IMG/VR virus record: IMGVR_UViG_3300002307_000010
Span: 1 to 38,157 of that record
Length of the DNA stretch: 38,157 bases
From: a virus
Taxonomy: Duplodnaviria; Caudoviricetes
Direction: 5' to 3' (one strand)
Both the position numbers and the translations under genes were made by a program. Within the stretch, counting starts at the first letter, position 1; each line of letters starts with the position of its first letter. Positions 1 to 38,157 of this stretch are shown in pieces. Under the pieces are notes generated by a model. That model had not been told where the DNA came from. It made no database searches and saw only the letters and a program-made list of their open reading frames with translations.

Positions 1-802
1 CCACCACCACCTCCAACAGTCCCAAGAACACCACTCGAGTTAATAAATAATGGAACACTGCTTGATGAAGTTACACCAAATACGCCAGTAGCAGTAATCC
101 CACCACTTCCAGAGTTCAATGTTAAACTTGATGTAGTATTAGTACTTCCTACAGCAACTGTTTTTGCACCAGTACCCGTTCCCACATTTACTGTACTTGT
201 TGTAGCATCAGTAGCTAGCGATACTGTACCGCCATTAGCAGTAATACCCACGAATGTCATAGTTATAGTGTTAGCTGATCCGCCAAATGAAGCGCCCGTC
301 GTGCCACCGGTCAATGTAATTGCAGGTCCCGTCTGTGCACCGCCGGTGTTACCAGTAATTGAAGTTATTGCAGAAGTGAGAGCAGTTGTAGCTATTGTGA
401 GAGTATTAGCTGTTCCTATTACCGTTATACCAGTACCTGCAGTAATATTTACATTGCCTGCTAATGGCGATATTGCACCACCACTCGTTGATCCGGTTAA
501 AGTTTGAATAGCTCCAGTCCCTACTAATGATGCGGTAAGCGTATTTCCGCTTCCAACTATAGTTATACCAGTAGCATCACCAACTACATTTATATTACCT
601 GATGATGGTGATATGGCGCCACCGGTATTTCCAGTCAGACTGTCTACTTCGCCAACAACACCAGTTTTAAAGGTGGGCAATGCACCAGCTCCATTTGAAG
701 TTAATACTTGTCCTAATGTTCCTACACTGGCAATAGATTGAATAGGGTTTGTACTGGCAGTTCCACCACAAAGAACTGCATATGATGTATTAGATTGAAC
801 AC
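1..802. repeat. Terminal direct repeat, left copy (circular assembly overlap)
   Basis: 1-802 (ccaccaccacctccaacag...gattgaacac) recurs at 37356-38157; the ORF track gives the same antisense peptide at both ends. Implies a 37,355-bp circle. Confidence 0.97.
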
Positions 803-851
803 CGGTACCACCTTCAGAAATAGGCTGGGGAGATATTCTTTTAAAACTCAT
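1..851 (-). CDS. 5' part of the long tail fibre gene; wraps across the circle junction into 35150-38157 (about 1018 aa in total)
   Basis: ATG at 851 gives MSFKRISPQPISEGGTGVQSNTSYAVLCGGTAS...LPTFKTGVVGEVD, in frame with the 35150..38035 ORF (38035 equals position 680; 851-680 = 57 codons). Confidence 0.9.
   Translation of the reverse strand, partial: MSFKRISPQPISEGGTGVQSNTSYAVLCGGTASTNPIQSIASVGTLGQVLTSNGAGALPTFKTGVVGEVDSLTGNTGGAISPSSGNINVVGDATGITIVGSGNTLTASLVGTGAIQTLTGSTSGGAISPLAGNVNITAGTGITVIGTANTLTIATTALTSAITSITGNTGGAQTGPAITLTGGTTGASFGGSANTITMTFVGITANGGTVSLATDATTSTVNVGTGTGAKTVAVGSTNTTSSLTLNSGSGGITATGVFGVTSSSSVPLFINSSGVLGTVGGGG
718..803. repeat. 86-bp exact repeat, copy 1 (other copy 1266-1351), shared by the 5' ends of two tail genes
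   Basis: gttcctacactggcaatagattgaatagggtttgtactggcagttccaccacaaagaactgcatatgatgtattagattgaacacc occurs at 718-803 and 1266-1351. Confidence 0.93.
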
Positions 852-910
852 GATTAAGAGCCTTTTCTTTTAAATATTTTAATCGGCCTTCACTCATTGT
901 ATGATATGTA

Positions 911-1399
911 TTAAAAGACTTCGTATGTACTGGCATTACCAATTATTGAAATAGATTCATACGCAGTATTCATTACAAAAGTAGTAGCACCATCTATATC
1001 AACTGCACCACCTACTGTTGTTACGGTAATATTATGAGTAGCAGCTGATCCTGTTCTATCTTTTATATCCAATGTTCTACTCAGTGTTGCTGCATTAGGT
1101 AACTGAATTGTTATAGCACCACCAGAACAATCAACACTAAGATAATCATCAGTACTTAATACAATGTATGGAGAACTATTAACATTTGTATAGGTGATGA
1201 AATTAACACCATTTTGGAATGTAGGTAATGCACCAGCACCATTTGAAGTTAAAATTTGTCCAGCCGTTCCTACACTGGCAATAGATTGAATAGGGTTTGT
1301 ACTGGCAGTTCCACCACAAAGAACTGCATATGATGTATTAGATTGAACACCACTACCACCTTCAATAACGGGGAGTGGGGAGATTATTTTATACGCCAT
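911..1399 (-). CDS. Short tail-fibre-associated protein (N-terminal module shared with the long fibre, C-terminal module shared with 1445-2203)
   Basis: N-term GGSGVQSNTSYAVLCGGTASTNPIQS is shared with the wrap-around fibre. C-term SPYIVLSTDDYLSVD..GG.ITIQLP..KDRTG.AA..NI is paralogous to the neighbouring gene. RBS AAGGA. Confidence 0.75.
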   Translation of the reverse strand: MAYKIISPLPVIEGGSGVQSNTSYAVLCGGTASTNPIQSIASVGTAGQILTSNGAGALPTFQNGVNFITYTNVNSSPYIVLSTDDYLSVDCSGGAITIQLPNAATLSRTLDIKDRTGSAATHNITVTTVGGAVDIDGATTFVMNTAYESISIIGNASTYEVF

Positions 1400-1444
1400 A
1401 GTTAATTTCCTTAATAAAAAATGTATTAATATATTTCAAATGTA

Positions 1445-2203
1445 TTAGTAAATTTCATAACTGGTCCCATTTCCTATCAAAGAAACAGATTGATATGCAG
1501 AATCCATTACAAAAAAAGTAACGCCATCGATAGTATCTATTCCACTCACCGTTGTAATACTAATATTATTTGCTGCAGCGTTTCCTGTTCTATCTTTTAC
1601 TATATATGGTTCACCTGTGAAAGCTGCATCAGGAAATAGAAGTGTAATGGGACCACCACTAGAATCAACGCTCAGATACACATCATCCTCTAATACAAAA
1701 TAGGGAGACATATTAACATCTACATAGGTAAAAAATATACCAGTACTCGAGACAGTCACAGTATTTGAAGTACCACTTGTAGTTATACCTTTGCCACCAA
1801 TTATATTAAGTACACCAAGTACTGGGGTTGCAGCACCAGAATCTGTTTCAAATGATTCAGCAATAACACCACTAATAACTGAGGCAGTGAGAATATGTGT
1901 GGAGGGATTACCAGTAATTGTTATAGTTACTCCATCACCTTCAATACCAATATTTCCCGCTAATGGACTTATTGCTCCACCACTATTGCCGGTTAATGTG
2001 CTTACTTCACCACTACCAATAGCGGAGATAGTTAATGTATTAGTTGATGGATTACCGCTCACTTGTACTGTTGTCCCATCACCAATTATATTTATATTAT
2101 CAGCACCATTGGGACCAACAACACCACCGGTATTTCCTGTGAGAGTTTCAACCACCATTCCTGGTGGTAATGTAGATATGGTAAAGGTTCCTGATTGTGA
2201 CAC
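1445..2203 (-). CDS. Tail-fibre-like protein with TGN(S/T)GG..P..NINI.GDG repeats
   Basis: Likely GTG start at 2203 behind AAGGAG (ORF track extends to 2233). Repeat modules match those of the large fibres. Confidence 0.75.
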   Translation of the reverse strand: MSQSGTFTISTLPPGMVVETLTGNTGGVVGPNGADNINIIGDGTTVQVSGNPSTNTLTISAIGSGEVSTLTGNSGGAISPLAGNIGIEGDGVTITITGNPSTHILTASVISGVIAESFETDSGAATPVLGVLNIIGGKGITTSGTSNTVTVSSTGIFFTYVDVNMSPYFVLEDDVYLSVDSSGGPITLLFPDAAFTGEPYIVKDRTGNAAANNISITTVSGIDTIDGVTFFVMDSAYQSVSLIGNGTSYEIY

Positions 2204-2216
2204 AATTATCTCCTTA

Positions 2217-2570
2217 TTATACCGATGAGGCATATACTACTGTTACATAAACACTTCCCATAACAGGTAACGTAGCTACTGCTCTCACATAGATTCTATC
2301 GCCCTGTGGTTGCTCAAGAAGACCTCCCATAGATGACTTATTTGATGCATAGTCATACAGGAAGAATCCATTAGCCGCTACTATATCATGATCATCAATA
2401 GCATTAAGTGATATAAAAATAGGTTGATTGGTAAGATTGGTAACTTTAAGTATTCGTATCGGATTAGCAAATGGTAATCCCACACCATTGTATTGAGAAG
2501 TTATTGATGAATAAATGATACTTCTTAAAGGTTCATATCTAATTCGTACTGCATTTGCGAAATTACTCAT
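2217..2570 (-). CDS. Small virion/tail protein (paralogue of 2580-2906)
   Basis: 117 aa beta-rich ORF in the tail operon; pattern IL.VTN.T.QPI.IS.N..DDHD.V is shared with the next gene. Confidence 0.6.
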   Translation of the reverse strand: MSNFANAVRIRYEPLRSIIYSSITSQYNGVGLPFANPIRILKVTNLTNQPIFISLNAIDDHDIVAANGFFLYDYASNKSSMGGLLEQPQGDRIYVRAVATLPVMGSVYVTVVYASSV

Positions 2571-2579
2571 AATATATTC

Positions 2580-2906
2580 CTATACGTAATAACCGGATAG
2601 ATAAACATTACCTGTTCCAGCCGTACCTTTAATATAGACGATCGTATATTTAGGGAACAAAGCTACTTGTGCATGAGGTTGTGAATTTGTTTGCGATGGC
2701 AATTCAAATGCAGTTCCTGCTGGCACATATTCATGATCATTAACACCATTATAACTGATAGTTACTGGCATTGTGCTATTGTTAACAATACGAATAAAAA
2801 ACGGGGCGTGTGTAAACCCCGTCCCGTTAAGTGGTGCATAAAAAGTAGTAATAGCCGATGACAATATACTACTCAGTGCAAATGGTTTGACTGAATTTTG
2901 AGCCAT
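2580..2906 (-). CDS. Small virion/tail protein (paralogue of 2217-2570)
   Basis: Start moved to MAQNSV (ATG 2906, RBS AAGGGG); IRIVNNSTMPVTISYNGVNDHEYV resembles its neighbour. Confidence 0.6.
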   Translation of the reverse strand: MAQNSVKPFALSSILSSAITTFYAPLNGTGFTHAPFFIRIVNNSTMPVTISYNGVNDHEYVPAGTAFELPSQTNSQPHAQVALFPKYTIVYIKGTAGTGNVYLSGYYV

Positions 2907-2907
2907 T

Positions 2908-3126
2908 TTAATCCCCTTGTACAACCACTTCTGGTTCAACTGCTGCGTCTGGTTCAACGACTGGTTTTGCTGCCTGAATTGATTGTTGAGAAAGTTCATT
3001 TAACTTCTGCAATACTTCAAAAGCAGCATCAATTGCATTGCCCCAACTTGCACCATCTGGCATATGAAAAGCAAAAGCGAAATCGTTTTTTATAGATTCG
3101 AGGATATGATTTTTTTTGAATTCCAT
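2908..3126 (-). CDS. Hypothetical protein, 72 aa
   Basis: Strong AAGGAG RBS; tightly packed in the operon. Confidence 0.7.
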   Translation of the reverse strand: MEFKKNHILESIKNDFAFAFHMPDGASWGNAIDAAFEVLQKLNELSQQSIQAAKPVVEPDAAVEPEVVVQGD

Positions 3127-3162
3127 GAGATCTCCTTTTAAAGAATTTATATTATATTTTAA

Positions 3163-3201
3163 GCATAGCTCTCCAGTCTTTATAAGACCAGAAAGCTATG
3201 C
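3163..3201 (-). terminator. Long intergenic hairpin (terminator, stabiliser or processing stem)
   Basis: Minus RNA GCAUAGCUUUCUGGUCUU-AUA-AAGACUGGAGAGCUAUGC forms 18 bp with G-U pairs, fully paired only on the minus strand. Confidence 0.6.
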
Positions 3202-3228
3202 AAGTGTAGGGAGGGAATGAAGCCTAAA

Positions 3229-4902
3229 TTATGTGGCAGTTGTTATAGAAGTCCAAGCCGTACCACCACTTGTATTAATATATGCACGAGTAGTCGAACT
3301 TGATCCATCTGTTCGCAAGTAAAGTGATCCTATAGCTCCAGTTACAATACCAGCAGGACTACCACCTCCTGAAAGAACAAGAACCCCACCAGGAAGACTT
3401 AAGCCAGTCTGTACACTCGTAATATCGGTTATACTTATTCCAGCATTAGCAACGACTGGTGTTCCTACTGGTGTATTAAGTGCTAATGTACAACCCGCTG
3501 TAGTTGAACCAACTGCCGTAGCATGAACTGTTGCATTCGTTCCTAGGTTTAATGCACCGGTACCAACATTAACAACAACTGAAGTCGCACCTGTACTATT
3601 ACCCACAGTCACAGTACGTGCCGCAGCACCCGTTCCAACATTTATTGCTTGAGCATTAGCCCCACCACCAATACTAATTGCACCAGTAGTTGCATCAATA
3701 GTAGTTGCTCCCACAGAACTGATCGTAAGTGTTCCATCAGAAACCGCTTCCATGTTACCAGTTCCTGCAAGAAGACTCAAAGATGCAGCGCCAGTATTTG
3801 TACCGAGCGTCAACACGTTGGCCACGGCACCCGTACCAATATTAACAGTTTTAATACCCGTTCCACCAGTAGCGATATTGACTGTCTGTGCCCCAGTTCC
3901 CGGAGCTAATGATACTGTACCGGTCTGAGCCCCTGTACCACCAATACTTACAGTACCTGTTGTCATAGCCGTACCGATTGCAACTGAACCAGCTGTCTGA
4001 GCATTACCAATCGTAATGACATTGGCTCCTGTACCACCAATAGCAATTGTCTTGACTACTGCAGTTCCTGTACCAATATCGATCGTTGTAGCATGAGCAT
4101 CTGCACTTATTGCCACAAGTCCCGTCTCTGTTGCAACAGTAAATTCACCATTTGTAGATGAAAAAACAAATCCATTAGTCCCTGCAACAAATGTCATACC
4201 ACCAGCAGCATTAGATGCATCGAGGTTAATAGCATTACCATCATCTAAACCACCACTTAATGATATTCCACCAACAGTTGAAAGAAGTTCTATAGCAGCC
4301 GGATCGGTACCTTGTATTGCATTAATAATAATACGTTCGGTCGTACCACCATTTGCAGTAAGACTAATAGCAGGATCAGTATTAGAAGTTGTTGTTAAAC
4401 TGATAGCATCCGCAGATGTTAAATCAAAATCACCATTAACTGTTACATCACCAGTAACCGTAAGATTATTATCAATAACTGTTACGCCACTAATACCCAC
4501 TGTTCCACCAAAGCTAGCATCACCGCTCGCATAAAATGTTCCATTGACACTCATATCTGCGGTGAGGGTAGAACCGAGCGCGGCTGAACTACCAGCGGCC
4601 ATGGTAAGATTACCAGCAGTAACAATAACATTACCGGCAGTCACTGTTAGATTTCCAGGATTAACGGTAAGCGCTGTTAATGTTTCTGCACCACCTGTAG
4701 TTGCTGTCCACACATTAGCTGCTGCACCAACAGAACATAAAATAAAAAATGATTGGGATGTAGTGTTGACCCAAACAGTTCCAAGTTCAGCAGTATCATA
4801 TACAGTAGGATCAGTTGGTTTGACAATGGGCTCTTGTTGTAGTCCAGCTTGTGGATTAGGGTAACCATAGAGTGTATTGCGACGATTTACTTGCGTAGAC
4901 AT
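3229..4902 (-). CDS. Tail fibre/spike-like virion protein (G/T/A-rich beta repeats)
   Basis: N-term DPTVYD..LGTVWVN resembles the N-term of 32440-35157; repeated 'IGTG...TVxIG' units; C-term GSP.G.VT..IGSLYLRTDG motif typical of phage fibres. Confidence 0.7.
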   Translation of the reverse strand: MSTQVNRRNTLYGYPNPQAGLQQEPIVKPTDPTVYDTAELGTVWVNTTSQSFFILCSVGAAANVWTATTGGAETLTALTVNPGNLTVTAGNVIVTAGNLTMAAGSSAALGSTLTADMSVNGTFYASGDASFGGTVGISGVTVIDNNLTVTGDVTVNGDFDLTSADAISLTTTSNTDPAISLTANGGTTERIIINAIQGTDPAAIELLSTVGGISLSGGLDDGNAINLDASNAAGGMTFVAGTNGFVFSSTNGEFTVATETGLVAISADAHATTIDIGTGTAVVKTIAIGGTGANVITIGNAQTAGSVAIGTAMTTGTVSIGGTGAQTGTVSLAPGTGAQTVNIATGGTGIKTVNIGTGAVANVLTLGTNTGAASLSLLAGTGNMEAVSDGTLTISSVGATTIDATTGAISIGGGANAQAINVGTGAAARTVTVGNSTGATSVVVNVGTGALNLGTNATVHATAVGSTTAGCTLALNTPVGTPVVANAGISITDITSVQTGLSLPGGVLVLSGGGSPAGIVTGAIGSLYLRTDGSSSTTRAYINTSGGTAWTSITTAT

Positions 4903-4973
4903 TATGTCTCTCCTTAAAGCTTTAAATTATCTTACCTATAGTAAATTATATTTTCTGGTGATACACAATAAAC

Positions 4974-5002
4974 TTGACCAATGTTCGCTAACATGTTAGT
5001 GT
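4974..5002 (+). promoter_or_regulatory. Sigma70-like promoter with an overlapping 12-bp palindromic operator
   Basis: TTGACC(4974)-17 bp-TAGTGT(4997) with extended TG; perfect palindrome CTAACATGTTAG at 4988-4999. Confidence 0.6.
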
Positions 5003-5023
5003 ATAAATAGAAGGGTAAAGAAA

Positions 5024-5203
5024 ATGACAGTTAAAAAACGTAAGCAAATGGCTTTTGACATAAATCCAGAGATACATCAAAAAGTTAAGGTATTAGCTTT
5101 AACAAGAAATATATCGATTAACCTCTGGGTTCAAAGAGCCATAATTCGAGAGATAGATAGACAATTAAGAAGTGAACACCAAGAAAATATGAAAATAATA
5201 TAA
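5024..5203 (+). CDS. Ribbon-helix-helix (Arc/HicB-like) DNA-binding protein, 59 aa (not in ORF track)
   Basis: MTVKKRKQMAFDINPEIHQKVKVLALTRNISINLWVQRAIIREI... fits the RHH pattern; RBS AAGGG. Confidence 0.75.
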   Translation: MTVKKRKQMAFDINPEIHQKVKVLALTRNISINLWVQRAIIREIDRQLRSEHQENMKII

Positions 5204-5211
5204 CTGAGGGA

Positions 5212-5430
5212 ATGACGATGATTAGTTTACATGACTTTATTACAAGCACTATCACTCAAATACAGTTGGGAGTTGATAAGTCAAATAAAAACTTTAAAGA
5301 GTTTTATATTGGAGATATATCACTGGATGTGTATATAGATGAAAATGGCCATGTTGGTGGTAAGAATAAAATAACTTTAGATTTAGGTATAAATCGTCCA
5401 TTGGAGAAATTAAATGATGTTTACAGATAA
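5212..5430 (+). CDS. Hypothetical protein, possibly Trypco2-like small domain
   Basis: LHDFITSTITQIQLGV...ISLDV loosely resembles trypsin-co-occurring domain 2; weak recognition. Confidence 0.45.
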   Translation: MTMISLHDFITSTITQIQLGVDKSNKNFKEFYIGDISLDVYIDENGHVGGKNKITLDLGINRPLEKLNDVYR

Positions 5431-5581
5431 TAGGGAATGTGTATTTTGTGGGCAATATGAAAACCCCACTAATGATGAAGAGTCACGGTTAGACAATCCA
5501 GATAATCCAGAAAATTTTTATACAGTTGATGGTGGGGATGAAATGGATATAGTGCATTATGAATGTTTTGATAATTGGTAA
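5414..5581 (+). CDS. Small acidic Zn-binding protein, 55 aa (not in ORF track)
   Basis: MMFTDNRECVFCGQ...IVHYECFDNW; CxxC and HxxC motifs; RBS GGAG. Confidence 0.6.
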   Translation: MMFTDNRECVFCGQYENPTNDEESRLDNPDNPENFYTVDGGDEMDIVHYECFDNW

Positions 5582-5590
5582 AGGAATAAA

Positions 5591-5671
5591 ATGTGTTGCT
5601 CTATATTTAACTTCATAATCGTCGCTCTAGTATATATATATTTCTTTGGCGACGATTATGATAGTGATTAA
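5591..5671 (+). CDS. 26-aa single-TM peptide (not in ORF track)
   Basis: MCCSIFNFIIVALVYIYFFGDDYDSD behind AAGGA; contains a 13-bp inverted repeat. Confidence 0.45.
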   Translation: MCCSIFNFIIVALVYIYFFGDDYDSD

Positions 5672-6954
5672 TTTCTTAATTGATATTTACCTTTTGTAGA
5701 TTGTTCATCGGGATTATTTTTCTCAAATTCATTAGCTGATTTGTTTAATTTTGATAAATATTTTGCAGCAGTTTTAACATCATTCTTCAGAGATGCTTCT
5801 ATAAATCCTTTATAATATCTTTGTGCAACAGGACTTTTGATTAATAACTGAAATGTTTTTGCTGACTCATGTATACCCAATGCACCACTACCTATGGCAG
5901 CAATTTGAGGATATGATAAATGTGATGCACCATGATATCCTCCTACAAATAGTAAATGCTGGACCAATCGATTATTAGTTAATTGTTTAAGTTTTGGATG
6001 TTCTGCTATAAAATTTTGAACATAATTAGTACTTTTAAGAGCACCTGTTAATTCTTCACCTATTTTATATGGATTATAAAATTTAGGATTAGTTTCTCCA
6101 TATCGTTCTATACCTTTATTAATCGTTCCAACTGCTTGTTTAACATAATCTCGACTATTTTTAGATAAACTTTTATCCGATAGATATTGATTCCAGTCCT
6201 GTTTCAAATTAATCGCATCAACAATGTTACCTTTACCCGCTTCAGTTCCTATATTATTAATAGAATCAAGACGTTCCAATATGAACTTTTTATCAGGATT
6301 ATCACCCTTTTTAATTCGTTCAGCAATCTTCTCTAATTTTTGTATTGTTGGGCTAAGATCGAATTTAGTATTTTCAGGTATCTCTGCGAATGCATCTTTG
6401 TATGATTGCTTTTGTAGTTTAGTTAATTCTCTTCTTCCACCAGCAGTTCCAGCAAGTGCTATAGATCCTATCTTAGCACCTACCCCAAGGAATGGAGAAC
6501 CGGTTACTTTCTCAGTTGCCCATTGTGCTGCATTACCAATTACTGACTTACCTAATGCCCCACCGATTTGCTTCAAAAAAGGAACTTTCGCTTTACCCGG
6601 AACAAATAATGCTGCTGCATCACTAATTATCTGATCATATGATTCTTCGCCACTACTTTTTGGTTCAAGATATTCACCAGTTAATCTTTTAGTGCCATGT
6701 TGACGAATTTCTTCAGATGTAGGTAATCCTGCTTGAGCAGATTTAATAGCCTCTTGAGGAATAAAGTTTTCTTTCCCAGTAAGTTTACCAATACCATAAT
6801 TAGCAACTTGACCAATTCCTTGCACTATATCTGCTGGTAATCCTGCAACTGTTTCAAATCCACGTGCTAATGTTCTTGCTCCAGTTCGTATTCCATATAA
6901 TAAGTTAGATTCATTTATAGATGCCGGATTATTAGTTCTTAATCGGTATGACAT
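5668..6954 (-). CDS. Putative internal virion/DNA ejection protein
   Basis: 428 aa helical protein with Gly/Ala amphipathic segments, at the end of the tail operon where podoviruses place ejection proteins. Confidence 0.55.
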   Translation of the reverse strand: MSYRLRTNNPASINESNLLYGIRTGARTLARGFETVAGLPADIVQGIGQVANYGIGKLTGKENFIPQEAIKSAQAGLPTSEEIRQHGTKRLTGEYLEPKSSGEESYDQIISDAAALFVPGKAKVPFLKQIGGALGKSVIGNAAQWATEKVTGSPFLGVGAKIGSIALAGTAGGRRELTKLQKQSYKDAFAEIPENTKFDLSPTIQKLEKIAERIKKGDNPDKKFILERLDSINNIGTEAGKGNIVDAINLKQDWNQYLSDKSLSKNSRDYVKQAVGTINKGIERYGETNPKFYNPYKIGEELTGALKSTNYVQNFIAEHPKLKQLTNNRLVQHLLFVGGYHGASHLSYPQIAAIGSGALGIHESAKTFQLLIKSPVAQRYYKGFIEASLKNDVKTAAKYLSKLNKSANEFEKNNPDEQSTKGKYQLRN

Positions 6955-6955
6955 A

Positions 6956-8191
6956 TTATTTCCTATTGTCTTTTCTTACCCATTCTTTCCCATTACTTTG
7001 AAGAATTTCACCATTTTCTCCATCAATTATTTCACCTTTAAAGTATTTAGCGGGAGGTAATTTATCAAAAGAATTCTTATTGCCCTTGTTATCAATTATA
7101 CTTTGAGCATATTCTGTTGCCTCGTCATCAATCTTTTTTATAAATGGAGCTGCTAATTCTTCAATGATATCATCAGTTTCATCGTTCAATCCATACTTTT
7201 TAATAACTTCTTTTCTTATATCATCTTTAATTACATCAGCTTCTTCTACAGCCATATTTGAAATAGCAATAATTTGTATACCTTCGGGAGTATTTTTAAG
7301 AGTTGGTAATGATCGTTGAAATGTTTGTTCTAAAAAGTTAGTCAGTCGTGCATTTTTACCAAATTTACCCTCTATATTTTGTCCTAATCGAGCTACTACT
7401 TTTTCAGCTAACTCAGTAGTAATATTTCTACCAAATTCTTCTAGTCCAAGTTTTTTTAGTAATTGATACACATTTCCAGAGCGTAATTCACCACTGCGTG
7501 CATCTTTTAATAATTGTTGATAATCACGAATGCTCGCTTGTGCTTTCTTTGAACGTTCACGATATGGTGCACTAAATTCCCTTATATCTTTATTCTCTTG
7601 AGATGTAAGTCGTCTTTTCTGTATATCTAACTTTTCATTCTCTCGTCTTTCATGAGGTGTTTCAAATAAATTTTGCCCTTTAATTTCTTTTTTTGGAATT
7701 AGTTGGTGATTTAATTGCGGACCAACAGTTTCTTTTTCTGCCTGTTGTTGCGGTGGTTGTAATAATGACTTTAACCCATTATCACTTTGTTGTTGCTGCA
7801 TTTGGCCTAATGGACTTGAAAACTGGCTAGCAGCCTGTAATAATTGTTGATAAGGATCTTGTTGTTGTGTCTTTTGTCCAAAGTTATTAGGTGATTGTTG
7901 TGGTTGTACATATTGTTGTAATAGTTCCCCTAGTCCATTCTGTTCTTCATCAGGTTCATTTTGCTCTAGTAATTTATTAAGATTAAGATTTTTTAGTATT
8001 GCTTCACGTTCCCTAGGATTAAGGTTCGTTAAAAAATCGGCAATCTTTTCTGGTAATACCGATCTGAGTGATTTCGAATATCGATCACGTTCATGTTTCT
8101 CTGTAATCTGATTTAATTTATTTTGTGCTAACTCTTGTAACCCAGTTGAAAATGCTTCACCAATTTGATTTGGTAGTATTTGTACTGCCAT
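6956..8191 (-). CDS. Putative internal virion/DNA ejection protein
   Basis: 411 aa, Gln-rich and helical; synteny. Confidence 0.55.
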   Translation of the reverse strand: MAVQILPNQIGEAFSTGLQELAQNKLNQITEKHERDRYSKSLRSVLPEKIADFLTNLNPREREAILKNLNLNKLLEQNEPDEEQNGLGELLQQYVQPQQSPNNFGQKTQQQDPYQQLLQAASQFSSPLGQMQQQQSDNGLKSLLQPPQQQAEKETVGPQLNHQLIPKKEIKGQNLFETPHERRENEKLDIQKRRLTSQENKDIREFSAPYRERSKKAQASIRDYQQLLKDARSGELRSGNVYQLLKKLGLEEFGRNITTELAEKVVARLGQNIEGKFGKNARLTNFLEQTFQRSLPTLKNTPEGIQIIAISNMAVEEADVIKDDIRKEVIKKYGLNDETDDIIEELAAPFIKKIDDEATEYAQSIIDNKGNKNSFDKLPPAKYFKGEIIDGENGEILQSNGKEWVRKDNRK

Positions 8192-8200
8192 AATACTTCC

Positions 8201-8809
8201 TTACTTTTTATTATATGCTTCTAAAAATTTTGGAGCAGCTTTAAGAGCACCAGAAAATAAACTAGATCCTGTACCGGGTTGATAATAATTCTCAAATGAA
8301 GGTTTCAATCCTAGTCCAAGTGATTGTAGAGCAGTCTGTTTATTTTGCATACCGTAGTGAGATTTAAGTGCAGCAAGATTTGTATCTAATCCTGCTCCAG
8401 CTTGTCCTAATTGAGAAACAAAAGCAGGAGAGCCTAATGAATTGTTACCCAGACTAGTAAATCGTTCCGCAAGTCCTGGAACAGTATTCTGATTAAAATC
8501 ACTTCGTGCTTGATTTGCGATACCTTCAAATCCTTCATAAGGATTTTCAAATGAATTTTTTCCATGTTCTAAAAGGAACTGTAATATACTTTGTTGTTCA
8601 GGAGATAGGTTTTCTAGCTGTTGAATATCTCCATTACCACCTAACTTACTCAATAAACTTAAAAAAGCACCACCTGCACCACCTATTCCAGCGCCAAGAG
8701 CAGTTCCAGCAGGGTTTGCTGAGAAACTTCCTATTCCTGCACCAGCAGCTGCTCCTCCTGCTGCACCTTGTAATGCGTCTTTTAAGGCGTCTAACCAATT
8801 ACTTGCCAT
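8201..8809 (-). CDS. Putative pilot/ejection protein with glycine-zipper N-terminus
   Basis: GAAGGAAAGAGIG...GAGIGGAGGAFL; first of three ejection-like genes. Confidence 0.6.
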   Translation of the reverse strand: MASNWLDALKDALQGAAGGAAAGAGIGSFSANPAGTALGAGIGGAGGAFLSLLSKLGGNGDIQQLENLSPEQQSILQFLLEHGKNSFENPYEGFEGIANQARSDFNQNTVPGLAERFTSLGNNSLGSPAFVSQLGQAGAGLDTNLAALKSHYGMQNKQTALQSLGLGLKPSFENYYQPGTGSSLFSGALKAAPKFLEAYNKK

Positions 8810-8836
8810 ATTATCTCCTATTAATTTATGTACTAT

Positions 8837-9364
8837 CTAGAACATACAATATTCAAGTGTTACTTGCGAATCAGTGAAAGTTATTCCTGAAGCATTATTT
8901 ATTATAACCTGTGTTGCGGTAACACTCACCTGTATATTATTTCCAGAGGCATCTGCATATGGTAGAGGATATCCTACTAATGTAGTGGTATTAGTTGCAG
9001 CACCAGAAATAAACATCCACTTAAAAGTATTAGTTACTGGAACACCATGATTGATAGCAGTAACACCAGTACCAAGTGGTCCAGTATTTACTGTCATTAT
9101 ATATCCAGGCCGCAATTCAAGTGGTCGGTTTGAAGTAGGGTTGAAGAATAACTTACCACTTACAAATTCTTCATTTATATAGTATCCAGTAGCTTTTGTA
9201 TTCAGTACAATCGCAATGTTATTAACATTCTGATACAAACGAACCAATAGTTCCTTAAAGTCTGGACTATTAACATCAACTTCATAAAGACGAGCAATTT
9301 CCCATACATTAGTAGTTGGAACATATGATCCAGTATTAACTTGCTGATTTGGCACGTATGACAT
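8837..9364 (-). CDS. Tail-associated virion protein
   Basis: 175 aa, directly after the nozzle gene. Confidence 0.55.
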   Translation of the reverse strand: MSYVPNQQVNTGSYVPTTNVWEIARLYEVDVNSPDFKELLVRLYQNVNNIAIVLNTKATGYYINEEFVSGKLFFNPTSNRPLELRPGYIMTVNTGPLGTGVTAINHGVPVTNTFKWMFISGAATNTTTLVGYPLPYADASGNNIQVSVTATQVIINNASGITFTDSQVTLEYCMF

Positions 9365-9373
9365 TGTATATCC

Positions 9374-11590
9374 TTATTGAAAACGATAACTTGTAGGAGT
9401 ACTATATATGCACATTGCATGCAGGGCAAAATCACATTCCATAATAGCAACATTTCTCATTTGAGTGTCATTAAGTATTAACTGAAATTGTACCACTTCA
9501 CCATTGGCTTGGAAGTACACAGGATGCCATATACGTGTTGTATCAGATTCAAATGGTATATCGGGATAGGCATATGTATCAAGATTTCCCGTCCCAAGTA
9601 ATACACCATTAGCCTGACTTTCCTGTAATAATGGTACAACTGAGGTAGATGTAAAGAAGTTGACCTGAATTTGTCCTGATGCGGTAGTATCAACCATAAA
9701 GTCTATTTTTGAAATGGCAGCATTTCTACCATCTTTAGCATAGAAATTATATTCCTTCGTTGTGATAGCTATTTGACTTACTCGCGCTATTAAACCACCA
9801 CCGATGTAAGTTCCTGTAACTGGGGTAATTGCCGGTACCACTATTACAAATGTGTTGATATCAATTACATTAAGTACTTGGAATATCTGATTATTTAAAC
9901 CATTTGATGCATCTGACCATGTAGCACCCTGAATAAAAATATACTCGCCATAATTTAAATTATGTTCAGTCACTGTTAATGTAGTTGAACCTGCACTTGA
10001 AACAGCATTCGTAATTTGTAATACTGGAGCGTTTGTAGGTTCATCAGCATCGCAGATAAATGTATATCCTTGTTGATTACCTGCCACAACCTGTCTAAAT
10101 CGTGCTTGAACCGCACCACTATCCCATGTAACTGTATCATCCCATGTTACTGTATTAGAATCCCATGTTACACCAACAATTGGTTGGAAGTATCCAAAGC
10201 ATGTAATAGTATCATTATTCAGTGCCCATGTACCGGTAACATAATTAAAAATTAGAACCCGGTTAGGATAGGGAATATTAGCATCAGCCTCAGTATCAGG
10301 AAAACTCCAATAAACCATTTCAACATAATAATCTCTAATTCCATAGACTCTCTCTACTCCTTGACCATTATTATGAATTTCAAACACACTATCAGGTATC
10401 TTTTCATCAATACGTTCAACATTGCTTCCATTACATGCATGAATACCAACATTACCTATTCCAATAGCAACCTTATCAAAAGGTACAATAGAAAAGGTTG
10501 ATTCTGCACCTAACTCAGTATTAATTTGTTGCCATGTAAATGGATATGCCTGATTTCCTTGATATACCACTTCCCATGTTGATCGTTCAAAGAATACAAT
10601 GAGACGATCTTTGATAAACTCTACAGTAATAATTGCTTCTGTTGTTGAAGCATCAATAGCATTCCCTAGTCCTGGAATATCTTGACGCCATGCCGTGGAA
10701 GCCAAAGGAGATCCTACTTGTGAATAACGACATCTATTGCTGTAATTAGTTCCGGGTAGAGAATTAGCAGGTCCTTCCCATGTATTGAATACAAGTAATC
10801 TGTTTTTAAAGGGAACAATGATGCGACAAGAATTAAGAAAATTAGGAGTTGCATCTATTTGTGGATTAAATACGTTCCATTGCGTTCCGTCATAGTAACG
10901 CATAAAGTTTGTTTCATTTTCATTGAAATTTGTTACAAAGAATATCTTTGCAGAAGCATCTGCACCTAACCATGTATCTCCCCAGAAGAACTGAGAATTA
11001 CTGCCGGTCCATATAGAAGCACCTGCTGCGATTCTATTCCAACCACCCATTATATATGTATATGCATACCGTGTATCGAATGCTATAACATATTCATCAT
11101 TGATACTTACCTGTTCATACGTGAGTAATCCCATAACAGGAAAACTGGGATAAAAATAAACTACTGTTGCATCAGGTAAAGCAACACCATTAATGACAAA
11201 GTTAGAAGTTGCAAGATCATACGTTGCAGTTGCACTGGAATTATCAGTACGAAGCATCTGTTGTGGACCGGTAGTGGAGTTATATACCGTAAATATTATA
11301 GTACCAATGCTGAATGATTGACCAATATTTGTGGGCATTCCAGCATCGACCAATATAGTTGCGACATTACCTGAAAATGTCCCACTAGTTATGGTGCCAA
11401 TATTAATTTTTAAACGAGATGCTAGGGGATTGTTTCCAATCCATCGTGAACCAAAACGTTTTCTTACACGTCCTCTAAATACATAAGCATTATTTAATTG
11501 TGAGAATGCTTCATCAGGGATCAACCAAGGTTTAAGGTTTGTTTGCAGGCCACTATTCTCTGCCATAGGCGCAATTAAAAAACGATCCAT
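9374..11590 (-). CDS. Tail nozzle / packaged-DNA stabilisation protein (P22 gp10 / tail tubular B-like)
   Basis: 738 aa beta-propeller-like; N(A)YVFRGRVRKRFG, FKNRLLVF, NRCRYSQ, DRLIVFFERS motifs; position after the adaptor. Confidence 0.7.
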   Translation of the reverse strand: MDRFLIAPMAENSGLQTNLKPWLIPDEAFSQLNNAYVFRGRVRKRFGSRWIGNNPLASRLKINIGTITSGTFSGNVATILVDAGMPTNIGQSFSIGTIIFTVYNSTTGPQQMLRTDNSSATATYDLATSNFVINGVALPDATVVYFYPSFPVMGLLTYEQVSINDEYVIAFDTRYAYTYIMGGWNRIAAGASIWTGSNSQFFWGDTWLGADASAKIFFVTNFNENETNFMRYYDGTQWNVFNPQIDATPNFLNSCRIIVPFKNRLLVFNTWEGPANSLPGTNYSNRCRYSQVGSPLASTAWRQDIPGLGNAIDASTTEAIITVEFIKDRLIVFFERSTWEVVYQGNQAYPFTWQQINTELGAESTFSIVPFDKVAIGIGNVGIHACNGSNVERIDEKIPDSVFEIHNNGQGVERVYGIRDYYVEMVYWSFPDTEADANIPYPNRVLIFNYVTGTWALNNDTITCFGYFQPIVGVTWDSNTVTWDDTVTWDSGAVQARFRQVVAGNQQGYTFICDADEPTNAPVLQITNAVSSAGSTTLTVTEHNLNYGEYIFIQGATWSDASNGLNNQIFQVLNVIDINTFVIVVPAITPVTGTYIGGGLIARVSQIAITTKEYNFYAKDGRNAAISKIDFMVDTTASGQIQVNFFTSTSVVPLLQESQANGVLLGTGNLDTYAYPDIPFESDTTRIWHPVYFQANGEVVQFQLILNDTQMRNVAIMECDFALHAMCIYSTPTSYRFQ

Positions 11591-11591
11591 A

Positions 11592-12194
11592 TTACATCCC
11601 TATTGCTAAATAAGAGATTGTTAATCCAGAAGGTGGAGCGACTATACCAAACTGAGCAAAAGTAACATTAGGAAATGTAAGTGTTTTAATACCAATAATA
11701 TTATTATAATTAGCAGCCGGATTTGTTGTTGCAGGAAATACTGCGAATACATTAGTAAAGTTTGGTGAACCTGCGACATCAGTATTAAGGTTAATAGTAA
11801 GGGTCGAAAGACTTGCCATGCTTATGCCTGAATGCCATTTCATCAAAATACCTGAAGGTAATCGACACCATCCAGGGTTTGCCCATCCCGCTGAAGTAAA
11901 TTCTACAATCTGAGCTGCAGTAGGTGCAGTTGAACCTGATTGATGTGCAAATACTAGTTCAGGTTGATTAGTTATAGTAGAAATCTGAGAATAAAGTTGA
12001 ACTATTCCTGCGAGTAAACTTGGTGCAGAACCTTGTGTAGGAAAAGAGACAATATTATGCATACCAGCATTTGTAGTATTATAGGGAACATGATTCACTG
12101 CAAAAGCTGAATCAATAGAAACAAAATTACTATTAATTGGTACTTGAGTTTGGCCTAATGTCTGACCTGCTAATGGAACATTAATGAGTGTCAT
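11592..12194 (-). CDS. Short tail-fibre-like protein
   Basis: C-term GWCRLPSGILMKW...YLAIG matches a common phage fibre C-terminal domain. Confidence 0.6.
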   Translation of the reverse strand: MTLINVPLAGQTLGQTQVPINSNFVSIDSAFAVNHVPYNTTNAGMHNIVSFPTQGSAPSLLAGIVQLYSQISTITNQPELVFAHQSGSTAPTAAQIVEFTSAGWANPGWCRLPSGILMKWHSGISMASLSTLTINLNTDVAGSPNFTNVFAVFPATTNPAANYNNIIGIKTLTFPNVTFAQFGIVAPPSGLTISYLAIGM

Positions 12195-12212
12195 ACTATC
12201 TCCTTAAATATA

Positions 12213-13307
12213 TTAATACGGCCATCCAGAACCTCCAAACCACCCTCCTATACCAAATCTCTTACCTTGTGTGTAGATAGTCTCAGTTCTTTCATTTGCC
12301 TGTTGTGTAAGGGTAGTTCTCAGAACTAAACGTTCTTGTTGTTTGAATTCAGGCATAATTTGTTGGACCGAATCTAAATCCATACGATCTTCAAATATCT
12401 TTTTAGCGGCACCATATGCTATGTACTGCCACCATTGTGATATTTGTGGTATATCAGTTTGATTTATTAATTGCGTTGGTCTTACGTCAACCTCGATCTG
12501 GATAGAATATGTTTTGTCAGGTACCGGTCGTATAGTGAATTCATTATCATAATACAACATAGCAATTGGTTTACCTGGTTGATAAAGGATTGCCTCAAAG
12601 TAGATAGGTGCCATCACTTGAGTGATATTGGGAAAGGTCACTACATACTGGCCTGTTTGGTAGTTAATGTAGTTGTTGGGATTCTGTGTTGTATCATATG
12701 GCGGAACGAGTGGCACATTTGCTTGTGTAAGATTACCTATCGTATTACTAATGGGAACATCCACCATAATCATTGATGTCCCATTAGTATCCAAACAGTT
12801 AAAGTTTACACTGCTCTGAAGTATAAACGGATATGGTACACCAGGAACTGAACTATACGGTTGAACAGGTGCTACGGAAGTAGGCACATATCCGGTAAAT
12901 GGTCCTGATGAATTGTTACCAAATAAAAGCGTCTGTTCGATCGTATTTGTCTGTGGCCACATGCCATAGAATTGATCACGCCATTGAGTATAATAGCACT
13001 GAATACCAGCCATAAATAAAGGTGGATGTACGGCTACATATTTGTTTTGAAAGTTATATAAAGGATCAGTAGTGACCGTTGTATTAGTACTATAAACATC
13101 CACTCCTGGTTGCGTATAAAATGTGAGTGTTGTCCTCAAAGAGAACAATCTCAAATGTTCAGGAAAATCATACAAAATAAATGTATTGATATAGTTGTTC
13201 AATTGATCATCACTCAACTGCGATATTGATGGACTGCGTGTCAATCGACGAACTTTTGTCTGAATATTTTGTAAGGTAGAATAACTAGAATCTGGAGTTA
13301 TAGCCAT
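12213..13307 (-). CDS. Head-tail adaptor (tail tubular protein A-like)
   Basis: TLQNIQTKVRRLT..LSDDQLNNYIN; IRPVPDKTY; IAYGAAKKI adaptor motifs. Confidence 0.75.
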   Translation of the reverse strand: MAITPDSSYSTLQNIQTKVRRLTRSPSISQLSDDQLNNYINTFILYDFPEHLRLFSLRTTLTFYTQPGVDVYSTNTTVTTDPLYNFQNKYVAVHPPLFMAGIQCYYTQWRDQFYGMWPQTNTIEQTLLFGNNSSGPFTGYVPTSVAPVQPYSSVPGVPYPFILQSSVNFNCLDTNGTSMIMVDVPISNTIGNLTQANVPLVPPYDTTQNPNNYINYQTGQYVVTFPNITQVMAPIYFEAILYQPGKPIAMLYYDNEFTIRPVPDKTYSIQIEVDVRPTQLINQTDIPQISQWWQYIAYGAAKKIFEDRMDLDSVQQIMPEFKQQERLVLRTTLTQQANERTETIYTQGKRFGIGGWFGGSGWPY

Positions 13308-13320
13308 TACTCATCCTTTC

Positions 13321-13725
13321 TTAAACGTAAGGAAAAGGGTTCAAAACATTTTGCGTAGCCTCAGTCAATATATTATTTACTTCACCTACCGGTACCACTT
13401 GTGCCGGTGTTCCAAAATTACCTGGTTGATATGGAGGAACTACAAATGCATCAAAATTAAGAGTATTAATAGTGATTGTAAATTGCGTATCATTAATTAC
13501 TGTCACTACACCTTCTAACTCATTTGCTTGTACCATACCAAATCCATTAGGGATATAAATACGCGCAATTAATCCTGTAGAATATTGATGATTACCAGGA
13601 TTAACTCCATCAAATGTAGTTGTTACCAACGCATTTTCAGCCTGTGTAATGGAAAGTATATTCCTCATCGCACGTTGAAACATTGGATATGGTACCGCAT
13701 AGTAATTTGGTGTATTTATTGGCAT
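13321..13725 (-). CDS. Small virion protein with a beta-barrel module shared with 14290-15303
   Basis: ILSITQA.NA.VT...H....G...GM.Q.N...TPAQVVPVGE is shared with the C-term of 14290-15303. Confidence 0.6.
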   Translation of the reverse strand: MPINTPNYYAVPYPMFQRAMRNILSITQAENALVTTTFDGVNPGNHQYSTGLIARIYIPNGFGMVQANELEGVVTVINDTQFTITINTLNFDAFVVPPYQPGNFGTPAQVVPVGEVNNILTEATQNVLNPFPYV

Positions 13726-13734
13726 ATATTATCC

Positions 13735-14229
13735 CTATGGTGCAACAGTTACTTCTATTAAATTAGCAGGATACATATCAATATCATCATCCATGTATTC
13801 AAGTGATTGAAATGCATAGCGATGTATCTTTTTTGATGCTTGCATTGATAGTAGTGTATTAAGTCTTCCATCAGGATTAATTGCTGTTGATACTCCTGCG
13901 TCAGCACCAGGAAGTTGTTGGTACTGTTTATAGTAACAACCATTGTTCAAATGACGTGCAACACCCCGAGGCAATGTGTATCGTTCACCATCAAACAATT
14001 CATATACTTCAATAGGTCCATCATAAAACTTATAACTGAACGCAAGTTTTCCGCGACTACCACCTTTGGCTGGATCTTCATTATTCTTGAATATACCTGT
14101 TACTAATTCTTCATCTCGAGCACGTCTTTTTTGTATTTGTCTCGCTAATTCTTCTTTAGTCATTTTCTTCAGTGATGTTGCGGGAGATTTAGAATCGATA
14201 CGACCTGATTTTACTTCTGGTTTGTTCAT
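13735..14229 (-). CDS. Conserved-looking phage head-region protein
   Basis: YELFDGERYTLPRGVARHLN motif; position after the capsid genes. Confidence 0.6.
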   Translation of the reverse strand: MNKPEVKSGRIDSKSPATSLKKMTKEELARQIQKRRARDEELVTGIFKNNEDPAKGGSRGKLAFSYKFYDGPIEVYELFDGERYTLPRGVARHLNNGCYYKQYQQLPGADAGVSTAINPDGRLNTLLSMQASKKIHRYAFQSLEYMDDDIDMYPANLIEVTVAP

Positions 14230-14256
14230 AATTTTCCTTTTTATTAATTAATAAGA

Positions 14257-14282
14257 GGGAAGAGTATTAGGCAACTCTTCCC
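14257..14282 (-). terminator. Intrinsic terminator after the capsid and decoration genes
   Basis: GGGAAGAGT/ACTCTTCCC 9-bp stem followed on the minus strand by UCUUAUU. Confidence 0.6.
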
Positions 14283-14289
14283 AATCAAT

Positions 14290-15303
14290 TTACATGTTGT
14301 TTACGCTAAATGATTTACCAGCAACCCAGTAAATAACATCAGCATCACTTCCCGCTGGAGAGTTAACTCCCGCTTGAAGTAAAAGACCAAAGTATCCTAT
14401 GTTATTGGTAGCATCACCGAGAATATTCTGTCCATATTGGAGTGCAACTGAAGTCCATTCGCCCACTGGAACAACTTGTGCTGGAGTAAATCCAGGTGCC
14501 GTTGTGAGAGGGAATACAAATGGAGAGAATCCACTGGTATTAACATTAACCGTAATAGTATTCGTGAAACCATTAACATCCGCTTGATCAATTGCAACAA
14601 TTGCAGCTTCAATGCCATTGAGTTGTGTCATACCATATGCAGTAGCAGTAACCGTAGGAATAATAAATCTTACTGATTGTCCCACTGTAAACGCATGATC
14701 TACTGATAAAGTCACAATAGCTTGTTGCGCTTGTGAAATATTGGTGATGTAACGTATAGGTGGATAAAAGTAAGGGTTATACGGTATTACTCGGAATGTA
14801 CCTGCACCTGGATTAGCACTCACAATTGGTTGCATATACGCAAGATCAAAACTCGATCCTGCAGAAATATTGTTAATAGAGAAATCCAAGCCACCTAGTT
14901 GTTGTGCACCAACAGTATTGAAAATACGCACAATTCCACCATTGATTAATGATGAAGTATTAACAGTATTAACTACCGGAGGTGTACCACTAGTAATACC
15001 CGTGAGGGATAGTGATGGACCTGGCAAATTAACAGTACTGTTCACAAAATAGAACCCAGAGTTAGCAGCAATCTGTGATATAGCAAGAGCATTTGTCGTT
15101 GCAGTTTTGGTATATTGTGTACCTTGACCTTGCGGCATTCCCAATTGCCAATAAAATTGAACGCCCTGGCCTGCACCAGCAGCATATTGCTGTGTGGTAT
15201 TATAAACCCACATAAAATCAACACCTGATGGTAGTTGAATGGTTGCCGCTGCACCTGTAGAGGTAAAACGACCTTGATTAGTTCCTGAAAAAACTTCTCC
15301 CAT
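14290..15303 (-). CDS. Capsid-associated (decoration/minor capsid) protein
   Basis: Immediately after the MCP with AAGGAG RBS; two internal beta-barrel repeats. Confidence 0.6.
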   Translation of the reverse strand: MGEVFSGTNQGRFTSTGAAATIQLPSGVDFMWVYNTTQQYAAGAGQGVQFYWQLGMPQGQGTQYTKTATTNALAISQIAANSGFYFVNSTVNLPGPSLSLTGITSGTPPVVNTVNTSSLINGGIVRIFNTVGAQQLGGLDFSINNISAGSSFDLAYMQPIVSANPGAGTFRVIPYNPYFYPPIRYITNISQAQQAIVTLSVDHAFTVGQSVRFIIPTVTATAYGMTQLNGIEAAIVAIDQADVNGFTNTITVNVNTSGFSPFVFPLTTAPGFTPAQVVPVGEWTSVALQYGQNILGDATNNIGYFGLLLQAGVNSPAGSDADVIYWVAGKSFSVNNM

Positions 15304-15313
15304 CGTATTCTCC

Positions 15314-15949
15314 TTAACTTAACGTACAACGTGCATTGATTATCCATAGATCATTGAGAATACGTGACACTTCAGCAAACGTGTAACCCACTGTTGCGTT
15401 TTGGAAAAGTGGATCATTTAGTGCTGCTGGTCTATACAAAAAGCGTGCTGAAAAATTATCCTGATACACGCATGCTAATGCTTCCATACCTTGAATAAAC
15501 ACGTTATAAACGTTATTACCCAACATTGATGCATTTGGCGATATAGATCCCACTGATGATAACATAAAGCGAACGTTGTTCACTGCACCCCACTCACTTT
15601 GAAGCACATCATTAGCATTCGGGTAGTTCCACTTAGCAATAAATCCATTCAAACTATCTAAGTCTTTAGATAAATTTGTATGACCTAATGCTAGGTATGC
15701 ATCACGCACAGGACCGGTCCCGAACTTATCCATACCCTCCTGTTTACCCAGGATCATCCAGGCATCGTTTGACAGTAGATTAGATGTAACATCTGAAATA
15801 TCTGACAAACTAAGATTAGTTGGAAGATCTCCATTGGTACCACCAGTGCAGTTATAGATCGAAGCTGTTGCTGCCAACATATCTCTCGTCAGCTGATCTT
15901 CGGTCATACGCATCGATAGTCCCAATAGTTGGGCAGTTTCATTGAGAAC
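15314..15949 (-). CDS. Major capsid protein, exon 2 (N4 gp56-like)
   Basis: VLNETAQLLGLSMRMTEDQLTRD...SEWGAVNNVRF...DPLFQNATVGY; in frame after the intron's terminal G at 15950. Confidence 0.9.
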   Translation of the reverse strand, partial: VLNETAQLLGLSMRMTEDQLTRDMLAATASIYNCTGGTNGDLPTNLSLSDISDVTSNLLSNDAWMILGKQEGMDKFGTGPVRDAYLALGHTNLSKDLDSLNGFIAKWNYPNANDVLQSEWGAVNNVRFMLSSVGSISPNASMLGNNVYNVFIQGMEALACVYQDNFSARFLYRPAALNDPLFQNATVGYTFAEVSRILNDLWIINARCTLS

Positions 15950-16701
15950 CGTTCTGTTACTTTTATGACCTATTGCTAGGCGGGGAAGCTCTTCGGCATT
16001 CCCTCACGAGGTTTCCTCTCGTGTTCAGACTGTCGCATACCTTTGCAGGTCTTTCTCACTCAGTCGTTCAGCGTAGACTTTTTCATATCGTTCGTTTATA
16101 CTTATATAGTTATAATCGTTCGATAGAGTAAAGGATTTATCATGGCCAAAGTAGTTATCTTTAATAAAGATCAAACCGTTACACAAATCGCGTATCTTGC
16201 GGGCATAGTTGATGGAGAAGGTTGCTTTTATCTTGGCCAAGTTAAACAAGGCAAGTATGGAAGCGGTTTTCAATTTCATTCTATGCTTAAAGTTACGAGT
16301 TGCGATGAAGTACTGATATTGTGGCTTGAGAATGTTTTCGGTGGACAAAAAGATTCCCGATATAGATGGACCAGCAAACAAGCGTTTACTAGACCTATAT
16401 ACAACTGGCAAGCAACTGGTGAGATGCTTGATTATATATGCCCACTTATTCTTCCCTATCTCATTATTAAAGATTACCAATGCAAGGTTATGATGCGTTA
16501 CAGATTGACCAGCAAGAACATCGGAAGCAAAAGACTGCCCGAAGACATTATTGCTAAACGTCTTGAACTGATTACTGAAATGCGAAATCTTAACTCTCGT
16601 TGGCATAATCATCCTTTAAAAAATCCTTCGCCCTTGTCGCCTTAGCATATGCCGTAGGTTTCCAAGTCAATCAGAGAAAGTTTATAGACCCCATTCATTT
16701 T
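15950..16701 (-). mobile_element. Group I self-splicing intron (752 nt) in the major capsid gene
   Basis: P1 GACCCU/GGGGUC with U.G at the 5' splice site; P10 GAAU/GUUC; P3 CUUUCUC/GAGAAAG; P7 GACUG/CAGUC; P8 and P9 GNRA hairpins; terminal G. Splicing restores ...QNQDP|VLNET... in phase. Confidence 0.92.
16142..16645 (+). CDS. LAGLIDADG homing endonuclease, antisense to the intron
   Basis: AYLAGIVDGEGCF motif, ILPYLIIK downstream; RBS AAGGA at 16131; TATAAT at 16111. Confidence 0.92.
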   Translation: MAKVVIFNKDQTVTQIAYLAGIVDGEGCFYLGQVKQGKYGSGFQFHSMLKVTSCDEVLILWLENVFGGQKDSRYRWTSKQAFTRPIYNWQATGEMLDYICPLILPYLIIKDYQCKVMMRYRLTSKNIGSKRLPEDIIAKRLELITEMRNLNSRWHNHPLKNPSPLSP

Positions 16702-17010
16702 AGGGTCTTGGTTTTGAAGCGTTACTTGGTTATTAATGGCTATATAAAGGCCATAAAAACTCATCGTAGCATCAATATCTACGCGGTATATTGGAGTCGC
16801 TGGAGGAGTTGCACCACTTGGTCCCAATGGGACTGGAGCAGTAGGCAATCTATCGTAGCGAGCCATACGTAGAGTTCTTCCACCTTTGCTCGGTAAACGT
16901 TTTGATAGTGCACCTAGCTTATGAATAAGATTAGGTGTACGTACCGATAAAAGTACATCATCAAACGTTTGTTGAACGGGCGCCGGCAGAGATGTGGTAG
17001 TAGTTATCAT
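16702..17010 (-). CDS. Major capsid protein, exon 1 (spliced product about 314 aa)
   Basis: ATG 17010 behind GGAG; MITTTTSLPAPVQQTF...LPSKGGRTLRMARYDRL...FYG, typical of an N4-gp56-like MCP N-terminus. Confidence 0.9.
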
Positions 17011-17054
17011 ACACACACTCCTAAAAAATAAACGAACATAGTTTTGTTTACACT

Positions 17055-17184
17055 ATGAGTTGGACGAATACTCATTGCGTCCTGGAGTGGCGAGTTCCCA
17101 TGCGCCGATAAGAAAAGTAAAAGATACGTTGGCTGACGAGGCCTGAATGCGTCATGTAGTTAACGAGACTACGTTGCGTTAACT
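17055..17184 (-). ncRNA. Array of four mini H-type pseudoknots in the capsid 5' leader
   Basis: Units at 17184-17156, 17154-17131, 17106-17083 and 17082-17055 share [P1]CG-CA-N7/8-UCG[P1']-[P2'], with compensatory changes in both stems. Confidence 0.75.
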
Positions 17185-17187
17185 GAT

Positions 17188-17217
17188 AGTATAGTAAAAT
17201 TTAATGGTAAAATACAA
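17188..17217 (-). promoter_or_regulatory. Promoter for the capsid leader and operon
   Basis: TTGTAT-18 bp-TATACT; the predicted start (about 17181-17184) coincides with the first pseudoknot. Confidence 0.6.
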
Positions 17218-17260
17218 GAGATGTGCTGATTGTAATTTCAAATCAAGAATAGCAATTTAC

Positions 17261-17298
17261 AAGGAAAGAGGTCCGGGGAAAAAAGGAACCCAGACCTC
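17261..17298 (-). terminator. Intrinsic terminator after the scaffold gene
   Basis: GAGGUCUGGG/CCCGGACCUC 10-bp stem followed by UUUCCUU. Confidence 0.7.
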
Positions 17299-17345
17299 CG
17301 TGTGATGTATTAATGGAAAATAAGAACCATTAACGCACGTATGTT

Positions 17346-18068
17346 CTATTGTTGGAATTGATCTGCATATTGAGAAGATTGACGAATAATATCAGCAGCT
17401 TGTTTTTCAGATAAAATACGTCTTCCTATATTGCTCACTTCACCCAATGGTGATTCACTCACTTGGGGTGCTACGTTAGAAGCAGAACGAGGTTTTGATT
17501 GATTTTGTGCTACTCTTCTATCAATATCTTCATAATTATTATCATTATTATTATTAGTAGCAATGCCACTATTTTTAATCAATTCATACGCTGTATAACC
17601 TTTATCATACAGATCAGGATTTGAAAGAATAGTTCTATAAAGTGCAGGTTTTTGTTGCTGTAATTTTCTTAAATTATCATTATTAACCACACTATCAAAG
17701 TCACTAAACTGACCTTTAAGTCTCATCTCTGCATTGGTTTCATTGTATTCTGAGAATCTTTTTTCATTATTCTCAAGTTTTTTCTCAAGTTTCTTAATAT
17801 ATTTCTTGAGATGTTTACCCTCAACATACGTATCATCACTGATACCAAGATCATCTTCATCTTCAATCTGTATCTTTGTTGTTTGTTGTTGATTCATATT
17901 CTGTTGAATATATCGTTCATACTCAGCAGCTCTACGCTCTGCTGCTTCAGCACGTTCTCTTAAGTTCTGTGTGTTTCTATCACGTTTAGATTCTTGAGTA
18001 GTTTCTTGTGATTGCTCAACCACTTGTTCTTGTTGTGGTTGTGTATCATTATTTAGTTCGTCAAACAT
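17346..18068 (-). CDS. Capsid scaffolding protein
   Basis: Acidic, Gln-rich coiled coil directly upstream of the MCP. Confidence 0.75.
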   Translation of the reverse strand: MFDELNNDTQPQQEQVVEQSQETTQESKRDRNTQNLRERAEAAERRAAEYERYIQQNMNQQQTTKIQIEDEDDLGISDDTYVEGKHLKKYIKKLEKKLENNEKRFSEYNETNAEMRLKGQFSDFDSVVNNDNLRKLQQQKPALYRTILSNPDLYDKGYTAYELIKNSGIATNNNNDNNYEDIDRRVAQNQSKPRSASNVAPQVSESPLGEVSNIGRRILSEKQAADIIRQSSQYADQFQQ

Positions 18069-18577
18069 ACATTCTCCTCCTTATTGATTCTGATAACGGC
18101 ATCTATCTTCTCACCATTTTCTTTTTTAACCCATCTCAACAATTCACCGTTCTCCATGAGAATAACAAACTGTGCTAATTGAGCAGTTTCTTTATCGTTC
18201 AAACACTGCGCCTGATTGCGTAATATATGATAGTACAAGATAGCATCAGGTATAACCCATAAAAATTCAAGATCACCTGTTGTATGCTTATATTTCCATA
18301 CTGATTGTTTATACACAGGTGTGGGACATGACTTGCGTGCCAGGTAGGTAAGTTTAGGTTGCCTGAGGACACGATCGTTTGTAGTAAGTAGTACAATATA
18401 AAAGTCTTTACCACGATAACCATCGGCATCTTTGGCACTGTTTGCTGTATTACGAAGATATACTATAATCTCTGGTTCCATTGCACGACGATAATCAATA
18501 ATATCCGATTCAAGATCTAATGCCTTAGCATCATGTTCGAGGATCACTTGTCCAGCTAATTTTTTCTTTACTTCCAC
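18053..18577 (-). CDS. Conserved-looking phage head-morphogenesis-region protein
   Basis: Probable GTG start at 18577 behind AGGAG; ARKSCPTPVYKQSVWKY...FLWVIP motif. Confidence 0.65.
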   Translation of the reverse strand: MEVKKKLAGQVILEHDAKALDLESDIIDYRRAMEPEIIVYLRNTANSAKDADGYRGKDFYIVLLTTNDRVLRQPKLTYLARKSCPTPVYKQSVWKYKHTTGDLEFLWVIPDAILYYHILRNQAQCLNDKETAQLAQFVILMENGELLRWVKKENGEKIDAVIRINKEENVCLTN

Positions 18578-18881
18578 ACTACTCCTGAAAAAGTAATTTG
18601 TTGCACAGGTGATAAAAATGAATATCGCAACAAAAAACATTAAAATAATTCTTTTATCGATAAAATCATTTTCTACTTTATGTTGCAATCATAGTAAAAA
18701 ACGAAAACAATATCAAAACAGTGTTGCTTAGATATGATTATTCTTTACCGTTTGTATAATATATGTTATTATTTTAACAAGTAATTACACAACAGAATTT
18801 TTCATAAGGAGTTGGGAATGTTTTAACCACAACATTTTTTTAGTGTTCGTTTAATATTAGTTTTACAGTATAGGGATTTTT

Positions 18882-19478
18882 ATGAAGAAGATTTTAGGTC
18901 TATTATTAGTTACATCGTCTATTTTTTCAATGCAATTACAACTCACCGATAAGCGTCATAATTTTCAAGAGAAGTTATATAGGCAAGACATTCTGAAACA
19001 TGCTGATATACAGAAGGTATCAACATCAGTATTTGTTCCGCATGCATTAGGATCAGCTCAACTTTATCATGGTCCAAAAGGCTTCTATGTGCACCATGAT
19101 AATAAAATGAAGCGTATTCAGAAGTGTTTTACTGATCCAGTCATTCGCAATATTACATCACAACAAGCAAATGACTTTCATACAGTTGGACATTTTCATC
19201 TTACTCAAATGAATGATGGTGAATATTCACTCAAAGCTAAACCACGTCTCATTGGTGGTGGTGCGGGTGGCGCAACGGTGGGATTCTATGTAGGTAAATT
19301 TGCAACATATTTTGTGTGTCATGGTGCAATTATCGTAGTTTCTGCTCTTACTGGGCCAGCTGCTGGTGCTACTTTTGCAGGTTTAGAAGCATGTTTTGCA
19401 CCACATATAGAATTAGCAAGCCAAGCAACGTCTCTTGCTGGTGGAATAATTGGTGCCGTGGCAACTGGTCCTGTATGA
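18882..19478 (+). CDS. Secreted protein with RLxGG motif and hydrophobic Gly/Ala C-terminus (moron; toxin/bacteriocin-like)
   Basis: Signal peptide MKKILGLLLVTSSIFS; KPRLIGGG followed by a glycine-zipper/hydrophobic tail; opposite strand to the late operon, with TG-TATAAT near 18750 upstream. Confidence 0.6.
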   Translation: MKKILGLLLVTSSIFSMQLQLTDKRHNFQEKLYRQDILKHADIQKVSTSVFVPHALGSAQLYHGPKGFYVHHDNKMKRIQKCFTDPVIRNITSQQANDFHTVGHFHLTQMNDGEYSLKAKPRLIGGGAGGATVGFYVGKFATYFVCHGAIIVVSALTGPAAGATFAGLEACFAPHIELASQATSLAGGIIGAVATGPV

Positions 19479-19627
19479 TCCACTTAAGGATTAATCCAAT
19501 ATGGTACTATTATATGCATTACATGTTTGGATCAAATGATCATATATATATTCTAGCTATAATGGTATCAATCACAGCACTTTTCATGTTATTTTTTCTT
19601 ATATGGATAGGTTACTTTAAAAAATAG
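19475..19627 (+). CDS. 50-aa membrane protein, candidate immunity partner
   Basis: ATGA overlap with the upstream stop; MIHLRINPIW...YILAIMVSITALFMLFFLIWIGYFKK. Confidence 0.55.
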   Translation: MIHLRINPIWYYYMHYMFGSNDHIYILAIMVSITALFMLFFLIWIGYFKK

Positions 19628-19642
19628 ATAGTCTATAAAGCA

Positions 19643-19670
19643 ATATCCCCCTACTTAGTTAGGGGGATAT
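19643..19670. terminator. Hairpin between convergent genes
   Basis: ATATCCCCCTA/TAGGGGGATAT 11-bp perfect stem. Confidence 0.7.
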
Positions 19671-19722
19671 CAGTAGAGTAGTTGTTCAAGGAGTTGGTTC
19701 AAACAACAATCATTTATCAAAT

Positions 19723-19884
19723 CTAAGGACGAATTCTATTCTTATGTTGGGCTCGTGCAACCCTTATCTTAAAGAGTCTAAGCTTTTCATCTTGAGCCAG
19801 TTCTTCTTTGGTCTTTTGTGGAATGTCTTGTGATGGTTCAACAGTAGTATTAACTGATTGATTAACATTTAATTCATCAAACAT
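19723..19884 (-). CDS. 53-aa protein sharing RBS and N-terminus with the scaffold gene
   Basis: aggagaatgtATGTTTGA(T/C)GAA(T/C)TAAAT occurs at both genes; both start MFDELN. Confidence 0.6.
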   Translation of the reverse strand: MFDELNVNQSVNTTVEPSQDIPQKTKEELAQDEKLRLFKIRVARAQHKNRIRP

Positions 19885-19898
19885 ACATTCTCCTATTA

Positions 19899-20000
19899 TT
19901 AAGGGCAATCATGACCATGTCCGCATTTAGCGCATTTTTTCATATTACCTTTTTTATCTTTCTTGTCCATTTTTTTTTCTTTTTTTTCCATCTTCTTCAT
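19899..20000 (-). CDS. 33-aa Lys/Met-rich peptide with CxxC..H..C tail (not in ORF track)
   Basis: MKKMEKKEKKMDKKDKKGNMKKCAKCGHGHDCP; RBS AAGGA. Confidence 0.6.
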   Translation of the reverse strand: MKKMEKKEKKMDKKDKKGNMKKCAKCGHGHDCP

Positions 20001-20009
20001 ACTATTCCT

Positions 20010-20318
20010 TTAACGAATCATAACATGTTCACGTTCTTGTTTCTTCTTTTTTAACCCGGGATATTTTCTATATACCTTTTCCCTGATACCTTCTGGATTC
20101 TCAGCAAAGTGAGCTCTAGCTAATGCATTTCGAGCCCTAGCCATGGTATTGATAGGGAAACTATATTTAGATGAACCACCAGCTGCCCCGGCAAAGTCTT
20201 TAGGACTGACAGTCTTATACTTGCCAGCATTTGATGATCCTTTTTTGCTTCGCATCTCTTCTTCTTTACCTCGAGATACTTTAACACCTTTAGCAACTGT
20301 TACGTCTTTTTTAGCCAT
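20010..20318 (-). CDS. Small basic phage protein
   Basis: Lys-rich; FAG..GG..YSFPI...RARNALARA motif. Confidence 0.7.
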   Translation of the reverse strand: MAKKDVTVAKGVKVSRGKEEEMRSKKGSSNAGKYKTVSPKDFAGAAGGSSKYSFPINTMARARNALARAHFAENPEGIREKVYRKYPGLKKKKQEREHVMIR

Positions 20319-20379
20319 AATGATCCTTAATTAACCATGATTTTCAACCAATTCGTGACATTTTGTCACGGACTGAATT

Positions 20380-20529
20380 TTACTGTGCAGTTGAAGAATC
20401 ACGGAACCATTCCTGTTTCTTTTCCTGAGATATATGGCGTTGATTCTGTTGTTGTTTATCTTTAGGTACTTTAAGTATCTTATACGCCAATTTAGCGCAT
20501 TCATCGTTAGGGCGTGGTGCTCCTGGCAT
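20380..20529 (-). CDS. 49-aa hypothetical protein (not in ORF track)
   Basis: MPGAPRPNDECAKLAYKILKVP...; RBS AGGAG. Confidence 0.6.
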   Translation of the reverse strand: MPGAPRPNDECAKLAYKILKVPKDKQQQNQRHISQEKKQEWFRDSSTAQ

Positions 20530-20537
20530 ATCAGCTC

Positions 20538-20807
20538 CTAGTATTTGTTTGGACTGATGATCTTACGCATATCAGAGTTATCTTTACTCATCTGCTTTTG
20601 TGCGCCTTCAAATAGATCTTCACCCAACATAGACATAGGACTCATTGGTGTTTCAGGCCAGTACTTATCCATAACATGACGAGGCATATTAGCAGGTGCA
20701 GACATATCTTCGCTGAAATCCATGCCATAATCTCTCCGACTAATTCTATTGCCGTCACGTGTAACATCGCGCATCATTTCTTTTGAGTGATGACGTTTTT
20801 TTGCCAT
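20538..20807 (-). CDS. Met-rich small protein downstream of portal
   Basis: AAGGAG RBS; ED.SAPANMP motif. Confidence 0.7.
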   Translation of the reverse strand: MAKKRHHSKEMMRDVTRDGNRISRRDYGMDFSEDMSAPANMPRHVMDKYWPETPMSPMSMLGEDLFEGAQKQMSKDNSDMRKIISPNKY

Positions 20808-20879
20808 ATCGGCTCCTTCGTTAGAAACTGCGGTCTGGTGTACTACATCGCACCATATAACCGCAAGGTTGCCCTCTTT

Positions 20880-22949
20880 CTATGCCGGCCCAGAACTATT
20901 CTGTGTCGGTTGAGGATTATTGGTAATAGTAGGATTATTTACTTTATCTTCTTTTACTTGTTCTTGTGCTTTAAGCATCTGTTGAATAGATACTATCTGT
21001 TGTAGATGGGTAATGTCTATATTCTCTATTTCTTTCATCGCTCTGACAAAGTTAAGGAGTGCCATGTTATCATCAGCAACTGCTTTAGCACGACGTTCAA
21101 CACCAAGCGCCTTATTCTCATCAACACGACTCACACGTTCAAGGCCAAGTCCTTCATCAGATATAGCACGTGATTGAGCCAATTGAATGCGTGACTGAGC
21201 TTCTTGCATCTGCATTTGAAGTTGTTGTTGTTGAATTTGCTGTGCCTGTTGTTTTTCTTGTTCCATTTGTTGCAATATCTTGTCTTTGTTCTGAATAGTT
21301 GCTGTCTCAAGCAATGCTGAATCGGGTATTTGAATACCCATCTCTCTCAATTGTACAAGTTGCGCAAACTGCATTTGACGTTGTGATTCTGTATTGAATC
21401 CTTCTTCAATCATACAATGATACTCACCAAATGCCTTATTATAGAATAATGGTGCAGGTTCTTCCCCTTCAAGGAACTTCTTAATCTTTCCTGGGGTATA
21501 ATTATTCTGTACCATCTTCATTATCAGATTACCAAGCCAGTTCTGTGAATCATTAAGTTTATCAAATATAGGTTGCAACGTAGTAAGTCCAGCTCCTTGC
21601 CGTAGTGCAGATAATATACCTGCTTTATCATCAAGTGCTGAACCCATAAGCTCTTCATTAATACCAGATACTAAGTTCATCTCTTTAGAGAATGTATCTT
21701 GTAAGTTAAAGAAGTATTGGGGGATGTTCGGTGGTGATATCTGTTGTATGTCAGTCATTTGTGCATCCTCCTTTAAGGGAATCACACGTCCTTGACCTGT
21801 TTGAAAGAGATGTTTAACATCTATTACAGAATTTTCTTTAAATATCCAACCACTATTAACAACTGATTCAGCGGCATCTGCAGAGAGTATTACACGTCTA
21901 TTGAATAATATTTGGGGATCTCTGAGAGAACGGCATATCCCTTGTATACGGCTATAAAAGTATGGCATCATGGGATTATAATAACCCAGCACAGGAACAA
22001 AAGGATATATATCGATACCATAGGGATTAGGACCATCATAAAATACTTTATCTTGTATCAATATAGCCATACGAACAGTAGGAATAGTCTGTTCCTTATA
22101 CATTATTTGAGGATATTGCTTGAGAAATGCTTTAATTTCTTCCGCAGTTTCGCTAAGTATCTCAACTTTTTCACCAGTATTTCTGTCGTAAAGTAACTTT
22201 TGTTTCCTATAGTCACGATAGTAATACTCATCATAAGAAAGTCTGTTCTGTTGAGTCATGCCATAACTTTCTGGCATGTATTGGAAACGACCATCTCTTC
22301 CAGTACCAGTGGGATTACCGGGAAGCGCCATAATCTCTTCGTAGCGGTCTGGCATTAAATTAGCTGCTGCAGTGTGGGATAAATAGGATCTCCTCCACAC
22401 AAAGGAACAATCAGAGAGATCTGGCTTACGGAAATAGGGATCAATGAAAAAGGTATTATACGCACAGTTATCAACTTTTATATCACCTGATACCCAATCT
22501 TTACTATAGTCCATATAGACATGAAGCAAGTTCATTCCACTAATACATGCACCTTGATGGAACGCATCGGATATAGTCGCGTATACACCTTCACGTTTGT
22601 ATATACTCAAGAGAATCTTAGTCCATTGATCAGCAGTGGCATTGTCACCATTCTCTAAGGGAGCGACAATGGTAGATTTTCTATTACGCCGTTGATGGCC
22701 GGATACCATGTTACACAGTGGCCTAACACGATTAAAAAACCATGAACCACCATTGTTATTAGGCAGCGTGGTATTGAGTTCTGCCATAAGTGATGTATCA
22801 CCTGATTCAAGACGTGTATCAATAGCAGCTTCAGTCCAATATATCTGCCAAATAGACTGATTAGCATCATAATCAGAGTCTATTTTCTTTTTAATAGCAT
22901 CATAACCATTAGAAAGTGAATCAATTGAATCCGTTTGCCTCATTAACAT
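20880..22949 (-). CDS. Portal protein (podovirus P22/N4-like)
   Basis: FNRVRPLCNMVSG, FFIDP....DLSD, YPFVP, L.DPQ...NRR motifs and a Gln-rich C-terminal barrel; follows TerL. Confidence 0.9.
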   Translation of the reverse strand: MLMRQTDSIDSLSNGYDAIKKKIDSDYDANQSIWQIYWTEAAIDTRLESGDTSLMAELNTTLPNNNGGSWFFNRVRPLCNMVSGHQRRNRKSTIVAPLENGDNATADQWTKILLSIYKREGVYATISDAFHQGACISGMNLLHVYMDYSKDWVSGDIKVDNCAYNTFFIDPYFRKPDLSDCSFVWRRSYLSHTAAANLMPDRYEEIMALPGNPTGTGRDGRFQYMPESYGMTQQNRLSYDEYYYRDYRKQKLLYDRNTGEKVEILSETAEEIKAFLKQYPQIMYKEQTIPTVRMAILIQDKVFYDGPNPYGIDIYPFVPVLGYYNPMMPYFYSRIQGICRSLRDPQILFNRRVILSADAAESVVNSGWIFKENSVIDVKHLFQTGQGRVIPLKEDAQMTDIQQISPPNIPQYFFNLQDTFSKEMNLVSGINEELMGSALDDKAGILSALRQGAGLTTLQPIFDKLNDSQNWLGNLIMKMVQNNYTPGKIKKFLEGEEPAPLFYNKAFGEYHCMIEEGFNTESQRQMQFAQLVQLREMGIQIPDSALLETATIQNKDKILQQMEQEKQQAQQIQQQQLQMQMQEAQSRIQLAQSRAISDEGLGLERVSRVDENKALGVERRAKAVADDNMALLNFVRAMKEIENIDITHLQQIVSIQQMLKAQEQVKEDKVNNPTITNNPQPTQNSSGPA

Positions 22950-22976
22950 ATTTTTTACCTCTTACTAAAACTCCTG

Positions 22977-22992
22977 GTGGGTCTAGACCCAC
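22977..22992. promoter_or_regulatory. 16-bp perfect palindrome in the portal leader
   Basis: GTGGGTCTAGACCCAC; further GTCTA copies at about 23006 and 23018. Confidence 0.45.
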
Positions 22993-23052
22993 TATTTTTA
23001 TCAGAGTCTAGAAAGAAGTCTATTATGTTTTGTTACCAATAACCAATACTTC

Positions 23053-23394
23053 TTAATCATATAGGAAAATGTACTGTTCCATAATATCTTCGAAATCGCT
23101 GAATTCATTATCATAACGATGTGTATTGAATTCTATCTTACATTCTTGTGTTTTTCTATTAAACCGCATAAAGAAAATACACTCATAAGTTTCTGGATCG
23201 AACGATATAATATCGTGTATCTCAAACCCTTCGAAGGTTTCTTTAGCATAGTTTGATAACTGATCATTGCTCACCATTATCAATTCAATTATCTCTTCAT
23301 CACAATCAATTGGATCATTTCTAAATACGTGAACAAGTGAGTGTGGAAGAATACTACTTGTTATTAATAACATTGAAAGAATAAATTTTTTCAT
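23053..23394 (-). CDS. Acidic secreted protein between terL and portal
   Basis: Signal-peptide-like MKKFILSMLLITSSILP. Confidence 0.6.
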   Translation of the reverse strand: MKKFILSMLLITSSILPHSLVHVFRNDPIDCDEEIIELIMVSNDQLSNYAKETFEGFEIHDIISFDPETYECIFFMRFNRKTQECKIEFNTHRYDNEFSDFEDIMEQYIFLYD

Positions 23395-23397
23395 TAC

Positions 23398-24771
23398 CTA
23401 CCTATTTCTATCATAACGAGGATCATTGTGAAATACATGGGGCAAGTGACTATCACCACTACCATACATCGCTTGAGCTTTTAATCTATCAAATTCTTGG
23501 CCAGACATTCCTTTTTTAGTCTTATGTAGTGCTACGCAGAGATATCTGAGTGCATCCGCATAATGGTTTGCCCATGACTTGACTGGTTTTGGTAGATACA
23601 TCTGCTTCGTCTCATCCCATTCCTTGCGATAGTTCTCAAGAGCATCAATAAGTGATCGACACTTTTCAGCATCTATCCAGAACTTGTTGAAGTGTGTCCA
23701 TACCGTCTCTATACCATCAATAACCCCAATCTGATCAACAAGAGTAAATGTTATGCCTAACTGTCGTGCTTTCTCATATCGTGTCACTGCGCCACCTCCC
23801 CATTCGCGTACCTTGATATCGTGAGGTGCAAAGTGCTTAGCATATGTATACGGACGTTCTTGGAGTATCTTAACATAGTGATCTAAGCCAAGATTATTAT
23901 TCGAGTAGCAATCCATGATACGAATAACACTGCCATCACCAACAACGTTAAAAAAGATAATCGTAGTAGCATCGTTAACTCCTATATCCCATACCGTATA
24001 TGTTAATAACCCTGGTTCCCATGGTACATGTCCTATCTGTCCACGCAATTTAAGTGCATCCAAATGAGCACCATAAAAGCTTCCTGATATACCGCGATCA
24101 AACGAACATTCATACTCTTGGAGGAAAGTCCCTTCATCCATCTGAGAGCGTTCTTGTGCTAATACTTCAGTAGGTATATGCCCTATCTCTGATGCCTTAT
24201 GATTGAATATAGTCCACTCAGGTAACTCTTGAGCAATCTTCCATAGTGAGAAGAAGTGATTCTTACCACGAGGTGTACCAAGGATCGCACACCATCCTCC
24301 ATTTGCTGCGAGAATAGGGCGTATGAATGAGAATATGTCTGGTGGCATTAATGCATACTCAGATAATATAACAGCGTAAGGATTGGTTCCTACAAGGGAA
24401 GAATCGTATGTATCACCACCGATGATCTGCAATATAGATCCATTCTTGAAGCGTACTTTCATATCAGCCTGGTTGATTGAATCAACAATCATCTCAGGAA
24501 GGTAATCCAGGAATCGTGTACCATCAATTGCAATAGCATCCCACAGAGCTTTACGTCCTTGTCCATAGGTAGGCAGTACGTAGAATACTAGACATACTCT
24601 CTTAATGCATTGGCGAATGGCAAGATTCCAAAAGAGGATATCTTTACCTGCTCGGCGTGATGCTATGTAAAGAATCCGCTTAGATTTCTTCTCTTCAATG
24701 GTGTCCCAAATTTCTTCTTGGTACCACCGCAGTGAGAAACGATCCAGCGCCACTTGTACTTCTACATTCAT
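23398..24771 (-). CDS. terL: Terminase large subunit
   Basis: Walker A SRRAGKD, Walker B VILSE, GTPRGKNHF, QEYECSF, WDIG..D, PHD, H.ADALRY. Confidence 0.95.
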   Translation of the reverse strand: MNVEVQVALDRFSLRWYQEEIWDTIEEKKSKRILYIASRRAGKDILFWNLAIRQCIKRVCLVFYVLPTYGQGRKALWDAIAIDGTRFLDYLPEMIVDSINQADMKVRFKNGSILQIIGGDTYDSSLVGTNPYAVILSEYALMPPDIFSFIRPILAANGGWCAILGTPRGKNHFFSLWKIAQELPEWTIFNHKASEIGHIPTEVLAQERSQMDEGTFLQEYECSFDRGISGSFYGAHLDALKLRGQIGHVPWEPGLLTYTVWDIGVNDATTIIFFNVVGDGSVIRIMDCYSNNNLGLDHYVKILQERPYTYAKHFAPHDIKVREWGGGAVTRYEKARQLGITFTLVDQIGVIDGIETVWTHFNKFWIDAEKCRSLIDALENYRKEWDETKQMYLPKPVKSWANHYADALRYLCVALHKTKKGMSGQEFDRLKAQAMYGSGDSHLPHVFHNDPRYDRNR

Positions 24772-24975
24772 TTATTCACATACCTCAGTAACACCAATCA
24801 CACAACGCTTACACTGCTGTCCCGTCTCAGACTCCGTACAATCTTTACACTTCATATCTTTCATATCACAAAGCGTTAATAATTCTATGTGGAAGAAGTC
24901 TTTGTACTTTTCATTAACTGATTGCAGCATTGAACGAAGTTCGTTAACAAGTTGTAGCTCTAAATGATCATTCAT
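24772..24975 (-). CDS. Small Zn-finger protein
   Basis: CKDC...CKRC motifs; coupled to neighbours. Confidence 0.6.
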   Translation of the reverse strand: MNDHLELQLVNELRSMLQSVNEKYKDFFHIELLTLCDMKDMKCKDCTESETGQQCKRCVIGVTEVCE

Positions 24976-25532
24976 TGAACTTCCTTATTAGATTTTTTAT
25001 TCCCTAACGCTTCCATTATAGGTTCGCTACACAACACACCTGAAAGTGTCTTAACTTCTTTCTCAGATGATTCTAGACGCTCTTTAAGACTCTTAACTTC
25101 TTGCTCAAGACTAGCTGTATTCTCTTCAAGGTCCCGTATTTTTATACTTTCAGACAGATCCTTCCAAACTTCAGAATGATCACCTTTACAGGTAGTATGT
25201 TTTTCAAGCAATAAGTCTCTTTCCAATTCAGCAATCTTCTGTTCAAGTTCTGTAACCTGATAATTGTTTATTGCTTTGAGTTCTTGAATTTGGTTTAATA
25301 GTTGAATTTCTAATTCATCTTTTTTTTGTAACTTATTAGCGCATGCGAGAGATTCAGATTGTTTAATCATTGCTGTATTCCTCACAGTTTCTTTCAGCTC
25401 AAGGATTTCATTCATGAGCTTACTTACATGGTGTGTAGGATAATCTTTGCATTTAGAACACTCACCATCGCTCAGCATCCATATCAACACTATCCAAAAA
25501 AGGGAACATAGAAGCACAGTAGTTATCACCAT
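24972..25532 (-). CDS. Membrane-anchored coiled-coil protein
   Basis: N-terminal TM segment followed by heptad repeats. Confidence 0.6.
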   Translation of the reverse strand: MVITTVLLCSLFWIVLIWMLSDGECSKCKDYPTHHVSKLMNEILELKETVRNTAMIKQSESLACANKLQKKDELEIQLLNQIQELKAINNYQVTELEQKIAELERDLLLEKHTTCKGDHSEVWKDLSESIKIRDLEENTASLEQEVKSLKERLESSEKEVKTLSGVLCSEPIMEALGNKKSNKEVQ

Positions 25533-26053
25533 TATTTATCCTTAACCTCTTCCAACATCTCTTCCTTACTCACAATTCTCGGCTTAGAATCATTGATCAC
25601 AAATGTATGTGACTGCTTCGCCTCCTCGGTCCTCATATCAGAGTGATACTTATTAACCGCATGCCATTCAGGGTCTAACACATGCATATCTTTATACGCA
25701 TAAGCACCATCAAGTTTCTTGTTCATACTCCCCACTCTCCGATGGCAGGCTACCACAAGCTTGGCATTGTTATACGCTTCTTTAATTTCTGGGTACTTCT
25801 CAATCCATTCCTTCAATGTCATATATGGCAACTTGTATTCTATACAGAATTGCATGATCTCTAATGAGGTCGGTCGTTCACTCCAAACGAGTAAAGTATA
25901 TATTAACTTTTCACGCCATTCGTCCTTGCCAGCGTACACTCCCATCGATTCTTTATCGACAAAATCCCTCCAATTACGACAATTCGACAATTCATTTGCG
26001 TTGCCGCTATACTTTAATGTTTTTTTATTAGTAGTAATTTCTTTTTTAGCCAT
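25532..26053 (-). CDS. terS: Probable terminase small subunit
   Basis: Start MAKKE (26053); HTH-like ..TLKEWIEKYPEIKEAY..AK pattern; upstream of terL. Confidence 0.65.
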   Translation of the reverse strand: MAKKEITTNKKTLKYSGNANELSNCRNWRDFVDKESMGVYAGKDEWREKLIYTLLVWSERPTSLEIMQFCIEYKLPYMTLKEWIEKYPEIKEAYNNAKLVVACHRRVGSMNKKLDGAYAYKDMHVLDPEWHAVNKYHSDMRTEEAKQSHTFVINDSKPRIVSKEEMLEEVKDK

Positions 26054-26057
26054 ACCA

Positions 26058-26444
26058 CTATACCTCAGTAATCTTAAACTCCGTTCTTGGCTCTTTATCA
26101 TACAGTTTTTTTGCTGAAAATGAACAAATCACTCTCTCATTCGCTATTACGATACCTTTTAGAGCATCAAAAAAGAATCTACATAGCTGTTCCATGTAAG
26201 GAGCTTGTGTATGATAGCTTAATGGAGCAGGTTTGACTTTGAGTGGTTTGGGAATGGCGAGATAAAATGTTACATCAATATGGATAGGTTTATCAAAAAA
26301 TGGTTCTTCATTGTGTTGTTGGCTGGTGTATAATCCAAAACAGACCTTATCTTTTGCTTGAGAGTCATATGATCTATCAGCTTTACGCACTACACGTTGC
26401 CAGGCTATTGGTGCTACTTTGACACGATATTCTTTGCTTCTCAC
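26058..26444 (-). CDS. rusA: RusA-like Holliday junction resolvase homologue with degenerate active site
   Basis: PIHIDVTFY..P, L.RF..DAL.G, K.Y..EPRTE.KI fold motifs; PDxDN is replaced by PYMEQ and DD by NE. Confidence 0.75.
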   Translation of the reverse strand: MRSKEYRVKVAPIAWQRVVRKADRSYDSQAKDKVCFGLYTSQQHNEEPFFDKPIHIDVTFYLAIPKPLKVKPAPLSYHTQAPYMEQLCRFFFDALKGIVIANERVICSFSAKKLYDKEPRTEFKITEV

Positions 26445-27684
26445 GACTATTCTCCCTTAGTTTTTGAGATTCAGCTAAATCAATTTCAGTTCTCTCTATT
26501 ATTCTCCTTAAAAGTCCTTTCATGTATTCAGGTCCATTATACATAGCATAACGTTGTTGGTGTATAGCAAGTTCCGATTGAAGCTTATCAATTTTCGCAT
26601 CAAACGGAAGCTGCAAAATAGAATCATAGGCTAACGATTCCCCTTTTGTGGGAGTCTTATCCTCTATCTCTTGTTTCAGTCTTTTAATCCTGTTCTTATC
26701 GTGCTGAGAGGGTCCATGAATTCCACCATAGGTCTCAGCATGCTTTTCCCATTGAGCAAGTTGTTCTTCCGGTGAACCTGTTGAAACACTACGTGTCACC
26801 TGTTGTTTAGGTTTGTGAACGGTAAGAGGCTTAGCATCGCCAGTATTGGTAGTCATACCAGTGATATCACACAAATCGTAATACCATTTCCAGTCAGGTG
26901 TGAGTGCATGTTCCTGACAGTAAACGTCAGCAATCTTCAAAAACCATGCCATTCTGTTTTTAACTGGTTTATGGAGCACCCGTTTACCCGCAACAATAGG
27001 TGCAGCAACACTAAACGCGTATTCAAGTGCATCTTCAGGATAGGCAATGAGTTTAAATTGCTCTTTTTCATCAAGGGTAAGAAGTGTAGTGATTTTTACG
27101 ATAGTGGGATGTATGAGATCTGCTCTGATTTTCTCATCACTCATCATGTTTTTTACACGAGGATCATGACGGTTATTACGAATAAGTTGTTTTTGGGTAT
27201 CATTCATTACTGTTCCTTTTTTAAAAACATTAACATTTTTGAGTTTGTACCTTTCTTTCGCACGCCCGTACGTACGCGTCTTGCTATCTGTACTAAGTAC
27301 TACATGTTCTTGTACAAGTGTTTTACTAGAAAGACTAAGATTAAAGAGAAGACTCTTATTAGGGGTGACATTTTGGTGATGAAGATTTTTTCCTAATATA
27401 TAGTTATTAGAAGAATAGGAATTCTCACGATGCTTGGTTACTAACCCATTTTTATGGAACTTATTTGTAGTACGGATAACGGTACGCTCAGAACAACCCA
27501 CTATCTTAGCTATGTAAGCATTGGAAAGTTTGATCCAGGGCGCACTATGATAATTACTAAATATACGGATAATCTTACGTTCAGTGAGAGTATAATGAAC
27601 AGGTTGTGAATAATTGGAAGAAAACCTTGTTTGTTTAAGGTTTTTATTTGTTGGGGCTTGATTTATTTTTTCTATATGGTACAT
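26383..27684 (-). CDS. Replication initiator-like protein with N-terminal winged HTH
   Basis: SNAYIAKIVGCSERTVIRTTNKFHKNGLV...NNY.L HTH motif; lies before rusA. Start uncertain (ATG 27684 or TTG 27732). Confidence 0.7.
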   Translation of the reverse strand: MYHIEKINQAPTNKNLKQTRFSSNYSQPVHYTLTERKIIRIFSNYHSAPWIKLSNAYIAKIVGCSERTVIRTTNKFHKNGLVTKHRENSYSSNNYILGKNLHHQNVTPNKSLLFNLSLSSKTLVQEHVVLSTDSKTRTYGRAKERYKLKNVNVFKKGTVMNDTQKQLIRNNRHDPRVKNMMSDEKIRADLIHPTIVKITTLLTLDEKEQFKLIAYPEDALEYAFSVAAPIVAGKRVLHKPVKNRMAWFLKIADVYCQEHALTPDWKWYYDLCDITGMTTNTGDAKPLTVHKPKQQVTRSVSTGSPEEQLAQWEKHAETYGGIHGPSQHDKNRIKRLKQEIEDKTPTKGESLAYDSILQLPFDAKIDKLQSELAIHQQRYAMYNGPEYMKGLLRRIIERTEIDLAESQKLRENSREKQRISCQSSTNSLATCSA

Positions 27685-27787
27685 TATTAATACTTTTAGG
27701 TAATTAGTTATTACATCTCGGGCGAGATTCAAAGCTGTTAACTATTGTAATTTATAAGGACCGGTGCAAACTGGTCCTATATATTTT
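27658..27787 (+). ncRNA. Candidate counter-transcribed antisense RNA (promoter to terminator) over the initiator leader
   Basis: TTGATT-16 bp-TACATT with extended TG (27658-27685); hairpin AGGACCGGU-GCAA-ACUGGUCCU (about 27757-27779) pairs fully only on + and is followed by an AU/U tract. Confidence 0.5.
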
Positions 27788-27862
27788 ACTCGTATTATCT
27801 ACTTGATAAAGATAATACATACTATTCTAACAAAATCTTATTATTTGTCCATATCACAATTA

Positions 27863-28030
27863 TCATTTTTCAGGCAAACTAATAAAACATACTTCTCGTA
27901 TTCTTTTAAACATATCCTTTAATGCTTTTCTATGTCTCGCTGTGAGGGGTTTTGGTCTACGAATTTTTTTTATAATTCCTTTTTTTAGATTTTCTTTATG
28001 AACTGATAAATATTTCTTTTTATGCGTCAT
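27863..28030 (-). CDS. 55-aa highly basic peptide (not in ORF track)
   Basis: MTHKKKYLSVHKENLKKGIIKKIRRPKPLTARHRK...; AAGGA upstream. Confidence 0.55.
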   Translation of the reverse strand: MTHKKKYLSVHKENLKKGIIKKIRRPKPLTARHRKALKDMFKRIREVCFISLPEK

Positions 28031-28034
28031 CTCA

Positions 28035-28520
28035 TCATTCCTTAATCACACCCAAGATATCACTCTCTTTAACAACAACATGACCATCTTCATGTGCTTG
28101 CACTGTACGATCATCAAAATAGACCACATCACCGATTTTAATGGCAGATGATGTATCTGATCCTGTAGAAATTATTGTGCCTATAGGGCGATTTTTGGAT
28201 GTATCTTCGGAGATTATAATTCCTGATGTTGTTTTATCTATTTCAGTGTTTAGTTTTATAATAACACGAGTACCAAGTGGGCGAAGTTTATCAAACATAT
28301 TAGTCCTCTTCTTTCTATATGATTCATATTGACACTGTATACACTGTTTAGTTCCACTATTTCTTAATTTACTGCCATTGCATGATGACTTTATTCCACA
28401 CTCACATAAACATATCCAAAAAGCAGATCCTTCATGAAGTTTTTTAAGATCTCTTTTTATAACAGTCCATTTTCCAAACTTCATTCCTGTTATATCTATA
28501 AATCGCTTCATAATTTTCAA
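28035..28520 (-). CDS. groES: Co-chaperonin GroES (28035-28298) fused in frame to an N-terminal CxCxCG/CxxC domain
   Basis: LRPLGTRVII, TTSGIII, IKIGDVVYF, VKESDILGV; internal ATG at 28298 has its own GAGGA RBS. Confidence 0.85.
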   Translation of the reverse strand: MKIMKRFIDITGMKFGKWTVIKRDLKKLHEGSAFWICLCECGIKSSCNGSKLRNSGTKQCIQCQYESYRKKRTNMFDKLRPLGTRVIIKLNTEIDKTTSGIIISEDTSKNRPIGTIISTGSDTSSAIKIGDVVYFDDRTVQAHEDGHVVVKESDILGVIKE

Positions 28521-28526
28521 GAGTCT

Positions 28527-28994
28527 TTATTCATTTTCTAATGGTTTAGGACATACTAAATGTAATGTTTGATCTTTTACTCCACCATTCTTTGCTATTA
28601 AAATAATAGTAGGTTCAATACAAGATGAAGATGTTTCAGGGAAGATCAATTTTGCATCATATATATGCCAACATTCCCCCTCATAATAACCATTACTTGC
28701 ATTACGAAATTCAATATCGGTATAGCCTTTTTGAGTCTTAAACGTCCATCCATATGATTTTATAAATCGACCCTGTTCGTCAAGACTTCCATCCTCAAAT
28801 TTTATTTCTATCCCTATAATCCGTTCTCCAATGATATTCTCCGGATTATTAATAGACTCAAACCAAGAATAAGAACAACAGTCTCCTATTGTTTCATATA
28901 CCCAAAATCGTCTATCATTTCTTATAAATGCTAGATAAGTATTATCTTCATTACGGTATATAGCCCTGATATATTCACCAAATATCTCTTTCAA
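28527..28994 (-). CDS. Conserved-looking phage protein (DCC...SNGYY motifs)
   Basis: GDCCSYSWF and FRNASNGYYEG motifs; TTG start behind GGGAG. Confidence 0.65.
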   Translation of the reverse strand: MKEIFGEYIRAIYRNEDNTYLAFIRNDRRFWVYETIGDCCSYSWFESINNPENIIGERIIGIEIKFEDGSLDEQGRFIKSYGWTFKTQKGYTDIEFRNASNGYYEGECWHIYDAKLIFPETSSSCIEPTIILIAKNGGVKDQTLHLVCPKPLENE

Positions 28995-29014
28995 ACTTAC
29001 TCCCTATTAATTTT

Positions 29015-29290
29015 TTAATCTCCGTATTTTTCAATAATTCGTATCTTCATATTCCCATCTTCATCAGAGGTAATCTCTTGTTGCTTTCCATCGGGTAATT
29101 TATATATTAATGTAGCTTTAAGGTTATCTGCATAGGGACCATGTTTACTGCAAAGGCTTACACGAGATTCCATACCATAATAGAAAATTCCTGCTGGCTT
29201 ATCACATTTATCGCACTTAATTACATTGCAATCTTTATCATGAGCTTCTGCGGTCCATGTTTCTACTTCGTCTGGTTTATATGTAGGCAT
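29015..29290 (-). CDS. Small Zn-binding hypothetical protein
   Basis: CDKC...CSKH motifs. Confidence 0.6.
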   Translation of the reverse strand: MPTYKPDEVETWTAEAHDKDCNVIKCDKCDKPAGIFYYGMESRVSLCSKHGPYADNLKATLIYKLPDGKQQEITSDEDGNMKIRIIEKYGD

Positions 29291-29298
29291 TCTATTTC

Positions 29299-29430
29299 CT
29301 ATTCTTTGTCTTGATGTTCAATAGTTAATTCTATTGTAGGTGAAGTGCTTAATTTGCATAGAACCATACCTAAAATAAGACTGTTTAATGTTATAACACC
29401 TAAACATATCCAAAGCATTATAATAGCCAT
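29299..29430 (-). CDS. 43-aa single-TM peptide (not in ORF track)
   Basis: MAIIMLWICLGVITLNSLILGMVLCKL...; fills the gap between adjacent genes. Confidence 0.5.
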   Translation of the reverse strand: MAIIMLWICLGVITLNSLILGMVLCKLSTSPTIELTIEHQDKE

Positions 29431-29431
29431 C

Positions 29432-30046
29432 CTATTTCTTCCTATTGTTTTCTAGAACAGTTTTAACACCTTCAAAGGCAGCCGCCTGAAGTTCATCTAA
29501 ATATTTTATCTTGTTCTCTTTTAATATACAGTCATACAATATTTTCTCATTAGAACACGCTGTAAGCATAGTGTCTAACTCCTTATATTGAGCTTTGGAT
29601 ATGAAACCTTTTGCAATATGCTCTGCTTCGTTTGTACTATCGTCATCATCTTCATCAGTATCAAGTGCGCAGAGTGATAACAGTGCATATCTCTTCATAT
29701 AAGTATTAGCTGAACCTTTAGCTTGATTACCTGGTTTTTCACTCTCAACAATGCGGCAATCTTCAATAAATTGACCTGTTAGTGTATGAGTTAATCGCGT
29801 ATAAATATATTCCATTCCATTATCAGTAGGGCGTGAAAAATGTTTCACCCAAATATTATGTGCTTTTAATGAACATTTAATTGCTCTATAAATATCGCCT
29901 ATTGTAGCGTATTTCTTTTTTGTATGAGTATTATTGCCAGATAGTTTCTTGATTATAAACTTATCTTGAGCAAGCAATATAGATGCTGCAAGTTTAGTAG
30001 TATCATCTGACATTGAAGGATTATAGTTCTTGGTTATTATTTCCAT
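29432..30046 (-). CDS. ERF-family single-strand annealing protein
   Basis: KYATIGDI, LTH..GQFIE, Q..GSANTYMKRYALLSL.....DDD signature. Confidence 0.85.
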   Translation of the reverse strand: MEIITKNYNPSMSDDTTKLAASILLAQDKFIIKKLSGNNTHTKKKYATIGDIYRAIKCSLKAHNIWVKHFSRPTDNGMEYIYTRLTHTLTGQFIEDCRIVESEKPGNQAKGSANTYMKRYALLSLCALDTDEDDDDSTNEAEHIAKGFISKAQYKELDTMLTACSNEKILYDCILKENKIKYLDELQAAAFEGVKTVLENNRKK

Positions 30047-30047
30047 A

Positions 30048-30356
30048 CTATTCCTTACTATCTTTTAATCTGCGTTCAAGATCTGCTATTTTTTGTTTGA
30101 TTTGTCTCATTCTCTCCATAGCTAATGAAGCATTATTAATTTCATCATTATTGAAGAAACAACATTTATGGTGTTCAGATCGATAAAATTCTCGGTTATC
30201 GATTAAAAAACTTATAATTCTGTCATGAGTGAATTCTATTTTTCTCTCTATCACATTATAATAAAAAAAAGATCGCCATAGATGAGTAATAAACATGTAA
30301 ACTAATGAAAAAAATATTAGGTTGACTATGAAATTTATTATTATTGATGTTTCCAT
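30048..30356 (-). CDS. Membrane-anchored hypothetical protein
   Basis: N-terminal TM segment, C-terminal coil. Confidence 0.55.
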   Translation of the reverse strand: METSIIINFIVNLIFFSLVYMFITHLWRSFFYYNVIERKIEFTHDRIISFLIDNREFYRSEHHKCCFFNNDEINNASLAMERMRQIKQKIADLERRLKDSKE

Positions 30357-30372
30357 TTTATACTTATTTCCT

Positions 30373-30582
30373 TTAGTGCTTCACGCTAATATTCTTCGCT
30401 TCCCATTGATCAACAAAAGCTTTTATCTTTCTTATTGTCTTCATTGAACACACTTCCGGGTTACGTCTAATTCTCATTAGAGTAGGATGAGTGATATCAA
30501 GATCACGGATTAAGTCCCTTGCAGATATGAATTCATCCCTGCATATATCATTAAACTTTTTCGTATACTCTGTTGCTGTCAT
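30373..30582 (-). CDS. Cro-like HTH transcriptional regulator
   Basis: ISARDLIRDLDITHPTLMRI...TIRKI; first gene after the divergent promoters. Confidence 0.75.
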   Translation of the reverse strand: MTATEYTKKFNDICRDEFISARDLIRDLDITHPTLMRIRRNPEVCSMKTIRKIKAFVDQWEAKNISVKH

Positions 30583-30650
30583 TGTTGTCCTTTTACTTTA
30601 TCCACACATATTTTTTATAGTGGAATAATTTTTAAATTGTTTATGTAATA

Positions 30651-30733
30651 ATACTACACACCATTATATATAAAGTCAACACTAGTTTAATACAATATTA
30701 TACTATTGACATATATAGTATATCATATATAGT
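30651..30733. promoter_or_regulatory. Divergent early promoters
   Basis: Minus: TTGACT(30679)-17 bp-TAGTAT(30656) with TG. Plus: TTGACA(30706)-16 bp-TATAGT(30728). Confidence 0.7.
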
Positions 30734-30784
30734 AATATCAAATAGCTAAGTGAGGTAGGTATTAAAGTAATAGGAAGGGATAGT

Positions 30785-31273
30785 ATGAGCACACGTCTTA
30801 AGGATTTAACAGGGATGAAGTTTGGGAAATGGACAGTAATCCAAAAAGATAAAGTTGCTAATGGTGCATGGAAGTGGATATGCAAATGCGATTGTGGATT
30901 TGAATCATCAGTATTTGGTTGTAGTTTAAAAGAAGGATCATCAAAACAATGCAGTACATGTTCAAAAACAAATAGGGTGATTGCCAGAGATATATCAAAA
31001 AACATTAACACATTGACTCTCAAACAGTTATCCCAAGTGGTACAAGGTAAAATCAATGCGAAAATGCATAATTTTACAACACATAATGATAAATTAAAAT
31101 ATTTATATAAAGAGATAGAAGAGATAGAAAAAGTAATGTATCTCATCGTTGAAGAACTAGAACCAGTTGAATCTTTAATCTATACTCAGAATCCAGCAGT
31201 AGAGAGAATATTTGAGTCACTAAAGAGTCTATATGGAAAGGGTAGTAATGGAATTGATAGAGAAGCTCACTAA
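30785..31273 (+). CDS. Protein with N-terminal CxCxCG/CxxC domain (HNH/AP2-endonuclease-associated type) and helical C-terminus
   Basis: DLTGMKFGKWTVI...WICKCDCG...SKQCSTC, paralogous to the N-term of 28035-28520. Confidence 0.7.
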   Translation: MSTRLKDLTGMKFGKWTVIQKDKVANGAWKWICKCDCGFESSVFGCSLKEGSSKQCSTCSKTNRVIARDISKNINTLTLKQLSQVVQGKINAKMHNFTTHNDKLKYLYKEIEEIEKVMYLIVEELEPVESLIYTQNPAVERIFESLKSLYGKGSNGIDREAH

Positions 31274-31574
31274 TGAATTAGATGCAGAGATCCAACGTAT
31301 ATGGTCTGAATATGCAGATGCTCATACAAAGTTCGCTGAATGTTGTAAAGATAATATAGGCAAACCCATTGGTGATAAGGCACATGAAGTCAATGAGTTA
31401 CTAGGAATCATTCAGTCAAAGTTTGGTTTATTATGGCCAGCATACAATTTTATAGCAACACGACATCAATCAGTATCAAATGCAGTGAGTGGCTATACTG
31501 AGTTTATTGAAATCATTAAAAAGTCTGGTGGGCAACAGGAAGATCCTAATGGACCTAAAATAATAGAAGGGTAG
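31248..31574 (+). CDS. Hypothetical helical protein
   Basis: Start MELIE behind AAGGG; coupled to the ERF gene. Confidence 0.65.
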   Translation: MELIEKLTNELDAEIQRIWSEYADAHTKFAECCKDNIGKPIGDKAHEVNELLGIIQSKFGLLWPAYNFIATRHQSVSNAVSGYTEFIEIIKKSGGQQEDPNGPKIIEG

Positions 31575-31575
31575 T

Positions 31576-32253
31576 ATGGAGCATAATAACATCTATCGTT
31601 CTGAACAGATCAATGAGATAATGGGTGCTTTATCCAAGGCACAGGGATCATATAAACCTTTGAAGGCAAACCAGGATGCCTCAGGAGGAAATTTTGCCAA
31701 TCTTCAGGCCATTCTATTAGCCGTACGAGAATCGTTGAGTGTTAATGGATTAGGTTTCTTCCAGTTCATTGAATTATTGGATGAGGGTTCTGGCGCTTCA
31801 CTACTCAAAAGTACTATTGGCCATGAGTCAGGTCAGTGGATCTCATCATGTGCACGTGTTGTTACTGGTAAAACTGATAAGCAAACAGGTAATACGTATG
31901 AAGTCCACAAAAGATTACATGCTCTTATGTTGTTGGGTATCGCTCCTTCTGATAATGATCCTATTGCCTTTGATGATAACGGTGAGATGATGGCAGAGCA
32001 AAAACTGATCAGTGATCTGCGTAAACCAGACTCACCAGGTAAAGAAGAAATTGATCATAATAATGTTATTAATAAGCATCAGTATGAAGAATTGCTGATT
32101 GAGCTTGATGGTGAAGATAAATTAGCAAAAGATATAATGAAAACATATGATATCAGCACACTTGCTGATCTTCCTACTTCTGAATATCATAGAGCACGCG
32201 CTAAAATATTAAAAATAAAAGCAATTGAGAGAGATTATAGGAATCGAAAATAG
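31576..32253 (+). CDS. Second, divergent ERF-family protein
   Basis: SEQINEIMGALSKAQ, FANL, HESGQWISS, DDNG; the GSxxTYxxRY motif is altered to GNTYEVHKRL. Confidence 0.8.
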   Translation: MEHNNIYRSEQINEIMGALSKAQGSYKPLKANQDASGGNFANLQAILLAVRESLSVNGLGFFQFIELLDEGSGASLLKSTIGHESGQWISSCARVVTGKTDKQTGNTYEVHKRLHALMLLGIAPSDNDPIAFDDNGEMMAEQKLISDLRKPDSPGKEEIDHNNVINKHQYEELLIELDGEDKLAKDIMKTYDISTLADLPTSEYHRARAKILKIKAIERDYRNRK

Positions 32254-32298
32254 AAACACTAATCTTATAAGAAGCACACTTTTCATTTCTTATAAGTT

Positions 32299-32335
32299 CC
32301 TCCCATGGTGCAGGTTAGTCCCATGGGAGGTTTTT
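32299..32335 (+). terminator. Intrinsic terminator of the plus-strand early operon
   Basis: CCTCCCATGG/CCATGGGAGG stem followed by TTTTT. Confidence 0.85.
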
Positions 32336-32372
32336 AATGCATAAAGTGCCTTAACTACAGGCTTTTGTCAAT

Positions 32373-32405
32373 AAAAACCCCCATAGCTATAGGGGAACTA
32401 TGGGG
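32373..32405 (-). terminator. Intrinsic terminator of the tail-fibre operon
   Basis: CCCCATAG/CTATGGGG stem followed by GUUUUU on the minus strand. Confidence 0.75.
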
Positions 32406-32439
32406 ATCATAGAAAAAAGAGAGAAAGTTTTGCTTGTTA

Positions 32440-35157
32440 CTATATCAATTGGCCACAGAAATAAGAAGTACCACTTCCAGTACTTGGCCCTCCATTAATA
32501 CCAACAGTTTTAGTACCACCGTAAACATATGTAGCCACTTGAGCCGTATCACCTATATTCATATAAGAAGAAATACTTCCACCTACTTGTAATAGACCAG
32601 TAAACCCAATAGTAGTTGTAGCCATAGCACCATATTGTCCGATATATACTCTATTTGCTCTTCCTGCGATTTGCATTAATATGTAACCATAATAATTTGG
32701 ATTAAGTAATCCATAATAAGCTATCGTGCAATCAAAAGTATATATACCTGCCACTGGCGCAGTAAACAGATTCGTACTTGTATTAAAACCTCCGCCAATA
32801 TTATATAGTGTCGTATTATAAGGTACAGCTGCAATAATTGTACCATCACCAGTTAAATTAGGAATATCAGTACTATTTGGATATGCAAAGAATGCTACAT
32901 TACCAGCACCTCCAGTTGTTGACACTGTCAAGGTATTTGTCCCAGGATTACCTACGATATTGATAGTGGTACCATCACCCACCAAATTAATATTTCCAGA
33001 AAAACTTGCTACCGCACCCCCAGTATTTGCAGTCAAGGTATTAACACCTGTAGCACCACCAGTTGCTGATATTGTTAATGTACTTGATCCAGGATTACCT
33101 ACAACTGTTATACCACTTCCCGCTGCAATATTGAGATTTCCTGCTGAAGGTCCAACCGCACCACCACTTGTAGAACCAGTTAATGTTGATATCAGGGTAG
33201 TTCCTCCAGATCCAACCGTACCAAGTTGTCCTGTCGATCCAATGAACACTGGTATGCCATCTGTCGTTGCTGGTGTTATACCACGTATTCCAGCAATGAA
33301 TGCTTTATTAAGTTGCCCAGAACTAGTGCCTGTTGCATAACCAATACGGAGACAATTTGATTCTGATACTAATCCGGCAGAATTTATAAGAACATTACTA
33401 CTTTCACTTGACGTATATGCAGTACCAGCAGTAGTTCCTATAATAATATTGCTTGCGCCAGTGGTCAATGTTGCTCCGGCACTCTTGCCTACTATAATAT
33501 TCAATGTTCCTGTAGTCAGTGATGCTCCACCTAATTTACCGAATACTGTATTATTAATACCTGATATAGATGCTTTACCGGCACCATTACCAACAATAGT
33601 ATTGCCATTACTATCGCTGACATTTAATTGGACAGTATTAGAAGTTCCCGGAGCAGAAAATGATACTGAAGATCCTGAATTAAGCGTTGATAAACCAGTT
33701 AATATACTGAGTACACTTCCTGATTCAGTTGCAGTTCCAGAGTCAGTAGGGAATGATGCTGCACCTCCTCCACCACCACCAATTGATGATATAGTGATCG
33801 TATTAGTCCCAGGATTGCCCACAACATTTGCAGTCGTTCCATCACCTACAATAAAAATATTACCTCCTGAACTTGAAACGGCTCCTCCACTATTTCCAGT
33901 CGCAGTGTTTATGCCACTAGAGCCACCTGTTGATGTAATAGTAAGTGTGCTTGTGCCAGGATTACCTACAACCGTTATACCAGTTCCTGCTGCGATATTG
34001 ATGTTTCCTGCAGTAGGTGAGACTGCGCCACCACTTGTAGAGCCAGTTAATGTTGATATTAGAGTAGTACCACCAGATCCAATAGTACCAAGTTGACCTG
34101 TTGATCCAATAAATACTGGTATTCCATCTGTTGTTGCTGGCGTTACACCACGTATACCACCAATGAATGATTTAGTAACAGGACTCGTTGCTGTTGAATC
34201 ACCAATACGTAGTACGTTTGATTCGGTTATAACACCGAATGAACCAATGCATATATTATTGCTTTCAGTAGATGTATAGATACTACCTGATCCATTACCG
34301 AGAAGAGTATTATTTGATCCAGTCGAAAGAAAAAGACCTGAATTCTTACCCACAAATGTATTATTTGATCCTGACGTAAGAGTATGGCCAGCATTTGTAC
34401 CTAACGCATTATTATAGGTGCCTGTTATGGAATTATTACCAGCAGCAAGAGCAACCATAGTGTTATTATTAGCATCAGTGACATTCAATTGAACAATATT
34501 ACTGGAACTCGTAAATAATACGGAAGATCCTGATACAGGTCCAGCCTTTATATGCAACACACCACCAATTGGAAGTGAAGCCATATCATCATCAGTAATA
34601 AATTCATCTGCTGCTCCTCCTCCTCCAATTAATGATGCTGTCAATGTATTAGTTAATGCATCACCAGTAATGGTTATACCAACATCATCACCAACAATAT
34701 GAATAGTACCATTAACTGGTAAAATTGGACCACCATTATTACCCGTTATCGATTCTACTATATAACCAGTATCGGAATTGAGTGTGAGAGTATTGGTACT
34801 AGCATTACCATTAAATGTTAACCCATCTATTCCTGAAACAATATTGATATTGGCAGCAGTATTAGGGCCAACAACAATATTATCGCTACCAGTTATAGTA
34901 TTTATCGATCCTGTACTACTTCCACTCGTTTCCAACTTTGCCCATTTGGCAACTGATCCTGGACCTTCAACTGATCTCGCTAGTGAAACAAGTGCAAATA
35001 GATTGTTACTACTTTGATTAAGCCACAGATCACCTAACGAGACATTATTAACATCATATATAGTAGGATCTCTATCAGTAAACGTATAATCAGGTGGTTG
35101 AATGGCATTAGTTCCAAGGTATGCCGTACCTTGCTTTCCGCCTAATCTATTACTCAT
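32440..35157 (-). CDS. Modular tail fibre with C-terminal C1q-like domain
   Basis: Repeated G/S/T modules and trimeric beta-roll N(T/N)xxG repeats; C-term FFAY...YN...NIGGGFN....FTAPVAGIYTF...YFCGQL. Confidence 0.85.
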   Translation of the reverse strand: MSNRLGGKQGTAYLGTNAIQPPDYTFTDRDPTIYDVNNVSLGDLWLNQSSNNLFALVSLARSVEGPGSVAKWAKLETSGSSTGSINTITGSDNIVVGPNTAANINIVSGIDGLTFNGNASTNTLTLNSDTGYIVESITGNNGGPILPVNGTIHIVGDDVGITITGDALTNTLTASLIGGGGAADEFITDDDMASLPIGGVLHIKAGPVSGSSVLFTSSSNIVQLNVTDANNNTMVALAAGNNSITGTYNNALGTNAGHTLTSGSNNTFVGKNSGLFLSTGSNNTLLGNGSGSIYTSTESNNICIGSFGVITESNVLRIGDSTATSPVTKSFIGGIRGVTPATTDGIPVFIGSTGQLGTIGSGGTTLISTLTGSTSGGAVSPTAGNINIAAGTGITVVGNPGTSTLTITSTGGSSGINTATGNSGGAVSSSGGNIFIVGDGTTANVVGNPGTNTITISSIGGGGGGAASFPTDSGTATESGSVLSILTGLSTLNSGSSVSFSAPGTSNTVQLNVSDSNGNTIVGNGAGKASISGINNTVFGKLGGASLTTGTLNIIVGKSAGATLTTGASNIIIGTTAGTAYTSSESSNVLINSAGLVSESNCLRIGYATGTSSGQLNKAFIAGIRGITPATTDGIPVFIGSTGQLGTVGSGGTTLISTLTGSTSGGAVGPSAGNLNIAAGSGITVVGNPGSSTLTISATGGATGVNTLTANTGGAVASFSGNINLVGDGTTINIVGNPGTNTLTVSTTGGAGNVAFFAYPNSTDIPNLTGDGTIIAAVPYNTTLYNIGGGFNTSTNLFTAPVAGIYTFDCTIAYYGLLNPNYYGYILMQIAGRANRVYIGQYGAMATTTIGFTGLLQVGGSISSYMNIGDTAQVATYVYGGTKTVGINGGPSTGSGTSYFCGQLI

Positions 35158-38157
35158 TTTTAGCCTCCAACGTAGTTATGCGTGCATTGAGTTTTTTAAT
35201 TTCATTTAATAGTAATACTGGTAATATATGGTATTGAACAGTTTCTATTTCACCTTCTTCATTATGTACGACAATGTTAGGGAGTATTTCATACACTTCT
35301 TCTGCAATAAGACCGTACTGCTTTCGTTTATCAACATCATTATTGTAGATAAATGTGATAGGGCGTAGATCAAGAATAGATGATGATTCATCATTCATAT
35401 CTTCAATAGCGTGCTTAAATCGTCTTGATGATGTAGTAGTTCCAAGAACACCACTTGAATTAATAAGTACTGCTATACCAGAAGATGAAGTCGCTCCAGA
35501 AACTCCTATTGCTTTAAGTCCACCAGATGGAGCATTAAGCTTTAAAGTAGCAGAAGTAGCAGTGCTTCCAATAGCAACTGTTTTAGCAGCATTTCCTGTA
35601 CCAATATTTATGGTATTCGCTTTTGCATCTGTTGATATACTCATAGTGCCAGTCCCTGTCGCAAGATAAAAAGGGCCGTTATGTGTATTAGAAAGAAGAG
35701 TAATACCATTGCTTCCAGCAGCTAAAGTCAAAGTACCATCGCCAGTTTCACTACCAATTGAAATATTCTGAGCATTAGAATCGGTACCTATATTAATAGA
35801 ACCCCCATCATCATAACTTCCACCTTGAATAGTAGTCATAGATGCATTAGCACCCTGACTTCCTATGGTAACATTAGTATTATTAGAAACAGCTCCTGAC
35901 CCTATATTTACCGTACTACCTATATCATCAGTCGCTATTGATACATTGCCACCATTAGCAGTAATACCGGCAAATGTTGTAGTAATAGTATTAGCAGATC
36001 CACCAAATGAAAGACCCGTAGTGCCTCCTGCCAATGTAATAGCTGGACCTGATTGTGCACCTCCAGTATCACCAGTGATTGAAGTAATTCCACCACCTCC
36101 ACCACTACCTACGGTTCCAAGTTGACCATCAGAACCAATATATACGGGAATTCCATCGGCAGTTGCTGGAGTTACACCCAATATACCACCAATGAACGCC
36201 GTGGTTACCGGTGCTGTGGATGTTCCATCACCGATACGTAACACATTATTTTCACCAGTAACTCCACCAACATTGTAGCCTATAAGTATATTTCCTTGTT
36301 CCCCTGATACATAATTATTAGCAGCACTAGATCCAACTATAACATTCTGTATACCAGTAATTAGTGAAATACCAGAATTTGAACCAACAATGACATTGTT
36401 AGATCCTGATGTAAGTGAAGCAGATGATGATAGACCTAATACAGTATTATTTGTACCCGTTATTGAACTATTTCCAGCAAACTCGCCAATAATAGTATTA
36501 TGATTAGCATCACTAACATTTAATGAAATAGTATTTGATAATCCAGTAAATGATACTGATGATCCCGCAGTCGCATTGGCCACTAAACTAATTGCTGGTC
36601 CTGTTTGCATTACAGAATCATCACCAGCAATAGATGTTAAACCTGATCCACCACCAGAACCAACAGTGCCAAGTTGACCATTAGAGCCAATATACACTGG
36701 TATTCCATCAGCAGTTGCTGGCGTTATCCCATAGATACCCGCTATAAATGATTGGTTAAGATTGCCGGTAGATGTGCCTGTTGCATTACCAATACGTAAT
36801 ACATTTGATTCAGTTACCGTACCTTTTGTTTGGAAGCCAATGCATATATTAGAACTTTCACTTGTAATATAATTCTGGCCTGTGCTTACTCCTAATAATG
36901 TGTTATAACCCCCTGAAGTGACTTGCCATCCTGCTGCATAGCCAAAACCAACATTACCTGTACCTGTTGTTAATGATGGTAATGATTGATATCCAATAGA
37001 AGCATTATAGTCACCTGTTATACTGGTACTACCTGCTCCATTACCTATAAAGACGTTATTAAAGGCGTCTGTCACCTTTAATTGAACTGTATCAGAAGAA
37101 CCACTAAAGGATACAGATGATCCTGCAAGCCGTGATGCGCTTCCCGTTATTATATTAATAACTCCCGCAGATGGTGTTGCTGTTCCTGAGTCAGTAACAA
37201 ATGAATCGGAGACGGCACTCGTAGTTGCTATCGTTAATGTATTAGCAGTACCTATTACCGTTATACCAGTACCTGCAGTAATATTTATATTACCTGCAGA
37301 TGGAGATATGGCACCTCCGCTTGTTGATCCGGTAAGTGTTTGTATAAATTCAGAACCACCACCACCTCCAACAGTCCCAAGAACACCACTCGAGTTAATA
37401 AATAATGGAACACTGCTTGATGAAGTTACACCAAATACGCCAGTAGCAGTAATCCCACCACTTCCAGAGTTCAATGTTAAACTTGATGTAGTATTAGTAC
37501 TTCCTACAGCAACTGTTTTTGCACCAGTACCCGTTCCCACATTTACTGTACTTGTTGTAGCATCAGTAGCTAGCGATACTGTACCGCCATTAGCAGTAAT
37601 ACCCACGAATGTCATAGTTATAGTGTTAGCTGATCCGCCAAATGAAGCGCCCGTCGTGCCACCGGTCAATGTAATTGCAGGTCCCGTCTGTGCACCGCCG
37701 GTGTTACCAGTAATTGAAGTTATTGCAGAAGTGAGAGCAGTTGTAGCTATTGTGAGAGTATTAGCTGTTCCTATTACCGTTATACCAGTACCTGCAGTAA
37801 TATTTACATTGCCTGCTAATGGCGATATTGCACCACCACTCGTTGATCCGGTTAAAGTTTGAATAGCTCCAGTCCCTACTAATGATGCGGTAAGCGTATT
37901 TCCGCTTCCAACTATAGTTATACCAGTAGCATCACCAACTACATTTATATTACCTGATGATGGTGATATGGCGCCACCGGTATTTCCAGTCAGACTGTCT
38001 ACTTCGCCAACAACACCAGTTTTAAAGGTGGGCAATGCACCAGCTCCATTTGAAGTTAATACTTGTCCTAATGTTCCTACACTGGCAATAGATTGAATAG
38101 GGTTTGTACTGGCAGTTCCACCACAAAGAACTGCATATGATGTATTAGATTGAACAC
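35150..38157 (-). CDS. Long tail fibre with C-terminal intramolecular chaperone (peptidase S74); start at 851 across the junction
   Basis: TSSRRFKHAIEDM..LRPITFIY..YGLIAEEV..coiled coil. Confidence 0.9.
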   Translation of the reverse strand, partial: VQSNTSYAVLCGGTASTNPIQSIASVGTLGQVLTSNGAGALPTFKTGVVGEVDSLTGNTGGAISPSSGNINVVGDATGITIVGSGNTLTASLVGTGAIQTLTGSTSGGAISPLAGNVNITAGTGITVIGTANTLTIATTALTSAITSITGNTGGAQTGPAITLTGGTTGASFGGSANTITMTFVGITANGGTVSLATDATTSTVNVGTGTGAKTVAVGSTNTTSSLTLNSGSGGITATGVFGVTSSSSVPLFINSSGVLGTVGGGGGSEFIQTLTGSTSGGAISPSAGNINITAGTGITVIGTANTLTIATTSAVSDSFVTDSGTATPSAGVINIITGSASRLAGSSVSFSGSSDTVQLKVTDAFNNVFIGNGAGSTSITGDYNASIGYQSLPSLTTGTGNVGFGYAAGWQVTSGGYNTLLGVSTGQNYITSESSNICIGFQTKGTVTESNVLRIGNATGTSTGNLNQSFIAGIYGITPATADGIPVYIGSNGQLGTVGSGGGSGLTSIAGDDSVMQTGPAISLVANATAGSSVSFTGLSNTISLNVSDANHNTIIGEFAGNSSITGTNNTVLGLSSSASLTSGSNNVIVGSNSGISLITGIQNVIVGSSAANNYVSGEQGNILIGYNVGGVTGENNVLRIGDGTSTAPVTTAFIGGILGVTPATADGIPVYIGSDGQLGTVGSGGGGGITSITGDTGGAQSGPAITLAGGTTGLSFGGSANTITTTFAGITANGGNVSIATDDIGSTVNIGSGAVSNNTNVTIGSQGANASMTTIQGGSYDDGGSINIGTDSNAQNISIGSETGDGTLTLAAGSNGITLLSNTHNGPFYLATGTGTMSISTDAKANTINIGTGNAAKTVAIGSTATSATLKLNAPSGGLKAIGVSGATSSSGIAVLINSSGVLGTTTSSRRFKHAIEDMNDESSSILDLRPITFIYNNDVDKRKQYGLIAEEVYEILPNIVVHNEEGEIETVQYHILPVLLLNEIKKLNARITTLEAKNE
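37356..38157. repeat. Terminal direct repeat, right copy
   Basis: Identical to 1-802. Confidence 0.97.

What the first reader, a model, noticed from the sequence alone, without database searches (positions are those of the whole stretch)
17055..17184. Four covarying mini-pseudoknots in tandem form the 5' leader of the major capsid mRNA: candidate new structured-RNA system
Seen: on the minus strand the leader reads A UAACG-CA-AC-GUAGU-CU-CGUUA-ACUAC, B UGACG-CA-UUCA-GGC-CU-CGUCA-GCC, a 24-nt U-rich linker, C GGCG-CA-UGGG-AACU-CGCC-AC-UCCA, D GGACG-CA-AUGAGU-AUU-CGUCC-A-ACUCAU. Each 24-29 nt unit keeps an invariant core (CGCA-N7/8-UCG). Both stems differ in sequence between units yet stay paired, which indicates selection on an H-type pseudoknot rather than simple duplication. 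The units sit as two abutting pairs. A terminator (17261-17298) insulates the array, a promoter (TTGTAT-18-TATACT) would start transcription at unit A, and unit D ends about 35 nt before the capsid RBS. I do not recognise this as a known riboswitch or ribozyme; the likeness to the fluoride riboswitch P1 is only superficial. Inference: a multivalent protein- or ligand-binding platform controlling capsid output (analogous to T4 gp32 pseudoknot autoregulation), a nuclease-resistant 5' cap, or processed small RNAs acting as ToxI-like decoys or virion RNAs.
Basis: partly seen in the sequence, partly recalled or inferred. Interest (0 to 1): 0.9.

Follow-up and report, generated by a model that had tools for sequence, protein, structure and literature searches.

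The report
Tandem mini-pseudoknot switch for capsid synthesis
Four 25-base repeats predicted to fold as small RNA knots lie just before this phage's capsid gene and are kept with compensating changes across three phage capsid lineages; they likely bind spare scaffolding protein, which would open the ribosome site and match coat supply to scaffold supply.

Summary
Confirmed and wider than reported. The four units are real. Arrays of 2-8 units precede the capsid gene in 49 of 52 relatives and in two further capsid lineages; both stems covary; Rfam has no match. The family core is G-U-A...U-C-R (GCA is this genome's variant). Each unit reads best as a short hairpin with an anticodon-like 7-nt loop paired to the strand before it. 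Unit 1 starts at the predicted transcription start. In the sister subclade and the NF033394 lineage a unit's 3' half alternatively forms a covarying helix over the Shine-Dalgarno site, so folded units would mean translation ON; this is not supported in the window's own subclade. In other phages units cover the scaffold gene's start, where folding would mean OFF. Rare core variants switch in all units of a genome together, and scaffold Asn32Ser arose ten times, always with variant arrays (post hoc, p about 0.06). Best model: free scaffold binds the units to balance coat and scaffold (0.5). No binding or expression data. The scan noted this motif twice before on other DNA; three Fremin 2023 candidates could not be excluded.

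The parts
17267..17299 (-). terminator-like hairpin (11 bp, 11-nt loop, weak U tail) between scaffold gene and capsid promoter
   Evidence: z -3.25, 0 of 200 shuffles; not flagged; a fold of -10 kcal/mol or better lies here in 70 of 92 relatives (no control)
17212..17217 (-). -35-like hexamer TTGTAT
   Evidence: 3 of 6 matches, so not listed
17188..17193 (-). -10-like hexamer TATACT, 7 nt before the first core base of unit A
   Evidence: 6-8 nt in 58 of 93 relatives
17156..17182 (-). unit A
17131..17154 (-). unit B
17107..17130 (-). U-rich linker, length not conserved
17083..17106 (-). unit C
17055..17082 (-). unit D; its 3' stem strand ACUC (17060-17057) is complementary to GAGU of the Shine-Dalgarno region
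17037..17057 (-). predicted hairpin CAUAGU/ACUAUG that overlaps the end of unit D and belongs to the predicted alternative (OFF) fold
17017..17022 (-). Shine-Dalgarno AGGAGU
16701..17010 (-). major capsid gene exon 1 (N4-gp56 family, TIGR04387)
15314..15950 (-). major capsid gene exon 2 (approximate 5' edge)
17346..18068 (-). putative scaffolding protein, proposed reader; motif K/R-E/D-x-N32-x-x-x-L-R37 in a predicted helix 25-63
   Evidence: gene position; (scaffold label rests on position, helical model and weak matches only)

Best explanation
The four units are a conserved tandem RNA element predicted to fold as mini-pseudoknots at the 5' end of the capsid message, and they likely work as binding sites for unassembled scaffolding protein, which would hold the knots folded, keep the ribosome-binding site open and so raise coat synthesis when scaffold is in excess. 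Shown by sequence comparison: the two covarying stems, the position at head genes only, the start at the predicted transcription start, the competing Shine-Dalgarno helices in two lineages, the genome-wide switching of core letters. In this window the OFF fold is predicted but is not backed by covariation.
For: Structure: second stem 3.82 bp with its own tail against 2.08 with swapped tails (467 calls chosen on the first stem alone; best of 500 swaps 2.22); 141 units, core pairs 88-95% paired, 36-60 double changes each, 0 of 500 shuffles as high. Location: 372 hits of 18 bits or more in 180 capsid leaders against 16 elsewhere, most of them displaced arrays or scaffold starts; a metagenome DNA pattern that fixed only the first stem gave 55 loci, 52 directly before this capsid family (50 by tblastn, 2 by eye). 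Switch: locking the knots lowers the cost of opening the Shine-Dalgarno site by 2.4 kcal/mol in subclade N4b (control 0.14; n 45) and 2.9 in the NF033394 lineage (control 1.3; n 25); the competing helices beat swapped partners (N4b -8.3 against -6.0, n 45; NF033394 -14.4 against -9.9, n 58) and show compensatory changes. Opposite wiring: in L473 a unit, and in L478 a unit-like fold read by eye, covers Shine-Dalgarno and AUG of the scaffold-like gene, and further units lie in frame in the first 40 codons there and in L492 and L493. Reader: rare core letters agree within genomes (19 concordant pairs against 0.56 expected, maximum 5 in 2000 permutations); three more all-GCA arrays, whose third unit was not in the search pattern; scaffold column 32 is the top of 74 columns (7 of 10 against 5 of 56, p 1e-4), the best of 299 capsid columns p 0.04; Ser32 arises 10 separate times on the scaffold tree and all 10 arrays are variant, against 6 of 57 others. 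Precedent: P22 scaffold is autogenously regulated (PMC5529062, passage).
Against: No binding, probing or expression data. In the window's own subclade N4a the coupling to the Shine-Dalgarno site is not supported: 0.57 against control 0.37 kcal/mol, p 0.73, n 48; own -6.4 against swapped -6.6, and 24 of 48 folds against 20.1 (maximum 25) with shuffled strands. The window itself has Asn32 with an all-GCA array, one of the 6 exceptions. The variant trait was defined after seeing the data; independent pairs give only p 0.06-0.125 (6 pairs), 2-3 pairs on the capsid tree; the share of units with A after GNA tracks other scaffold columns better than column 32. Short-tract duplication or conversion can also homogenise units (L102, L381), and the concordance is not significant in the other two lineages. 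Scaffold profiles of the three lineages are not significantly alike (hhalign probability 3-26%). The junction C.A opposition (155 of 425) would be a U.G pair on the other strand. P22 genes 3-10 hold no unit.
Confidence: 0.5

Rival explanations
1. The units are constitutive stabilisers: they bury the 5' end and form obstacles to 5'-dependent decay (RppH and RNase E scanning, or RNase J), and the last knot simply keeps the ribosome site open, with no ligand.
For: Unit 1 begins 6-8 nt after the -10 hexamer in 58 of 93 leaders. Pseudoknots impede RNase E scanning in proportion to their length (PMC9943677, passages). In the NF033394 lineage the array follows the scaffold stop codon, where a processed end could be protected.
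Against: Does not explain the evolved competing helices over the Shine-Dalgarno site, units over the scaffold start, or genome-wide switches of core letters tracking a scaffold residue. In the same paper an 11-bp knot was only a modest obstacle and protection grew with length; these knots have about 8 bp.
Confidence: 0.2
2. A protein reads the units, but it is another one: free coat protein, portal, or a host factor such as ribosomal protein bS1.
For: The arrays are always at head genes, and only terminase and capsid proteins are detectably shared between lineages. The window and L135, both GCA, share capsid substitutions at 6 of 7 conserved positions. U-rich linkers suit bS1 (recalled).
Against: The capsid substitutions are not seen in the three N4b GCA genomes (L513: none in 218 covered residues), so shared ancestry explains them; no capsid column tracks variants. 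A host factor would not be expected to vary between close phage relatives.
Confidence: 0.15
3. Each unit is a very small riboswitch aptamer for an ion or metabolite, used in tandem.
For: Conserved core letters plus mutually exclusive Shine-Dalgarno helices are the riboswitch layout.
Against: Of 55 metagenome pattern hits none with both stems lay before a recognisable cellular gene (52 capsid, 1 unresolved, 2 GC-rich chance hits in coding sequence); core letters vary by phage genome; no Rfam match. Host chromosomes were not scanned with the profile.
Confidence: 0.07
4. The element acts on the opposite strand, as single-stranded DNA, or as released small RNAs (decoys, virion RNAs).
For: Opposite-strand geometry would be closer to a classical H-type knot, and the junction C.A would be U.G there.
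Against: G.U outnumbers A.C on the sense strand in the stem cores (81 against 48 in the second stem, 11 against 1 in the first); the promoter points into the array; units are wired to sense-strand ribosome sites and occur inside coding sequence.
Confidence: 0.05
5. The units are put-like RNA antiterminators for the late operon.
For: They are the first thing transcribed from a promoter ahead of a long same-strand gene run.
Against: No promoter-like site was found next to the array in 28 NF033394 and 6 third-lineage leaders, and the demonstrable wiring is to translation.
Confidence: 0.03

Closest known systems
STAXI motif (Rfam RF01728; Weinberg 2010, PMC2864571, passages read)
   Same: A small pseudoknot repeated two or three times in tandem; function unknown
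   Different: STAXI lies near DNA-handling genes of Enterobacteriales and often has UUCG loops; no cmscan match here at E up to 10 or in ten related loci; these arrays lie at capsid and scaffold genes
Phage P22 scaffolding protein (gp8) autoregulation (PMC5529062 passage; the 1985 papers were not held)
   Same: Unassembled scaffold is proposed to act on mRNA; P22-like portal in this phage; units over the scaffold start in some relatives
   Different: No unit in P22 genes 3-10; here a defined repeated RNA fold, and predicted activation of coat rather than only self-repression
Phage Mu Com / mom translational activation (recalled, not read)
   Same: A phage protein is needed to release a Shine-Dalgarno-hiding helix
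   Different: Com is a dedicated zinc-finger regulator with one site; here no dedicated regulator is shared between lineages and the sites are tandem knots
T4 gene 32 leader pseudoknot (mentioned in PMC10690425, passage)
   Same: A phage leader pseudoknot as the nucleation site of a phage protein
   Different: Single classical H-type knot with a long 3' loop (recalled), repression; here 2-8 knots with a 0-2 nt 3' linker
Fluoride riboswitch, crcB motif (features recalled)
   Same: GGCG...UCGCC first stem with a loop that pairs downstream
   Different: Its long linker with a second hairpin and the metal-binding segment are absent; no Rfam match
Candidates DNAVirus_3698, DNAVirus_865 and DNAVirus_5613 of Fremin et al. 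2023 (PMC10690425, table rows read)
   Same: Unnamed structured RNAs of 62-86 nt within 25 nt of capsid_maj_N4 (37 and 4 cases) or capsid_maj_Podo (52 cases) genes
   Different: Their alignments could not be read (files too large or without text), so overlap is neither shown nor excluded; the passages read describe no such repeated pseudoknot or switch

Membership tests
Any Rfam 15 family | Covariance-model score at the gathering threshold or a significant E-value | tested here: not met
   0 hits in the window; only two chance hits, off the array, at E up to 10; 0 hits at E up to 5 in ten related loci
STAXI (RF01728) | Pseudoknot repeated in tandem | tested here: met
STAXI (RF01728) | Match to the model | tested here: not met
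   one search was also blank but its controls did not ring, so it adds nothing
STAXI (RF01728) | Neighbouring genes for DNA-handling proteins | tested here: not met
   arrays lie at capsid or scaffold genes
Classical H-type pseudoknot (gene 32 type) | Two stems in S1-L1-S2-L2-S1'-L3-S2' order | tested here: met
Classical H-type pseudoknot (gene 32 type) | 3' loop long enough to cross the shallow groove of stem 1 (recalled rule) | tested here: not met
   L2,L3 are mostly 1,1 or 2,2 nt (266 of 423 units)
YUNR / anticodon-like U-turn loop | Y-U-N-R sequence in a 7-nt loop closed by C.A or U.A (features recalled) | tested here: met
   purine after UC in 317 of 321 units; pyrimidine before it in 323 of 425; C.A or U.A in 238 of 425. 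U and C were fixed by the descriptor; a few units have C for U
YUNR / anticodon-like U-turn loop | Backbone turn after the U | not testable with these tools
   needs a structure
Fluoride riboswitch | Long linker with second hairpin and metal-binding segment between stem 1 and the pseudoknot strand (recalled) | tested here: not met
   linker 0-2 nt
Riboswitch in general | Expression platform mutually exclusive with the aptamer fold | tested here: inconclusive
   met in N4b and NF033394 lineages, not supported in the window's subclade
Riboswitch in general | Binds a small ligand without protein | not testable with these tools
   needs probing
Protein-controlled translational operator (P22 gp8, Mu Com, T4 gp32 kind) | Direct binding of the protein changes translation | not testable with these tools
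   only indirect co-variation
Fremin 2023 candidates 3698, 865, 5613 | Match to their covariance models | not testable with these tools
   alignment files unreadable

The most novel reading that the evidence does not exclude
A widespread phage assembly-stoichiometry sensor: unassembled scaffolding protein reads a tandem array of anticodon-like mini-pseudoknots through its N-terminal helix, switching coat translation on where the array precedes the capsid gene and its own translation off where the array covers the scaffold start, with a simple residue-to-base code (Asn or Ser at position 32 against the letters of the GUA linker) that co-evolves phage by phage.
Probability: 0.4. Interest if true: 0.9.

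Novelty: new variant of a known kind. Interest (0 to 1): 0.75.

Why it matters
How tailed phages keep coat and scaffold in proportion is mostly unexplained; P22 scaffold autoregulation is reported, but I found no defined RNA site for it in the papers searched. This motif supplies a concrete, very small RNA element with two opposite wirings and a candidate protein residue, and it occurs in prophages whose capsid proteins are on record in cultured bacteria (Rhodoferax koreensis, Roseateles depolymerans), so it can be tested with reporters. A 24-nt protein-gated knot with an unusual short-linker topology would also be a new structural motif and a compact regulatory part.

Tried and rejected
A dedicated shared regulator: none found among six genome records. 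Loose descriptor for location tests: too many AT-rich chance hits, replaced by a log-odds profile. G.U versus A.C test for the second stem was confounded by the junction C.A and redone by position. RNAalifold on a MAFFT alignment of 26 N4b leaders found only the first stem, because the Shine-Dalgarno helix was out of register; tested by swap instead. Cultured phages: no canonical unit of 17 bits or more in the stretches fetched from eight (Mx8, Mx9, Mae-Yong1326-1, BUCT555, ppBjS10J-1, vB_Pun_Y3, StenR_269, Rollin) or P22; Mx8 and Mx9 have structured leaders of another form. Host of the window phage: not found; the GTDB scan gave two hits in MAG bins of unrelated phyla and two weak hits. Expression: no RNA holder listed. 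STAXI search with controls was blank everywhere. Scaffold: no Pfam, PHROG, NCBIfam or PDB family; only weak matches to annotated scaffolds. Literature: ten searches gave no description of this motif; subscription journals and two Fremin supplement archives were not searchable. No complex was folded, since RNA cannot be a partner.

Full report
Observation. The window is a complete 38,157-base phage record with direct terminal repeats, a P22-like portal and an N4-gp56 family capsid gene (TIGR04387) that starts at 17010 on the minus strand and is split by an intron. Rfam gives nothing at gathering scores, two chance hits off the array at E up to 10 and nothing in ten related loci.

Conservation. 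Capsid exon 1 recruited 80 IMG/VR loci. After removing leaders over 85% alike, 49 of 52 protein-recruited leaders carry two or more units; the other three carry altered cores by eye (background 0.007 hits per 285 nt; the profile was trained on these leaders). DNA patterns that fixed only the first stem were used as an independent route. In metagenomes 55 loci were returned: 52 lie directly before a capsid gene of this family (50 by tblastn, 2 by eye), 1 is unresolved and 2 are GC-rich chance hits. The viral scans led to two more capsid lineages, a 431-aa protein (phrog_14242; below the NF033394 cut-off) and NF033394 proper. There 7 of 16 and 25 of 61 non-redundant leaders have two or more profile hits, 47 of 61 at least one; the profile misses many variant cores in these lineages. 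Over 180 non-redundant loci, 372 hits of 18 bits or more fall in capsid leaders and 16 elsewhere; most of the 16 are arrays displaced by an inserted gene or units at the start of the scaffold-like gene. In six genome records the hits of 17 bits or more are confined to this one place (two records are incomplete).

Structure. With units chosen on the first stem alone (467 calls), the second stem has 3.82 Watson-Crick pairs with its own tail, 2.08 with tails from other leaders (best of 500 swaps 2.22) and 2.28 with tails from the same leader (442 calls). On 141 fixed-length units the three core pairs of the second stem are 88-95% paired with 36, 60 and 37 double changes (the first stem was selected for pairing, and related sequences are not independent). 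The family core is three pairs plus G-C, then U (C or A in some genomes), A, and U-C-R on the 3' side. The two linkers next to the second stem are short and equal (1,1 or 2,2 nt in 266 of 423). I therefore read a unit as a 3-5 bp hairpin with a 7-nt Y-U-C-R-N-N-A loop, like an anticodon or YUNR loop (features recalled), whose last four loop bases pair with the strand just before the hairpin; this is inference. Wobble pairs favour the sense strand modestly (81 G.U against 48 A.C in the second stem core, 11 against 1 in the first stem); the junction C.A (155 of 425) would pair better on the other strand.

Position and wiring. In 58 of 93 N4-family leaders the first paired base lies 6-8 nt after a -10-like hexamer, so the transcript is predicted to begin in unit 1; no such site was found in 28 NF033394 or 6 third-lineage leaders, where the array follows the scaffold stop. 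In subclade N4b the last unit's 3' strand also starts a long hairpin whose other arm is the Shine-Dalgarno region; 39 of 46 score 5 or more of 10, with compensatory changes, mean 6.84 against 5.78 swapped (maximum 6.36). In the NF033394 lineage a different helix does the same, often from the second-last unit and enclosing the last: -14.4 against -9.9 kcal/mol swapped, n 58. Forcing the knots lowers the cost of opening the site by 2.4 kcal/mol in N4b (control 0.14, n 45), 2.9 in NF033394 (control 1.3, n 25) and 3.3 in the third lineage (n 4). Against this, the window's own subclade N4a shows no significant effect (0.57 against 0.37, n 48; swap and shuffle tests negative), although the window's own predicted fold pairs ACUC of unit D with GAGU of the site and the cost falls from 4.8 to 3.1. 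In L473 a unit, and in L478 a unit-like fold read by eye, covers the Shine-Dalgarno site and AUG of the scaffold-like gene; these and L492, L493 have further units in frame within 40 codons; L473 and L478 have none at the capsid gene.

Reader. Among 97 N4-family leaders rare core letters agree within a genome far more than chance (19 pairs against 0.56; 5' bulge 23 against 1.6; 2000 permutations), while the stems stay specific to position; this is not significant in the other two lineages. A pattern for two GCA units returned 39 loci; four are true arrays, three of them new, and in each the units outside the pattern are also GCA. Capsid substitutions shared by the window and L135 are absent from those three, which argues against coat. 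In the upstream protein, taken as the scaffold from its position, helical model and weak matches, column 32 stands out: Asn to Ser in 7 of 10 genomes with non-GUA cores against 5 of 56 (top of 74 columns; best of 299 capsid columns p 0.04). On a scaffold tree built without the motif region (67 rows; L213, L378 and L128 left out as mis-called, too distant or truncated) Ser32 needs 10 changes for 10 genomes, all with variant arrays, against 6 of 57 others; independent pairs on well-supported branches go the same way in 4.8 of 6 and never the other way, p 0.06-0.125. The trait was defined after looking, the window is itself an exception (Asn32, followed by Thr where most have a hydrophobic residue), and the A-after-GNA share alone tracks other columns better. 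Scaffolds of the three lineages are not significantly alike, and no other protein besides terminase and capsid is shared between lineages.

Mechanism. The simplest account of both wirings is one ligand that signals scaffold excess: folded units would open the coat site and close the scaffold site. Burial of the 5' end may be a second function in any case; pseudoknots slow RNase E scanning according to length (PMC9943677, passages).

Known systems. STAXI shares the tandem layout only (PMC2864571, passages). P22 scaffold autoregulation is the functional precedent (PMC5529062, passage; the 1985 paper was not held; PMC2115188 gave only the citation), but P22 has no unit in genes 3-10. Mu Com, T4 gp32 geometry and the fluoride aptamer are recalled comparisons. 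Fremin et al. 2023 list three unnamed candidates before these capsid families (passages and table rows); their alignments could not be read, so partial prior detection remains possible. A 2026 preprint on genome language models was checked by passages and is unrelated. Ten literature searches found no description (listings only for the other papers). The scan's own notes hold this motif twice on other DNA, seen after my switch tests were done; they do not name a reader.

Verdict. A real, uncatalogued and widespread phage RNA motif with good comparative evidence for a translational switch in two lineages, suggestive evidence for scaffold as reader, and no experimental support yet. New variant of a known kind; interest 0.75.

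Noticed in passing
window 15951-16700 (-), ORF 16142-16645 (+): The capsid gene is split by an intron (junction QNQDP|VLNE) that Rfam does not detect; a LAGLIDADG-like ORF (Pfam E 6e-4, under the cut-off) lies inside it on the opposite strand. Many relatives have insertions near capsid codons 11-12, 31-35 or 96-102.
   Followed up: partly
L381 about 2499-2690: Eight units in a row, seven of them near-identical 24-nt repeats: a recent expansion or an assembly effect.
   Followed up: no
L419, L421, L431, L444, 570-690 nt before the capsid start: An extra ORF, HNH-like by eye, lies between the array and the capsid gene; the array stays attached to the scaffold stop codon.
   Followed up: partly
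L473, L478, L492, L493, L397, scaffold-like gene starts: Units inside the reading frame encode G-V-x-x-x-S-P, so this peptide in scaffold N-termini may be a by-product of RNA structure.
   Followed up: partly
L492 3150-3185 and L493 3145-3180: A shared hairpin (CGCC/GGCG) followed by UA directly before the scaffold Shine-Dalgarno site.
   Followed up: no
L003, L006, L009, L010, L016, L061, L070-L072, leaders: Some units carry a hairpin inserted in the linker after GUA, one with a GAAA loop.
   Followed up: partly
N4a leaders, e.g. L092, L021, L090, last 35 nt before the capsid start: A separate hairpin is predicted over the Shine-Dalgarno site and start codon, independent of the units; it may be the real gate in this subclade.
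   Followed up: partly
window 17346-18068 (-), residues about 207-225; L135: The conserved scaffold C-terminal motif RVGDYDRR is changed in the window and L135, together with several conserved capsid positions: probable coat-scaffold co-evolution.
   Followed up: partly
window 28035-28520 (-): Phage-encoded Cpn10 (GroES-like) domain.
   Followed up: no
window 18882-19478 (+): A 198-aa ORF on the opposite strand with a signal-peptide-like start and no family match; it resembles secreted proteins of Dependentiae by recall only.
   Followed up: no
L125, L114, L106 leaders: Arrays with altered cores (GCUA, GUUG, GUUA) that the profile misses but that keep both stems by eye.
   Followed up: partly
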